A stretch of DNA of 64,000 nt, from the NCBI GenBank assembly GCA_963847185.1, contig CAWJYV010000008.1, positions 576,001-640,000 on the forward strand, given 5' to 3'. Positions 1 through 64,000 of the stretch are shown in pieces. The notes beneath the pieces were generated by a model. That model was not told the origin of the DNA, searched no databases, and worked only from the letters and a program-made list of their open reading frames with translations. The translations under genes were made by a program, and so were the position numbers. Position 1 is the first letter of the stretch. The number at the start of each line of letters is the position of its first letter. The DNA is from an uncultured Methanosarcinaceae archaeon. GTDB lineage: Archaea > Halobacteriota > Methanosarcinia > Methanosarcinales > Methanosarcinaceae.

Positions 1-616
1 TGACAACGGTACAGGAAGAAACAGGATGTGAAGAACTCCTGGACAAACCGGAGCAAATTCGGAACTCGATCGAAAGATTGAAGCTCCTCAAAGAGATGTT
101 CACTGAAGAGCTCAAACTCCATGGTTGGTACTACTGATAATCATTTATTCAAGCATATAGCAGACTTCCTTCATGCAAACTCTTTAAATATATAGCAAAA
201 TTTATAATACAGGTTATCCTTAGTAAGACAGCAAAGGGTTATATACAGGGAAATGGGTTTACAGAATGAACATTCAAGCGACTAACTATTTAGTCTGCTG
301 ATTTAGTCTGCCTGTATCACAGGGAAGAATTCAAGAAAGCTTCCGAAACTTATCCAAGAAAATCACATTTTTTGCTGCATAAGTTCTACATCTGTCGGTT
401 ATGAATTTCCCTGGTCCTTAGGCACCTTTTCGCATCCCCGGGGATATTAACCATTTATACGGCGTGTTTACCTGTTTTAGCTGGTATCATGTATCGATTT
501 TGATAAGTGGCCTTTTCCATAAAGGAAACTGCCGGGTATGCGGCAGAGAGTATATAAACAGCAGGTCTGCAATTCGCACGACCTGAAGAAAGTAATGTTA
601 ACACTAGAGTGAGTAC

Positions 617-2344
617 ATGGAAAAATTAGCAAAATTCAAAGCACTTGGGCTCTCAGACAGCACATTGAAAGCCCTCAAAAAGAAAGGGTTTGAAGAACCA
701 ACCCCAATTCAGGAAAAGGTCATTCCGCTTTTTTTGAAAGGAGAATGCGACATTATAGGGCAGGCTCAGACCGGAACAGGGAAAACGACCGCTTTCGGAG
801 CCCCAATAATAGAGAGGATTCCTGAAAAATCAGGAAAGGTACAGGCAATAGTCCTGACTCCTACCCGTGAACTGGCAATTCAGGTTTCAGAAGAGCTCAA
901 CTCTTTGAAAGGAGACAAAAAGCTGCACATAGTCCCCATCTACGGGGGACAGTCCATGACCCAGCAGCTTAGAGCACTAAAAAGCGGAGTGGACATTGTT
1001 GTCGGAACTCCCGGAAGGGTTATCGACCACATTGAAAGGAAGAGCTTAAACCTCGGAAATATTGCGTATTTCGTGTTGGACGAAGCCGACGAAATGCTGA
1101 ACATGGGTTTCATAGACGACATAAAGGAAATTTTAAAGGCAACTGGCCCTGATAAAAGAATGCTTTTCTTTTCAGCAACAATGCCAAAAGCAATCCTTGG
1201 AATCGTCAAGAAGTATATGAAAAACTATGAGCACGTTACCATAGAAAAAGAGGAACTTATTGCAGAACTAACTGAACAGATCTACTTCGAAGTTAGGGAA
1301 AGCGATAAATTCGAAGCCCTCTGCAGGATTATAGATATTGAGGATGAATTCTATGGGCTCGTGTTCTGCCGGACAAAAATAGACACCAGCCAGCTTGCCC
1401 AGAAGCTTGGAGACCGCGGGTATTTAGCCGATGCCCTTCACGGCGATCTCTCCCAGAATGAGAGGGAAAAAATCCTCAACAAGTTCAGGAAACAGAAGAT
1501 AAATATCCTGGCAGCAACTGATGTTGCGGCAAGAGGTATAGATATCATGGATCTTACCCATGTTATCAACTATACTCTTCCTCAGGACCCTGAATCCTAC
1601 GTTCATAGGATTGGAAGGACAGGAAGAGCAGGCAAACAGGGAACTGCTGTTACCTTTGTTACATCCTCGGAATACAGGCGGCTCACCTACATAAAAAAGA
1701 CTTCAAACTCAGAAATGAAGAAAGGAAAGCTGCCTGAAATAAAAGATGTGATAAAAGCCAAAAGGACAAGAGTGAAAGCAGAACTCGAATCCACAATAAA
1801 AGCAGAAGAATACGGGGACTGCCTTGAGATGAGCGAAAAACTCCTCGAAGAATTCCCCGCAGAAAAAATCCTGGCTGCTCTCCTGAAATACGCTTTCAAG
1901 GAAATGTTCGACGAAAGCATATATGGAGAGATTTCATCCAGTTCCAGCAGTTCATATGTCGACAGAACAGGCAAAACCAGGCTATTCATTGCCATGGGAA
2001 AAGTCGACGGCATGACCCCTGACAAGTTGGGCGAGTTCATCCAGGAAGAAACAGGAGACAGCGAACTGAAAATAAAGGACGCGGAAATTTTCCCCCACTT
2101 CTCCTTCGTAACCGTCCCCTTTGCCCAGGCCGAAGCCCTGCTCGAAATCTTCAAAAACAAAAAGAGAGGAAGGAAACCCTTTGTAGAGCTTGCCCAGAAA
2201 TCCAAGGGAAGAAGCTCAAAGAGTTCCGAAGATTCTCGCGGTGACAACCGTAGAGACAACCGCAGAGATTATCGCGCGGACAGCTCAGGTAGCACGAAAA
2301 ACACAAGAAATACAAGAAGTACAAGAAGAAAAGATTCTTCTTAA
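617..2344 (+). CDS. deaD: DEAD-box RNA helicase (DeaD/CsdA type, C-terminal DbpA-like RNA-binding domain)
   Basis: Q motif, AQTGTGKT, PTRELA, DEAD, SAT, ARGID, HRIGRTGRAG; Arg/Ser-rich tail. Confidence 0.93.
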   Translation: MEKLAKFKALGLSDSTLKALKKKGFEEPTPIQEKVIPLFLKGECDIIGQAQTGTGKTTAFGAPIIERIPEKSGKVQAIVLTPTRELAIQVSEELNSLKGDKKLHIVPIYGGQSMTQQLRALKSGVDIVVGTPGRVIDHIERKSLNLGNIAYFVLDEADEMLNMGFIDDIKEILKATGPDKRMLFFSATMPKAILGIVKKYMKNYEHVTIEKEELIAELTEQIYFEVRESDKFEALCRIIDIEDEFYGLVFCRTKIDTSQLAQKLGDRGYLADALHGDLSQNEREKILNKFRKQKINILAATDVAARGIDIMDLTHVINYTLPQDPESYVHRIGRTGRAGKQGTAVTFVTSSEYRRLTYIKKTSNSEMKKGKLPEIKDVIKAKRTRVKAELESTIKAEEYGDCLEMSEKLLEEFPAEKILAALLKYAFKEMFDESIYGEISSSSSSSYVDRTGKTRLFIAMGKVDGMTPDKLGEFIQEETGDSELKIKDAEIFPHFSFVTVPFAQAEALLEIFKNKKRGRKPFVELAQKSKGRSSKSSEDSRGDNRRDNRRDYRADSSGSTKNTRNTRSTRRKDSS

Positions 2345-2400
2345 ATTTCTTATTTTATTTCCCTTCTTTAATTACTTTATTTTCAATTCCTTTTTTCAGG
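2345..2400 (+). terminator. oligo-T archaeal terminator tract
   Basis: Dense T runs directly after the helicase stop, between convergent genes. Confidence 0.5.
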
Positions 2401-2480
2401 ATTTATGGGGCTTTAAGTTTCAGAAATTCCAGTAAATAAAGACTATAAACTTAATATTGCTAAATGAGAGACTCAATTAC

Positions 2481-2843
2481 TTATTTCCCAAAAAACGTTT
2501 TTAGTCCTATTAGAATAACAAATATTCCAAAAGTTTTTCTCATTACATCAATCGGAAGCGTATTTGCGAATTGTGCCCCGAATTTAGCACCAATAACCAT
2601 TGCAAGGCAAATAATTATGCCCGCATATAAATCGACATTTCCTCTTTTATAGTATTCAAGAAATGCAAGTATGCCAACAGGTGGAAGCAGCGCAACCAGA
2701 GAAGTCCCCTGGGCTTTCAGCTGGGAAAATCCTTCTAAAAACACTAATGCAGGGATGATTATAACCCCGCCTCCAATTCCAAATAATCCACTTAAAACAC
2801 CTGCGACAATACCAATTATTAAATAAATTATTATATTGTTCAT
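2481..2843 (-). CDS. TauE/SafE (DUF81) family membrane protein, single repeat
   Basis: GxxAGxLSGLFGIGGG and AQGTSL motifs; hydrophobic 120 aa. Confidence 0.85.
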   Translation of the reverse strand: MNNIIIYLIIGIVAGVLSGLFGIGGGVIIIPALVFLEGFSQLKAQGTSLVALLPPVGILAFLEYYKRGNVDLYAGIIICLAMVIGAKFGAQFANTLPIDVMRKTFGIFVILIGLKTFFGK

Positions 2844-2879
2844 AAAGTTACATACTCCAGATATATTTTGGAAATACGG

Positions 2880-3581
2880 TTATTTGATACAGTAAAAGCC
2901 AGCCTGCAGGTAAGAGTACCAGAATAACTCCACTGTCCTGAATCCTGTTTCCCTAAGCAGTTTCAGATGCTCTTCTACAGTTATTGGAAAATATTCGGTA
3001 TCGAAACGCTTCAGATGTTCTTTTACTTCTTCCTCTGTCCTGCCATGAGTTAATTGAAACCTGCTCCAGTACCGCTTTCCTACTTCGGTTCCTTCTTCTG
3101 TTAGCGGCCTGATGTTCTCGAAGGTAATGTAAACTCCACCTTCTTTCAGCAGATTGTAACACATGGCAGTAGCTCTTGCTCTTCCCTCGCGGTCAAGGTA
3201 GTGATGGCACTGTATAGCTGTGATAATATCCGGTTTTTCTTCCAGCTCCTGAGAGAAGTCCTGTGTAGGGGAAGCTTTCAGAAATTCCAGCTTTCCAGCA
3301 GTGTAAGAAGATAGTTTTTTCGTTGCCTGATCAAGCATACCCTCCGAAGGGTCAAGCAAAAGGAACTTTGTATCGGGAAACTCTTCACTGGCCTTACTAA
3401 CCAGAGAACCAGTTCCGCATCCCGTATCCATCCATAATTTAGGGCTGAATGGAAACGATTTAACAAAATTGATAGTTTCCTGATGAAAAGACAAGTAGTA
3501 AGGAAGAACACTGTATATACGGGCATCGTAATCCTCAGGAAGATGAGGAGTAGCATTTTGAGCAGGTTTAGAAGAAGTCAT
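2880..3581 (-). CDS. class I SAM-dependent methyltransferase
   Basis: DTGCGTG motif I, DPSEGML, L..GG motif. Confidence 0.88.
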   Translation of the reverse strand: MTSSKPAQNATPHLPEDYDARIYSVLPYYLSFHQETINFVKSFPFSPKLWMDTGCGTGSLVSKASEEFPDTKFLLLDPSEGMLDQATKKLSSYTAGKLEFLKASPTQDFSQELEEKPDIITAIQCHHYLDREGRARATAMCYNLLKEGGVYITFENIRPLTEEGTEVGKRYWSRFQLTHGRTEEEVKEHLKRFDTEYFPITVEEHLKLLRETGFRTVELFWYSYLQAGFYCIK

Positions 3582-3968
3582 AAAGAAAGATCCTCTTAAC
3601 TAATTATCTGATGAAGCTATTTCTCTTTTTTCCACAGTTTAAAGTTATAATTACATTCTCTCAAAGATACATCCATTTTTTCTCCCATCTCCTTAAGGCT
3701 ATAAAAACTATACATCATTTAATATGTAACTGTTTGCAATTTGGGCCGGCCGCAGACATAAACGATTTTATGAAAAGTTAGAGAAGATAACTTGGGAGTG
3801 ATATCACTATTTCAATACAACAGTGGTACCTATCTAAAAACTTCTCAATTATTCAGGCTTTTTTTCTGCTTAGAAATTAACTTTCTGACGTTTAACCGTC
3901 CACTGAAAACAAGTCATCTTATTCAGAAACATTGTACTGAAAAGCCGAAAAATTAAAATCAAAAGAAC

Positions 3969-5321
3969 TCATTTTTGAGGCTTGATTATCACTTTTGTAT
4001 ATCCATTCGCACGTTGGTCAAACTCTCTATAAGCTTCAGGTGCTTCTTCCAGGGAGATTGTGTGGCTTATAATAAAGCTGGGCTTTGCTATTCCGGCAAT
4101 TATCATATCTCTAAGCATAAAAACGATGTGCTTTACTGGTGTCTGGCCCGTTCCAACGCTTATGCCCTTTTCCCAAAGATTTCCAAAAGGAAGCATATAT
4201 TCTCCTTTCTTAGCATGTTCATCAATTCCTCCAGGATCATCCGACGTAAAGACTCCAATAACACCGAGATGCCCGGTTGGATTGATTAATCTTATCAGGT
4301 CATTTATCACCTGGGTGGGGTTTTCTTTCGAAGGGTTATTCCTGTCCCTGGCCTGATAGCCGACTGCATCTATGCCGCACATAACTCCTTTCATTTTATC
4401 CTCGCCTGGAAGTAGCGATTCCAAATTTGCCGGGTTAGAAGCCCTTAACATTTCGATCATAGCTACCGGGTCGCTCTTGGTAACGTTGATATCGGTACCT
4501 ATGCTCTTGGCCATATTTTCTACAGCGGACAAAATTTCATGCATTTTTTTCTCTTTTGGCAATAAAGTATCTACAGCTGAATATTGAGATCTTAATGCCT
4601 CGATCATAGCTACCGGATCACTCATGGTAAAATCAATGGGGATGGCACCGATATTTTTTGCCAGTTCTAACCTTTCAGAGATATAGTCGACCACAAATAC
4701 CTGGGATGCCCCTTGCAGGAGTGCGGAATAAGCTGCAAGCAAACCTACAGGGCCCGCGCCGAAAACAGCTACAGGTAGTCCCGGCTGTACCATTGCCAGC
4801 TGCGTGGCGAAGAAGCCTGTGGGAAATATATCAGCTAGCAGGACAAAATCATCTTCCCATTTATCTCCAGGCAATCCCGGAAGTTTAGTACAGTTAAGAT
4901 CGGCAAAAGGTACCCTCAGCATCTCAGCCTGTGCGCCTTTATATGGGCCCATTTTGGCATATCCAAAAGCTCCGCCTGCTATTTCAGGATTAACCGTCAG
5001 GCAAGCGCTGGTAAATCCCCGAACACAGTTCATACAATGCCCGCAGGCAACATTGAAAGTAACAACCACACGGTCTCCTTTCTTAAAAGAAGTTACGGCG
5101 TCTCCAACTTCTTCTATTATTCCCATGGGTTCGTGTCCCAATACTATGCCTGGTTTTGCAACTGTTCTTCCTTCATACATATGAAGGTCACTTCCGCAGA
5201 CAGCAGTCGAAGTAAGCCTAATTATGGCATCACTAGGATGTTCTATCTTTGGATCTGCTACTTCTTCCACAGCAACTTTTTTTGGCCCCTTATAAACAAT
5301 GGCTCTAATAAAACCACCCAC
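3969..5321 (-). CDS. glutathione-independent formaldehyde dehydrogenase-like Zn-dependent MDR with internal duplication
   Basis: CGSDLH, GHE, CGHCMNCxxxxxxxC structural Zn site, LADIFPTG, GAGPVG, IDAVG. Confidence 0.88.
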   Translation of the reverse strand: MGGFIRAIVYKGPKKVAVEEVADPKIEHPSDAIIRLTSTAVCGSDLHMYEGRTVAKPGIVLGHEPMGIIEEVGDAVTSFKKGDRVVVTFNVACGHCMNCVRGFTSACLTVNPEIAGGAFGYAKMGPYKGAQAEMLRVPFADLNCTKLPGLPGDKWEDDFVLLADIFPTGFFATQLAMVQPGLPVAVFGAGPVGLLAAYSALLQGASQVFVVDYISERLELAKNIGAIPIDFTMSDPVAMIEALRSQYSAVDTLLPKEKKMHEILSAVENMAKSIGTDINVTKSDPVAMIEMLRASNPANLESLLPGEDKMKGVMCGIDAVGYQARDRNNPSKENPTQVINDLIRLINPTGHLGVIGVFTSDDPGGIDEHAKKGEYMLPFGNLWEKGISVGTGQTPVKHIVFMLRDMIIAGIAKPSFIISHTISLEEAPEAYREFDQRANGYTKVIIKPQK

Positions 5322-5761
5322 AACTTGAGAACTTACTCTGCATTAATACCTTTTTTCAGCAAAGAGTAGCCCTTCTTTCTATTTTTATAATAATTATGTG
5401 TATAAAATACATAAATCCATATATCACTTACAGAATTAAATATAAGGATCTCAAATTAGGTTTTCTTAATAAAGAGTGAATTATCAAAAAAATAGAGCTT
5501 CTGATCATCAACTTAATCCAGACAGAGTAAACCATAGTTATAACAACAGTGTGTGAATCCATTCGTTTAGAAAATCAATATTTATCAGTTCTGAATGGCC
5601 ATTTCAAATTGTCTTGAAATAGATATATATTTAATAATTTCAGGTATTATTGTTTTATCATACTTTATATCCCGAAATTATTTTTTAGTTTTAAGTATAA
5701 AATTTAGAAATGAAAATCTATCAGAAGACTTTCCAGAAGCAAAAAAGGAGTTATTTTCGTT

Positions 5762-7690
5762 ATGCATTACAGCCTTGGAATTGATGCTGGAGGCACCTAC
5801 ACTGATGCAGTACTCATTAGAGATTCGGACGGCGCCATAGTAGATTCAAATAAAGCACTAACTACCTATCCCGATCCGCTTGAAGGCATCAAAAAAGTAA
5901 TAGATAGTCTCAATACAGAATATTTAGAAAATGTAAGGTTGATTTCGGTTTCAACGACCCTTTCAACCAATACTATCCTTGAAGGTACAGGCTTTCCCGT
6001 AGCCCTGATTCTTATAGGAGACCACCCTCTAGAAAAAGAATTGCCAACCCGACATGTGCTTTTCGCATCAGGTGGACATAATCATAATGGGGAAGAAGTT
6101 GCTCCTCTTGATCTTATGGCTATTGAGAAATTTGCCCTGCAGGTAAAAAATAAGGTTTCAGCCTTTGCCATATCATCATACTTCAGCACAAGAAATCCTG
6201 AACATGAAATTAAAGCAAGAGACAGAATTCTTGAACTTACCGGGCTTCCTGCTGTTTGCGGCCATGAGCTTTCTCAACAACTTGGAGCTTACGAGAGAGC
6301 AGTAACGGCTTTCCTCAATGCCCAGTTGATTCCTATAACAAGGCAGTTCGTGCAGTCTATAATTTCGGATATCACTAAACGTGGAATCAATGCCCGGCTC
6401 CTTATGCTCAAATGCGACGGATCGGTGGTAGGGATAAAAGATGCCCTGAAAAAACCGATAGAAACTATCTTTTCCGGCCCTGCAGCAAGCCTCGTGGGAG
6501 CCTCTTACCTATCAGGGTTAAAGACCTGTGCGGTTGTGGATGTAGGGGGCACAAGTACGGATATCTCCTCTATCTGTATGGGCGTTCCTGACCTGAGCGA
6601 GGAAGGAGCTGTAGTAGGAGGCTGGAAAACCCGCGTTCGGGCAATACGTATGGAGACAACGGCTACAGGTGGGGACAGCCATATCTGGACAGTGAATAGA
6701 GAGCTTTTCCTTGGGCCAAGACGAGTTATTCCTCTGGCAGTAGCTGCAGTGAAGTACCCGGGATTTCTGAATGACCTCAAAAGAAATTCCATGCCTCTAA
6801 GAGAAGACCTTTGTGAAAACATTCAGCCCACTAAATTTTTCGTAAGATCAGGCTACCCGGCAGGCGAACTGAGTAAAGCCGAAGCTGAAGTGCTGGAGGT
6901 AATAGGAGAAAAACCCGTTTCTGTGTTTGAAATTTCATCCCTTATAAGAAAAGACCTTCACCCTCAGACTCTTGACTCTCTTATTAAAAAACGCCTTGTG
7001 CAGGCAATAGGATTTACACCTACCGATGCTTTGCATGTGCTCGGAGAATACGCAGCCTGGAATGAAGAAGCTTCCCGTATCGGTGCTGAAAGGCTTGCAA
7101 GACTCATGCGCATGACGCCTGGAGAATTCTGCATTGCAGTAAAAAAGAAGGTTGCCAGGAATATGGCACTTCACCTGCTCTCGTATATTCTGGCAGGCAT
7201 TCCTGAAGACGCTATTGCAAAAATTCTTGATGGAAATTATCCTGCGAAATTCAAGCTTGGAATCCCGGTTGTACTGCTTGGAGGACCTGTTAGGGCTCAC
7301 AGAAAAGAACTTGAAGAATTGATAGATGCAGAAATCCTTGTCCCTGAATATGCCGAAGTAGGAAATGCCGTGGGGGCGCTTGTAGGAAAAGGCATCAAAA
7401 GAGTTGAAATCCTTATAAGGCCGGCAAGCCTCATGTCTCCGGATAAAGATTTCCTTGTCTTTGCACCGGGCAGCAGACTGAAATTTGAGACTTATTCCGA
7501 AGCTCTGGAAACAGCAACGGAAACTGGAAAAAAGCTTGTTTCCGCTTACATGAAAGACTGCGGTCTCAGCGGAGACCAGGTAGAAATCTCAGTTGAGAGA
7601 AAGACTATCTCTCCTGATGGCTGGAACCATCCCCCAATGGAAACAAATCTGCTGGTGATGGGAGTAGGGATAAGGGAACTGCATGTTTGA
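5762..7690 (+). CDS. hydantoinase/oxoprolinase A family protein
   Basis: GIDAGGTYTD, STTLSTN, SGPAAS, DVGGTSTD, GNAVGA. Confidence 0.88.
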   Translation: MHYSLGIDAGGTYTDAVLIRDSDGAIVDSNKALTTYPDPLEGIKKVIDSLNTEYLENVRLISVSTTLSTNTILEGTGFPVALILIGDHPLEKELPTRHVLFASGGHNHNGEEVAPLDLMAIEKFALQVKNKVSAFAISSYFSTRNPEHEIKARDRILELTGLPAVCGHELSQQLGAYERAVTAFLNAQLIPITRQFVQSIISDITKRGINARLLMLKCDGSVVGIKDALKKPIETIFSGPAASLVGASYLSGLKTCAVVDVGGTSTDISSICMGVPDLSEEGAVVGGWKTRVRAIRMETTATGGDSHIWTVNRELFLGPRRVIPLAVAAVKYPGFLNDLKRNSMPLREDLCENIQPTKFFVRSGYPAGELSKAEAEVLEVIGEKPVSVFEISSLIRKDLHPQTLDSLIKKRLVQAIGFTPTDALHVLGEYAAWNEEASRIGAERLARLMRMTPGEFCIAVKKKVARNMALHLLSYILAGIPEDAIAKILDGNYPAKFKLGIPVVLLGGPVRAHRKELEELIDAEILVPEYAEVGNAVGALVGKGIKRVEILIRPASLMSPDKDFLVFAPGSRLKFETYSEALETATETGKKLVSAYMKDCGLSGDQVEISVERKTISPDGWNHPPMETNLLVMGVGIRELHV

Positions 7691-7785
7691 GAACTGAAAG
7701 GGAAGAAGAAAAAAGGAAAACAAAGAAAAAGGAAAGGGAAAAAGAAAAGAGGAAAAGAAATAACCTGTCAGAGGGGAAGAAAATC

Positions 7786-8487
7786 ATGAAACTCCTGTTG
7801 ATTGCCGACATCCACGGAAACTATGAAGCCCTGAAAACTGTTCTTGAAGTTCCTCACGACCGATCTATCTGTCTCGGAGATATTGTTGATTATGGGCCTG
7901 ATCCGGATAAATGCATTGACCTCCTGCGTAAACGGGCAATTCCTACAATAAGGGGAAATCACGATAATGCAGTTGCTTTTAAGGCGGACTGCCAGTGCGG
8001 ATATAAATATAAGCATCTATCAGTTGCAACACGGGAATACACCTGGAATATTCTTGATAGAACCAGGATGGAGTATCTGCAGAAGCTCCCTTTCCTGATC
8101 AGAGAAGAAATTGATGGAAAAAGACTTTATCTGACTCATGCAAGTCCCCGCTCCATGTTCGAATACATAAAACCCGAAACTCCGGATGAAGATATTCAAA
8201 ATATGATAAATGAAGCAATGGAGCCCATGGAAGCAGAATTTCTCGTAATTGGGCATTCCCATATCCCCATGAACAGAAAACTCGGAAATCTGACAATAAT
8301 AAACCCAGGTTCGGTAGGACAACCGAGAGATGGAGATAACAGAGCAAGCTGTGCTGTATTTGATACAGAAAAAGGAAAAATAGAACACTTCCGCCTTGAT
8401 TATGACATTGATTCTGTCTGCGCAAAGATAAAAGAAAGAATGTCGCATGCAGAAGAACTGATAGCTATTCTCAGACGGGGATACTGA
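7786..8487 (+). CDS. metallophosphoesterase (YfcE-like)
   Basis: DIHGN, GDIVDYG, GNHD, GHSH, NPGSVGQPRD; start moved to ATG 7786 after GAGGGG RBS. Confidence 0.88.
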   Translation: MKLLLIADIHGNYEALKTVLEVPHDRSICLGDIVDYGPDPDKCIDLLRKRAIPTIRGNHDNAVAFKADCQCGYKYKHLSVATREYTWNILDRTRMEYLQKLPFLIREEIDGKRLYLTHASPRSMFEYIKPETPDEDIQNMINEAMEPMEAEFLVIGHSHIPMNRKLGNLTIINPGSVGQPRDGDNRASCAVFDTEKGKIEHFRLDYDIDSVCAKIKERMSHAEELIAILRRGY

Positions 8488-8572
8488 GAGAATTAAAAAA
8501 TAATAAGTAGATAAGCGATAGTAGGAGAAGAAAATAAAAAAAGTAGTAAAAGAAACTGGATAGATGATTGAT

Positions 8573-8971
8573 TCAGGCTTCTTTTATTGCACGTATAATT
8601 TTGTCTATATACTCAGGTTTCACATCCGAAGGCATGGTTTTTTCAATCCCTAGTTCCGTGACCATCATATAGATATCTGCCTTGAGACCGGCTTCTTCAA
8701 GTTTTTTTGTCGCACATTGATCCGTGCAGCCGTCAAGAGCTAAAATTCTAAAGCCATCTGATATTGCATCTTCTACAGAATCAATTCCTTTGTGAGCAGC
8801 TGCAATCCTGTACATATCCGGCCTCCTGAAAGCAAGAACTGAAGCCGCCTGCATTGTAAGTTTTCCAGTATTTGAAAGACCTGAACAGGCGAAAATAAGG
8901 GTATTTTTCCTTTTTCCTGGGGCAGATTCTTTTTCTTTTTCCTTTTGAGGCAAAATATCTGTGTTTTCCAT
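8573..8971 (-). CDS. DGC-domain putative zinc-binding protein
   Basis: ACSGLSNTG and LDGCxxxC motifs. Confidence 0.75.
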   Translation of the reverse strand: MENTDILPQKEKEKESAPGKRKNTLIFACSGLSNTGKLTMQAASVLAFRRPDMYRIAAAHKGIDSVEDAISDGFRILALDGCTDQCATKKLEEAGLKADIYMMVTELGIEKTMPSDVKPEYIDKIIRAIKEA

Positions 8972-9138
8972 TCTCGCATATCCTGCTTATATTTCAACCT
9001 TAATTAGAGAATTTCAAAAAAGATTGAAATCAAAATTTACACATGACCTGATATAAATTTCGGTATTTTCCATTTAGAGAGATACAACTTATCTGACAGG
9101 GAATATGCTAAAAAAGCAGAATAAACTGAAAAAATAAA

Positions 9139-9639
9139 TCAGCATATTTGAAGTTCCGTAATTTCGACATTAAGGTTTGCAGCCTCAAGAATTGCGACAG
9201 TCGCTTTTCCGGAAAGAACCCCTGAGCATTCTCCGGGATTTATTACAGGCGTTCCCTCGATTATTTTGACACCCGGATCATGAGAATGTCCCCGGATTAC
9301 CACATCAAACTCCCCTGACTTAGCAAGAGCTTTGACCAGAGCTTCATCTGTTCCATGCAGCAGAGCGATATGTAGCCCGTCAATTATCAGGTCCCCAAAA
9401 TCTCCGCAAACAGTAGCCCCGATTTCCTCAAACCTCTTTGTAAGCGTTAGTTTGTCTCCGTCGTTGTTTCCGAATACAAAGTAAAATTTTGGTTTTAATT
9501 CCTTAAAAGCCCTTGCAGTGAAAGGAGAGATAAGATCTCCTGCGTGCAGTACAGCTTTTACCTCTTTCTCGTTAAAGAATTCTACAGCTTTCCGGATAGC
9601 GTTCATGTTGTCATGTGAGTCCGAAAGAATCCCAATCAA
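9139..9639 (-). CDS. metallophosphoesterase (MJ0936/YfcE family)
   Basis: SDSHDN, HAGD, GNND, HG, GHSH, NPGE. Confidence 0.88.
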   Translation of the reverse strand: MIGILSDSHDNMNAIRKAVEFFNEKEVKAVLHAGDLISPFTARAFKELKPKFYFVFGNNDGDKLTLTKRFEEIGATVCGDFGDLIIDGLHIALLHGTDEALVKALAKSGEFDVVIRGHSHDPGVKIIEGTPVINPGECSGVLSGKATVAILEAANLNVEITELQIC

Positions 9640-9971
9640 GTAATACCACCTCTTCTGAAGATTAGATTTCCCGCTAAAATTTCCTGCTAATATATACTCA
9701 GGTTTTCTTGAAAAGGAATTCGCTAAAAAGGTTCTCTGCGACTTCTTTCAAATGAAAATTTTTGTAAATTGGCTGAAAAGAGCTACTTTTAAATAGAGGT
9801 TACTATATTATTGGAATAATCTCTGAAGAATATTGCAGGAATACCAGAAGCATACCCACAGAAGAATTTCCTGTAAAAATTGAGTAACAGATTGAAACAG
9901 TAAAGTAATAGTGAGTTTAAACCGCATTTTCAAACAAGATTAAAATAGCAACTTTAAACAGGGAATCAAAA

Positions 9972-10667
9972 ATGAAAGCTATAACCCTTCTGAGCAGCGG
10001 GCTTGATTCGGTTGCAGCACTTGCAATTGCAGCCAAAGAGCTTGAGATTGAGATGGCAATCACCTTTGATTACGGACAGAGGGCCGTGAAGAGGGAAATA
10101 GAATATTCCCAAAAGGTGTGCGAATACTTCTGGATAGAACACAGGATCATTAAACTGGACTGGCTTTCGGAAATAACTTCCACCTCTCTGGTTAACAGGG
10201 ATGCCGATGTCCCTTCCCTCTCTTTTGAAGATATTGATGAAACAGCTCCTGCAGAAATTACAGCTGAATCGGCAAAGGCTGTCTGGGTCCCAAACAGAAA
10301 TGGAGTAATGCTCAATATCGCAGGAAGTTTTGCCGAAAGCAGAGAATGTGATTATCTCATAGTGGGTTTTAACGGAGAAGAAGCCGGAACTTTCCCTGAC
10401 AATTCCCTGGAATACGTGCAGGCAATGGACAGGGCCTTTTCCTACTCTACTCAGAACAAAGTCAAGGTACTGGCACCTCTGATCGAATTCGGAAAAACCG
10501 AAATCGTCAGAAAGGCCATGGAAGTAAAAGCTCCTCTGGAATACAGCTGGAGCTGTTACCATGGAGAAGAGATCCCTTGCGGGGAGTGTGAAAGCTGCAG
10601 ACGCAGAGCGCGTGCTTTCAAAAATGTAGGCGTAAAAGATCCTCTTCTGGAAAGGCTTGGAATTTGA
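9972..10667 (+). CDS. queC: 7-cyano-7-deazaguanine synthase
   Basis: SSGLDS PP-loop, FDYGQR, VPNRN, SCY...CGECESC. Confidence 0.93.
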
Positions 10668-10744
10668 GCTAAAAAATCTGAAAAAAATGAGAAATAAAAG
10701 CCGAACAGAATTCGAAAATGAAGGCTTTGAAAAAAGAGTTGTGG

Positions 10745-11314
10745 ATGGATTCCATGAAATGCATTATCCTACCTGACAAATTTGATTATGATGGCAGCCA
10801 GATTTCTTCTCTTTGGGCGTACAACAGCTTTGGAGTGCAGGAAGATTCCATAGTAGTTTTCAGAGGGGTCTGCGACGTAAAAATAGAGCATATGATAGAC
10901 CTTGAAGACCGACGAGCAAACGAGTCAATATGGTCCGAAGATATGGTAAGTTTCATCATTGAACATTTCGATTCTACCGACCTGAAACTAATCTATGCAC
11001 GACAGCGTCTTTTTACGGCAGTTGTAAGAGAGTATCTTGCAGGAATTGGGGTGCAGACTTTAAGGGAAGGAGATGACCTCTTCCTTAAAGGAAAAAAACT
11101 GACAGTATCGATTGCCAGCACCTCGGCAGTTTCTCAGAAGATTCACTTCGGAATTAATGTCTCTCATGATATATATGGGAATATGAAAGAGGCTGGCATA
11201 GGAGAAGACGAACAGGTTGCAGACTTCATGCAGGTGATAGGGGAAACTTACGTCCGCGAGTTCGAGGACATAGAAAAGGATTTGAGAAAATCCAGACCTT
11301 TAGGAGTGGTATAA
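10745..11314 (+). CDS. DUF366 family protein
   Basis: YDGSQI, DLED, F.IEHFD, RQRL, REGDDL...KKLTVSIA, HFGINV; embedded in que cluster; exact start uncertain (10718/10745/10754). Confidence 0.8.
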   Translation: MDSMKCIILPDKFDYDGSQISSLWAYNSFGVQEDSIVVFRGVCDVKIEHMIDLEDRRANESIWSEDMVSFIIEHFDSTDLKLIYARQRLFTAVVREYLAGIGVQTLREGDDLFLKGKKLTVSIASTSAVSQKIHFGINVSHDIYGNMKEAGIGEDEQVADFMQVIGETYVREFEDIEKDLRKSRPLGVV

Positions 11315-12082
11315 ATGTCAGCTTCAAACCACACATTCGCTCCTATAAAAGAGATCTTCTGCTCGGTGCAGGGAGAGGGCCCTTATGTTGGTACAAGGCA
11401 GGCTTTTGTCCGTTTTTCAGGCTGCAATCTCAACTGCAACTACTGTGATACCAATTATGCAGATCCCGGAACCTGCGATTATGAAAAGATAGAAGGAAGC
11501 GGCATTTTCGAAAAGATTCCAAATCCTGTAAACGTCGAGAAGCTGGAAGAGATGCTACAACCCTTTAAAAAACTCCACTCAGTATCCCTGACAGGAGGAG
11601 AACCTCTCCTGCATGCAGAGTTTATCGAAAAGCTGAATTTGTCCTCTCAACTTTACCTGGAATCCAATATGACCCTGCCTGAACAGGCGAAAAAACTGAG
11701 TGGAAAACTCACTTATGTGTCCGGAGATTTCAAACTTCCAGAAGCTATGAGGAAGATCAGCCCTGATATGCAAGAGGTCCATGTGGAAAATACAATAGAG
11801 TGTTTCAGAATCTTGAGAAAAAACGATTCAAGAGATTGCTTTTGCAAAATAGTTGTAGGCAGGGATACAAAATTCGAAACCGTTATTCAGGCAGCAGAGA
11901 CTATAGTTCCTTACGTATCCTGTGTTATACTCCAGCCCGAAACACCAGTTGGCACTGTGATAAAAACTCCGAGATTTACGCAGGCATCCATACAGAAAAT
12001 CCTGAGACTGCAGAAAAGTCTGCTTGAATTGACAGACACAAGAATCATTCCCCAGACCCATAGAATGTGGGGATGTTTATAA
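11315..12082 (+). CDS. queE: 7-carboxy-7-deazaguanine synthase (radical SAM)
   Basis: EIFxSVQGEG, CNLNCNYCDT, TGGEP, PQTH. Confidence 0.92.
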   Translation: MSASNHTFAPIKEIFCSVQGEGPYVGTRQAFVRFSGCNLNCNYCDTNYADPGTCDYEKIEGSGIFEKIPNPVNVEKLEEMLQPFKKLHSVSLTGGEPLLHAEFIEKLNLSSQLYLESNMTLPEQAKKLSGKLTYVSGDFKLPEAMRKISPDMQEVHVENTIECFRILRKNDSRDCFCKIVVGRDTKFETVIQAAETIVPYVSCVILQPETPVGTVIKTPRFTQASIQKILRLQKSLLELTDTRIIPQTHRMWGCL

Positions 12083-12176
12083 TCACGATTTATAATCACA
12101 ACAAAATACAGAGTGATGAAAAAAGGGATGAAGGTTTAAACGAAAAAAAGATTTTAACTGAAATGAGGTATGAAAA

Positions 12177-12527
12177 ATGGTAAAAATGAGACTTGGAGTT
12201 ATTGATCACATTGATAGTGCCCATTATCTTCCAGGGCACGGCAAATGTGGAAGAATGCACGGCCATACATATAAGATCGAGGTTGTAATAGAAGGGGAAG
12301 TACAGGAAAACGGGATGGTAATCGATTTTTACGATCTGAAAAAGGGAATTAAAAAAACCCTTCAGGAGTATGACCATACTTTATTGAACGAATTAATAGA
12401 GTTCCCCAGTTCCGAACACCTCTGCCAGCACATCCACTCAAAACTTCTGGAAATGTTTGGTTTTCCTCTAAAGGTAAGAGTCTGGGAAGGGGAAGGAAAA
12501 TGGTGCGAAATGGACAATTTCTCATAG
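12177..12527 (+). CDS. queD: 6-carboxy-5,6,7,8-tetrahydropterin synthase
   Basis: AH..CGRMHGHTY, GMVIDF, DHTLLN, PSSE, VWE. Confidence 0.92.
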   Translation: MVKMRLGVIDHIDSAHYLPGHGKCGRMHGHTYKIEVVIEGEVQENGMVIDFYDLKKGIKKTLQEYDHTLLNELIEFPSSEHLCQHIHSKLLEMFGFPLKVRVWEGEGKWCEMDNFS

Positions 12528-12834
12528 TAAAAATTTAAAATCGTGGCTATTTATGATTTCCTGTGAGAAATATTACAGGAAAGAATATAAGAAAGAACAC
12601 ATGAAAGAATATGATGTATCGTGTTGAATATTATATAATTAGAGAAATTTTAATATCTGGTGTTTAAGACTTGAAATTCACAGGAATTCCAGTAAAAAAT
12701 CTTGATACATATTTGAGATACTGAAAGATTCCACAATCTATATCAGGGGCTACATCATAGGTTGCGATAGACATTCTAAAGCTCCTGTACTGAGGTCCTG
12801 CTGTATATTAAAACTCCGAACGGAGGAGAAAACT

Positions 12835-13806
12835 TTGCCAGAAGAAGACAATCCTATAAATGAGACCTATAACGGCCCTATGTTTGACGAAGAACTCCTG
12901 AGAAAGATTGCCGGGCATCCCTGTTATGATAAGAAAGCCCAGCATAAATACGGGAGAATTCATCTGGCCGTAGCTCCGAAATGCAATATCCAGTGCAACT
13001 TCTGCGTCCGGGAATTTGATTGCGTAAACGAGAGTCGTCCAGGGGTTACAAGTAAGGTTTTGAGTCCACAGGAAGCCCTTGAGAAGACAAGACAGATCGT
13101 GGCAGACTACCCGTTTATTAAGGTTGTTGGGATTGCAGGCCCCGGAGATCCTCTGGCTAATGATGCAACCTTTGAAACCTTTGAACTTATAAAAAAGGAA
13201 TTTCCGGACCTCACCCTTTGCATGAGTACAAACGGGCTCTTGCTCCCTGAAAAGCTGCAGGATCTCATCCGCGTGGGAGTTTCCACACTAACTGTGACAT
13301 TAAATGCAATAGACCCCGAGATTCAGGCAAAAATAGTGAACCATATAGTCTATCACGGGAAGGTCTACAGGGGAATCGAAGCTGCAGAAATTCAGATAAA
13401 AAACCAGCTTGATGGCATCAAAGCAGCTGTTGATGCGGGTATGGTTGTAAAGGTTAATACTGTGCTCATCCCGGGTATCAATGACAAGCACGTAGTTGAG
13501 ATTGCCAGAAAGATCAGCGAACTTGGCGTTTACATAATGAACGTAATGCCTCTGATCAACCAGGGAGTTTTTGCAAACATTGAACCTCCTACGGCAGAAG
13601 AAAGAAAAGCTATCCAGGAAGCTTGCGAACCTTATGTTATGCAAATGCGCCACTGCAGGCAGTGCAGGGCTGATGCTTATGGTCTCCTTTCCCAGGATAT
13701 GTCCCAGATGAGCGAAGAGAGAAGAAAGCTCATAAAAATTCAGTCAAGAGAAGATATGGAAAGAGCAAAAGAGATTCTTGGCAAGAACGGAAAAGGAAAA
13801 GCCTGA
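12835..13806 (+). CDS. nifB: NifB radical SAM protein (single domain, no NifX fusion)
   Basis: HPC, CNIQCNFC, ESRPG, AGPGD, TNG, CRQCRADA. Confidence 0.9.
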   Translation: MPEEDNPINETYNGPMFDEELLRKIAGHPCYDKKAQHKYGRIHLAVAPKCNIQCNFCVREFDCVNESRPGVTSKVLSPQEALEKTRQIVADYPFIKVVGIAGPGDPLANDATFETFELIKKEFPDLTLCMSTNGLLLPEKLQDLIRVGVSTLTVTLNAIDPEIQAKIVNHIVYHGKVYRGIEAAEIQIKNQLDGIKAAVDAGMVVKVNTVLIPGINDKHVVEIARKISELGVYIMNVMPLINQGVFANIEPPTAEERKAIQEACEPYVMQMRHCRQCRADAYGLLSQDMSQMSEERRKLIKIQSREDMERAKEILGKNGKGKA

Positions 13807-13865
13807 AAAGAATAATAGTTTCAGTGTAATAGAAAGGAAGAGCCGTGGGAATTGAAAAAAGCTCT

Positions 13866-13920
13866 AAAATCAGAGACCTGATAGGCGGAGTAAAGTACTC
13901 CGCTTCTCAGACTGATTTTT
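13866..13920. terminator. long imperfect hairpin between convergent nifB and ferredoxin
   Basis: GCGGAGTA-aag-TACTCCGC core (13885-13903), extended by AAAATCAG/CTGATTTT. Confidence 0.55.
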
Positions 13921-13926
13921 AAGACT

Positions 13927-14103
13927 TTACTCGATGGTGATTGCCCCGTTAGGGCAGGCATCTTCACATGCACCGCAGTCAAGGCATTCATCTTCATCTA
14001 CAACTGCAATATCGTCATCGCTGAGGGAGATCGCAGCTGCAGGGCATTCGTCTACACAGCTTCCGCAGCCTGTGCAGGAGTCTGCATCTATTTTTGCTAC
14101 CAT
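13927..14103 (-). CDS. 2x[4Fe-4S] ferredoxin
   Basis: Two CxxCxxCxxxCP motifs; AAGGAG RBS upstream of ATG 14103. Confidence 0.93.
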
Positions 14104-14139
14104 TTTTTTCACTCCTTATTTATCAGTAAGAGACTTTTA

Positions 14140-14226
14140 TCGATTTGAAAATCGTCTTTCGATTTGAAAATCGTCTTTCGATTTGAAAATCGTCTTTCGA
14201 TTTGAAAATCGTCTTTCGATTTGAAA
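14140..14226. repeat. 19-bp perfect tandem repeat, about 4.6 copies (TCGATTTGAAAATCGTCTT)
   Basis: Units start at 14140, 14159, 14178, 14197, with a partial unit at 14216. Confidence 0.95.
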
Positions 14227-14605
14227 TCATATTAAGTAGGCATATTAGGAGAGGATAATTTAATAAAAAGTTGTCGCTTCTTTTTCAAAGAATAAAGAAA
14301 AAAGGGATAAAGGGTAATCTGAACAGGTACTGATTAAAGTATCTAAGGATATTTATTGTAGATGATAAGAAGACACCTGAGGTTTAAAGATCAGGTTTAT
14401 AATTCTGGTGTTTATTATCATTAGCTCGTAAATGATCACTATTAATATGAATTTCTACTACTAATATGAAATTCGTATACAACCTTTCATGAGTTGTCAA
14501 TTCAGTAAGTTCGCTATAGTACTTGATCATGAATATCGCTGGATTGCTACTTGATAATGTAATTATATACTTTCATATCAATTAAAAACAATAGGAAGCC
14601 TGACA

Positions 14606-15586
14606 TTGAACCTTGAAGAGCTCGCAGAAGGGATAAAAAACTTTGAAGGGGTTACCCGAAAAAAACAGATTGAAGATATTGTTTCAATATTCGAAGCCGT
14701 CCGCCCTGAATATCAGAATGCAATTGTCGATTTTGGAGATGACGCAGCAGTTATCGATATAGGAGGAGATGACGTTATCCTCTTTGCAGCAGATGGAATG
14801 TGGGGCAGGTTGCTGGATGCCAGTCCATGGTGGGCAGGGTACGGAGCTGTAGTTGTTAATGTGAACGATATCGCAGCAATGGGTGGAAGACCCCTTGCTA
14901 TGGTAGATATAGCCTCCTCAAGTTCTCCAGAAGCATGCAGGGAAATGATGGAAGGGCTTGCTGAAGGAATCAGAAAATTTGGAGTCCCGGTTGTAGGCGG
15001 GCATGTCCATCCTGACACAGAGTATAATTCTCTCTCGGTTGCTATTATTGGGATTGTAAAAAGGGATTGTGTAATCCGAAGTGACACAGCAAATCCCGGA
15101 GATATGGTAATTGCAGCCTACGATATGGATGGAAAAATAGGGCCAAATTCTCCTTACAGCTGGGATACGACGTCCTTCAAAGAAGCCGCAAAAATCAGAG
15201 AAACCTACCTTGTAACCCAGGAAATAGCAAATAGAAAACTTGCAACTGCAGGCAAAGACATAAGCAATCCTGGACTAATAGGAACTCTTGGAATGCTATG
15301 TGAGACGAGCGGTGTTGGAGCGTCAGTAGATCTGGAAAAAGTCCCGAGACCTGAGAATGTGGACTTTGAACAGTGGCTGAAAATCCACCCAGGCACAGGT
15401 TATGTTTTTACTGCAGCTCCTGAAAAGGCGGAAGAATGTGTAAAAGTCTTCGAAGACTTCGGACTTACAGCCGCAGTTATAGGAACAGTAGAAGAAGGCT
15501 CGAAACTGGATATCTACGATAAACTACATAGAGTAACCGTTTTTGACTTTTCAAAAGAAAATATTACAGGCATTGATTCCAAATAA
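14606..15586 (+). CDS. methanogenesis marker protein 2 (AIR synthase/PurM-like)
   Basis: GDDAAVI, VNVNDIAAMGG, GGH, KDISNPG. Confidence 0.85.
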   Translation: MNLEELAEGIKNFEGVTRKKQIEDIVSIFEAVRPEYQNAIVDFGDDAAVIDIGGDDVILFAADGMWGRLLDASPWWAGYGAVVVNVNDIAAMGGRPLAMVDIASSSSPEACREMMEGLAEGIRKFGVPVVGGHVHPDTEYNSLSVAIIGIVKRDCVIRSDTANPGDMVIAAYDMDGKIGPNSPYSWDTTSFKEAAKIRETYLVTQEIANRKLATAGKDISNPGLIGTLGMLCETSGVGASVDLEKVPRPENVDFEQWLKIHPGTGYVFTAAPEKAEECVKVFEDFGLTAAVIGTVEEGSKLDIYDKLHRVTVFDFSKENITGIDSK

Positions 15587-15708
15587 TCGGAATCTTCCTG
15601 CTTGCTCTGTTGCGTGTGGGTGCTTTTGTTGAAAAATGATTATTGTGCCATAAAACAGTTATTTAAACCGATATTTCCGGGTTAGTCCTGATTCTCAAAT
15701 TAACATGA

Positions 15709-16017
15709 TTACTGGGTTTCAATCCAGGCCTTCATTTCCTCATAGAGAAATTGTTCAGCAGCCTGAACCTTTTCAAGAGGGCCACGCAGAGCAAGGAGTT
15801 CTCTTTCTTCACTGTTTGCAACACCTACAAACATCTTCCTGGTTACAGGTTCGAGACCAAATTCTTCCACGATATCGTAGATAATTGATACAACGGTGCC
15901 AGGGGGGATTATTAAATCGTACAGCTTCTCTGTTACCAGGGCTTCACCTGTCTCCATATTCTCTTTTTCAACCTGCTTTGCAGCAATTAATTCTTCCAGA
16001 TTCAGTATTTTGTGCAT
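15709..16017 (-). CDS. hypothetical protein
   Basis: 102-aa ORF with GGTGA RBS and protein-like composition. Confidence 0.7.
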   Translation of the reverse strand: MHKILNLEELIAAKQVEKENMETGEALVTEKLYDLIIPPGTVVSIIYDIVEEFGLEPVTRKMFVGVANSEERELLALRGPLEKVQAAEQFLYEEMKAWIETQ

Positions 16018-16425
16018 ATTAAGATCACCTTTCTTATTTTTTATATAGCAGCTTTCAAAACCTGTAAGACAAGAAAGCTATTTCAGATCAAATCAAGCGG
16101 ATAGGTTGAGATAAATATTTTATAGATATGTCAAAAATGTGCTCAGACATATCAAAGTAATTAGATAGATCAAGTAAAATAACCAGATATGATAAGTAGT
16201 TAATTACTTATTTTTTTTATATAAACTTATAAGCATGATTGTATTTATGACTGCTTCTATGACCACACTAAAATATAGAACAAAAGCATGATTATATACA
16301 TAATATAAACGTATAAACAAAAGATAATAAAAATAATAAAAGCAAAGATATAATCAATTTTGTTTCAATTTTTGTTTTTTTGAGTACCCGATTTAAAGAA
16401 CGTGTATTTATTGGGGGGAAGATGG

Positions 16426-16704
16426 ATGACAGTTAAAATTCAATGGGAAATCTACACAGCAGAAGCACGGAGCGACGGCACATGGAAGTCGAACAGCCCG
16501 ACCCTGGAGGAACTGCTCAATGCCATAGCGGGTCCGGAAAAGATCAAAGAGCCTACCAAGGACATTACGTATTCTATGGCTCGTCTGGCTATCAGAGGAC
16601 TGCCATACTTTAAAATAGCCGATATTAGCTCAGAACCGCAGGGGAAAAAAAATTCCCGAAATCAATATGTTAAAAACGCCAGTTGCAAAGCAAATCCAAT
16701 ATAA
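16426..16704 (+). CDS. hypothetical protein
   Basis: GGGGGG RBS before ATG 16426; more GC-rich than flanks. Confidence 0.5.
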   Translation: MTVKIQWEIYTAEARSDGTWKSNSPTLEELLNAIAGPEKIKEPTKDITYSMARLAIRGLPYFKIADISSEPQGKKNSRNQYVKNASCKANPI

Positions 16705-17014
16705 AAAAGAACATTGGATGCAGGGCTAGATAAGACTTTTAAAACCACATTGATTAGTCATTATAATCCAAGAAGTATTCACACTTATATTATTCCAATA
16801 TTACTTCAGATCCTCTAAACCTGGGGAATATAGAAGATCTGTACTCCGGTTTATAAATCAATTCTCTTGAGAGCAGGAAAACGCACTCGTATAATACAGG
16901 AACCAAATACCATTGGCAAATATTCCATATTAAGAAATAGTGTCATTTGCCTGATTTGCCTGTATAAAGATTATTTTGAGTGAGTTTAGTGCCGACTCTG
17001 CAAACTGGTCCTTC

Positions 17015-17171
17015 TGAGCGAAGTAAAAAAGGACATTACTCCAGATACGCAATTCGGAACGGAAAATCTACACCTTGATAATTTAACTCTCTTGGGGAAA
17101 GTATTACTCTAACTATAAGTTAATCTGCTTGAGCGAAGCGAAATGGACAGCAGGTTCCAGAAATGCAATTC
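17015..17171. repeat. two diverged copies of a ~40-bp intergenic repeat (TGAGCGAAG...GGACA...CCAGA..GCAATTC)
   Basis: Copies at 17015-17055 and 17130-17171; first lies in a GTCCTT/AAGGAC hairpin. Confidence 0.65.
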
Positions 17172-17238
17172 TAGAAAGGACTTTATTGGTCACAAAAGCT
17201 TTTTTAAATAATCTTCCTATGATTAATAGGGGAACTGA

Positions 17239-17469
17239 ATGCCATATCGAAATAACTCCGAACTACCAGAAATGGTCATAAATAATCTTCCAGAGCACGG
17301 ACAGGATATTTACAGAAAAGCTTTTAATAATGCATGGGAGGAATACAAAGAACCCTCAGAAAGAAGGGGAGATGAATCAAGGGAAGAAGCTGCACATAAA
17401 GTTGCCTGGAGTGCAGTTAAAAAAGTTTATGAGAAGGATTCTAAAGGTAATTGGGTAAAAAAGAATTGA
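17239..17469 (+). CDS. chaB: ChaB family protein
   Basis: MPY...LP...LPEHGQDIYRKAFN.A, EEAAHKVAWSAVKK.Y. Confidence 0.9.
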   Translation: MPYRNNSELPEMVINNLPEHGQDIYRKAFNNAWEEYKEPSERRGDESREEAAHKVAWSAVKKVYEKDSKGNWVKKN

Positions 17470-17478
17470 GCACAAATT

Positions 17479-17611
17479 CATTTGGATTCGGTTAAGGAAC
17501 AAAAAGGTCAAAAAATGCTATTTTTATGCAACATCTAAGAGAATTCTTTTGGAAAATCACTACATGTGGTATTCGAAGTTGTGCATAAAATTCGTTAACC
17601 GAATCCAAATG
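17479..17611. mobile_element. 133-bp MITE with 17-bp TIRs and 10-bp target-site duplication
   Basis: TIR CATTTGGATTCGGTTAA (17479-17495) / TTAACCGAATCCAAATG (17595-17611); DR AGCACAAATT at 17469-17478 and 17612-17621. Confidence 0.9.
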
Positions 17612-17911
17612 AGCACAAATTTTATGTCCTCACAGGTTAATTTACTAATTTCTTATTTTTTATTTTTCTGTATTTTTCTGTATTTTTTCTGTATTTATCT
17701 GAACTTTTTATTTTGACTTCCTTTCAAAGATTTTTAGTTTAAACGTGTTCACATTAAAACGACATATTCCTTAAAAGATACTCAATGTTTTTAAAAACCA
17801 AATAGAAGCTTCAAGTGTTGAATGGGCAGATGTGGACAAAAAGTAAACTGTAACACAAAGTTTTATATGTTTAGGTCTTTTAGATTATATATTTAAGTGG
17901 GTGGTAAGAGT

Positions 17912-18052
17912 ATGAATCTTTTATCAATGTTAATAAGGGGCGGTTGCAAATATAAAACATCGTGCTCTCAGTTTCAGCAAAGAGGAAAGTATTGTGAGGG
18001 ACTAGATTATCCAAAGTGTGGATTATTTTTGAAAAAGAAAAGAAGACTATAA
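17912..18052 (+). CDS. 46-aa Cys4 small protein (below ORF-track cutoff)
   Basis: MNLLSMLIRGGCKYKTSCSQFQQRGKYCEGLDYPKCGLFLKKKRRL; GGGTGG RBS and TATA-like boxes upstream. Confidence 0.6.
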   Translation: MNLLSMLIRGGCKYKTSCSQFQQRGKYCEGLDYPKCGLFLKKKRRL

Positions 18053-18158
18053 ATCTCTTTATATCATCTTAAATGTAAATAGGTCTGACTCAGTTATTGT
18101 CTAATGAACCCAAAATTATTAAACTTACAAAGTTTATTACCTTTAGTTTATACTATAT

Positions 18159-19034
18159 TTGGGAGCCGGCATCTTGATCCGGGTGAGATTTTTAAAACTG
18201 CTGATTCTATTTCTTTTTATATTAATTAGTACCGGATGCATAGATAGTGACATCAAGAAAAACGATTCTGTTTCAGATTCAAATCCTGAAGGGCTAGTTG
18301 TCAAGGATGTAAAGGAAGAGAGGAATAATCCTCTGCAAGACGAGACGGGATCAGGAGCAGAAAAGGAAGTGATGGGGAATGAGAGTCCTACAGATAATAC
18401 AAATTTTGTCTCTCCAGGTATACCTGATGTTCCGGCTTATCCCGAAGAAGAATCAAATATTGTTTATCAAAAGGAATACAGACTGTTATCTATTAATTTT
18501 CAGCGGGCAATAAAATCAGGAAATGAGGAGATTGCAGCCGAAGTTTTTAATATCACCGGAAAAACCTCAGGATACAATATAAAAGATGCATGTGATGTTT
18601 TTGATTTTGTAAACAGACGCTGGCAGTACCGCAATGAAAAAAATGCCGAGTTTTTCTTCGGAGCTTCCCAGACCATCAAAGAAGGGTATAATGGTGACTG
18701 TGACGACTACTCCATAGTTATATCCTCGCTTTTGAGAAGTATGGGATTCAATACGAGAATTGTTACTGGAAAAAGTGGGGATTACGGGCACGCATATCCC
18801 GAACTTTATATAGGAAGTGACCAGGAAACTGCATACGAGATTCTGAGCTATGTAAAGGAAAGATACTCGTATTCCGAAAATATCTGGTATTCAAATAAAA
18901 AACTCGAAGAAGGAGAAACTCAATACTGGCTGAATTTTGATTGGAGCGGATCAAATGGCTACAGACACCCTGGAGGAGAATATTTCGAAGCTGTTGAAGC
19001 TATATACTATCCAAATGGGTTGATTGAGTTCTGA
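18159..19034 (+). CDS. transglutaminase-like domain lipoprotein
   Basis: Signal peptide with ISTGC lipobox; GDCDDY, GHAYPE, downstream Asp (NFDW). Confidence 0.8.
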   Translation: MGAGILIRVRFLKLLILFLFILISTGCIDSDIKKNDSVSDSNPEGLVVKDVKEERNNPLQDETGSGAEKEVMGNESPTDNTNFVSPGIPDVPAYPEEESNIVYQKEYRLLSINFQRAIKSGNEEIAAEVFNITGKTSGYNIKDACDVFDFVNRRWQYRNEKNAEFFFGASQTIKEGYNGDCDDYSIVISSLLRSMGFNTRIVTGKSGDYGHAYPELYIGSDQETAYEILSYVKERYSYSENIWYSNKKLEEGETQYWLNFDWSGSNGYRHPGGEYFEAVEAIYYPNGLIEF

Positions 19035-19398
19035 AGCAGATGAAACCGGAGTTTCCCAAATCATTTATTCCTGCATAAAAGGCAATACCTTCTTGCAATG
19101 ACTCAGAGAGTGAAAAAGAAGTAGATTTAGCCTACTGCAATTGCTAAGTTAATTTTTGAATGTTTTTTTTGAGTACAGGTACATGTGGATGTTAAGAGTT
19201 AACCTGTAGACCCGTGACTAAAAATTCGAGGAGTATATAAGAAGTTCACTTACTTTAATTCATATAAATCACCTTACAGAGACACATTTTTAACTAAATG
19301 ATTACGATTAACTTTATATTGTCATACCCCTACCCTCTTTAACAGGCAATCTTGTAAGAAAAACCTGACAATTTTTTACAAGAAGGGGGAATTTTATA

Positions 19399-19848
19399 TT
19401 GATGACTGATTTTGGAGAGCTTGTTAGAGGCGATAGGGTAAGGGCAAATACGCCTCCAGAAATTAACCAGGCAATTGATATGGAAATAGCTGCAACTGTC
19501 CGGTATTATGCAAGTAAAACCAACTACGAAATTGGGAAAAGAATCAAAGAGCTTGATATGGAGTGGGACATCGAACGTTATCTTGAAGCTAATGCAGCTA
19601 TATTTTCTTTTATAGGAGCTGTGTTAGGTTTTAAACGGAGTAAAAACTGGTTTATTCTACCTATTTTAGTTGCGATTTTTTTGCTTCAACATGCAACACA
19701 AGGTTGGTGCCCTCCTATGGCCATATTTCGAAGAATGGGTATACGCACAAGACAGGAGATCGAAGTGGAAAAATATGCATTAAAAGCTTTGTGTAGAAAT
19801 GTCTTGTCAGGCGTTGTTCAGGAAAAACCACTGGGAACACAAATCTGA
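19399..19848 (+). CDS. DUF2892/YgaP-like membrane protein
   Basis: EWDIERYLE, two TM helices, QGWCPP, GIRT..EI..E. Confidence 0.75.
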   Translation: MMTDFGELVRGDRVRANTPPEINQAIDMEIAATVRYYASKTNYEIGKRIKELDMEWDIERYLEANAAIFSFIGAVLGFKRSKNWFILPILVAIFLLQHATQGWCPPMAIFRRMGIRTRQEIEVEKYALKALCRNVLSGVVQEKPLGTQI

Positions 19849-20312
19849 ACTTTCCAGCTCAATATGGAATGAAGCAACAAATAAAAAAAATAATTGATTT
19901 TTACAGTAAAATAAACCAGATAGTAATTAAATCTTGATAATGAAAAGATGAGGGAAATCAAAATTTCCCACCTTATTTTTTCAATGTTCTTAAAGTACTC
20001 CACAGTACCTGTCCCTATATTAAAAATCAAAGATAATCGGACAACAATGGCTTTTGCTAATATTTTAAACAGGGCCGGGAAAGTATGTTTGGTATAAATT
20101 CCTCAAGAATATATACCACTTATTTTAAATGACTCACCTAATATCATTTTTTAAAGAGGGATATGAAGTTAGTTTTATAAATATGACTAGATCATGATAA
20201 AAGTACTAAAAAGACAGAATTTGCTTAGGGGATAACAGAAAACAGATAATTGCACCTTAGCATGCCTGACGCGACAAACAAAGTGAGCTCTTATTATCGG
20301 AGAATGTTCTAA

Positions 20313-22847
20313 ATGGAAGATAAACTGAGGAAATATAGCACCGAAAGAAAGCAATTAGAGGAGGCATCGGATCAGAGTGAACAATGTTTAAGGCGAAAAT
20401 TGGAAAACGGGATCTTATCTCCTCGAAAGATAACTGATTTGGAGCTTTCCGAGATTATTGATGTCCAGGCTATACAACCCTTGATGGACGATTTCTATAA
20501 ACTTACCCACATCCCTATAGGCTTAAACGATCTCAAAGGAAATGTTCTGGTAGGCGCCGGATGGCAGGATATATGCACCAAATTCCACAGAATTCATCCC
20601 GAAACCTGCAAGCATTGTGTAGAGAGCAACATAAAGCTATCCTTGGGCGTTACCCCTGGAGAGCTTAAGATGTATAAGTGCAAGAACAACATGTGGGACA
20701 TAGTGACCCCAATCATGGTGGGTGACCAGCATGTTGGCTATGTCTTCGCAGGACAGTTCTTCTTTGAAGACGAAACTCTGGACTATGAGCTTTTCCGATT
20801 CCAGGCCAGAAAATATGGCTTTAATGAGGAGGAATATATAGTAGCGCTTGAAAAAGTTCCACGGTTGAGCAGGGAAGCTGTGAACACAGGTATGGGCTTC
20901 TTTATGACATTTGCCAACATGCTCTCTCAGCTAAGTTACAGCAATATCAAACTTGCCCAGTCACTGGCGGAACGCGATACCCTGGTGGATAAGCTAGAGA
21001 ATAACAGGAAAGATTTCAACCGTGCCCAGGCTGTGGGAAACATCGGAAGCTGGCGTCTTGATGTATGCAAAAATGAATTAGAGTGGTCCGATGAGAATCA
21101 CTGTATTTTTGGTATCCCAAAGGGTATTCCTTTGACCTATGAGACTTTCCTTTCAACAGTTCATCCTGATGATCGGGAATACGTTGACAAAGAATGGAAG
21201 GCAGGGTTAAGGGGTGAACCATACGATCTCGAGCACCGCATTATCGTAAACAGTAAGATCAAATGGGTACGTGAAAAGGCATATCTTGAATTTGGCAAAG
21301 ATGGAGCTGTGATCGGTGGTTTCGGCATAACTCAGGATATAAACGAGCGTAAAAGAGCAGAAGAAGCTGTGAAGCTATCAAATATATATAATCGCAGTTT
21401 GATTGAAGCCAGTTTGGACCCACTTGTGACTATCGGGCCAGATGGAAAAATAACCGATGTCAATAACTCCACCGAAACAGTGACAGGTTATTCTCGAGAC
21501 AAACTCATAGGTACCGATTTCTCAGACTATTTTACTGAGCCTGAGAAAGCTAAAGAAGGCTACCAACGCGTATTTCAAGAAGGATTGGTAAGGGACTATC
21601 CCCTTGAAATTCAGAATAAAGATGGACATATAACTCCTGTTTTGTATAATGCCTCAATTTATAAGGATGAGTCTGGAAAGGTTCTTGGGATCTTTGCTGC
21701 AGCCCGTGATATTACAGAACTTGAAAAGGCAGAAAAAGCTCTAAAAAAAGCACATGATAATTTAGAAAAACTAGTTGAAGAGCGAACATCAGAGCTTGAA
21801 AAAGCTTACAACTCTTTGAAGGAAAGCGAAAAAAGTCTTTCTGAAGCTCAAAGAATGGCTCATATTGGAAATTGGGATTGGGACATTGTAAATGATAAAA
21901 TGTACTGGTCTGATGAGCTTTATCGTATTTTTGGAATTACCCCTCTAAAGTCTTTATCCTACAATGATGCTTTAAGTGCTATACACCCCGGCGATCGAAG
22001 TTATTTGGATAGTGCCATTAAGGAAGCTTTTAACGGGAAACCGTTCAGCATTAATTTTAGGGCTATCTTAGCTAATGGGGAAGAACGCATACTCCATTCA
22101 CAAGCCGAAGTTATTTTTGATGAGAAGAATGTTCCTATTCGAATGATAGGAATAGCTCAGGACATCAGTGAGCGTAAGAAGACTGAAGAAGCTATGGAAA
22201 AAATACAGGAAATGCACATAAAAGAAATCCACCATAGAATCAAGAATAACCTGCAGGTAATTTCATCTCTGCTCAGCCTCGAATCCGAAAAGTTCAGTGA
22301 TGAAAAAATGCTTGAGTCTTTCAGAGAGAGTCAAAACCGCGTAGCTTCAATGGCTCTAATTCATGAAGAACTCTATAAAGGAAACGAACTGGATACTCTT
22401 GATTTTGCAGCTTATCTTCAGAAGTTGACTGATGATCTTTTCAATTCATATAATCTTAGAAATGAAGATATCGGTTTGAAGCTAGACCTTGAAAAGATTA
22501 ATCTTGACATGGATATTGCAATACCTCTTGGTATCGTTGTCAATGAATTAGTTTCAAATTCCCTGAAACATGCCTTTCCCATTGGAAGAGCAGGCGAAAT
22601 TTGTATAAATTTATACAAAAAACCCTTTATGAGAAAAAATAGATTTCATTACATGCTTACCGTAGAGGATAACGGAAAAGGAATCCCTGAAGAAATAGAG
22701 TTTACAAATACGGATTCTCTCGGATTCCAGCTCGTAAATATTCTTGTTGAACAGATAGACGGCTATATAGAACTCATCAGGAATCACGGTACAAAATTCA
22801 TTATCCGGTTTAATAATATAGAAACACAAACTAACCATGTTTATTAA
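20313..22847 (+). CDS. PocR-PAS sensor histidine kinase (HisKA_2 type)
   Basis: N-terminal PocR (C..FHR..P..C, YKC), three PAS/PAC domains, EIHHRIKNNLQ, NELVSN, DNGKG, SLG. Confidence 0.9.
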   Translation: MEDKLRKYSTERKQLEEASDQSEQCLRRKLENGILSPRKITDLELSEIIDVQAIQPLMDDFYKLTHIPIGLNDLKGNVLVGAGWQDICTKFHRIHPETCKHCVESNIKLSLGVTPGELKMYKCKNNMWDIVTPIMVGDQHVGYVFAGQFFFEDETLDYELFRFQARKYGFNEEEYIVALEKVPRLSREAVNTGMGFFMTFANMLSQLSYSNIKLAQSLAERDTLVDKLENNRKDFNRAQAVGNIGSWRLDVCKNELEWSDENHCIFGIPKGIPLTYETFLSTVHPDDREYVDKEWKAGLRGEPYDLEHRIIVNSKIKWVREKAYLEFGKDGAVIGGFGITQDINERKRAEEAVKLSNIYNRSLIEASLDPLVTIGPDGKITDVNNSTETVTGYSRDKLIGTDFSDYFTEPEKAKEGYQRVFQEGLVRDYPLEIQNKDGHITPVLYNASIYKDESGKVLGIFAAARDITELEKAEKALKKAHDNLEKLVEERTSELEKAYNSLKESEKSLSEAQRMAHIGNWDWDIVNDKMYWSDELYRIFGITPLKSLSYNDALSAIHPGDRSYLDSAIKEAFNGKPFSINFRAILANGEERILHSQAEVIFDEKNVPIRMIGIAQDISERKKTEEAMEKIQEMHIKEIHHRIKNNLQVISSLLSLESEKFSDEKMLESFRESQNRVASMALIHEELYKGNELDTLDFAAYLQKLTDDLFNSYNLRNEDIGLKLDLEKINLDMDIAIPLGIVVNELVSNSLKHAFPIGRAGEICINLYKKPFMRKNRFHYMLTVEDNGKGIPEEIEFTNTDSLGFQLVNILVEQIDGYIELIRNHGTKFIIRFNNIETQTNHVY

Positions 22848-22889
22848 AAAGGTTAAGTGACTACAGACTTCTCCTAATGCAACTTTTGT

Positions 22890-22981
22890 AACAAAAGTAA
22901 AGTAATTCTACCTGCAATATTTCTTTCAATTTTAGTTAGTGCTGGCAGTGCAGCAGCTGCAACTTCGTTCAAGGGTTGCTA
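22890..22981 (+). pseudogene. possible remnant of a secreted-protein signal peptide
   Basis: Reads FLSILVSAGSAAAATS then stops; no intact start. Confidence 0.25.
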
Positions 22982-23175
22982 AGTAAGGATTAAAGGATCA
23001 ATAACGAAGAAAGCTCCAGTTATTACTACTTTCTTCTTAAGTTGTTTGAAAACTCTGGCGTTTTCCTTACTAGCATTTTCTATAACCGAATCCGGGGCAA
23101 GAAAAAGAGGGTGAAATCAGGAAGTTCTAAAGAAAAAAGATAAAGAGAAAAAGAATATCTGTACTAAATCTATCC

Positions 23176-23829
23176 TTACCATCCTCTGGAATACTCATCA
23201 TAACAGGGTATACATACTATCTCCCCGTTTTGCATTCTGGCGCGAGATTCTGCAAACATCTCATCGCACTTTGAGCATTTTACCGAATTGAAGATCCTGG
23301 CCTTATGAGGAATTTCTATGTTTACATGTTTTATGTCGAACATTTCTTCAGCAGGTGCTTTTCTCATGTACTCCGAGATATCATTCATCCGTTTCCTGAA
23401 CTCCAGTGTTTCGGATTCTGTGGCTGTTCCTGATATTACTTTGGGACGAAGCTTGCTTAACTCAGGGTCAATGCCGTCAATGTTAAAGCTGGACTTCAGT
23501 ACAACCCTGACAGCTTTGCCGCTGTCTCTACAGATAAAAGTAAAGGCCTGCTTCCCATAATCCCTGTAGATAAGGTTGCCTTTTCCAATAGTGCAGCCTG
23601 TTACAACCTGTACGGCATCGACTCCACAGGCGTCGTTTTCCACAATAGTCACAAGTTCTTCATCAATATCCCTATCAACGCAAAGTTCTTCTATTCCGGT
23701 TTTGGCGGCCATATAACCTATAGTCAGTCCCGGACATACATGCCCATGGAACTTTGCGACTTCAGAAAACTGGGCTATTTGCTGCTCTACTGCATTTTCA
23801 TTTGAACATACTCCAGACATATCGATCAC
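23176..23829 (-). CDS. FmdE family protein with C-terminal zinc finger
   Basis: FHGHVCPG, ENDACGVDA, GCTIGKGN, CSKC...CIPC. Confidence 0.9.
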   Translation of the reverse strand: MIDMSGVCSNENAVEQQIAQFSEVAKFHGHVCPGLTIGYMAAKTGIEELCVDRDIDEELVTIVENDACGVDAVQVVTGCTIGKGNLIYRDYGKQAFTFICRDSGKAVRVVLKSSFNIDGIDPELSKLRPKVISGTATESETLEFRKRMNDISEYMRKAPAEEMFDIKHVNIEIPHKARIFNSVKCSKCDEMFAESRARMQNGEIVCIPCYDEYSRGW

Positions 23830-24116
23830 AAACGTTACATATATTAATACTAGATATATTTTGCTAAATAATCTGTAGCAGATATTAACATAAAAATATA
23901 AAATATTAATACTAAGCTGGAAAATGAGTTTATTAACTGCTTGGGTTTTCAGAGTAGGAATTACACAATTGAGAAAAAATAAGCACTAATAGATCTGTAA
24001 CTACCCTACATTACTTTTTCACTCTGAATTCCACAACAATGAATCATGGGTAACAAGGAAAAAAGATAGCGTTGCGATATTTTTCGTGTCTTTCTGTGTT
24101 TTCTGTAATTATCTCT

Positions 24117-24506
24117 TTAAACTTCTTTTTCTTCTTCACATATAGTATTTTTTTCATTTCTAATGAAACCTCTTGTAGTATATACGATCCACTGCCAGTG
24201 GAGAATAACATGGATGACTATAAAAATCGCTATCAAGATCCCCACTCTGCTGTGTATCCAGATCCAGGTAGCTTTTGTTAATCCCATATAGACTACATAT
24301 CGTCCCTTTGGAATCCCTGAAGGTATAAAGAAATACATGAATAAACCTGTACCTGCAACGACAAGAAATAGAATTGTCAGAATAAGGTCCATTAAGTAAT
24401 TGATTTTCGTCCGGCTTACGTTTTCACCCCATTTTCTATTTTCTTGTAAATAACCCTCCATAATTTTGGCATATACTGATTTTTCGACTACAAATGTCAC
24501 AGGCAC
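24117..24506 (-). CDS. DUF4405 (cytochrome b-like) small membrane protein
   Basis: TG in TM1, W..IH...G, H..LHW; true start may be downstream of 24506. Confidence 0.75.
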   Translation of the reverse strand: MPVTFVVEKSVYAKIMEGYLQENRKWGENVSRTKINYLMDLILTILFLVVAGTGLFMYFFIPSGIPKGRYVVYMGLTKATWIWIHSRVGILIAIFIVIHVILHWQWIVYTTRGFIRNEKNTICEEEKEV

Positions 24507-24565
24507 TTTATCCTTGATTTTTCAAGAATCGAGGATTACGATCCGGTATCTTCGGTAATATCCGT

Positions 24566-24949
24566 TTAATGATGCGAGCAGTTGCAAGTTCCATTCATTG
24601 ATAATTCATGCAGCAATCCATTGTTATAGTCCTGGATTGCATTGGAAACCTTACCTGCTGCGCCCGCAAATACTTTTATCTTATTTTCCGCAAGCGACAT
24701 TAAAGGCCTTCCACCGATACCCAAAACTAAGACGATATCGACATTTTGCGATTTTAGAATAATCGATGGGGCAGCGCAGTTGTGTTCCCCATCAGGAGAA
24801 CTGTTTCTTATCGCTTTAATTCCCATAATACCTTTTTCCTGTACATCTACAATAGTAAAATATTCGCATGAGCCATAATGGGCACATACATCAGATTCCA
24901 GTCCAATTTCACTCATCGAAGGTATGGCAATTTTTGTCATTTTATTCAC
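24566..24949 (-). CDS. NifB/NifX (dinitrogenase FeMo-co binding) family protein
   Basis: KIAIPS, HYGSCEYF, GIGGRP, C-terminal CNCSHH. Confidence 0.85.
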   Translation of the reverse strand: MNKMTKIAIPSMSEIGLESDVCAHYGSCEYFTIVDVQEKGIMGIKAIRNSSPDGEHNCAAPSIILKSQNVDIVLVLGIGGRPLMSLAENKIKVFAGAAGKVSNAIQDYNNGLLHELSMNGTCNCSHH

Positions 24950-25457
24950 TTCCTTCTTTAGTATTTACCACTGCTCTTCCCTTATTTTTGGGACAGCAGT
25001 AATCATCCTCAATAAACCTCTTTCCTCTTCCGTCGCCGCCGATGCGGTAAATTATCATAGAATCACACTTCGGACAGTTTGTAGGCCTTCTCTCGTTAAA
25101 CTGTAACTCCCAAGTATGCTCACATTTTTTGCATAGGAATTCGACCTTGCACTCGCCGCTATTTATGTAATCTCCTCCGGAGATCTCAATTGCTTTGCCA
25201 TTGACGAGGGCATCGACCACTTTTTTTCGGGCTTTTTGAAGATCGTTCCAGAAAGTTTTCCGGGAAACCCCCATTAAATCAGCAGCTTCATTTTGCTCGA
25301 CATCAAGGAGATCGCAAAGACGGATAGCTTCAAGCTCTTCTATGGACAGATTGATAATTTCGAGATCGCAGAGAGAAACTTCCCTGGGCTTGTAATAGGT
25401 GGCCTTCGGGAGACATGAGACTCTGCGCTTAACTCTGTTGACCATCAAATTACACAT
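24942..25457 (-). CDS. DUF134 (UPF0251) HTH protein with zinc ribbon
   Basis: EELEAIRL.D, Q..AA..MGVSR.T, CKKC...CPKC. Confidence 0.88.
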   Translation of the reverse strand: MCNLMVNRVKRRVSCLPKATYYKPREVSLCDLEIINLSIEELEAIRLCDLLDVEQNEAADLMGVSRKTFWNDLQKARKKVVDALVNGKAIEISGGDYINSGECKVEFLCKKCEHTWELQFNERRPTNCPKCDSMIIYRIGGDGRGKRFIEDDYCCPKNKGRAVVNTKEGSE

Positions 25458-25895
25458 ATGAGCTGTAATATATATAGTTTTTGTAAAGGTCTTCTGCTTT
25501 GAAACTTCTTAGAATTCTGACTTTGAATGTATCATCGATGAAAAGGGAGAATGAGAAATACCATACAATTGGCAATAGTACAAACCTGCAGGAATTGGCA
25601 TGAAGAAAAATCTAAGTAGGATACAACATCAGGCTATTTTCCGTGTAAATACAACTCTGGATGAGTCCTTCGGCCAACTTCATTGAACACTTCAAGCCCG
25701 CACTTACCCGAACTTCACTTTTTATCAAGAACCTATCTATTTACTCCAGTTATTAAGTTAAATTATCCGTAATCAACTGATAACTCATAATAGATAACAC
25801 TGTTTACAAAAAAGTTATTGAAATATAAGAAATAAAGAGAAAATTTAGTTAATTTTATGTAATACTTTTCCACTATCAAATTAGAGGAAAGTAAC

Positions 25896-27107
25896 ATGAA
25901 AATATTTGCCAGTATTAAACTAAATAAAATCGTGCTAATAGGACTGCTTATTGCTGCCCTCCTTACAAGCTCAGGATGCGCGGATAAATCCGCATCTTCT
26001 GGAGAGGAAAAAGAAGTAGCGCCAGCAGAGTCTTCCAATGTTACAATGAGCAGCGGATTAGAAGAGTCCGCCGGAATCGCAATAACCGATGGTTTCGGAA
26101 GAAACGTGACTATACCTGAGAATACAGGAAAGGTAGTCTGCTCAGGAGCAGGCTGCCTTCGCTATCTTGTATACCTGCAGGTCCAGGATTATGTGGTAGG
26201 GGTTGACAGTATAGAGAAGGAAAAAAGCGAAATCGAAGGCCGTCCCTACGCTCTTGCAAACCCACAGCTCAGAGACTATCCCCTTATTGGCGAGTTCAGG
26301 GGCAAAGATGACCCTGAGAAAATAATTGCCATTGGCCCTCAGGTGATCTTTAAGACCGGCGCAACTGGCCAACCTGCAGCAGCAAATGCCGCTGATGCCG
26401 ACGCGCTTCAGAATAAAACAGGCATCCCTGTTGTAATGTTCCCTTATGGCTCTTTGAAGAACGAAAATCAGAAAGCTGAGATGTACAGCTCTTTCAGGAT
26501 AATGGGTGAGGTAGTAGGCAAGCAGGAAAGGGCAGAAGAAATAATTGCTTATATCGATGCTACCATGCAGGACCTTGAAAACAGGACTGCAGACATTCCG
26601 GAATCCGAAAGAAAGACTGTCTATGTCGGAGGGGTTAGCAGTGCGGGAGCTCACGGAATAATTTCCACAGAACCGGCTTATCCTCCATTCCTCTGGGTTA
26701 ATGCAAATAATGTTGCAGCAGGCATGGGCGCAGATCATGCTGATATTGCCAAAGAAGCTCTCATAGACTGGGACCCAGAGTATATGTTTATCGATATCGG
26801 CACCATCCAGCTAGGTAACGAAGGGGCTATAGGAGAACTCAAGAACGACACAGCTCTTACAGGGCTTTCAGCTGTAAAGAATAACAAGGTCTATGGAGTG
26901 ATCCCATACAATTACTACGGCACTAACTATGAATCAGTGCTTGCAAACGCTTACTTTGTAGGTAAAGTGCTTTATCCGGACAGATTTGAAGATATTGACC
27001 CTGAAGTCAAAGCCGACGAAATTTACACTTTCTTCCTTGGCAAATCCGTATATTCTGACCTGAACGGGCAGTATAACAACCTGGGATTCAAGCAGATTCC
27101 ACTATGA
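25896..27107 (+). CDS. Fe/B12-type ABC transporter substrate-binding lipoprotein
   Basis: SSGC lipobox, TDGFGRNV, GVD, E.I..WDP, LYPDRF. Confidence 0.88.
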   Translation: MKIFASIKLNKIVLIGLLIAALLTSSGCADKSASSGEEKEVAPAESSNVTMSSGLEESAGIAITDGFGRNVTIPENTGKVVCSGAGCLRYLVYLQVQDYVVGVDSIEKEKSEIEGRPYALANPQLRDYPLIGEFRGKDDPEKIIAIGPQVIFKTGATGQPAAANAADADALQNKTGIPVVMFPYGSLKNENQKAEMYSSFRIMGEVVGKQERAEEIIAYIDATMQDLENRTADIPESERKTVYVGGVSSAGAHGIISTEPAYPPFLWVNANNVAAGMGADHADIAKEALIDWDPEYMFIDIGTIQLGNEGAIGELKNDTALTGLSAVKNNKVYGVIPYNYYGTNYESVLANAYFVGKVLYPDRFEDIDPEVKADEIYTFFLGKSVYSDLNGQYNNLGFKQIPL

Positions 27108-27123
27108 TGGAGGGTATAAAGAA

Positions 27124-28194
27124 GTGCACTTTGTTGATGGAGCAGTTCCGGAAGATTACCTCAACTATATAAGAAAAAAATACTTCTGGATAATTGGGGG
27201 GCTTCTGCTCCTTTTTTTTATGCTTATCTACTCAATTTCAGTAGGGGCAGTAATGATACCTCCTCATGAGGTACTGCAAACTCTGATGGGACAGAGTGTT
27301 TCTGTGAAATGGGACTCAATTATCTGGAATATCCGACTCCCCCAAGCCCTTGCTGCAATAGTTGCAGGTGCCGGACTTTCAGTTGCAGGAGTGGTAATGC
27401 AATCTGTCCTGCGAAATCCACTCGCGTCTCCGCTTACCCTGGGAATCTTTCACGCTGGAGCTTTCGGAGCTGCGGTTTCTGTAATTATTCTCGGGACAGG
27501 AAATATGCAATCAACCGTTGCGGACGCCGTCATAATCAACAACCCTTACCTGACCACGACGGTAGCCTTCTTTTTTTGTCTTCTGGCTACCGGGATAATC
27601 CTGTTTATTTCCCGAATCAGGGCATCTTCACCCGAAGTGATGGTACTTGCAGGCGTTGCTCTTTCTTCTCTCTTTACCGCAGGGACGATATTCCTGCAGT
27701 ACTTTGCTGACGATACTCAGCTTGCAGCGGTTGTTTTCTGGACCTTTGGTGATGTCGGAAGAGCAAACTGGCTGGAACTTAAAATTATGACAGGTGTTGT
27801 CCTGTTTGCAACTATGTTCTTCGTAGTCAACCGCTGGGACTACAATGCCATAGATGCAGGAGATGAGACAGCAAAAGGGCTCGGTGTCAATGTAGAAAGA
27901 GTCAGGATGGTCGGCATGGTTATCGCAGCGCTTGTCTCTGCTGTTATCGTTTCGTTCCTTGGAGTAATCGGGTTTGTAGGGCTGATCTGTCCGCATATGG
28001 TCAGACGGCTCATCGGAGACGACCAGAGGTACCTGATACCTGGCTCCACTGTGCTTGGAGGAATTCTCCTTCTGGTATCGGACACCGTGGCCAGGCTTAT
28101 AATAGCACCTTATGTGCTACCAGTTTCAGTGCTTACCGCTTTCATGGGAGCACCTACTTTCATTTACCTGCTTCTTAGGGGGTATAAAAGATGA
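27124..28194 (+). CDS. FecCD/BtuC family permease
   Basis: IRLP, RNPLASP, A..LGV.V, GVIGFVGL..PH. Confidence 0.92.
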   Translation: MHFVDGAVPEDYLNYIRKKYFWIIGGLLLLFFMLIYSISVGAVMIPPHEVLQTLMGQSVSVKWDSIIWNIRLPQALAAIVAGAGLSVAGVVMQSVLRNPLASPLTLGIFHAGAFGAAVSVIILGTGNMQSTVADAVIINNPYLTTTVAFFFCLLATGIILFISRIRASSPEVMVLAGVALSSLFTAGTIFLQYFADDTQLAAVVFWTFGDVGRANWLELKIMTGVVLFATMFFVVNRWDYNAIDAGDETAKGLGVNVERVRMVGMVIAALVSAVIVSFLGVIGFVGLICPHMVRRLIGDDQRYLIPGSTVLGGILLLVSDTVARLIIAPYVLPVSVLTAFMGAPTFIYLLLRGYKR

Positions 28195-28994
28195 TTCTTT
28201 CTGTAGAAGAACTCAAGTTTCTATATCGTAACCGTGAAATTCTCCACGAAATCGCATTTTCGATCGATGAAGGAGAAGTTGTAGCAATCCTTGGGCCCAA
28301 TGGAGTTGGAAAGACTACTCTGTTAAAATGCCTTAACCGGATCCTCCACCCGAAAGGGGGAGCAGTTCATATTGATGGAGAAAATCTCCTCGACCTCGGG
28401 ACTGTGGAGATCGCTCGCCTGATAGGATATGTCCCTCAGCGTGTAGAAACCGGAAGGCTGACAGCTTTTGATGCAGTTCTGCTAGGTCGGCGGCCCCATA
28501 TAAAATGGGATATTACCGAAAAGGATCTCAAGATCGTTGATTCGGTTTTCAGGTTACTTTCGATGGAAAAACTACGTATGTCTTATATTGATGAAATGAG
28601 TGGAGGGGAACTCCAGAAAGTTGCAATCGCACGTTCACTCGTGCAGGAACCGAAAATTCTTCTCCTTGACGAACCAACAAGCAGTCTCGACCTGAAAAAT
28701 CAGATTGAGATTCTTGCCGTAATCAGGCACATTGTCCTCGAGTACAGGATTGCAGCCATAATGACAATGCATGACCTCAACCAGGCCCTCAGGTATGCAG
28801 ATAAATTTATTCTTCTTAAAGGAGGAAGAGTTCATGCCCATGGAGGAATGGAGGTAATCACATCTGAGGTGATTGAAGAAGTCTATGGCCTGCCAGTGAT
28901 CATCGGAGAAGTTGCAGGCATGAGATGTGTGGTTCCCGGAAGCCCAGAATGGGACTGTACACGTAGCCAGCCAGAAAATGCGAGATCGATATAA
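28191..28994 (+). CDS. ABC transporter ATP-binding protein (FecE/BtuD)
   Basis: GPNGVGKT, MSGGE, LLLDEPT, HDLN. Confidence 0.93.
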   Translation: MILSVEELKFLYRNREILHEIAFSIDEGEVVAILGPNGVGKTTLLKCLNRILHPKGGAVHIDGENLLDLGTVEIARLIGYVPQRVETGRLTAFDAVLLGRRPHIKWDITEKDLKIVDSVFRLLSMEKLRMSYIDEMSGGELQKVAIARSLVQEPKILLLDEPTSSLDLKNQIEILAVIRHIVLEYRIAAIMTMHDLNQALRYADKFILLKGGRVHAHGGMEVITSEVIEEVYGLPVIIGEVAGMRCVVPGSPEWDCTRSQPENARSI

Positions 28995-29136
28995 GAAATA
29001 ATGTGCAGCTGATCCTTCGACAGACAGATCCTAACGTCCAAATACATACTTTATCCCCGATAGCTCTGGCCTTTAAGATTAGCTTTAAGGTGTATGTGCA
29101 TGGAAGGGATAGGGATATTAATGGTTTTACTTATCT

Positions 29137-29250
29137 TCAGAAAGGAAATAGTTTCAATCTCAGAAAGGAAATAGTTTCAATCTCAGAAAGGAAATAGTTT
29201 CAATCTCAGAAAGGAAATAGTTTCAATCTCAGAAAGGAAATAGTTTCAAT
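29137..29250. repeat. 23-bp perfect tandem repeat, about 5 copies (TCAGAAAGGAAATAGTTTCAATC)
   Basis: Units start at 29137, 29160, 29183, 29206, 29229. Confidence 0.95.
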
Positions 29251-29494
29251 TAGAGATCTGGTTTTCCAGATTTGAACATAACATAAGAGTGCACTCTGTA
29301 CCTGTGTAGAAGCTAACGCAATTGTCCGTTATTTCAAGCATATTGACACGCTGGTAATACATCATCTCAGACAGTTTATACTTATCTGCCCATAGGGTGT
29401 TCAAAAGGAAAGCATATACCATGGCAGGGTCCTTATGGCTGACAAAATAAGCTTGCACTGCATCGAAATATTCTTTTGATTGTATCCTTTGCAC
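29246..29494 (-). pseudogene. possible gene fragment of unknown family
   Basis: 82-aa frame with no clear RBS, bounded upstream by an in-frame TAG and ending in the tandem repeat. Confidence 0.25.
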
Positions 29495-29749
29495 TGTTAG
29501 TCCCTATCTGTCATTAGACTGTATTAATAAATAACTTTGGGTAAGAAAAATAGCTATGAAGCGATGTCTTTTTTATGGAATCATTTTGGCTCTTCGCTGT
29601 TTTGTATGGATTGAAAATAATTGCCTGGTTGAAAAATGACTACTTCAAATGATAAACATCGATCTTGAACATGTTTTTTCCAGATAAATTATGTTCAAAC
29701 ATTACCCATATTTGGGAAGCAATTATAAATTACCCACTCGAAATAGCGA

Positions 29750-29883
29750 AGAACCATGTTTATTTCGGCCATGAATACTGTTTTGGAGTAGTCGTTCTTG
29801 ATGGGGGAGACGAAGAAATAACAGAGCTTGATGAAGCTATAATGGCTCTCAAAGGAGTGAAATTCTCATGACCACAACTTTAG
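29750..29883 (+). pseudogene. nikR: 3' remnant of nickel-responsive regulator NikR
   Basis: [17 protein letters not shown]...I.EL...[10 protein letters not shown] matches the NikR H.H.DH..CLEV..G...KGV tail; no ribbon-helix-helix domain; frameshift before the terminal TTT. Confidence 0.7.
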
Positions 29884-30070
29884 CATTTATAGGAAAGATC
29901 TGATTCTTCTCATTTATCCCAAAAAAACGCTAACGGTCTAAATAAATTAAAGAGAATAACCTGTGAATAACGAAGAGGTTATATCTTATAAATCCCAACT
30001 AGGTTAAACTCTTCAATGTTACAAATCCGAATAATTGTGTTAAGTTTAAAATATAATTGAGGTCTTAAAA

Positions 30071-30463
30071 ATGACAGAAAAACTCGGAATTCTGGCCATA
30101 GGCCACGGGAGCAAGCTGCCTTACAATAAGGAAGTCGTCACTCAGATCGCAGACTATATCGCCAAAAATCACACTGACGTTGTTGTCATGGCCGGTTTCA
30201 TGGAAAACAGTAAACCAACTCTGAAAGAAGCAATTAAAGGCTTCTCAGGGACTGGCGTAACTAAGGTGGCAGCAGTACCGGTTTTCCTGGCTTCGGGAGT
30301 TCATATCACAAAAGATATACCTGAAATCTTAAGTCTGGATGAGAAGGGCTGTGGCACCCTGGAAATTGATGGAAAGGAGGTTCCTCTGTGCTACGCAAAA
30401 CCCCTCGGAGCCGATGAACTGATAGCTGAACTCGTATTCAAGAGGGTTCAGGAAGCCCTCTAA
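30071..30463 (+). CDS. cfbA: sirohydrochlorin nickelochelatase
   Basis: GHGS, GFME...[16 protein letters not shown]; heads the cfb cluster. Confidence 0.92.
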
Positions 30464-30487
30464 ACTCATTATAAGGGTCCGGTTTTT

Positions 30488-31981
30488 ATGGACCTTTACC
30501 AGAAGAAGCTTGCCGTGCTCGACCTGACCCACGGCGGCATTCCCATCGCAAAAAAACTTGCAGCTCTTGGAAGCAAAGTGTATGCTATAGACGTCTACGG
30601 GACCGTAGACCCAGGAGTGCTGCTGGAGCTTGAGGAAAAGTATGGGATATACTCCTCAAAAACTCCTTTTCCTGCTTCTGAATTTGATCTTCTTATAGCT
30701 CCCGTACACCTGGACCCTGCATACTCAATGTTAGCGGAAGCCAGAGCAGAAGAAAAAAAAATCATTTCTCATCATCAAATCGTCGGGGAAATTCTGAAAA
30801 AAGATTCAAGATTTTCAGGAATGAAAACTATCGAGGTTACAGGCGTAAAAGCAAAAACGAGCACTGCATCTCTTCTTGCGGATATGCTCTCTAGAAAGTT
30901 TGAAGTAATGCTGCACACCTCAAGGGGGCTTGAAACCTGGAAAGGAGGTGCTTCTTTCCAGATCAGCAAGGGTTTAAGCATAACTCCTGGAAGTATCCTG
31001 GTTGCAGTTGAGAAGGTTGTTGAAGCCGGGCTCAGGCCGGATTATTTTATTTTTGAAATTTCTATCGGCGGCACCGGAAATGCAGATTTCGGGATTCTTA
31101 CGACTCTTTCCCCGGATTATGGGATTGCAAATAATACTTTCCTTGCAAGCGAGGCAAAACTCCAGCTTGTCAAAAAAGCAAAACCTGGCAGTATTCTTCT
31201 CATAAATTCCAGCGCTAAAAAAGCCCTTGAAGCTGCAAAAACGAGCCAGGCAAAAGTCCTGACTTTCAAAGATCCCTTTAATTCAGGGCTTTTAGAAACT
31301 GGAGAAGAAGCGGACTTCTCACTGAAAACAGGGCAAGAAAAAGATTCAGTATTATTATCCTCAGAATTATCAGTTTCATCACTACCAGCAAAGTTATCAG
31401 AATTACCGATTTCTCCGGCATCTTCAGAATCCATTCTGCGCTTTATACACAGAGGAGATGAAGTATTCTCAGCTTCCCTCCTTTCAGGATATAACACTTC
31501 AGCTTACAGGACTGCTTTTGTGGCAGCATCGGCAGCTGCTCTTGAACTTGGGGTTGAGCGTGAAGATGTTATTGCGGTTCTTGAAGAATTCAGAGGTCTT
31601 TCAGGCAGGATGCAGGAAAGGGAGGTAAACGGGATTTTCCTCATAGATAATTCCAATTCTGGTATGGATATTCTCTCCGCCGAAAAAGCCCTTGAGTATG
31701 CCCTCCTGAAGAAAAAAGACGAAAAAAAAGGAGGTATTATTCTTGTCCTCGGAGAAGAAGCCTCTCAGGTCTGTGAGGGACTTCCCCCTGCCTCAGTGCA
31801 AAATTTCGTGGAAAAATTCGGCGCAAAATGCAGGCAGATTTTCCTGGTAGGGGAGCGAATGAGGGCGATTGGTGCCAAAAATGCTTCTTATGCAGGCAGC
31901 CTTCCGGAAGGGCTCTCAAAAGCATGTGAGCTTGCAGGTACAGACGACATAATACTTTCCTCAGTAAAGTGCTTCCGTTAA
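30488..31981 (+). CDS. cfbE: coenzyme F430 synthase (Mur ligase-like)
   Basis: [36 protein letters not shown]. Confidence 0.9.
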
Positions 31982-32279
31982 ATACTCCTGTAAATCAAGT
32001 ATCTCAAGAACTTAAAAAAGAAAAAAGCGTCAGAATATGACTTTATATCAGACCGCAAGCATTTTACCGGAATCATTATGATACAATTTTATACAGCCTC
32101 TTCCAATCTGTATCCGTTTCCATTCCTTATTTATATTTCAACTGAACATCATTCCTGACCCAACTTGGGGCACAGGCGGCATTCCGGCCTGCGGGAGGCA
32201 GAAACGTTCTTAAGAAAACGTGTATCATTATCTTATCTGACTCTTAATCGTATCCCTTATCAAAATTAGAGGATTTATC

Positions 32280-33392
32280 ATGACTGGAAAAGAGATTTCA
32301 ATCATTCACCCCCGTCCAAGTTCCATTGTTGCGGCTCTTTATACTCTCAGAGACTTAAATGTCGATGTAGCTATCCTTCATGGGCCCCCAGGCTGTTCTT
32401 TCAAACATGCAAGGCTGCTCGAAGAAGACGGAATACATGTTGTTACCACAGGCCTTGACGAGAATGGTTTCGTATTCGGAGGGCACGACAAGCTTGTACA
32501 GCTGATAAATAAATCTGTTGAGCTCTTCAATCCCAAAGTTATTGGAGTTGTCGGAACGTGTGCCAGCATGATCATAGGGGAGGAAATGCACGAAGCCGTG
32601 CTTGAAGCAAACCCCGACGTACCTGTCATTGAGGTAGAGGTACACGCAGGCTATCATAACAATACAAAAGGAGTTCTCTTTGCCCTTGAATCCGCACTCG
32701 ACGCAGGAATTATAGACCACAAGGAATTTACGCGCCAGGAATACCTTCTCGCAAAAGCAACTGAAGTTGAAAAGAAGTTCGGGGCAGCAAGTAAGGAATA
32801 TCTGGCTCCCTCCCGCGGAGATGTCAAGTATAAAGTTGCAAAGAGGGTCATTGAACTCCTTAAAGAGGGAAAGAAGGGCCTGGTAATCATGAACGCCAAA
32901 AAGGAAACCGGCTACATGTTTGCAGACATTACCCTTGCGATCAATGAGATTGCAGACACCTTCGGGAAGAAAGAAAACATCATTAATATGGCAAATATTG
33001 ACCCCAACCTTGGACTTCCGAGAGTTAGACAGCATGCCGAATATATCATGAGAGACCTGAAAGCCCATGGGATTGAAATACATGAAATCATCGGAGGCAT
33101 GGACGAGTACCCTGTAGCTGGGGAGAAGGTCAGTGAACTAATAAAGGAAAAATACAGCGATTACGATTTTGCAGTCATTACAGGCGTCCCACATGCTATC
33201 CCCATGGAGATTATAAAGCATATGGAGTTGATTTCGGTTACTAACGGCCCAAGACAGGTTCTCCCCTTAAAGGAAATGGGGCATGAGTATGTTCTTGTTG
33301 AAATTGATCTCCACCCGAAAACCCTGGGAGTCAGCGAAATCGTGGAATCCGAATTTGGAGCCACATTAAGGGAAGTTGCAAAGGAAGCCTGA
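32280..33392 (+). CDS. cfbD: Ni-sirohydrochlorin a,c-diamide reductive cyclase catalytic subunit
   Basis: [32 protein letters not shown]. Confidence 0.93.
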
Positions 33393-33428
33393 ACTGGAAA
33401 AGTCAGGATAGATCAGGAGGAAGACCCT

Positions 33429-34226
33429 TTGAAAAAACAAAAGATTATAGCAATCTACGGGAAAGGCGGTATAGGCAAATCAAGTACGGCTTCAAATGTT
33501 GCAGCCGCCTGTGCAGAATCCGGAAAGAAAGTCATGATCATAGGCTGCGACCCAAAAAGTGACTCGTCCATCACTCTGCTTGGAGGCAGAAGGATTCCAA
33601 CCATTCTTGACCTCCTGCGTGAAGGTGTGGATGTAAAGGAAGAAGATGTGGTTTTTGAAGGGTATGCAGGAGTCAAATGCGTAGAAGCAGGAGGCCCGGA
33701 GCCAGGCATTGGCTGTGCAGGACGCGGAATTATTGTTGCCATCCAGAAATTGAAGGCAATCTCAGGGGACCTCTTAAAAGAGCAGGACCTGATTATTTAC
33801 GACGTTCCCGGAGACATCGTTTGCGGCGGATTTGTAGCTCCTGTAAGAAAAGGCTTTGTAAACGAGGCTTATGTCCTGACCTCAGGGGAATACATGCCCC
33901 TTTATGCGGCAAATAATATCTGCAAGGGCCTTTCCAAGATAGGAATGCCCCTTAGTGGAATAATCTGCAATTCCAGAAACGCCAGCAGAGAAGAAGAAAT
34001 AGTAACAAAGTTTGCTGAAGAGATTGGCAGCCAGCTTATGGCTTTTATTCCAAAAAGACAGATAGTCCAGGATTGCGAAAGAGAGGGCTATTCAGTAATG
34101 GAAAAAGCATCCGATTCTGATATTGCTGAAATCTACCGCAAACTTGGAAAAGCGATCCTTGAAAACGAAAAGAGAGTAACAGCTGATTCCCTGAGCGACG
34201 AGCGGCTGAGAGAGCTGACAAAATAA
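33429..34226 (+). CDS. cfbC: Ni-sirohydrochlorin a,c-diamide reductive cyclase reductase (NifH-like)
   Basis: [36 protein letters not shown]. Confidence 0.93.
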
Positions 34227-34449
34227 TCTTAATTAACAAATAATCCTTCAGTGGCATATCTCTCAAGCAAGTAACCTTCAGTGACAAATATCCTTCAGCG
34301 TAAAATAAACTGCAATATAAGCTACAATAATAAATGAATTGCAATAATGAAAAAGTTGCAATAATTTTCATGCAAGATAAATTATCGGGTGCAATAACAT
34401 CCAGGCAAGAGAAATTATCAGGTAAAATAAGTTAAGGGGTATTAAAAGC

Positions 34450-35961
34450 ATGTCCCATATAAAAAAAGCCGGAACAGGGGCAGGGAATATTCCCAGAGTT
34501 CTTATTTCCGCAGACCGCTCTTCCTCAGGCAAGACAACGATTTCCATGGGTCTGATGGCTGTCCTCGTTTCAAGAGGGTATAAGGTACAGCCTTTTAAGG
34601 TCGCACTGGACTACATAGATCCAAGTTATCATACCGAAATCACGGGCAGGTTTTGCCGAAACCTTGACGGTTATCTCATGAATGAGAACGGAATACTGGA
34701 TGTTTATACCCATGCCTGCGAAACAGGCGACCAGGCCGATGTTGCAATCATTGAAGGAGTTCGCGGGCTTTATGAGGGTTTTGAAAGCTTAAGCGACCTC
34801 GGGAGCACAGCCCAGATTGCAAAGATCCTGAAATGCCCGGTAATTTTTGTAATCAATGCCCGGAGTATTACCCGCTCGAGTGCTGCCCTTGTTAATGGCT
34901 ACAAAAACTTCGACCCTGATGTGGAAATTGCAGGTGTTATCCTTAATAATATCGGAGGACGTCGCCATGCTGAAAAAGCAAAAGAGGCGATAGAATATTA
35001 CACCGGCATCCCTGTTATAGGGATTATCCCCAGAGATCCCTCAATGCAAATTTCCATGCGCCACCTCGGACTCATGCCTGCTCTTGAAGGCAGGAGACGA
35101 CTTGGAGACGGAGGTTTTGAAGAGAGACTCAAAGGCATTGAAGAGATAATCAGTAAAGGAATCGATGTAGATAAGTTCCTGAGGATTGCGGACAGCGCGA
35201 AACCCCTGAAAAATCCCGAAAACAGCATTTTTTCTTCAATTGTTGATTTTTCTTCTACGGCAGGTTCCGGAATACGCAAACCTAAGATAGGTGTAGCCCT
35301 GGACGAGGCTTTTAACTTCTACTATCGCGATAACATTGACTTGTTTGAACTTGGAGGTGCAGAAATTGTTTATTTTAGCCCGGTTAAAGATTCCAGACTC
35401 CCTGAGATGGATGGGCTCTATATAGGGGGCGGCTATCCCGAGCTCTTTGCAGCCGAACTTGAAGCTAACGAGTCCATGCGCTCTGATATCAAAAAAGCTT
35501 CCTCTGCAGGCATGCCCATCTATGCCGAGTGCGGAGGGCTCATGTACCTTACGGAAAAAATTAGCACAGGCGTCCCGGGAAAAGGCACATACCACGATGC
35601 TTCAATGCCCGAATCCACGTACTCAATGGTAGGAGCGCTCCCAGGGCATACGATTATGGGACAGACCCGAGTTGTTAGCTATAATATAGGGACCCTTGAA
35701 GAAGACTGCATAATAGGGAAAAAAGGCAGCAGCTTCAAAGGGCATGAGTTTCATCACTCTGAAATCCGGGAAATCCCTGAGGATGCAAAATTTGCAATAA
35801 GCATTTCCAGAGGGACAGGGATAAAAGACGACAAAGATGGGCTTGTTTCAGGAAATACACTTGGCTCTTATGCTCACCTGCATGGGGTTGCATATAGAGA
35901 ACTCGCAGGCTCGCTTGTAGAGGCTGCCAGGAAGTTTCGGGATTTCAGGACTTTTCTGTAA
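34450..35961 (+). CDS. cfbB: Ni-sirohydrochlorin a,c-diamide synthase
   Basis: SSGKTT, DYIDP, EGVRGL, GGGYPE, AECGG, GHEFH; cfb context. Confidence 0.92.
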   Translation: MSHIKKAGTGAGNIPRVLISADRSSSGKTTISMGLMAVLVSRGYKVQPFKVALDYIDPSYHTEITGRFCRNLDGYLMNENGILDVYTHACETGDQADVAIIEGVRGLYEGFESLSDLGSTAQIAKILKCPVIFVINARSITRSSAALVNGYKNFDPDVEIAGVILNNIGGRRHAEKAKEAIEYYTGIPVIGIIPRDPSMQISMRHLGLMPALEGRRRLGDGGFEERLKGIEEIISKGIDVDKFLRIADSAKPLKNPENSIFSSIVDFSSTAGSGIRKPKIGVALDEAFNFYYRDNIDLFELGGAEIVYFSPVKDSRLPEMDGLYIGGGYPELFAAELEANESMRSDIKKASSAGMPIYAECGGLMYLTEKISTGVPGKGTYHDASMPESTYSMVGALPGHTIMGQTRVVSYNIGTLEEDCIIGKKGSSFKGHEFHHSEIREIPEDAKFAISISRGTGIKDDKDGLVSGNTLGSYAHLHGVAYRELAGSLVEAARKFRDFRTFL

Positions 35962-36139
35962 ATTCTGATTTATCAGGGAATGTGCTGGCATGCAATTAGC
36001 TCATTCAAAAGATCACAAGCTGAAGGGCTGAAGCCTTTGAATATAAGAAAAACAATATTATATTAAGTCAGACTATTAAAGGCCATATTGCATCAAGCCA
36101 GACCATTGTAACAGCTTATTTTCATTTTATTTCTTTCAG

Positions 36140-37201
36140 GTGAACTTATTGAAAACACAACTTAAAGGAGACCGGGTCCTTGCCGGGAAAGAAGCATTAG
36201 CCGAACTTTATAATACTGGATATTTCGGACGCCCTAAAGGCAATGGACTTGAACTCTCACTTGTAGAAGCCGCCTTCCTCCTGTCCAGAGGAAAGCTCGA
36301 GATAGAACTTGGTGGTGAACTGCTCGACTTCAGGGGCTTCTTCGAGCAGGCTTCTCTCAGGCAGCAGAATTTTGAGTTGAAGTATATAGTGTATAAAGAT
36401 CTTAAGGAAAGAGGGTATTATGTCCAGCCTTCAGCTGCGGATTTCAGAGTATACCCCAGAGGCAGCCATCCAGGCAAAAGTGCAGCAAGAATTTTTGTTC
36501 ATGTTCAGTCAGAAAGGCAGCTTCTTCCTGTAAAGCTCCTGCAGGAATCGGTTAGTTCGGCAGAGAACGTGCATAAACAGTTTATTCTTGCTGTAGTGGA
36601 CGAAGAAAGTGATCTTACCTTTTACGAGGTTAAAACTGCGGTTCCTGAAGGAGAAATGCCTGAACCTTATCCTGCAGTCAAAACCGATGCAACCCTTCTG
36701 GAAGACAGGGTAATAGTCTGGGACTCTCAGGCTTCCGAAACTCTTTATTCCAGAGGATTTTACGGAAAAATGCTGGACTCCGAAAGGCTACAACTTTCCC
36801 TTGTAGAGTCCCTTTACCTTCTTTCCGAAGGTGTAATAATGATTCAAGACAGGAAAGGAAAGGTTCTATCATTCGAGAAGTTCGTGGAAAAAGCCTCTGA
36901 AATTGAAAGCTCTTTTCTCAGAAAATACAGGATATATAGAAACCTGAGGAATTCCGGGAATGTGGTCAAAACCGGTTTTAAATTCGGGACGCATTTCAGA
37001 GTATACAGAAAAGTAGAGACAATAGAAAGGCTTCCCCACTCTGAATCTCTTATAAATGCCATTCCTGAGGATTTCGAATTCAGGCTTCCTGTCATGTCAG
37101 GGGCTGTCCGACTTGCAAACAGCGTGCGGAAGATAATGCTATTTGCAATCGAGAAAGGGGATGATGTTCAGTACCTGGATATTGGCAGAATGAAAATGTG
37201 A
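36140..37201 (+). CDS. endA: tRNA-intron endonuclease (two-repeat type)
   Basis: Two LSLVE..L repeats, KTGFKFGTHFRVY, RLANSVRK. Confidence 0.92.
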   Translation: MNLLKTQLKGDRVLAGKEALAELYNTGYFGRPKGNGLELSLVEAAFLLSRGKLEIELGGELLDFRGFFEQASLRQQNFELKYIVYKDLKERGYYVQPSAADFRVYPRGSHPGKSAARIFVHVQSERQLLPVKLLQESVSSAENVHKQFILAVVDEESDLTFYEVKTAVPEGEMPEPYPAVKTDATLLEDRVIVWDSQASETLYSRGFYGKMLDSERLQLSLVESLYLLSEGVIMIQDRKGKVLSFEKFVEKASEIESSFLRKYRIYRNLRNSGNVVKTGFKFGTHFRVYRKVETIERLPHSESLINAIPEDFEFRLPVMSGAVRLANSVRKIMLFAIEKGDDVQYLDIGRMKM

Positions 37202-37287
37202 TTAATTTGAGAGTATATTTCCAGCTTCTGATCGTTCCCAAGAAAATATTTCATGAGAATAGGACCTAGGGCTGAAGGTGATGTATA

Positions 37288-37683
37288 GTGTGGGATATTA
37301 TTTCAGTGGATATTTCTGGCAGGCACAGGATTAAAGGAGGTTATTATATGGTCTGTGCGGCTGCAGCCCTTACAGTTTCGGCTAACCATATCGAGAAGGT
37401 AAAGCAGATCAAGATCCTGCCCCTCTGGCTCAAAAGAGCTCCCAGTCTGCTGGATATAGTACAGCTGATTGAGGACACGGCTGACCAACTCTCTTTTGAA
37501 GGCACGATCGTGGCAGAAAAAGGGGATATGTACAATAAACCGAGATGGGTGCCTGAAAGCATGTTTTCCAGGGCTTTCAAATATCAGGAATCGATAGCCG
37601 AGAGAAGGGCAATAGAACTCGTGCATCACATTTCTTTGAGCGCCCGCAACCTACTAATTAACGAACTTGAAATTGAGGCATAA
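37288..37683 (+). CDS. DUF2209-like hypothetical protein
   Basis: VDISGRH...MVCA, EKGD, ESIAERRAIEL.HH. Confidence 0.7.
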   Translation: MWDIISVDISGRHRIKGGYYMVCAAAALTVSANHIEKVKQIKILPLWLKRAPSLLDIVQLIEDTADQLSFEGTIVAEKGDMYNKPRWVPESMFSRAFKYQESIAERRAIELVHHISLSARNLLINELEIEA

Positions 37684-38966
37684 AAATTCCAGCAGAAAAA
37701 AAATCCGGAAATGCGAGCAGAGTAATCCTCGTTAAAAGAACAGCTCCCAATTCAGACTTTGAACATGAGGAATATCTTTTCCAGGAACTCAGGGAGCTTG
37801 CAAGAGCTGCAGGTTACGTTCCAGCAGGGGAACTTGCGCAAACAAGATTTCCTGACTCAAGGTACCAGCTAGGGAGGGGGAAAATAGAGGAACTTGCCGA
37901 ACTTGTCAGAAGCACTGACGCAGAAAAAGTAGTTTTCTATAACAGACTTTCCACAATGCAGCTTTTCAATATATCGGAAATCTGCGGGTGCCATGTTATT
38001 GACAAATTCCAGCTTATTCTTGAGATCTTTGCAAAAAGAGCAACTACCCACCGCTCTAAACTCCAGGTAGAACTGGCAAGGTTAAGATACGAGGTACCCA
38101 GAGCAAGAGCTATTGTTTCTCTCGTGAGAAAGGAGGAAAGGGCAGGGTTCATGGGGCTTGGGGATTATGAAGACGCTTATGAGCAGGATCTGAAGAAAAG
38201 AATTGCGAGAATTGAAAATGAACTTGAGTCTGCAGAAAAGGATGATGAGTCTCTAAGGGCTTTCAGGCACAGGAAAGGTTTTTCATTAATTTCTCTTGCC
38301 GGATATACGAATGCAGGAAAAAGCACTCTCTTCAATGCTATTGTGAATGAAAGCGTAGAGGCAAAGGATATGCTCTTTACAACCCTTGTGCCCACTACCC
38401 GTGCCCTGGATCTGGGGGGAAGAAAAGCTCTTTTGACCGACACCGTGGGGTTTATTGAGAACCTTCCCCACTGGCTTGTTGACGCATTTAAGTCCACACT
38501 TGACGAGATTTTTCTCTCGGATCTGATCCTCCTTGTTGTGGATATAAGTGAAAGACCTGAGATGATCCTGCAGAAATTATCTACGGCACACGATACTCTC
38601 TGGGACCGAATCCAGGGAGTTCCTGTCATTACAGTACTTAACAAAACCGATCTTCTTGACGAATCCGAACTTGATACTGTTATGGAAAAGATAGGTTATA
38701 TGGCTCCTAATCCTGTATTTATCTCAGCGGAAAAAAGGGATGGGATAACGGCGTTAAAAGCAGAAATCATTAAGCATCTGCCTGCCTGGACTTTCTGCTC
38801 CCTTTCCCTTCCGAATTCAGAGAGAGGAATGTCAACTCTTTCCTGGCTTTACGAGGAAGGAATTGTGCACAGGGTCGAGTACGGAGATAGAATTCTAGTA
38901 GATTATGAAGCCAGGGAGGAAATAATTAACAGAGCTCAGGCTTTAATAAGTTCTGAGGAGAACTGA
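37680..38966 (+). CDS. hflX: GTPase HflX
   Basis: GYTNAGKS, FTTL, DTVGF, NKTD; frame open from 37677 encoding the HflX N-domain (EL..LA.AAGY, GRGKIEE); start codon non-canonical or uncertain. Confidence 0.9.
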   Translation: MKIPAEKKSGNASRVILVKRTAPNSDFEHEEYLFQELRELARAAGYVPAGELAQTRFPDSRYQLGRGKIEELAELVRSTDAEKVVFYNRLSTMQLFNISEICGCHVIDKFQLILEIFAKRATTHRSKLQVELARLRYEVPRARAIVSLVRKEERAGFMGLGDYEDAYEQDLKKRIARIENELESAEKDDESLRAFRHRKGFSLISLAGYTNAGKSTLFNAIVNESVEAKDMLFTTLVPTTRALDLGGRKALLTDTVGFIENLPHWLVDAFKSTLDEIFLSDLILLVVDISERPEMILQKLSTAHDTLWDRIQGVPVITVLNKTDLLDESELDTVMEKIGYMAPNPVFISAEKRDGITALKAEIIKHLPAWTFCSLSLPNSERGMSTLSWLYEEGIVHRVEYGDRILVDYEAREEIINRAQALISSEEN

Positions 38967-39145
38967 GGATATCAGAGCAGCCTCAGTTTCTTCTGAAAAG
39001 TTAAAAGCTTTTTTAATTTTATAAAACCTACAAGAATATTAAGAGAACATTATTCTATATCTGTCCTTCAGAAAGTTTTTAGCATGGTTTGAGTATTGTT
39101 CGTATTATTACGAAAGTTATTTATATCGAAAAGTAGTTTGTTTAT

Positions 39146-39238
39146 TTGCGAACGGGAGTCTACTGAAGACATCAGACCCTCCTAATATCCTAAACTATAC
39201 CCCTAAACCAGATTTTTTACTATGCTGCCCGTTCGCAA
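39146..39238 (+). ncRNA. candidate small RNA closed by an 11-bp terminal stem
   Basis: TTGCGAACGGG / CCCGTTCGCAA, TTTATA box about 25 nt upstream, pyrimidine tract downstream. Confidence 0.45.
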
Positions 39239-39487
39239 TTCCTCCTTCTATATTTTGTTCTCTTAATTCATCGTTGGTTTTTGAATCCTTTATTACTCAA
39301 TTTTTTGATCTCAATTTTTTTTTGATCTTTGAATGTATAATCAGTTTGTAATTATACGAATAAGATTTATCATCCTCCCCTTTTTCTGTACAACAAATTT
39401 ATACTAGTATTTATTATTGTACAGTATCTGTCTTTTTTCGTTTCGCTTCAAAATTTATATAAAATTTGGCTTTCATTTGAAACTAAC

Positions 39488-40162
39488 ATGAAATTTGATC
39501 TTCACGTACATTCCGAGCATTCAAAAGATAGCAGGTCAAGCCATGAAGATATCTTGGGGGTTGCCCTTAAAAGAGGATTGGACGGATTTGCTATCTGTGA
39601 TCATGATATAATTGAAGGCGGGCTTTCCTGTGCGGAAAAAGCCCTGGAACTTGGCCTTGAAATAACCGTTATTCCCGGAGTGGAGGTGAGCTCCTCAAAG
39701 GGGCATATTCTGGTTCTGGGAGTCAAAGAGAATATAGAGCCTTTGATAAGCCCGGAAGAAACTATCCGCAGGGCCCGAAAACTTGGAGGTACGGTTATCA
39801 TCCCTCATCCTTTCAAGCGCAGTTCTCATGGAATAGGAAGTTTTGAAGGGCTTGACATAGATGCTGTAGAAGTCTTCAACTCTCGCTGCCTTTTTAACGG
39901 AGCTAACAAGAAAGCCGTAACCGAAGCAAAGAGGCTTGGAATCCCAGCCGTCGCAGGAAGCGATTCCCATATTCCCGAAATGGTAGGGCAGGCATATACT
40001 GAAATTGACGCTTCTGAAAATACTCTGGAAGCTGTGCTCAGGGCAATCAGAGAAGGAAAAGTTGCTCCTGCGGGAAAGAATACTCCTACCCCGATAATCC
40101 TGAAACAGATGGCTGGAAGTGTGAAGCGGAAACTAAAGAAGAAGCTATTCGGAAATTTTTAA
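39488..40162 (+). CDS. PHP domain phosphoesterase
   Basis: DLHVHS, CDHD, PGVE, GH, HP, GSDSH. Confidence 0.9.
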   Translation: MKFDLHVHSEHSKDSRSSHEDILGVALKRGLDGFAICDHDIIEGGLSCAEKALELGLEITVIPGVEVSSSKGHILVLGVKENIEPLISPEETIRRARKLGGTVIIPHPFKRSSHGIGSFEGLDIDAVEVFNSRCLFNGANKKAVTEAKRLGIPAVAGSDSHIPEMVGQAYTEIDASENTLEAVLRAIREGKVAPAGKNTPTPIILKQMAGSVKRKLKKKLFGNF

Positions 40163-40392
40163 TGGGCTCAAAATAAGAAAACATCACTTAATCCTTAAGA
40201 GTCAGAAGTCTCCATAAGGTATTTCTTAAATAATTTGAGCATTTCTCTCTTCTTCATTTATCATGGAAGACTACTCGTTTAAAGAACTTGCTGCGATAAT
40301 GAAGTACAGAATCAACCTGCTGATCTCAGCAAAGAAAAAATATAAGTGCTTAAATGACTAGTGTTTTTTGTATTTTTTGGAGAAAGTAAAAC

Positions 40393-41235
40393 ATGCATAT
40401 GAAGAAACGATTGTTATTTATAGATATTTTAAAAATAATAGGTGTTGGATGCGTATTATTTTGGCACCTTTTTTATGATACAAAAAATCTCATATGGTTT
40501 TTGCCGTTTTATGGAATGATACATCTAGGGGGTATAGGTGTTATTTTATTTTTAATTGCAAGCGGCGCAGCTTTAACTTACAACCAGTACAATTTTAGCT
40601 GTACCAAAAATATTTTAATGTTTTATTATAAACGTCTAATTAGGGTTTATCCGGCTATGTGGCTAGCGATACTGTTCACATTTTTGTTACTACCCTCATT
40701 TTTCGAAAATATAGATTACCGGAAATTATTTGAAGAGATGACAGGATTTTACTATTATTTTAATAAAGACATTCCTACAATCAATTCGTCGTTATGGTTT
40801 ATTGGACTTATCGCCATCTTATATATATTATACCCATTGCTATACTATATAATAAGAAAATACAGGTATAATGGTTTTATCACCATTTTTCTAATTTCAA
40901 TGACAACTCATATCTATTTATATAATAATCCCGAATTTTTTGGCTATACTAGCTTATTTTATTTTGGAGTAATCCCGAATTTGTGGGCATATTGTCTTGG
41001 TATATTTATTATGTCAGTAAATTTATATCCAAAATTTGAATCAAAAAGTTTTGTTATCAAAGAACTCTCTAACTTATCATTTTATATATATCTTTTACAA
41101 TTTGCAATCATACCTTTTTATAAGCTAAGTATACCTTTGTTTATAATAGAACTTCTATTCTCTTCTTATATGTTGATGCTGATAGATAACAAAATAAATG
41201 AGTATCTATTATCATTAAAAATACCTTTCAGTTAA
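40393..41235 (+). CDS. acyltransferase family 3 (OafA-like) membrane protein
   Basis: DILK, H, GVILF..SG, FYYKRL.RVYP, SLWF, SFYIYL; visibly AT-rich. Confidence 0.85.
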   Translation: MHMKKRLLFIDILKIIGVGCVLFWHLFYDTKNLIWFLPFYGMIHLGGIGVILFLIASGAALTYNQYNFSCTKNILMFYYKRLIRVYPAMWLAILFTFLLLPSFFENIDYRKLFEEMTGFYYYFNKDIPTINSSLWFIGLIAILYILYPLLYYIIRKYRYNGFITIFLISMTTHIYLYNNPEFFGYTSLFYFGVIPNLWAYCLGIFIMSVNLYPKFESKSFVIKELSNLSFYIYLLQFAIIPFYKLSIPLFIIELLFSSYMLMLIDNKINEYLLSLKIPFS

Positions 41236-41456
41236 ACTCATTAAAGTTTATTCTACAACAAAACCAACCTCGAATAAGTACCCATATTAAACAACTCATA
41301 TTTTTAATTATGAGTTGATTCAAAACTCAAAATTGCTTTTCTGAGGTCAGCTTGGCAGGAGTCCCCCATACGCAGGACGCTTGGAGTAAGCTTCCAAAAC
41401 GTCCCTTTTGACTCAAATTCAACTTTTTATATGGGGAGTGAAAAACAGAGAATGAT

Positions 41457-42623
41457 TCACTTACTTGTCAGTTCATCTAGCAACTTTAAATACTTCATTT
41501 CCACTTTTTCCCAGGTATAATTCTTTGTAATATATTCCCTTCCATTATCCCCCAGTTTCTTCAAGATTATGGGATTTGAACACAAAAAATTAATACATTC
41601 TGCAAATTCATCGTAACTTCGATACCATAGGCCTGCATTACCTCTTATACAGTGGCCTTTTAAAACATCACAATCTCCATTTACAAGTACAGGAGTCCCA
41701 CATCCCATAGACTCAAGAGTAACTAAGGATAAACTTTCATAGGGAGAAGGCATAATCAAAAATTGCGCACCTTTAAGAAGAGAGTATTTTTCAGCCTCGG
41801 AAACAAAACCAAGATATTTTATTTTGTCATGTTTTGGAACGCCTATTGCATCATATCCTGCCAGAACCAGAGAGGGAATTTCTCTAGATTCCTTCAACAA
41901 TTTTTGGTAATACTCAAACAACTGGTAACATCCTTTGGAACCTTCAATCCTGCCGAGGTAAAGAATATAGTTCTGATCTTTCAGACTCTTATATTCCTGA
42001 ATAAGCTCAGGGATTTCAATGCCACATCCAACAATATCAAAGATTTTTTCTTCTTCTTTTAGGTCCGTTTTTGCTTTAATTAAATTTTTTTCTTCAGGAG
42101 TGCTGTATAGGATACCTTTGACATTTTGGAATATTTCTTTTGTAGTAGAGAGGTCAAGAGCAGGATCATCTTCTGCGAAAGGGGCAATTAGCGCTTTACT
42201 TCCTACTTCTTGGATTCCGTAATAGCTGGGGTAATATCTGAATGTGAAAAAGACAAAAGCATCATAATTCTCTTTGTTTTTGGAGATATATTCCACCAGC
42301 TCAGGACAATAAGGCCCTTGTTCGTCGATCCATAGAATTTCATCTTTCCTGCTATGAGTAGCAAAAAAAGCCTTTTCCTGAATCTTTATATGTTTATTGA
42401 GATCACGCTTTTTTGAATTTTCGAATCTTCTTACAAGAATGCCATTAATTGTTTCAGTTCCTTTTTTGTACTCATTTTTCCATGTATGATAATCTTTCGC
42501 ACAGGTGGAGAGAACCTCGATTTCATGAAATTTTATCATATGTTCAGCAATAAGTCTGGTAAGATATTCTGCACCCCCAATTATATCTTCGCCGTATCTC
42601 TGAACGACAAATGCGACCTTCAT
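41457..42623 (-). CDS. glycosyltransferase family 4
   Basis: GGAE, YLGRIEGSKG, PS.YESLSLVTLESM. Confidence 0.9.
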   Translation of the reverse strand: MKVAFVVQRYGEDIIGGAEYLTRLIAEHMIKFHEIEVLSTCAKDYHTWKNEYKKGTETINGILVRRFENSKKRDLNKHIKIQEKAFFATHSRKDEILWIDEQGPYCPELVEYISKNKENYDAFVFFTFRYYPSYYGIQEVGSKALIAPFAEDDPALDLSTTKEIFQNVKGILYSTPEEKNLIKAKTDLKEEEKIFDIVGCGIEIPELIQEYKSLKDQNYILYLGRIEGSKGCYQLFEYYQKLLKESREIPSLVLAGYDAIGVPKHDKIKYLGFVSEAEKYSLLKGAQFLIMPSPYESLSLVTLESMGCGTPVLVNGDCDVLKGHCIRGNAGLWYRSYDEFAECINFLCSNPIILKKLGDNGREYITKNYTWEKVEMKYLKLLDELTSK

Positions 42624-45034
42624 TAATTAACTTCCTCCTTTAATTTTTCAATAATTGATTGTGCTATTATTTCCCAGGAATATTTTTGTTCAACCAGATT
42701 TCTTGCATTCATTCTCAATTTTTGTTGCAATTCTTCGCTCTCAAGTAACCTGGAAATATTTAGGCGGAACTCTTCAGACGAACATATGAGAGCATGTGCC
42801 TCATTTTCGAGGTCTAAACCTCTTGCCCCTATATGGGTACTGATAACAGGGATTCCAGCACTCATATAGTCCAGCATTTTGAGGTTTGTACCTGATCCGC
42901 TGAACATAGGGTTGATAGCAACATCTGCCAGCATATAAATTTCATACTTTTCGTCCTCATCAACAGTTCCAAAAGCCAGAACATTTTTAGGAAGTTTCCC
43001 ATATTCATGTAAATAATAATCTTTGACGCTGCCAACTACTAAAAACTTATATTCCTTATGCTTTTGAGACAGCTCATCAGTTATAAATTTTAAAGCTTCA
43101 AGATTTGGAGGGTGCCAGCTCCCAATAAAAATAACAGTTATGGAATCTGAAAGGCCTGTAAGCTCCTTTTGCTTTTCTTTATCCTCCTTATTTATGAAGT
43201 GTATTCTGGAGGTATCAACTCCATTTGGAGTTACCAGGACTTTTTCAGGGTTTGCCCCATAAATTTCAACAAGATTTTCTTTGTCTTCCTTTGATGTGCA
43301 AAGTACTAGATCTGACCTTAAAGTTGCTTCTTTTTCAGCATTATATATTTTGGTTGTATACTTAGAATCTTTAAGATAATCTTTTTTAAGTAAATATTCA
43401 AGGTTATGAGCTTCGTAGATAACTGTTTTATTGTTACCTATATACCTGTTTAAAGGCCACAAATAAGGATGGGAAAAAACGACAATATCTGAATCTACTG
43501 CTAATTCTTTTACATTCTCTACATATTCTTTTGACAGATCAATGAAATCTATCATAGCTACGTCATAGAGGTTTACACCTATTTTTTTCTCAACCTCCCA
43601 CTGAAGCTTCGCATGTTCTATACTCTGGGGTATGCAGACCTGCTTTAAACCATTATCCAGAGTAAGATTCTGATATTGCTTATTGGCTTCAATTATCGAG
43701 CAAATTGTCACATCAAAATCTTTTGCTAGTAGAGAATAAATATTATACAGTCTGTGCTGTCCTCCCCCTCTTGGAGGATAACATGAATAAGTGGACAACA
43801 CTAAAATTTTCTTTTTAACATGAGTGGAAATGTCTTTTCTATCAGGAGCAGAAGCTTTCTTATTAGCTACAAGATGGGATGCAAAATTCTTCCATGTTAT
43901 ACCTTTTATGCTCTGATATGCAGTGTTTCCCATTTTTCTGGCAATATCCGGATTTTCAATAAGATAATTTATTTTTTCAGCAATTTTTTGAGGTTCAGGT
44001 TCAACAATATAACCTGTTTCCGAATCTTTAACGAATTCCAGAGAACCCCCACTATCTTTTGCAGTAATAATCGGTTTTTTGCTCATCATTCCTTCAATAG
44101 TAATTAAACCGTAATCCTCATCAAACGGAACAAAGAGGACTGCAAGGGAATCTGAATATAATTCTACAAGTTCATCCTCACCCACAAAACCAAGAAATTC
44201 AATTCTGTGATCATTTTCGGCCATTTTTTTTAGTTTTTCCTCTTCTGGACCTGTCCCTACAATTTTCAGTTTCACATTGTGCGGAACATAACTCATTGCC
44301 TTTACCAGAAGGTCAATACGTTTTGGCCCGTCAAGACGGCTTGCAGTAAAAAGATAACTATAGTTATTGCATTCAAAATTCTCTATTTTTGAAGGAGGAT
44401 AATTTACATCTACCTGTACATCAGGAAAGTAATCTGCTCTTTTTTTTACGTTATTCGACATAGCGAGGTATCTGTTGACTCTTTCAGGAGCAAGTGCATA
44501 TTCATCAAAAAAATGGATAATTTCCCTGATAAAAGGTCCTGGGAATTTGAAAGTTTCTTTGTTATATTTTTTTTGCTCTTTTTTCAACTCAAAAAGCTTT
44601 TCAAATACTTTATTGACAGTATTTTCGTTTTTCCTACCATTCTGAATGAGATTAATAATCTCCTCAACGAGTCCTGTTCTGAGTTTGGGTGCAACCGAAT
44701 AAGCCTCATTACAGAATTTATAAGTATCAAACAATCCTCGTAAATGGTGCACCATATAAACAGTATGGTTACTGTGCTTGAGCATCCAGGAAGGATACTT
44801 GGTAGAAATAACCATATCAAAATAAGAAAGATCAAGCTGATAGAACTTATAATAGGTATCAATGAGTTCCCAGAAACTATTTTCTTTAATTGGAATTTTT
44901 AACAATTCACATTGATGAGAAGTATATTTATTTATCGAATTTTGCATTCCAAGAAAAAGCATTTCTGCACCCCCAAGGGTAAAAGGTACAGGACTCGGTG
45001 CAACAATTGCGATTCTCATTATCTTCACCGTCAT
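42623..45034 (-). CDS. tandem two-domain GT4 glycosyltransferase
   Basis: Domain 1: GGAE, SRL..PKR, EDYGLITIE; domain 2: GGGQ.R, PNGVD, GSGTNLKMLDYM. Confidence 0.9.
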   Translation of the reverse strand: MTVKIMRIAIVAPSPVPFTLGGAEMLFLGMQNSINKYTSHQCELLKIPIKENSFWELIDTYYKFYQLDLSYFDMVISTKYPSWMLKHSNHTVYMVHHLRGLFDTYKFCNEAYSVAPKLRTGLVEEIINLIQNGRKNENTVNKVFEKLFELKKEQKKYNKETFKFPGPFIREIIHFFDEYALAPERVNRYLAMSNNVKKRADYFPDVQVDVNYPPSKIENFECNNYSYLFTASRLDGPKRIDLLVKAMSYVPHNVKLKIVGTGPEEEKLKKMAENDHRIEFLGFVGEDELVELYSDSLAVLFVPFDEDYGLITIEGMMSKKPIITAKDSGGSLEFVKDSETGYIVEPEPQKIAEKINYLIENPDIARKMGNTAYQSIKGITWKNFASHLVANKKASAPDRKDISTHVKKKILVLSTYSCYPPRGGGQHRLYNIYSLLAKDFDVTICSIIEANKQYQNLTLDNGLKQVCIPQSIEHAKLQWEVEKKIGVNLYDVAMIDFIDLSKEYVENVKELAVDSDIVVFSHPYLWPLNRYIGNNKTVIYEAHNLEYLLKKDYLKDSKYTTKIYNAEKEATLRSDLVLCTSKEDKENLVEIYGANPEKVLVTPNGVDTSRIHFINKEDKEKQKELTGLSDSITVIFIGSWHPPNLEALKFITDELSQKHKEYKFLVVGSVKDYYLHEYGKLPKNVLAFGTVDEDEKYEIYMLADVAINPMFSGSGTNLKMLDYMSAGIPVISTHIGARGLDLENEAHALICSSEEFRLNISRLLESEELQQKLRMNARNLVEQKYSWEIIAQSIIEKLKEEVN

Positions 45035-46398
45035 TTTTTACCGATTACTGCATAATCCTGTGCTCCGTACAGGATATCATTCAGTTTCTCGATATTATGA
45101 TTATAAGTCTCAAGATATTTTTTTGTCCATTCTTCCATTCTATCATTCAGCGGAGCTTTTTCCAGTCTTGCTTCCTCTGATACGGGAGAGAAAAACTTAG
45201 TATCTAAGTCCCTAAATCCGGCTGAACTTAGCAGGAACTTAAGGGTTTCCGGATGTATCGGCTTTTTATGAGTCATATCTATGTAAAAATTAGCAAAAGA
45301 TACTAGGGAAAGTGGATTTACAGTTTCTATAAAAATATAGTATCCATACTTGAGTTTCTGAAAACATAGCTGAAGCAGATTTATCAAGTAGTTAGGTTCA
45401 AGATGTTCAACTACCTGGTCGATGAAAATTCCATCGAGACTTTTATCATCAAGCTTTTCGAGATACGAAATAGCTTCATCTTTCACTACATTTAATCCCC
45501 TTGAAAGGCAGTAATCCACCATTGTATCGTCGAGGTCAATACCTTTTGCACCAATACCGAGATCTTTTAATAATTCAAGAAATTCGCCTCTCCCACATCC
45601 GATATCCAGAACATTTGAACAGCCAGTGAAATAAGTTATAAAATTAGACTGACGTTGTTTTATGTCTTCCCTTGAACCCCTGAACTGTTCTTCAAATCTA
45701 AAGTAATTAATATCTAAATTCCCCTTATCAGAAGTTCCTGCTTCTGATTTTTTGGACCCTTCTTTTGCTTTACTTTCAAGTATACTGGCCAACCAGGCTT
45801 TATTTTCAATATCTAATTTCATTGAGGTAATTATAGAGTTAATCTCTGACCTTATGCTGTCATTTATTTCAGACTTGAGGTTCTCTATTTCTTTTTCGAA
45901 TTCAGGTCTCAACTGCTCGATCTTATCCTCAAATTCAGGCCTTAACTTCTCGATTTTAGAATCTATTTCGGATCTCAACTGCTCGGTCTCATTATTATAA
46001 TGGTTGAACTTAGCAGCAGTATCATTAAGAAGGCGGACCGTACTCCCATTAAACACAGTTTGCTTTCCGATAATAGGATCCACATACCGTTTTATTTCTC
46101 CATTCACCAGCTCTCTGCTTTTAACCAGGACTTTTCCGACGACAGGACGATGAGAGCTTATGTAATAACTGTTATTCCCAAGGTCCCAGTTTGAGTTAAT
46201 ATATTCAAAGTCTCTCTCGATATTACTATCACCAATGTGTAGCTCGGAAAGACCCCTTTGAATTACTTCGCCTTTTCTCCCTGGAAAAACTGTTGATTCT
46301 TTTCGCTTACGGATGTTCTCCCTTATTACTCTCATTATTTCTTCAACGCTGATTTCGTTTTCACTGGTTCCTTCTTTGTTGATTTCGAATATATCCAT
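45031..46398 (-). CDS. coiled-coil plus class I SAM methyltransferase (putative glycan chain terminator)
   Basis: FEEQFRGS, VLDIGCGRGEF, QVVEHL, ETVNP; N-terminal coiled coil with 11-aa repeats. Confidence 0.85.
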   Translation of the reverse strand: MDIFEINKEGTSENEISVEEIMRVIRENIRKRKESTVFPGRKGEVIQRGLSELHIGDSNIERDFEYINSNWDLGNNSYYISSHRPVVGKVLVKSRELVNGEIKRYVDPIIGKQTVFNGSTVRLLNDTAAKFNHYNNETEQLRSEIDSKIEKLRPEFEDKIEQLRPEFEKEIENLKSEINDSIRSEINSIITSMKLDIENKAWLASILESKAKEGSKKSEAGTSDKGNLDINYFRFEEQFRGSREDIKQRQSNFITYFTGCSNVLDIGCGRGEFLELLKDLGIGAKGIDLDDTMVDYCLSRGLNVVKDEAISYLEKLDDKSLDGIFIDQVVEHLEPNYLINLLQLCFQKLKYGYYIFIETVNPLSLVSFANFYIDMTHKKPIHPETLKFLLSSAGFRDLDTKFFSPVSEEARLEKAPLNDRMEEWTKKYLETYNHNIEKLNDILYGAQDYAVIGKK

Positions 46399-46417
46399 AA
46401 AATATCACATCCCAAAC

Positions 46418-47638
46418 TCAGATCTTCCAGTTGCAAGGTACATCAAAAAGTCCAATATCTCTACACGTTGGAATTACATCAAAAGAATATTGTTTATCGT
46501 GCCAATCATACGGTTTTTGATCGTGAGTATGCACAGCTACTGTCAGTAGAAATCTTCCTGTAATCATAGGAATTCTTTCTATTATCAGGTCAACATGCCC
46601 TTTGCCTTCAAGAATATCAATTTCGATATTTTTTATTTCCGTATTTGTTCCAAAAAGATTTTCTCCGTTTTCGGAGTATAGAGCAATGCCGAATATTGGG
46701 TCAGAAACTTTATTATGTGCATTGTAAAAGATTCTGATTGTCATAGGATCAAAGGAGTTGAATCTGGAACCTTTGTTGCCAAACTTATCATAGAACTCTA
46801 CATTTGTGACCTCAATGGTCTTATCTCCCCACCGAGAAGTTTTATCCTCAGATTTTACTTCCGGTTCGTGAACTTCTGACTCGCTCTGACTTCCTGATAC
46901 AGGCGCTTCTTCTCCGCCACCATACACATAACGGTCAATTACATCTCCTGTATCTCCTATGACTATCTGCTCCCCTTTATTCAAAAGTAAAGTCCTATCA
47001 CAAAATCTTCTCACTGCCCCAAGATCATGTGAAACAAAAACAATAGTAACTCCATCTTTTCGATACTGGCTAAGGACATCCAGACATTTCTGCTGAAACT
47101 CCATGTCTCCAACTGCCAAAACTTCATCCATCAAAAGAATTTCCGGATCTGTTTGAATTGCTGTTGAAAAAGCAAGTCTTACCTGCATACCCGAGGAAAA
47201 GTTTTTGAGTTTAGCGTCCCTGAAGTTCTCAAGTCCTGCGAACTCAAGGATATCGTCCAGCTTATCATTAATTTCTCTTTTTTGCATCCCCATGATAGTT
47301 GCATAAATTTTTATATTCTCTGCAGCCGTGAGGTCAGACTGAAAGCCAACTCCAAGTTCGAGGAAGGGAGTGAGTTTCTTTAGAGAAGTGACTTTACCTG
47401 ATGAGGGACGCATGATATTTGCAATAATTTTCAATAAAGTACTCTTCCCACTTCCGTTCTCCCCAATAATTCCAAGAGCTTCACCTTCTTCAACTGTAAA
47501 ATTGATATCGTTGAGTGCTTGGAAAGTTTCATAGGTCGGAGGTTTAAAGGCTCCGGTCAAAGTCTCAAATAGAGTTGTTCTTTTTTCATGGGGTATGCGA
47601 AATGTTTTGTGCAGGTGCTTAACCTCAATTGCAACCAT
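46418..47638 (-). CDS. wzt: polysaccharide ABC transporter ATPase with C-terminal carbohydrate-binding domain
   Basis: GENGSGKS, FSSGM.VRLAF, DEVLAVGD, SHD; about 150-aa beta-rich C-terminal extension. Confidence 0.9.
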   Translation of the reverse strand: MVAIEVKHLHKTFRIPHEKRTTLFETLTGAFKPPTYETFQALNDINFTVEEGEALGIIGENGSGKSTLLKIIANIMRPSSGKVTSLKKLTPFLELGVGFQSDLTAAENIKIYATIMGMQKREINDKLDDILEFAGLENFRDAKLKNFSSGMQVRLAFSTAIQTDPEILLMDEVLAVGDMEFQQKCLDVLSQYRKDGVTIVFVSHDLGAVRRFCDRTLLLNKGEQIVIGDTGDVIDRYVYGGGEEAPVSGSQSESEVHEPEVKSEDKTSRWGDKTIEVTNVEFYDKFGNKGSRFNSFDPMTIRIFYNAHNKVSDPIFGIALYSENGENLFGTNTEIKNIEIDILEGKGHVDLIIERIPMITGRFLLTVAVHTHDQKPYDWHDKQYSFDVIPTCRDIGLFDVPCNWKI

Positions 47639-48417
47639 CAGATTTCCTCCGCAAAACGTGGTTCTAATTTGGAAAAGATAATGTATCCTACAAGGAGGAA
47701 GACTATTGATGAAAAAAACATGAATAAAAGGTCTTCTGTTTTAGCTGGAGAAGAGTAAATAATAGTATCCCTTGCAGAAATAAGAATCCGTGCGATTGGA
47801 TTCAATAGGACAAATTTCTGTAGATTTTGAGGAAATATGTCGAGGGTATAAAGTATAGGGGTTAAAAAATATCCAGCCTGCAAAAAGACCTGCCAGATAA
47901 ACTGCACGTCTCTGTAAAATACGTTCAAGGAGGAAAGCGCCAGAGAGACACCAAGCGAGAGAATAAACAGGAACAATAGGATAAGCGGTACATAGACCAG
48001 GTTGATTGAAATTGGTACCCTGAAAAATGCCATAAACATTATGAATATCAGAGACTCGAAAATGCTCATGAGCAAAGCTGTAATGCATGAGGAAATAACA
48101 AAGATATCTCTGGGGAAGTAAATTTTCTTAACCATACTTGGTTTTCCCACTATGGAAAACATTCCGATTGTAGTTGCTCTGCTAAAAAAACTCCACAAAA
48201 TGATTCCAAGAAGCAAAAACAGCTGGTAGTATTCTACCTGGACCCTCATCAAGTTAGAAAAAACAACATATAGAACCAGGAGCATAAGCATGGGTTCTAG
48301 AAGAGACCAGAAATAGCCCAGTATAGAGTTTTTATATCTTAATTTAAATTCGCTCCATGCCAGTTGCCAGATAAGATTCCTATAGCCATAGAGCTCTTTT
48401 AAGTGTTTAAAGGTCAT
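47638..48417 (-). CDS. wzm: polysaccharide ABC transporter permease
   Basis: [30 protein letters not shown]. Confidence 0.9.
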
Positions 48418-49490
48418 TTACTTACCACATTTTTTATCTTTTCATTGAAAATCGAAAGATCAAAGCGCTTTGCCTGCTCAAAACAAGATTCCCTGTAACT
48501 TTCAGGTTCAAGAGATATTAATTTAACAGCTTCCATAATACTGTAATTATCTGCTTTTATAAGGAGGCCCGTCTTTTCAGTTACTGTCTCTTTAAACCCA
48601 CCTTCGTTCACTGCGACAACAGGCTTTCCACTTGCCATTGCTTCCACAGGAGTTAGCCCAAAATCTTCGTCAAGTGCTGTGCAGATAAGACCCCTGCACC
48701 TGGCATAAAGATCAATTAATTCCTGTTCAGAAACCTCTCCAAGTATCTTCACGTTGGAGGGTAGTTTATTATTTATATTTTTTGCATATTTTTCAGCATG
48801 ATCACCTTTTGCATAGCCACCTACAATAATTAGTTTTTCATCAGGCATTTTTCTGAAAGCTTCTATTTGTAATTCAATTCTTTTTTCAGGATAAAGCCTG
48901 TTTACCGAGAGCCAGAAATCCCCGTATTCCTTAAACCTGAACTTTGAAATATCAACCGGAGGATAAATTATGTCAGAAGTCCTTTTATGATATTTCTCAA
49001 TTCTGTTCTGAGAGTTTTTCGAAATAGTAACAATTTGATCAATATAATTTACTGATTTTTGATCCAGCAATCTGTGGCCGTGTACCCAGGCACGAAAAGC
49101 CTGCCGGGTAATAAGATCCTGCCTCTGTAAGAAAGTATCGTAGAGATCATAAAAAGCCCTTACAGGTGTGTAGCAGTACCACATATTAGGATGATGTTTA
49201 TAGGCTGCATAATGGCTCCAGTTTCCTGTGAAGATGAAAAAGTCATAATCATTTGAAAAATTGCAGGAATAAAATTTTCCTGTAGCAGAAATCTGTTTTA
49301 GCGGGGGGACCTTCTTTGTGTGCCCGAGAGATATCACGTTTACTTTATCATTCAGTTTGTCAACTGCGTCCAGATCCGTAGTGATAATATCAGCGTTTAG
49401 TAACTTCGCTAGAGTGAGGACGACTCTCTCTCCGCCGCCAATAGCTCCAAAGTAATCATGAAAGATAGCTGTTTTCATGTTTGTTCTCAT
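48414..49490 (-). CDS. glycosyltransferase family 4 (mannosyltransferase-like)
   Basis: HDY...[33 protein letters not shown]. Confidence 0.9.
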
Positions 49491-49933
49491 TTTTTAAATT
49501 ATTTCACTTTAAATTTAAATTGGGATTTATATGTGTTTCGAAGCGATTTTTAATTTGAACAGAAACTCAGATATTTATGCTAAATTTACTGTTAAATTTA
49601 CTGCTAATATGTTTTATTGATTCAAATAAAAACCCGGCTATCTGCCTGCTTAATGGAGTTAAGTTTAATATCCAGATTTCAGTAAGCAAATTTTTTCGCT
49701 TATGAGGTCACCCGGTCTCATCCCCATTAAGGCACTTAACAAGAAAAATCCTGAGACAACCATTCTGATCTTACAGAGTAATAATAACTTAACATAAAAT
49801 TAACAAAAATTTGGCATATCAATTAGTTTATATAGATTAAGAAGATATGCTTTTTGCAAAGGGAGCTACGTTTTTAAGATAAATAAAGTCCTATCTCCTG
49901 CAACATAAGAATTGGGAGCAATAAGGTGATTCC

Positions 49934-50956
49934 TTGACAAAGGTCGCACTGATCACAGGCATAACAGGCCAGGACGGCACATATATTTCAAAACTTTTAT
50001 TAGATAAGGGGTATGTAGTCCATGGAATAAAAAGAGAATCTTCTACCAGAATAGAAGATAAGGAGAAAGAACAGAAAAATCCGAATCTTCATATTCACTT
50101 CTGTGATATGGCCGATTATTCAAAGCTCATCAGAATTATTCAAGAAGTCTGTCCGGACGAAATCTATAATCTGGCAGCCCAAAGCAATGTACAGGTTTCT
50201 TTTGACAGACCGGAATACACAGCAGAAATTAACGCCTTTGGTACTCTCCGTCTTCTTGAAGCTATACGCACCCTTGGTCTTGAAAAGAAAACGAGGTTTT
50301 TTCAGGCTTCTACCGGAGACTTATTTGGGAACTCACCTGAAATTCCGCAAAATGAAAATACTCCCTTTAACCCTTTAAATCCTTATGCGGTGTCCAAACT
50401 ATATGCTTACTGTATTGCAAAAAACTACCGTGAAGCTTATAAAATGTTTATCTGCAATGGTATCCTGTTTAATCATGAATCTCCAATAAGACCAGATAGT
50501 TTCGTTACGAGAAAAATTACCAGATCTGCAGTCAGAATAAAAAAAGGGCTCCAGGAGAAACTCTACCTTGGGAATCTGAATGCAAAAAGAGATTGGGGAT
50601 TTGCAGGAGATTATGTTGAAGCCATGTGGCTTATGTTACAACAGGATAAACCGGATGACTATGTAATTGCAACAGGTGAAACACATTCAGTACAGGAAAT
50701 GGTGGAGTTTGCATTCAAAGAAGTCGGGATCGAGATAGAATGGGAAGGAGAAGGGATTGAGAAAAAAGGGAGAAATGCTGCAACAGGTAAGATCCTGATT
50801 GAGGTGGACCCTCAGTTTTACAGGCCTCTTGAGTCAAATTTATTGGTAGGAGATCCTTCAAAAGCCAGGAAAAAACTCGGATGGGTACCCAGGGTAAATT
50901 TTGAAGAACTTGTCAAATTGATGGTCAAAAATGATCTGGAATTAGTGAAATGTTAA
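49934..50956 (+). CDS. gmd: GDP-mannose 4,6-dehydratase paralogue with altered active site
   Basis: TGITGQDG, YxxxK, NHES, RDWG; but ASTGD instead of ASTSE and KRESS instead of RRSS. Confidence 0.8.
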
Positions 50957-50986
50957 AAAATTTATTTGCTTAATTGTGTGGTAAAA

Positions 50987-52015
50987 ATGTCTAAAGTCGC
51001 ATTACTTACAGGTGTAACCGGTCAGGATGGAGCATACCTTGCCGAATTCTTACTAAACAAAGGGTATACTGTGCACGGGATGCACAGAAGATCGTCTCTG
51101 AGCAACACAGGACGAATAGATTGTCTCCTGAAAGACCCTCATCAAAAAGATTGTAAATTTTTTTTGCATTACGGAGACCTGACAGATTCAGCAAATGTTA
51201 TCAGACTTATCAAGAATATAGAGCCTGATGAAATTTACAACCTTGGAGCTCAGAGCCATGTCCAGGTTTCTTTTGAGACTCCGGAGTACACTGCAAACTC
51301 GGACGGGATTGGAGCCCTTCGTATTCTGGAAGCAATAAGAATTCTTGAACTTGAGGACAAATCGAAGTTTTATCAGGCATCAACCAGTGAATTATTCGGG
51401 AAAGTACGTGAAGTCCCCCAAAAAGAAACTACTCCTTTCTACCCCCGGAGTCCCTATTCAGTAGCTAAACTGTATGCTTACTGGATTGCGATAAACTATC
51501 GTGAAGCCTATAATATGTTTACCTGCAACGGTATCCTGTTTAATCATGAGTCTCCTTTGAGAGGAGAAACTTTCGTTACCAGAAAGATTACAATAGCCGC
51601 ATCAAAGATAAAGAAAGGGCTTCAGGAGAAACTGTACCTTGGGAATCTCAATGCTCAGCGCGACTGGGGATTTGCAGGAGATTATGTAGAAGCCATGTGG
51701 CTTATGTTACAACAGGATAGGCCCGATGATTATGTCGTAGCTACAGGGGAAACTCATTCAGTTAGAGAATTTACCGAACTGGCTTTTAAAGAAGCAGGTA
51801 TTGACCTCGAATGGGAAGGCGAAGGAGTTAACGAGATTGGAAAGGATATAAACAGCGGAAAAGTACTCGTCGAGGTTGATCCGATGTTTTACAGACCTAC
51901 AGAAGTAGATCTGTTGATAGGAGACTCTTCAAAGGCCAGGGAAAAACTTGGATGGAAGCCAAAGGTAAGTTTTGAAGAACTGATCAGAATGATGGTAAAA
52001 AGTGATATGAAATAA
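50987..52015 (+). CDS. gmd: GDP-mannose 4,6-dehydratase (canonical)
   Basis: [43 protein letters not shown]. Confidence 0.93.
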
Positions 52016-52096
52016 ATCCGGTGGAAGGGGGTAGAGATATTTTTGTGAAAAATTTTTTAAATTGGAAATAAAATATAGAAACATTTAGAAATAAAT

Positions 52097-54649
52097 GTGA
52101 GTAAAAAAATAAATGTGAGTAAAATGGAGAAGTCAGAAAAAATCAGTCAGAATAAAGATGCACGAAAAAAAGATCCGAAAGAGATCCTCGTGCTTGGAGC
52201 TGCTCTCTTAGCTGGCTTCATCATGCGCATGCTCTCGTATGCCGCAGTTACTGCAAACGGGAGCATAACCTTCCCTGGATATGATGATTATTATCATATG
52301 CGGCGCATTCTTTATGCAGTTTCAAGTTTTCCCAATTCACTTAATTTCGATTCTTACCTCAACTATCCTTATGGCTATGAAATCGGATGGCCTCCTTTTT
52401 TTGACCTGTTAGGTGCTCTGCTTGCAAAAATTCTCGGAGGAGGGCAGCCTGATCCGCATACTATCGAATTTGCAGGAGCATTACTGCCGGTACTTCTCGG
52501 AACTCTGACAATAATCCCACTGTATATAGCAGCCAGCTCGGTTTTTGACAAAAAAACCGGACTTCTCGGGGCTTTCATTTTCGCAGTCATTCCAGCCCAT
52601 TTATACGTATCCCGTTTTGGAGCGGCTGACCATCACGTAGCAGAGGCACTCCTATCTACGGCAGCTTATGCATGTTTTATACTTGCCTTGAAAATTGCAA
52701 ATAAAAAAAATCTTTCCTTAAATTCGCTTAAGAACATATCAGAAAAAAGAGACCTTATAACTTCTCTGGTTCTTGCAGCGGTTTCAGGGCTGTTTCTTGC
52801 ACTCCTAATTTACACATGGGTAGGAGCTCCTGTTTTTGTAAGTTTTATCGTATTGTATGCATTCATACAGACCACAATCGATCTCAAAGCTGGAAAAGAA
52901 TCCGATTACCTATTTATCTGCTCAATTACATGCATTGTTTCAACACTTCTGTTTACTATTCCCCTGTCAGCCGGATCAGTGCGACCAGGTCTGGAAATGA
53001 GTGCAGTATACATTTCCTGGTTTCAGGTATTTTATGTGCTCAGCATGCTAGTTGGAGCTTTCCTCCTCTGGGGGCTTTCTGGATCTGTCTCAAAAAAGGC
53101 TCTGGACTGGAAGTTTTATCCTGGAATCTTAATTCTGGTTTTAGGTGCAGGTATTCTCTCTCTGCGAATTTTTTCCGCAGAATCCTACTCTTTTGTGATG
53201 GAAGGTCTGAGATTCTTCACAGGAAAAGGGGAATATATAGGAACCATTTCCGAAGCTGTGCCTTTATTTTTGACAGGACAGGGAAATCTTACTTTCGGAC
53301 CGGTACTGGGAAGTTTTGGACTCTGCTTTATTGCAGCTTTGATAGCTTTCTTCCTGCTCGGACTTGAGTGGAAAGGTGAGAACTCAAAGCCAGAAGGAAT
53401 ATATCTCCTTTTATGGACAGCCTTTTCCGCATATCTCGTTCTTTCGCAGAGGCGTTTCTCGTATCTTTTTTCAGTAAATGTTGCAATTCTTACCTCCTAT
53501 TTACTCTGGATTTTGTTTGAATCGCTCAATTTTGAAACTGAAGTAAGGAACCTGTTAAAACTCGGAAAAAAGAATCAAAATAATAAAACTACTCATCAGG
53601 TTTCAAAAGAAACAAAATTAAAGACAAAGTCAAAAGTAAAAGCAAAGAATGAATCAGCAAAGAATGAATTAACAAAGGATAGGTTACTAAAGAACAGATC
53701 AGGATCGAAAAGTAATCAGAACCCTGATTACTTCAAAATTGTTTCATCACTGGTTCTTTTAGGGCTTGTCTTTGTACCCTGTATATGGGCAGGAGTTGCT
53801 TTTGCAAAAAGTACGAGTTCGATTGATGGAGCCTGGCAGGACTCTCTGCAATGGTTAGAAACTTCCAGCCCCGAGACTTCTTATTACCTTCAGCCTTCTC
53901 AAACTCCAGAGTATGGAGTTCTGAGCTGGTGGGACTATGGAAACTGGATCGTATATCTCTCAAAAAGGCCTGCAGTCTCGAATAATTTCCAGACAGGCGT
54001 TGAAGATTCTGCACATTTTTTCATAACTGACTCAGAACAGGAAGCAAAAGCTATCATCGAAAAACTCAAGGTAAAATATGTGATAACCGATACACTGATG
54101 GCAGGTGGCAAATTTTCGGCTATTTCTGAACTTGCAGGAAAAAACGTCACGGATTATTTTGATGTTCAAACAGTCAAAGGAAAAACGGGTCTTCAGACGG
54201 TTGCAACTCCGAAAAATGCCTTTATGAATACTGAAGTATATAAGCTTCAAGAACTTGACGGCTCAAATCTCGGAAACTTGCGGCTCATTCACGAAAGTGT
54301 AGCAAATAGCACGGAGAATAAAAATAACAAAGATAATACTGTAAAGGTATTCGAATATGTTTCAGGAGCTAGGCTTTCAGGTACTGTAAATCCAAAAGAG
54401 ACTGTTACTGCGACACTTGAATTGCGCTCAAATACAGGTAGAGGATTCACATATCAGAACAAAGCGGCGGCAGATGAAAAAGGTTTATTTGAAATAACCG
54501 TGCCTTATTCGACAGAAAATACTGGAACCGAAACCACTGCTACGTCAACCTATTCCATTAGCTCAGAAGAAAACGTTACAGCAACAGGAATCCAGGTAAA
54601 AGAAAGTGATGTTCTGAACGGGAACACAATAGAAGTAAACAATTCCTGA
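52097..54649 (+). CDS. aglB: oligosaccharyltransferase AglB (STT3 family)
   Basis: DDYYHMRR, DHH..E, TISE, WWDYG, NNFQ; many TM helices. Confidence 0.93.
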   Translation: MSKKINVSKMEKSEKISQNKDARKKDPKEILVLGAALLAGFIMRMLSYAAVTANGSITFPGYDDYYHMRRILYAVSSFPNSLNFDSYLNYPYGYEIGWPPFFDLLGALLAKILGGGQPDPHTIEFAGALLPVLLGTLTIIPLYIAASSVFDKKTGLLGAFIFAVIPAHLYVSRFGAADHHVAEALLSTAAYACFILALKIANKKNLSLNSLKNISEKRDLITSLVLAAVSGLFLALLIYTWVGAPVFVSFIVLYAFIQTTIDLKAGKESDYLFICSITCIVSTLLFTIPLSAGSVRPGLEMSAVYISWFQVFYVLSMLVGAFLLWGLSGSVSKKALDWKFYPGILILVLGAGILSLRIFSAESYSFVMEGLRFFTGKGEYIGTISEAVPLFLTGQGNLTFGPVLGSFGLCFIAALIAFFLLGLEWKGENSKPEGIYLLLWTAFSAYLVLSQRRFSYLFSVNVAILTSYLLWILFESLNFETEVRNLLKLGKKNQNNKTTHQVSKETKLKTKSKVKAKNESAKNELTKDRLLKNRSGSKSNQNPDYFKIVSSLVLLGLVFVPCIWAGVAFAKSTSSIDGAWQDSLQWLETSSPETSYYLQPSQTPEYGVLSWWDYGNWIVYLSKRPAVSNNFQTGVEDSAHFFITDSEQEAKAIIEKLKVKYVITDTLMAGGKFSAISELAGKNVTDYFDVQTVKGKTGLQTVATPKNAFMNTEVYKLQELDGSNLGNLRLIHESVANSTENKNNKDNTVKVFEYVSGARLSGTVNPKETVTATLELRSNTGRGFTYQNKAAADEKGLFEITVPYSTENTGTETTATSTYSISSEENVTATGIQVKESDVLNGNTIEVNNS

Positions 54650-54803
54650 GAAGTAGCCAACTTCTGAGTAGAATAAAAAAAGAGGAGAAGCAAGAAAAAG
54701 AGAAAAATCTTTTTCTTCTTTTAATCCTTATAATTTATAAATAATTTCCTAACTTTTTTCTAAAACTTTCAGTGAAGACCATTATCCTTATTTTAATAAA
54801 AAA

Positions 54804-56270
54804 TTATTCTCCTCCGCTTTCTACCCCGACTGCACTCAAGAATCTTTTGACTACTGCTTCGTTAACTAGCCTCAAGAGTGTCTGTCTATCTTTTGTAGCG
54901 CTGAAAACCCCTAAAGGAATCTGGGCTCCTGCCGCATTTGCGTGCCCTCCGGCATCTTCCCCAAAAGCCTGACGCATAATTTCACCCAGATTAACTCTAA
55001 TGTCATTGCTGCGTCCGGAGATATAAATACGATCTTCGGTAACTCCAAAAACTACTGTTGTGGAAATCCCCTCAAGGCCCAAAAGATAATCTGCGGCCTG
55101 CGGTAGGGTATCTCGATCCCTTATATTACCTACATTCGAAAGGAGATAACTTCCTATTACCTGTCGATTTCGAATTGCCTCTCCAAGTACCTCAAGGGTT
55201 TCAATAGCCATTGAAGGTTGTTCAAGCTGATCAAGAATGCCGTGGTTCGAAAGTGGATAGAGGTACGAAGCAGCTGAGAGATCTGCAGGGTCGGTTTTCC
55301 TCTTAAAGTCCTGGGTATCGGTCCGAATCCCATAAAGTAAAGCTGTTGCCATGGTCTTGGTAATATTGATATTAAGCTGCTGCAAGTACTTTGTCATTAT
55401 AGTGGCAGTTGCCCCGAAGTTAGGCCGAATGTCTATATAATCAGCCTTTATCTCAATTTCTCCCGGAGGATGGTGATCAATAACAATACCTACATATGAA
55501 TTTGGAGGTACCATATTGTTAACCCCGGGAACTGCGCAGTCTATCAGGGCAATTTCATCGAATTTTTTAAGATCGTATTCTTCCATCTTGCCAAGATCAA
55601 TCCCAAGCAGATTTACAAAAGCTTTGTTTTCCTGATGACCTATCCTGCCGTGGTAGAGAATGTTCGCCTCTACACCAAGATTTTTTGCAATCTCCTTTAA
55701 GGCAAGACCGCTGGAGATGGCATCTGGATCAGGGTTATCATGAATTACAATAGCAAGTTTCTTATCTCGTATTCCCTTCAGCCACCTGGCAAGCCTGTTA
55801 CCCCTGTGGACTGACTCAGCCCTCTCAAGCGAACGGGAAAGAGAGCTTGCAACAAGCTTAGAAGGCATAAAGACATAATCTGCCCCAAGATCTTCCATCT
55901 TTTCCTTGTTGATAATATCTGAAGCCCGGGAAAAGAGCTGGACATCGGGGTTGATAGCCTTCTTGAAATTTTCAATACCCTTCCTGTTTGCCTCGTTATT
56001 GGAAGTAAGAAAAAGTATAACAACAACATTCTTAATATCAATTTTAGTAACGAGCTCAGGATCCGAAATGTCACCTACAATCGTTTCGAAACCTTCCTCT
56101 CTGAGAGTCTCTACTTTGGCTTCGTCTTTATCTACAATAATTACAAGTTTATTACTTTCTCTGAGCTCTTTTGCAAGCGCAAAACCAATACTTCCACTGC
56201 CAAGAACCAGGTATCTGGGTTTGACTGTGCTCTTAAGGTTGCTATCCGCATCTTTTGAAAAACTAGACAA
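54804..56270 (-). CDS. TrkA-N (RCK) fused to DHH/DHHA1 phosphoesterase
   Basis: GSGSIG Rossmann motif, HDNPDPDA, IDHH, TDT, GGH. Confidence 0.88.
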   Translation of the reverse strand: MSSFSKDADSNLKSTVKPRYLVLGSGSIGFALAKELRESNKLVIIVDKDEAKVETLREEGFETIVGDISDPELVTKIDIKNVVVILFLTSNNEANRKGIENFKKAINPDVQLFSRASDIINKEKMEDLGADYVFMPSKLVASSLSRSLERAESVHRGNRLARWLKGIRDKKLAIVIHDNPDPDAISSGLALKEIAKNLGVEANILYHGRIGHQENKAFVNLLGIDLGKMEEYDLKKFDEIALIDCAVPGVNNMVPPNSYVGIVIDHHPPGEIEIKADYIDIRPNFGATATIMTKYLQQLNINITKTMATALLYGIRTDTQDFKRKTDPADLSAASYLYPLSNHGILDQLEQPSMAIETLEVLGEAIRNRQVIGSYLLSNVGNIRDRDTLPQAADYLLGLEGISTTVVFGVTEDRIYISGRSNDIRVNLGEIMRQAFGEDAGGHANAAGAQIPLGVFSATKDRQTLLRLVNEAVVKRFLSAVGVESGGE

Positions 56271-56838
56271 AAATAATCCTCCCTATATCATGTAAGTCCG
56301 GACACATGCAAAGGAAAGCAAACATTTGATCAGAGTCCTGCCCATTTACAGTTTTACTGAAGTCAATAATTATCAGTTGACTGTTAGTTAACTGCGATAG
56401 TGGCGTTTTTATTTAATGATAATTACTCTTATTAATTATTAATTTTGTTGATCTTCGTTATTCAGGCTAAAATTGACTTTCTCTATACAGGCTTAATTTC
56501 CTTCTGGGATACATTCTATGTTTTACCAGATTATATGGCTTTTCCAAATAACTTAGTCCTTCAGATATATATGTTATATCAAATTGTAACGTATATATAA
56601 TAAACCAAATAAGTTTTCCTTAAGGTAAAAATATAATATAAAGTTTATGCGAATCAAATCTTCCGCACTTCAATTTGACATTTTAATACTTGATTTCCCG
56701 ATGCGCGGATTGCACTTTGATTTGATCGAAGTCTGGAGGCTTTAGCTTTGCAGAGAAGCGTGAAAGAAGAGCGTGAGATGCCTTCCCAACTGCCCCGGAA
56801 TAATAACTCTGATGAGAATAAATATACGGGTGATTAAC

Positions 56839-58347
56839 ATGAAGTTAATCAATTCTTCGCGGATGAAAGCAATCGACAGAAATTGCGAACACCTTGGCCT
56901 GCTTCCTATCCAGCTAATGGAAAATGCGGGAGCTGTTATTGCACAGAATATAGGAGAGAGACTTGAAAGCGGCAAAATACTATTTGTCGCAGGCCGTGGA
57001 AACAATGGAGGAGATGCTTTTGTTGCCTCAAGACACCTTGCAGGCTCTTCAGGATACACTGTGAAGGTAATTCTGCTCGGGAAAGCCCAGGACATAAAAA
57101 CCAGGGAGGCTGTCCACAACTTTTCCCTGTTAAGATTTAGCAATGTGCAGATTCTGGAAATAAGAGATTCAAGTCAACTTACAGCCGAGGCTTCAAACTG
57201 GTTCTTAGAAGCGGACGTAATAGTAGATGCCGTGTTCGGGACAGGAGTAAAAGGCAATATAAAAGAACCCGAATCAACAGCCATTAATCTCATAAACAGA
57301 GCAGGAAAATCAGGGAAAACCGTAATTTCTGTCGATATTCCCTCCGGGCTTGACCCTGATGGAGGGGACTTTGGAAAAGCAGTAAATGCGGAACTTACGG
57401 TTACTTTTCACCGCATGAAAATCGGACTTTTAAGCGAAAAGGCAAAAGAATATACCGGCACGATAAAGGTGGCAGAGATAGGAGTCTGTGCGGATGCCGA
57501 GCAGTACGTGGGCCCAGGAGACCTGACTATGTTGCACAGGCGAAAGTCGGAAGGGCATAAAGGAGATTCAGGAAAGATCCTTGTAATAGGAGGAGGCCCA
57601 TATTCAGGTGCTCCAGCCCTTGCAGCCCTCGCGGCTCTGAAAGCAGGCACTGACCTGGTAACTGTAGCAGTTCCTGCGCCGGTAGCCGAAATCGTTGCAT
57701 CTTATTCTCCGGATCTTATAGTTAGAAAACTCTCTTCAAATATTCTCTGTCCGGAAGATCTTCCAGTCCTTTCTGACCTTATTAATTCTCATGATGTTGT
57801 TGTTATGGGGATGGGACTAGGAAGAGCGCAGGAAACTTTTGAAACCGTCCGAAAAATCCTGCCCTTCTGCAGGAGAGCCGTCCTTGATGCAGATGCCCTC
57901 TCAGCTCTCTCAGGCTCTATTTTTGAGACCCTTGCCGGGAACTGTGAACTGATAGTAACTCCTCACGCAGGAGAATTTGCCCGTTTGAGGGGCATGGAAA
58001 CTCCTGAAAACCATGAGGCTCGCATGAAAGCAGTAAGAGAGTTTTCAGAAGAAAAAGGAGTAGTAACACTCCTAAAAGGAAAAATAGACATTATTTCGGA
58101 CGGGAAACAGATCCTCCAGAACAGGACAGGAAATGCAGGTATGACAGTAGGAGGTACGGGAGATGTCCTTGCAGGCCTTACAGGAGCTCTTTTTTCCAGA
58201 AACCCTGCATTTCTTGCTGCAGCCTGTGCTGCATACATTAACGGATCAGCCGGAGATCTGGTTTTTGAGAAATCCGGAAACGGACTTCTTGCCACGGACG
58301 TGGTAGAAAAAATTCCTGAAATAATTAAAGAGGCAGATATAGGGTGA
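56839..58347 (+). CDS. nnr: bifunctional NAD(P)HX epimerase/dehydratase
   Basis: LMENAG, GNNGGD, DIPSG, HKG..G, TPHAGEF, GGTGDVLAG; start set at ATG 56839 after GGTGA. Confidence 0.92.
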   Translation: MKLINSSRMKAIDRNCEHLGLLPIQLMENAGAVIAQNIGERLESGKILFVAGRGNNGGDAFVASRHLAGSSGYTVKVILLGKAQDIKTREAVHNFSLLRFSNVQILEIRDSSQLTAEASNWFLEADVIVDAVFGTGVKGNIKEPESTAINLINRAGKSGKTVISVDIPSGLDPDGGDFGKAVNAELTVTFHRMKIGLLSEKAKEYTGTIKVAEIGVCADAEQYVGPGDLTMLHRRKSEGHKGDSGKILVIGGGPYSGAPALAALAALKAGTDLVTVAVPAPVAEIVASYSPDLIVRKLSSNILCPEDLPVLSDLINSHDVVVMGMGLGRAQETFETVRKILPFCRRAVLDADALSALSGSIFETLAGNCELIVTPHAGEFARLRGMETPENHEARMKAVREFSEEKGVVTLLKGKIDIISDGKQILQNRTGNAGMTVGGTGDVLAGLTGALFSRNPAFLAAACAAYINGSAGDLVFEKSGNGLLATDVVEKIPEIIKEADIG

Positions 58348-58536
58348 CAGAAATGAAGTGTAGAAGTTTAGAAGCATAGAAGCGCGTTATGGCATCGAAA
58401 AGTAGGCATCAAAACATTAAAATTAATATCAGAATTAATATTTATATAAGGCGAATTTCCATGATCTATATAGCATAATAAGGTATAAAACAAAAGGTAT
58501 GGGTAAAAAGATTGGACATAAAAGGGGAGATAACAG

Positions 58537-58722
58537 ATGGTAGAGGGAATTGACAGGAAAATTGAAGTGGAGATCGAGAGGAACAGAATAAGAATTACGG
58601 TTTTTCACGGGGAAGATGAGGAGATTATAAAACTTAAGCTTGAGGAAGCCGAAAAGCTTTCGGAAGAACTTAAGCAGGCATTTGAAGACTATTCAAAGAG
58701 AAAACAGATCAGGATTGACTGA
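58537..58722 (+). CDS. small hypothetical protein
   Basis: 61 aa, GGGGAG RBS. Confidence 0.7.
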   Translation: MVEGIDRKIEVEIERNRIRITVFHGEDEEIIKLKLEEAEKLSEELKQAFEDYSKRKQIRID

Positions 58723-58748
58723 GCAGAAAGGAAAAACGCGGTGATTTT

Positions 58749-59291
58749 GTGGAAAAGGTATTTACTCATATAGAATCCGGCAGAGCGCATATGGTTAACG
58801 TCAGTGAAAAGAGTGATGTTCCGAGACTGGCTCGGGCTGCAGGGGAAATAGTACTTTCCAGAGAAACCATACAAAAAATAAAGACCGGAAATGTGGAGAA
58901 AGGAAACGTACTTGCAACTGCGCGAGTTGCAGCTATACTTGCAGTTAAAAAAACTCCTGAAATAATTCCCATGTGCCATCCCATTATGATCACCGCCGCA
59001 GATGTGGATTTCGAAATAAGGGATGAGGTAATCTCAGCCATAGTAGAAGTTCAAACTGTGGGGAAAACAGGGGTTGAGATGGAAGCTCTCACAGGAGTTT
59101 CGGCAGCGTTACTGACGATATGGGATATGGTAAAGTCGGCTGAAAAAGACGAGAGCGGGAATTATCCCCATACCTCGATAAGAAATATCAGAGTACTGGA
59201 AAAACTTAAAGGTAAACATTTTGTAACCATTCAATCTACAGAAAATCCTGTTGATATTAATTTTGAAGTAACAGATAAATGTGACTACTAA
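58749..59291 (+). CDS. moaC: cyclic pyranopterin monophosphate synthase
   Basis: MVNVSEK, KGNV, IPMCHPI, TGVEMEALT, DMVK. Confidence 0.93.
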   Translation: MEKVFTHIESGRAHMVNVSEKSDVPRLARAAGEIVLSRETIQKIKTGNVEKGNVLATARVAAILAVKKTPEIIPMCHPIMITAADVDFEIRDEVISAIVEVQTVGKTGVEMEALTGVSAALLTIWDMVKSAEKDESGNYPHTSIRNIRVLEKLKGKHFVTIQSTENPVDINFEVTDKCDY

Positions 59292-59462
59292 TAAGAGTTA
59301 ATAATATCAAAGCTATCTGTTTACAATCTTGTTTATCTGTATTTCAAGAGCTCTGTTAGTATACTTGCCAGGTAGCCTGCGAGAGCCCAGACAGTAAGAC
59401 TTGTGAAAAATAAGCTTTTTAAAGGATGGGTTATATCAAGACGGGAGACTGAGGTATATATC

Positions 59463-60317
59463 TTGAAGATCTTAGGTGGACCAGCATCACAGTTACTTGC
59501 CAGCCGTACTGCCCGGGCTTTAGGGACAGAGCCAGTGCTTTGCGAGTTTAACCGGTTCCCTGATGGGGAACTTTACCTTCGAATAGCAGATGAGATAGAA
59601 AACGAGAAAGTAACGATTATCCAGAGCACACCCACTGATTCCGACCTTGTTTCTTTGCTCCAGCTTATCGATGCCTGTGAGGGGGCAAAAGAGCTCAATG
59701 TCGTAATCCCTTATATGGGATACGCCAGGCAGGACAAGAAGTTCAAGTCCGGAGAGCCAATAAGTGCTCGTGCAGTTGCCCGCTCCCTCAACGCTGACCG
59801 GATTTTCACAGTGAATATACATGAGAAAAGTGTTCTTGAACATTTCCTGGCCCCCGCCAAAAACCTTGATGCGGCAAAACTGCTTGGGGAATATATTGCA
59901 GGCTTCGGGCTGGAAAATCCTATTCTTGTTGCTCCTGATGAGGGAGCTGAAGGCCTTGTTAAGAATGTGTCTTCTGGTCCGGGTTTAGACCATGATCACC
60001 TGCAGAAAACCAGGCTCAGCGGAGATACGGTTATAATCAAGACAAAGAGTGTCGATGTAACCGGCAGGCACGTTGTCCTTGTTGATGATATGATCGCAAC
60101 AGGAGGGACAATGGCCGAATCTATCAGGATGCTGAGAGATCAGGGAGCAGTCGATGTTCACCTTGTCTGTGTACACCCTGTCCTTGCAAGAAACGCGGCT
60201 TTGAGGCTTTTCAATGCAGGAGTAAAAGATATTATCTCAACCGATACCCTCGAAAAAGCTGAAAGCAGAATAAGTGTTGCCCCTCTTATAGCAAATGCCC
60301 TGAAAGGGCTTCAATGA
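59463..60317 (+). CDS. prs: ribose-phosphate pyrophosphokinase
   Basis: FPDGE, PYMGYARQD, APDEGA, VDDMIATGGT; TTG start after GAGGT RBS. Confidence 0.93.
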   Translation: MKILGGPASQLLASRTARALGTEPVLCEFNRFPDGELYLRIADEIENEKVTIIQSTPTDSDLVSLLQLIDACEGAKELNVVIPYMGYARQDKKFKSGEPISARAVARSLNADRIFTVNIHEKSVLEHFLAPAKNLDAAKLLGEYIAGFGLENPILVAPDEGAEGLVKNVSSGPGLDHDHLQKTRLSGDTVIIKTKSVDVTGRHVVLVDDMIATGGTMAESIRMLRDQGAVDVHLVCVHPVLARNAALRLFNAGVKDIISTDTLEKAESRISVAPLIANALKGLQ

Positions 60318-60374
60318 GTTGCTTTAATTTTTATAACCGTTAACTATTTTTTATATTCTGCTATTCTTAATATT

Positions 60375-61091
60375 ATGTCCCTACCAGAAATCTGTCCACT
60401 TGATGAAACCCAGATATGCAAAGGGCGGGAGTGCCATCTCTTCTGTCTGGAATGGAGAACTAGAGAACCTACTTGTCTTATAGGTTACAGTACGACAAGT
60501 AAAGTAAAGTCCGGAAATGAGGGTCGTAAGAAGGATACTTACGCTGAAGAAACCTTCAGGAAGTTAGGCAGGCAGCCTCTCTCTAAAAAAAGACACTCTT
60601 CTGAAAATGGGGATTGGACTCCTAAGAGGCCCATAGAAAAACCCCAGGGAAGACCTGTTGAAAGAAAAGAGGAAATATTCACTCCGGCAGCAAATTTTCA
60701 GGAACCAGTTGCAAGAAATCCTGAGCTAAAACCTGAGAAAGATCATGATGAAAGGTTGAAAGAAAGATTTGCCTTCGGTGAAGCCGAGAAAGCATCTATG
60801 AGACTTGAGGCCCGGCTAAAAAAAGAGCCTGGTGAAGAACAACAAATAATATATGGAAAAACTCAGCCAAAACTTCAGGAAAAACCGAAAGTACCGGAAA
60901 AAATAATTTCAAGAGATAGGAATACAACGATTTTTGTATCCAGTGATGCGGACGAAAAGAAAGACCTTTACCTGTCAGAGAGAGAAGAAAAAGCAAAAAA
61001 AAACCTGGAAAACAGGGAAAAACGTAAGAAGCTTGAAGAAGTCATGGAGATAGACCTTCCTGACGGTTATAAAGAGGAATTCTGGAGCTAA
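60375..61091 (+). CDS. hypothetical protein, Cys-rich N-terminus and charged low-complexity body
   Basis: CP......C....C...C..........C, then K/E/P-rich sequence. Confidence 0.65.
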   Translation: MSLPEICPLDETQICKGRECHLFCLEWRTREPTCLIGYSTTSKVKSGNEGRKKDTYAEETFRKLGRQPLSKKRHSSENGDWTPKRPIEKPQGRPVERKEEIFTPAANFQEPVARNPELKPEKDHDERLKERFAFGEAEKASMRLEARLKKEPGEEQQIIYGKTQPKLQEKPKVPEKIISRDRNTTIFVSSDADEKKDLYLSEREEKAKKNLENREKRKKLEEVMEIDLPDGYKEEFWS

Positions 61092-61258
61092 CAGAGCGTT
61101 ACCTGAAAAGAAGGAGATACTCAACAAACAACAGAAGGAATTATGAGTGAATCAATTTCACGCTTGAAAAGGCCTTTGATATTGAGAATTTTTCGTCACT
61201 CATGCTGTTTGGTTTTCGTTTTGCATGCTCCGGAAAAAACAAAATATGGATATGATGA

Positions 61259-62053
61259 TTGAGGATGGACCGCCAGACATACCAGAAAATATACAGTTCA
61301 CTGCATGACTTTAAAGACGTTTTCCGCCTCTCGGAAGAATACGCCGAACCTCCAGGCACGTTAGCTACGATTCTGAACCAGAAAGTAGTGAAAATGACAA
61401 GATTCAAGCACAGAAGAATTTATTCCAGAGAGCAGGAGCTTTTTTTAAAATGGAAGCAGGGACGTTCAATTCTTGATCTTGCGGAATATACCGGTTTTCC
61501 CCCTACCCTCATGGCGGCTCTCATCATGAAAAATTGTGATATCTCCAAGAAATCTGTAAACTGGTTTTTCAAGAATATTGATCTTATTGAAAACCGCCGC
61601 CTTAGAAAGGAGGTTAAAAAAGCCCTTGAGGTAGACCATTTCTTCTCCCCTCATGCCCACGAGATGCAGTGTAAGAAAGGTGCAATGGGAGAAGAAGTTA
61701 TTCGAAAATGGCTGGATGACAGGGGGATTCTTTACTGTACTGAAGCAGAAATTCGGGCTAAGGGAGATGGAAAGACCCCTGACTTTGTCCTGGCAAACCC
61801 TCTATGCGTAGATGATCTCATGGTCAACTGGATTGAAAGCAAAGCTCTTTTCGGAGATGACTTCGAACATGAGCATTATTCTAAAAAACAATTCAGGGAA
61901 TACGCCGAGATTTTCGGAGAAGGCATGGTTGTATACTGGTATGGTTGCCTTGAAGATCTTCCTGCAGAGGGCTACCTGGTAAAGAATCACAGCTTTTTTG
62001 ACGATTATCAGGAAGAAGTCAACGAATTGTTTAATTATCTGGTGTACTGGTAA
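61259..62053 (+). CDS. TPD-domain protein (C15orf41/CDIN1 family, PD-(D/E)XK-like)
   Basis: KTPDF, WIESKALFGD, QF..Y...FG.G.V.YW.G. Confidence 0.8.
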   Translation: MRMDRQTYQKIYSSLHDFKDVFRLSEEYAEPPGTLATILNQKVVKMTRFKHRRIYSREQELFLKWKQGRSILDLAEYTGFPPTLMAALIMKNCDISKKSVNWFFKNIDLIENRRLRKEVKKALEVDHFFSPHAHEMQCKKGAMGEEVIRKWLDDRGILYCTEAEIRAKGDGKTPDFVLANPLCVDDLMVNWIESKALFGDDFEHEHYSKKQFREYAEIFGEGMVVYWYGCLEDLPAEGYLVKNHSFFDDYQEEVNELFNYLVYW

Positions 62054-62260
62054 TCGTCTAGTGCAATTTAAATCTCTTTTTAAAGACAATTCCTATTAAA
62101 TACATTACTAATTTATTAGTAATGCATTAGATAGACCTTGTTTTTGCAGTTGTATGACACTTTATTACGCTCCATGAGTAGAGAAATTTATGTGACCATA
62201 CAATTATTAACGTGAAAATATAATTATCCAATATTCAACTGAAAAGTACTGGGGGGTAAT

Positions 62261-63256
62261 ATGCTTAAATTAGGCTACAAAATCGCACCTGAACAATTTC
62301 CGCCTTTGGAAATGCTGGAACAGGTAATTGCAGCTGAAAAAAATGGATTTGAAAGTATTGATGCCAGTGACCATTTTCATCCCTGGAGTGAAGAAGGACA
62401 GGCATGTTTTATCTGGAGCTGGCTTGGAGCCGCAGCTGCAAGGACAAAGACTATTGAACTGGGCACAGGTGTAACATGCCCTATCCTGCGTTATAATCCG
62501 GCTGTCATTGCTCAGGCAGCAGCAACTGTTTCTTCTCTTGCTGAAGGGAGAACCTATCTTGGAGTTGGGACTGGAGAGGCACTTAACGAATATTCGATAA
62601 CTTACGAATGGCCGACTTTTATAGAGCGTCAGGCAAGAATGATAGAAGCTATACAGCTTATCCGTAATTTATGGACAGGAGAAAAAACAGATTTTGAAGG
62701 GTGTTATTACCCTACAAGGCAGGCTAAACTGTATACCTTACCTAAAAATGATATTCCGATATACATCTCTTCACTTGTACCTGAAAGTGCCTACCTTGCC
62801 GGATATTATGGAGATGGGCTTATAACCGTAGGAGGTCTTGAGATGCAGGAATATGAACAAATGCTTTCCGAGACCAGAAGAGGAGCTATCGATGCGGGCA
62901 GAGACTTTGAGAGGATGCCAAAAGCCATAGAACTTAAGGTAGAATACACCGATAATCCCGAAAAGGCTATTGAGAGCTTCAAAAAGTACTGGGCAGGAGC
63001 CACAGTACATGCCCTTTTCCTGAACAAAATATATACTCCAGCAATGTCTGCGCAGAACGGTCGGATAGTAGGCAAAGATGTTATTCAGAAAATGATCTGT
63101 ATTTCGGACGACCCGCAGAAACATATTGATTTTGTAAAACCATACATTGATGCAGGTTTTACGCATATATACTTCCATTCGACAATTCCGGATCAAGTCT
63201 CCTTTTTGGAAGCATATGGAAAAGATGTCCTACCTGCCTTAAGGAAAATGGGATAA
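62261..63256 (+). CDS. F420-dependent LLM oxidoreductase (G6PDH-like family)
   Basis: EQFPP, SDHFHPW, GTGVTCP, GVGTGEALNE. Confidence 0.88.
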   Translation: MLKLGYKIAPEQFPPLEMLEQVIAAEKNGFESIDASDHFHPWSEEGQACFIWSWLGAAAARTKTIELGTGVTCPILRYNPAVIAQAAATVSSLAEGRTYLGVGTGEALNEYSITYEWPTFIERQARMIEAIQLIRNLWTGEKTDFEGCYYPTRQAKLYTLPKNDIPIYISSLVPESAYLAGYYGDGLITVGGLEMQEYEQMLSETRRGAIDAGRDFERMPKAIELKVEYTDNPEKAIESFKKYWAGATVHALFLNKIYTPAMSAQNGRIVGKDVIQKMICISDDPQKHIDFVKPYIDAGFTHIYFHSTIPDQVSFLEAYGKDVLPALRKMG

Positions 63257-63338
63257 ATACTCAATTATTTATTTTTAATGTTTATTTTTAACTGCTCGTA
63301 ACTTGTTTCATATTTCATGAGTATTTTCAATTAATATC

Positions 63339-64000
63339 TCAAAGTCTCATGATCGAAGACATATTGGTAAGAGGGTCTTTTTCTACCTGGAAGATATGAT
63401 CTGCCGAATCGATAAGGGATTCGTCGTGAGAAACCACGATAATCTGGCCTACTCCTATACTGCGCATCATATCTATGAGTTTCAAAAGCTGCCTTATATG
63501 CCCGCGGTCCAGAAAAACCGTTGGCTCGTCAAGAATCATTGGGGGAAGCCCATCCCCTCGACTTCCGCCAAAACCAAGCGCAAGGAGCCTGTAAATAGCA
63601 CAGCGCAGGACCAGGTTAAAAATAGCACGTTCTCCACCACTGAGGAGTTTTGGTTCAAGAGGGGTTCCATCCTTTCTATAAACCGTAAGGTTGTACTCAG
63701 GGTCAAGTTCTATGTGGGAATAGGCGTTGTTTGCATACATGAAGCCAAACATCTCATTTAAAAGGGCTGAAAGAGCCCCTATATTCCTTGCCCTCATGTC
63801 AGCCCTGACTCGCATATAGGTGTTTTCAAGCTCTTCTGTATTGCTGTATACAGCTTCGAGATACAGCCTCCTGTTTTCGAGAGCCCTGAGTTCATCTTTA
63901 AGTTCCCTGAGGCGGTTTAATCTGTTTTCAACCATACCGATTTCTTTTAAAAGCGTGTCTTTCTCAGCAGTCGCTTGCCGGATTTTTTCTGTTATGTTTG
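63339..64000 (-). CDS. rad50: Rad50/SbcC ATPase, C-terminal part (5' end beyond window)
   Basis: LSGGE, ILDEPT.FLD, VSH; frame open to the window edge. Confidence 0.85.
   Translation of the reverse strand, partial: NITEKIRQATAEKDTLLKEIGMVENRLNRLRELKDELRALENRRLYLEAVYSNTEELENTYMRVRADMRARNIGALSALLNEMFGFMYANNAYSHIELDPEYNLTVYRKDGTPLEPKLLSGGERAIFNLVLRCAIYRLLALGFGGSRGDGLPPMILDEPTVFLDRGHIRQLLKLIDMMRSIGVGQIIVVSHDESLIDSADHIFQVEKDPLTNMSSIMRL

Follow-up and report, generated by a model that had tools for sequence, protein, structure and literature searches.

The window analysed here, a stretch of DNA of 64,000 nucleotides, contains a Methanosarcina surface-glycan locus that varies between strains (Table 1). 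Nine genes make up its core, six on the minus strand (41457-49490) and three on the plus strand (49934-54649); their coordinates and their Pfam and NCBIfam matches agree with the layout proposed in the first-pass annotation, namely GT4, wzm, wzt, methyltransferase, double GT4 and GT4 on one side and gmd, gmd and aglB on the other. On the minus strand, neighbouring genes overlap by 1 or 4 nt at four of the five junctions, that between wzt and the methyltransferase gene being a 19-nt gap, and the six genes form a translationally coupled operon divergent from gmd-gmd-aglB, the two units presumably being served by divergent promoters in the intervening region. The G+C content is 32-39% in the 40-50 kb stretch, as against 41-45% in the flanks. 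Inside this low-GC stretch, and convergent with the operon, lies an Acyl_transf_3 gene whose product is a possible O-acetyltransferase of the exported glycan, although it is a peripheral and uncertain member of the locus. Domain searches of the window detected no Wzx, Wzy or Wzz in the export cluster and no PMT_2 or Wzy_C gene, the only PMT_2 matches in the window being a weak secondary match on AglB.

Table 1. Features of the glycan locus, with positions in the window
Feature	Position	Strand	Evidence
Acyl_transf_3 membrane protein, 280 aa	40393..41235	+	Pfam E 2.4e-17, profile positions 2-197 of 326
GT4 glycosyltransferase, 388 aa, closing the operon	41457..42623	-	Pfam Glycos_transf_1 E 1.1e-19
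Two-module GT4, 803 aa	42623..45034	-	Pfam Glycos_transf_1, two matches
Coiled-coil methyltransferase, candidate chain terminator, 455 aa	45031..46398	-	Pfam MetW/Methyltransf
wzt, ABC ATPase with C-terminal carbohydrate-binding domain	46418..47638	-	ABC_tran and Wzt_C
wzm, ABC-2 permease of the exporter	47638..48417	-	ABC2_membrane E 3.6e-21
Conserved GT4, 358 aa, opening the operon	48414..49490	-	Glycos_transf_1 E 7.5e-28
Divergent intergenic region, 443 bp, between the export operon and gmd-gmd-aglB	49491..49933	.	coordinates
gmd1, diverged GDP-mannose 4,6-dehydratase paralogue	49934..50956	+	TIGR01472, 514 bits
gmd2, canonical GDP-mannose 4,6-dehydratase	50966..52015	+	TIGR01472, 592 bits
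AglB oligosaccharyltransferase, 850 aa	52097..54649	+	STT3, AglB_core-like, AglB_L1; TIGR04154

Wzm gives below-cut-off NCBIfam matches to galactan Wzm/RfbD and to KpsM. A profile search of the C-terminus of Wzt, where an extra, possibly cap-reading domain had been suspected, returned Wzt_C at aa 267-399 (E 1.3e-31; 109.9 bits, the Pfam cut-off being 30.4). The best solved relative is Aquifex aeolicus Wzt (8DKU/7K2T), matched by aa 30-388 at E about 1e-67, and the alignment extends through the carbohydrate-binding domain. In the Aquifex protein, a pocket formed by Ile299, Leu300, Asn313, Thr346, Ala348, His350, His355 and Trp362 reads a 3-O-methyl-mannose/rhamnose cap, and replacement of Trp362 abolished binding (PMC9445017). 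These residues align to I318, A319, N332, T366, A368, H370, H372 and W379, so that seven of the eight are identical, the exception being A319 for Leu300; the trap loop of the pocket is three residues shorter, and the hinge residue Tyr233 aligns to Val238. The profile match and the conserved pocket together make a cap-reading function for this domain a well-founded prediction. The pattern I-A-N-T-A-H-x-W is kept in 21 of 43 rows of Wzt orthologues. Among the relatives, G007 has both a different pocket (IANTLQKH) and a different methyltransferase (404 aa), while G055, G085 and G098 combine another wzm/wzt subtype with a frame homologous to the terminator and about 1,100 aa long, the one scanned (G055; 1084 aa) giving three methyltransferase-type Pfam matches. 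Cap reader and terminator thus co-vary. In M. acetivorans, a Wzt_C match is present and the terminator is 72% identical.

The candidate terminator consists of a conserved N-terminal region, a long helix and a C-terminal class I SAM methyltransferase. Pfam places the methyltransferase domain at aa 259-400, after coiled-coil-type matches at aa 117-200, and aa 231-455 match PDB 3DLI (E 1.9e-73). AlphaFold predicts a helix at 108-213, roughly 105 residues (mean pLDDT 61.7), and gives the N-terminal region a low-confidence fold. In the 73 of 121 homologues that match both anchor motifs, the spacer measures 55-266 residues, and some homologues carry the JGI name 'O-antigen chain-terminating methyltransferase'. 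A coiled coil with a spacer of variable length is compatible with a ruler-like terminator. The terminator is not a close relative of WbdD, which occurs neither among the PDB sequence matches at E<=0.01 nor among the Foldseek matches listed (about the top 50 ranks). A complex prediction for the double GT4 with terminator aa 1-130 scored 0.45, the best of three controls scoring 0.00; the runs share at least 36% of contacts, with a partner pLDDT of at least 41. Of 157 solved complexes, 116 reach the mark used for such predictions, as do 2 of 215 mismatched pairs, and at scores of 0.60 or less just 18 of the 157 and both passing mismatches do so; the prediction weakly suggests a contact between the two proteins.

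The 358-aa GT4 matches PDB 2F9F, 'first mannosyl transferase (wbaZ-1)' (E 2.7e-73), and in most archaeal clusters it remains beside wzm, with 55-89% identity, whereas the downstream glycosyltransferases vary; it is a candidate adaptor or first mannosyltransferase acting on a lipid-linked primer. The Glycos_transf_1 stretches of the double GT4 span aa 224-374 and about 650-795. This protein, a candidate chain-extending polymerase of WbdA-like layout, is 32-82% identical, or replaced, among relatives, and is 43% identical to the two-module GT4 of a Paenibacillus gmd-SDR-wzm-wzt-methyltransferase cluster. The last GT4 is 79-88% identical in two Methanosarcina relatives and replaced in others; by this comparison it is among the variable genes here. 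Both GMD paralogues exceed the gmd equivalog cut-off of TIGR01472 (415 bits). They are 64% identical to each other and differ in the active-site motif, QASTGDLFG in gmd1, where the alteration is conserved among orthologues, and QASTSELFG in gmd2, which matches GMDs in the PDB at E 1e-157 to 1e-107.

On homology, there is strong support for reading this operon as a glycan pathway that depends on an ABC transporter and ends its chains with a cap, in the manner of the bacterial O8/O9a, Aquifex and S-layer-glycan systems, and the assembly line proposed in the first-pass annotation is to that extent well backed. A dolichyl-phosphate-linked primer would come from outside the locus, one AglH/WecA-type transferase being encoded in the genome, and the conserved GT4 beside wzm would add the first mannose-type sugar. 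The two-module GT4 and the last GT4 would then lengthen the chain, using GDP-mannose and, in loci with the gmd pair, also a GDP-6-deoxyhexose, most likely GDP-D-rhamnose. O-Methylation of the non-reducing end by the coiled-coil methyltransferase would halt growth, helix length possibly setting chain length, and recognition of the methylated mannose/rhamnose cap by the C-terminal domain of Wzt would license export through Wzm/Wzt. We regard these steps, from the first sugar to export, as very probable. Once the chain is outside the membrane, the AglB paralogue of the divergent unit would move it onto Asn of surface proteins, a role that would make it the counterpart of the O-oligosaccharyltransferase WsaB in Geobacillus; comparative genomics makes this final transfer somewhat better than an even proposition. 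Surface glycoproteins of M. mazei bind concanavalin A and contain hexose and HexNAc, which is compatible with the proposal; it counts against the AglB step that in M. mazei proteomics detected the AglB MM0647 (of the adjoining locus numbers MM0646/MM0647) and not MM2210 (PMC4350412). The published passages found on glycans or lipid-linked intermediates of any Methanosarcina report Hex and HexNAc only, and we came across no publication on such a capped-glycan ABC export operon next to AglB.

AglB scores 766 bits on TIGR04154 (cut-off 450) and carries WWDYG, which aligns with that of A. fulgidus AglB-L (3WAJ; E 3.2e-45). The genome (4.04 Mb) has four aglB copies at two loci, the other three lying with RmlA/RmlD, a Wzx-type flippase, GT2s and GT4s. 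Since there are only these two loci in 4.04 Mb, and since the arrangement recurs across species, the adjacency of aglB and the operon is not a matter of chance. It is seen in 11 of 17 family loci and 5 of 5 further Methanosarcinaceae loci (by genome, in 11 of 13 Methanosarcina and also in further Methanosarcinaceae genera), and in five Methanomicrobiales loci with other layouts or another AglB subtype. Adjacency holds in only 2 of 34 loci from other families, aglB being absent from the remaining 32 (several of them truncated by contig ends); in a set of 23 archaeal loci examined, 14 lack an adjacent copy. None of the five genus-g16 loci has aglB within 10 kb, and in the two complete g16 genomes AglB lies about 1-2 Mb from the cluster. 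The synteny suggested earlier thus holds in Methanosarcinaceae and part of Methanomicrobiales and fails in g16 and most other lineages, and for this reason transfer by AglB is a step that we infer.

The distribution leaves some room, at a clearly lower probability, for a product that is assembled, capped and exported in the same way and is not N-linked, being instead a lipoglycan, a glycan on a non-protein acceptor or a released exopolysaccharide, with aglB a mere neighbour in a recombination-prone island. Such a product would suit the separation in g16 and the scarcity of aglB within 10 kb of most such clusters outside Methanosarcinaceae, as well as the bacterial clusters nearest to this one (Paenibacillus, Thermincola, Chloroflexota, Clostridia), whose genes likewise run in the order wzm-wzt-methyltransferase-GT and whose loci contain no STT3-type gene. 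A single ancestral layout may account for the adjacency within Methanosarcinaceae, and genes conserved at the borders of a variable glycan island do not have to work with it. Three g13 genomes keep this aglB with no Wzt orthologue, so this AglB is independent of the exporter. Nor does AglB divergence (54-76%) follow the similarity of the glycosyltransferase sets: in L043 the glycosyltransferases are 82-88% identical and AglB only 65%. Against this, the cluster and its surroundings contain no other kind of ligase, and the one Wzy_C protein that the genome encodes belongs to a Bac_transf EPS cluster apart from this one. In Methanosarcina the adjacency outlasts replacement of exporter subtype, terminator and glycosyltransferases, and it recurs with different layouts in Methanomicrobiales. 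Where relatives lack wzm/wzt, the same aglB stands opposite a glycan cluster of another kind. Among the 43 genomes of genera g3, g4, g8 and g10, this AglB type occurs in five (E<=1e-60), and the only four with a Wzt at least 58% identical, sporadic carriers in four genera, are all among those five.

It is improbable that a different membrane transferase, either a PMT_2-type GT-C protein or an unrecognised O-oligosaccharyltransferase, attaches the exported glycan to protein or another acceptor while AglB serves another glycan. Three aglB-lacking clusters (L029, L122, L045) do encode PMT_2-family GT-C proteins of 600-740 aa, which could be another transferase, and the Geobacillus precedent uses an O-oligosaccharyltransferase (PMC2943079), but the window's own cluster has no PMT_2 or Wzy_C gene. 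Least probable is a recently acquired bacterial-type island, silent or decaying and without envelope role. The G+C contrast and the bacterial affinity of the module's closest non-archaeal relatives would fit such an origin, yet low G+C is usual in such glycan clusters (PMC2943079), all nine reading frames are intact, four junctions overlap and, among 401 genomes of the phylum, 55 carry an orthologous cluster. The glycosyltransferases, wzt, both gmd genes and aglB are covered by RNA-library contigs of a relative 95-99% identical, which is weak evidence as DNA carry-over is possible. A capped, ABC-exported glycan subsequently transferred by AglB is the best explanation as a whole, and we give it an even chance. 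If true, it would represent an archaeal route for coating surface proteins with an O-antigen-like chain by a bacterial-style gene set.

Among known systems, E. coli O8/O9a (K. pneumoniae O5/O3; WbdC/WbdB/WbdA, WbdD, Wzm/Wzt-CBM) shares with this locus the ABC-2 exporter, the carbohydrate-binding domain at the C-terminus of Wzt, GT4-only glycosyltransferases including a two-module enzyme, the lack of Wzx, Wzy and Wzz, and a coiled-coil methylating enzyme encoded directly after wzt. The O9a gene order, wzm-wzt-terminator-polymerase-GT, is that of this operon. The terminator here, however, is not a WbdD homologue, is without a kinase domain and carries its methyltransferase C-terminal to the coil, whereas the catalytic domains of WbdD are N-terminal; moreover, the host has no outer membrane or lipid A-core, and an oligosaccharyltransferase gene is adjacent instead of WaaL. 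In the Pgl system of Campylobacter jejuni, an ABC transporter, PglK, feeds a lipid-linked glycan to the STT3-type PglB, much as the exporter is proposed to supply AglB, but PglK is of a different ABC class and flips a fixed heptasaccharide, with no cap reader, terminator or polymer.

Aquifex aeolicus WzmWzt (7K2T, 8DKU), which exports a 3-O-methyl-capped D-rhamnose/D-mannose O antigen (PMC9445017), has in common with the present exporter most of the cap pocket, including Trp362, and the GDP-mannose 4,6-dehydratase route to a 6-deoxyhexose suits a Rha/Man polymer of that kind. It differs in Leu300, the trap loop and the hinge, and an archaeon must have another carrier lipid and another final acceptor. 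In function, the nearest counterpart of the route proposed here is the slg pathway of Geobacillus stearothermophilus NRS 2004/3a (WsaP, WsaC/D/E/F, Wzm/Wzt, WsaB), in which a methyl-capped homopolymer-type glycan is built on lipid, exported by Wzm/Wzt and transferred to the surface-layer protein, all from a low-GC cluster with overlapping genes and the transferase encoded within (PMC2943079). There, a Wzy_C-type O-oligosaccharyltransferase takes the place of the STT3-type AglB and N-linkage proposed here, and two rhamnosyltransferase domains share one polypeptide with the methyltransferase (WsaE), which here is a separate coiled-coil protein; a WsaE-like 1234-aa methyltransferase-GT4 fusion adjoins aglB in one relative (G019).

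The Agl pathways of Haloferax volcanii and Methanococcus share the WWDYG-bearing AglB, and the genome that carries the present locus has a second, conventional cluster of that type, with its Wzx-type flippase and three aglB genes. As here, glycan-assembly genes cluster around aglB in other archaea (PMC9128505). We found no Wzm/Wzt exporter or cap-reading domain among the described archaeal Agl pathways, which make short oligosaccharides, and the words 'flippase' and 'ABC transporter' do not occur in a 2024 review (PMC11407970). The earlier suggestion that the product would be unlike typical archaeal N-glycans was nonetheless overstated: the N-glycan of Methanothermus fervidus contains 3-O-methylmannose along with mannose and GalNAc, and Halobacterium salinarum makes a repeat-unit N-linked polysaccharide (PMC2948927), the former a chemical precedent for a methyl-mannose-bearing mannose/HexNAc N-glycan in a methanogen and the latter for an N-linked polysaccharide in an archaeon.

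The minus-strand genes of the locus form a compact operon that is separated from the divergent gmd-gmd-aglB block by a 443-bp spacer, four of its five junctions overlapping by 1 or 4 nt (1 nt between wzm and wzt). Every item of the layout described in the first-pass annotation proved correct on inspection of coordinates, and every gene assignment was confirmed by Pfam and NCBIfam. The 40-50 kb stretch is lower in G+C than its flanks, and the genes on either side of the locus are methanogen housekeeping genes. The window belongs to a Methanosarcina, the genus under which near-identical homologues of one of its proteins are recorded. Among the Pfam hits of all window ORFs of at least 110 aa, Wzx, Wzy and Wzz had no match. 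At the edge of the low-GC cluster (40393-41235) lies a short 280-aa Acyl_transf_3 protein that matches the first two thirds of its profile only and could be an O-acetyltransferase in truncated or in compact form; two ORFs amid the housekeeping genes (30488-31981, 497 aa; 60375-61091, 238 aa) have no Pfam match at E<=1e-5. A weak pointer in favour of the AglB step discussed below comes from RNA-library contigs of a strain 95-99% identical, which cover the glycosyltransferase (GT) genes, wzt, the two gmd genes and, for aglB, 1.75 kb; these are contigs of one metatranscriptome in which DNA carry-over is possible, strand, transcript ends and level are unreadable, and uncovered bins carry no meaning.

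Genes of the glycan locus, with window coordinates
Feature	Position	Strand	Observation
GT4	48414-49490	-	intact ORF, first gene of operon
wzm	47638-48417	-	ABC2_membrane, E 3.6e-21
wzt	46418-47638	-	ABC_tran, E 1.7e-25, and Wzt_C
methyltransferase, 455 aa	45031-46398	-	class I methyltransferase, directly after wzt
two-module GT4, 803 aa	42623-45034	-	intact ORF
GT4	41457-42623	-	intact ORF, last gene of operon
gmd1	49934-50956	+	gmd equivalog cut-off passed
gmd2	50966-52015	+	gmd equivalog cut-off passed
gmd1, gmd2 and aglB block	49934-54649	+	divergent from operon

The locus very probably encodes an ABC-transporter-dependent, cap-terminated glycan pathway. The extra C-terminal domain that had been noticed in Wzt is matched in a profile search by Wzt_C (aa 267-399, E 1.3e-31, 109.9 bits against a cut-off of 30.4), and the best solved relative of the protein is the full-length Wzt of Aquifex aeolicus (8DKU/7K2T, E about 1e-67), in an alignment that spans the carbohydrate-binding domain. 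According to the available sections of the Aquifex study (PMC9445017), the O antigen of that organism is a D-rhamnose/D-mannose polymer capped with 3-O-methyl-Rha or 3-O-methyl-Man, and the Wzt domain binds 3-O-methyl-D-mannose but not mannose; its pocket consists of Ile299, Leu300, Asn313, Thr346, Ala348, His350 and Trp362, with His355 touching the next sugar, and replacement of Trp362 abolishes binding. Residues were mapped with a chain index equal to the published number plus one, which held for all nine named residues checked. At the corresponding sites the window Wzt carries I318, A319, N332, T366, A368, H370, H372 and W379, so that seven of the eight aligned residues, including the binding-essential tryptophan (W379), are identical; the trap loop lacks three residues by comparison, and the hinge residue Tyr233 aligns with Val238. 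Of the 43 orthologue rows from related loci, 21 show the pattern I-A-N-T-A-H-x-W. By this alignment, the C-terminal domain of Wzt is a predicted carbohydrate-binding cap reader.

The coiled-coil methyltransferase, the proposed terminator, follows wzt in archaeal and bacterial relatives as well. Its C-terminal class I methyltransferase domain shares 54% identity with structure 3DLI from Archaeoglobus fulgidus, and some of its homologues carry the JGI label 'O-antigen chain-terminating methyltransferase'. Membership of the WbdD family was considered and rejected: WbdD is absent from the five PDB sequence hits at E<=0.01, and likewise from the roughly 50 best-ranked Foldseek hits listed, which comprise 3DLI and generic class I methyltransferases. 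A look-up of the Methanosarcina acetivorans homologue, which is 72% identical, returned methyltransferase clusters alone, mostly bacterial. The protein may work like WbdD without belonging to its family. Aligned with one another, 14 homologues keep the N-terminal region (about aa 1-125) and the catalytic domain, and between the two they have a charged, repeat-rich segment whose length varies widely. AlphaFold (mean pLDDT 61.7) models a single helix at 108-213 and a confident Rossmann domain, with the N-terminal region poorly predicted. The spacer between two conserved anchor motifs measures 55-266 residues (median 107) in the 73 of 121 homologues in which both anchors were matched, the other 48 having failed the anchor patterns. 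As modelled, the terminator looks as a molecular ruler would, and it is a candidate for that role; precedent exists for a short chain and for a long one. When the two-module GT4 and terminator aa 1-130 were modelled as a complex, the signal was weak, at a score of 0.45 against 0.00 for the best of three controls, with runs sharing at least 36% of contacts and a partner pLDDT of at least 41. Among 157 solved complexes, 116 reached the mark applied to such predictions, as did 2 of 215 mismatched pairs, and scores of 0.60 or less took in only 18 of those 157 complexes plus both passing mismatches. One DNA contig has a 363-nt skip within the methyltransferase gene, treated as unreliable given a shorter side of 24 letters.

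Reader and terminator change together between genomes, cassette by cassette, as a cap-recognition system predicts. One Methanosarcina genome (G007) encodes a Wzt of 71% overall identity with the pocket IANTLQKH, and the next genes there are a different 404-aa methyltransferase and a triple GT4. Three further genomes (G055, G085 and G098) have another wzm/wzt subtype and a terminator-homologue frame of about 1,100 aa; the one that was scanned, from the aglB-adjacent locus of G055 (1084 aa, L156:10393-13644), yields three Pfam hits of methyltransferase type plus one of coiled-coil type. The aglB-adjacent locus of G019 encodes a 1234-aa methyltransferase-GT4 fusion (L166:13408-17112) resembling Geobacillus WsaE, together with a Wzt that lacks the binding domain.

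As to the sugars, gmd2 has the canonical motif QASTSELFG and keeps what we take to be the catalytic residues of GDP-mannose 4,6-dehydratases (GMDs), Thr-Ser-Glu ... Tyr-x-x-x-Lys, while its 64% identical neighbour gmd1, which passes the same model, reads QASTGDLFG, with Gly-Asp replacing Ser-Glu. All gmd1 orthologues share the Ser-to-Gly/Ala change, the Methanosarcina ones also the Glu-to-Asp change, and those of genus g13 have Gly/Ala-Glu. Elsewhere, as in the loci of Methanomicrobiales and Paenibacillus, the module pairs its GMD with a 320-350-aa short-chain dehydrogenase (SDR); because gmd1 holds the place of that SDR, it may be a GMD turned reductase, one that perhaps took over the 4-reductase step towards GDP-D-rhamnose. 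Tabulated neighbourhoods lack the gmd pair in 4 of the 11 Methanosarcina genomes with aglB beside the exporter, from which we infer that the backbone is probably mannose-based and the deoxyhexose optional. The GT4 adjoining wzm matches PDB 2F9F, 'first mannosyl transferase (wbaZ-1)' (E 2.7e-73), and is kept at 55-89% identity where the downstream GTs are swapped, as would suit an adaptor that acts on the primer; the single AglH/WecA-type phosphotransferase of the genome lies outside the locus. Methanochondroitin is a polymer of GalNAc and uronic acids, and its synthesis was set aside as a role for the cluster because the cluster enzymes are of GT4 and GDP-mannose type.

We lean slightly towards transfer of the exported glycan by the adjacent AglB. 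That protein has the STT3, AglB_core-like and AglB_L1 domains (Pfam), scores 766 bits against TIGR04154 (cut-off 450), and its WWDYG aligns to that of A. fulgidus AglB-L. The attachment via AglB proposed in the first-pass annotation finds syntenic support in one part of the phylum and not in another. Within Methanosarcinaceae, aglB is adjacent in 11 of the 17 loci around Wzt orthologues (the exceptions being five from genus g16 and one cut by the assembly) and in all five further loci; in Methanosarcina proper this applies to 11 of 13 genomes, G092 being at contig ends and G037 having another small cluster beside aglB. The adjacency persists through replacement of exporter subtype, terminator and GTs. 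Five Methanomicrobiales loci encode an AglB, nearer the other paralogue type, about 9 kb upstream of gmd-SDR-GT4-wzm-wzt-methyltransferase on the same strand. In the complete g16 genomes, aglB and exporter are 1-2 Mb apart, and among loci from other families of the phylum an adjacent AglB occurs in 2 of 34, the other 32 having no aglB within 10 kb; the same is true of 14 of 23 archaeal loci, some of these counts being limited by contig ends. The 37 bacterial loci contained no STT3-type ORF. Across the 43 genomes of genera g3, g4, g8 and g10, this AglB type is found at E<=1e-60 in five genomes, four of which (G090, G019, G064 and G100) are exactly those with a Wzt at least 58% identical, and in three of the four the AglB and Wzt genes lie within 10 kb. 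AglB (54-76% identity) has diverged further than TrkA-DHH, the housekeeping gene next to it (85-96%), and in this respect it belongs with the variable island. Matching change between AglB and the GTs was not observed: at L043 the GTs are 82-88% identical and AglB 65%.

The adjacency within the family may instead be one inherited arrangement. Three g13 genomes carry this AglB without the exporter, and in g13 genomes lacking wzm/wzt the same aglB faces a glycan cluster of other content, which suggests that AglB serves whatever glycan the island makes. Other transferases have also to be weighed. Three wzm-wzt-methyltransferase clusters without aglB encode PMT_2-type GT-C proteins of 600-740 aa (L029:2482-4299, L122:16841-19069, L045:17247-19190), which may be alternative transferases or post-export modifiers. 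A Wzy_C-type O-oligosaccharyltransferase (WsaB/WsfB) was not found in the window; the only Wzy_C protein of the genome is encoded at C10:758.9-760.5 kb in a separate Bac_transf-type EPS cluster. That bacterial-type cluster (L039, C10:750000-769999) comprises a Bac_transf initiating transferase, Wzy_C, several GT2, one GT4 and a heparinase II/III-like protein. A second wzm/wzt pair on the same contig (L038, C10:40000-59999) has a weak Wzt_C match (E 6.4e-10) and no aglB nearby, its neighbours being GT2s, an SDR, a hexapeptide transferase and interspersed DDE transposases. On the side of the adjacent AglB, the genome shows a division of labour: its other three aglB copies stand in a conventional agl-type cluster about 190 kb from the window (L041, C8:808000-827999), together with three GT2, three GT4, a Wzx-type flippase, RmlA and RmlD. 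There they are in tandem and the first is split into 639-aa and 239-aa frames. In keeping with that step, the available text on M. mazei (PMC4350412) reports three aglB genes and surface proteins that bind concanavalin A and carry hexose and HexNAc; against it, the AglB detected by proteomics was MM0647, not MM2210.

Transfer by the adjacent AglB remains the slightly favoured step, and with it a joint reading may be drawn, tentatively and at not quite an even chance: surface proteins of Methanosarcina and some Methanomicrobiales would bear an N-linked, O-antigen-like chain, a 3-O-methyl-capped mannan or D-rhamnomannan. Wzt would read the cap as a ticket for export, chain length would be set by a coiled-coil methyltransferase whose own length can be tuned, and a dedicated AglB paralogue would transfer the chain. 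The island would be hypervariable in the manner of a serotype locus, with its exporter subtypes, cap readers, terminators and GTs exchanged as cassettes. The available part of PMC3703281 describes the crossing of the archaeal membrane by lipid-linked glycans as poorly defined and the purpose of multiple AglB paralogues as little known. If the reading is true, a cap-gated Wzm/Wzt feeding its own AglB would be a defined translocation step, and the first mechanistically defined lipid-linked-glycan exporter for archaeal N-glycosylation. It would also explain the retention of several AglB paralogues per archaeon, one per export route, a rule of paralogue specialisation illustrated here by one aglB with an ABC exporter and three with a Wzx-type flippase. 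Polysaccharide-type, strain-variable N-glycans would then be predicted on methanogen surfaces, which would matter for how cells aggregate and form granules as well as for virus recognition and lectin binding.

The locus is well grounded in its parts. A Wzm/Wzt route to AglB in archaea had no published description in the literature searched, and in the available text of a 2024 review of archaeal N-glycosylation (PMC11407970) neither 'flippase' nor 'ABC transporter' appears. That text cites an unexplained 'transient methylation' of Halobacterium dolichyl oligosaccharides (Lechner 1985); a link to the present locus is unsupported, as Wzt_C, present in 55 of 401 genomes of the phylum, occurs in 0/64, 0/25 and 1/54 genomes of the largest coded families. 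In its workings the locus is like the E. coli O8/O9a pathway, in which ABC export, cap reader and terminator are encoded together, and like that of Aquifex, in which a capped Rha/Man O antigen is exported by WzmWzt. The closest system is the S-layer glycan pathway of Geobacillus stearothermophilus, in which, according to the available sections of PMC2943079, Wzm/Wzt exports a 2-O-methyl-capped rhamnan, which is then joined to the S-layer protein by WsaB, an O-oligosaccharyltransferase whose gene belongs to the same low-GC cluster. The window differs in having an STT3-type N-oligosaccharyltransferase in the place of WsaB, and in doing so in an archaeon.
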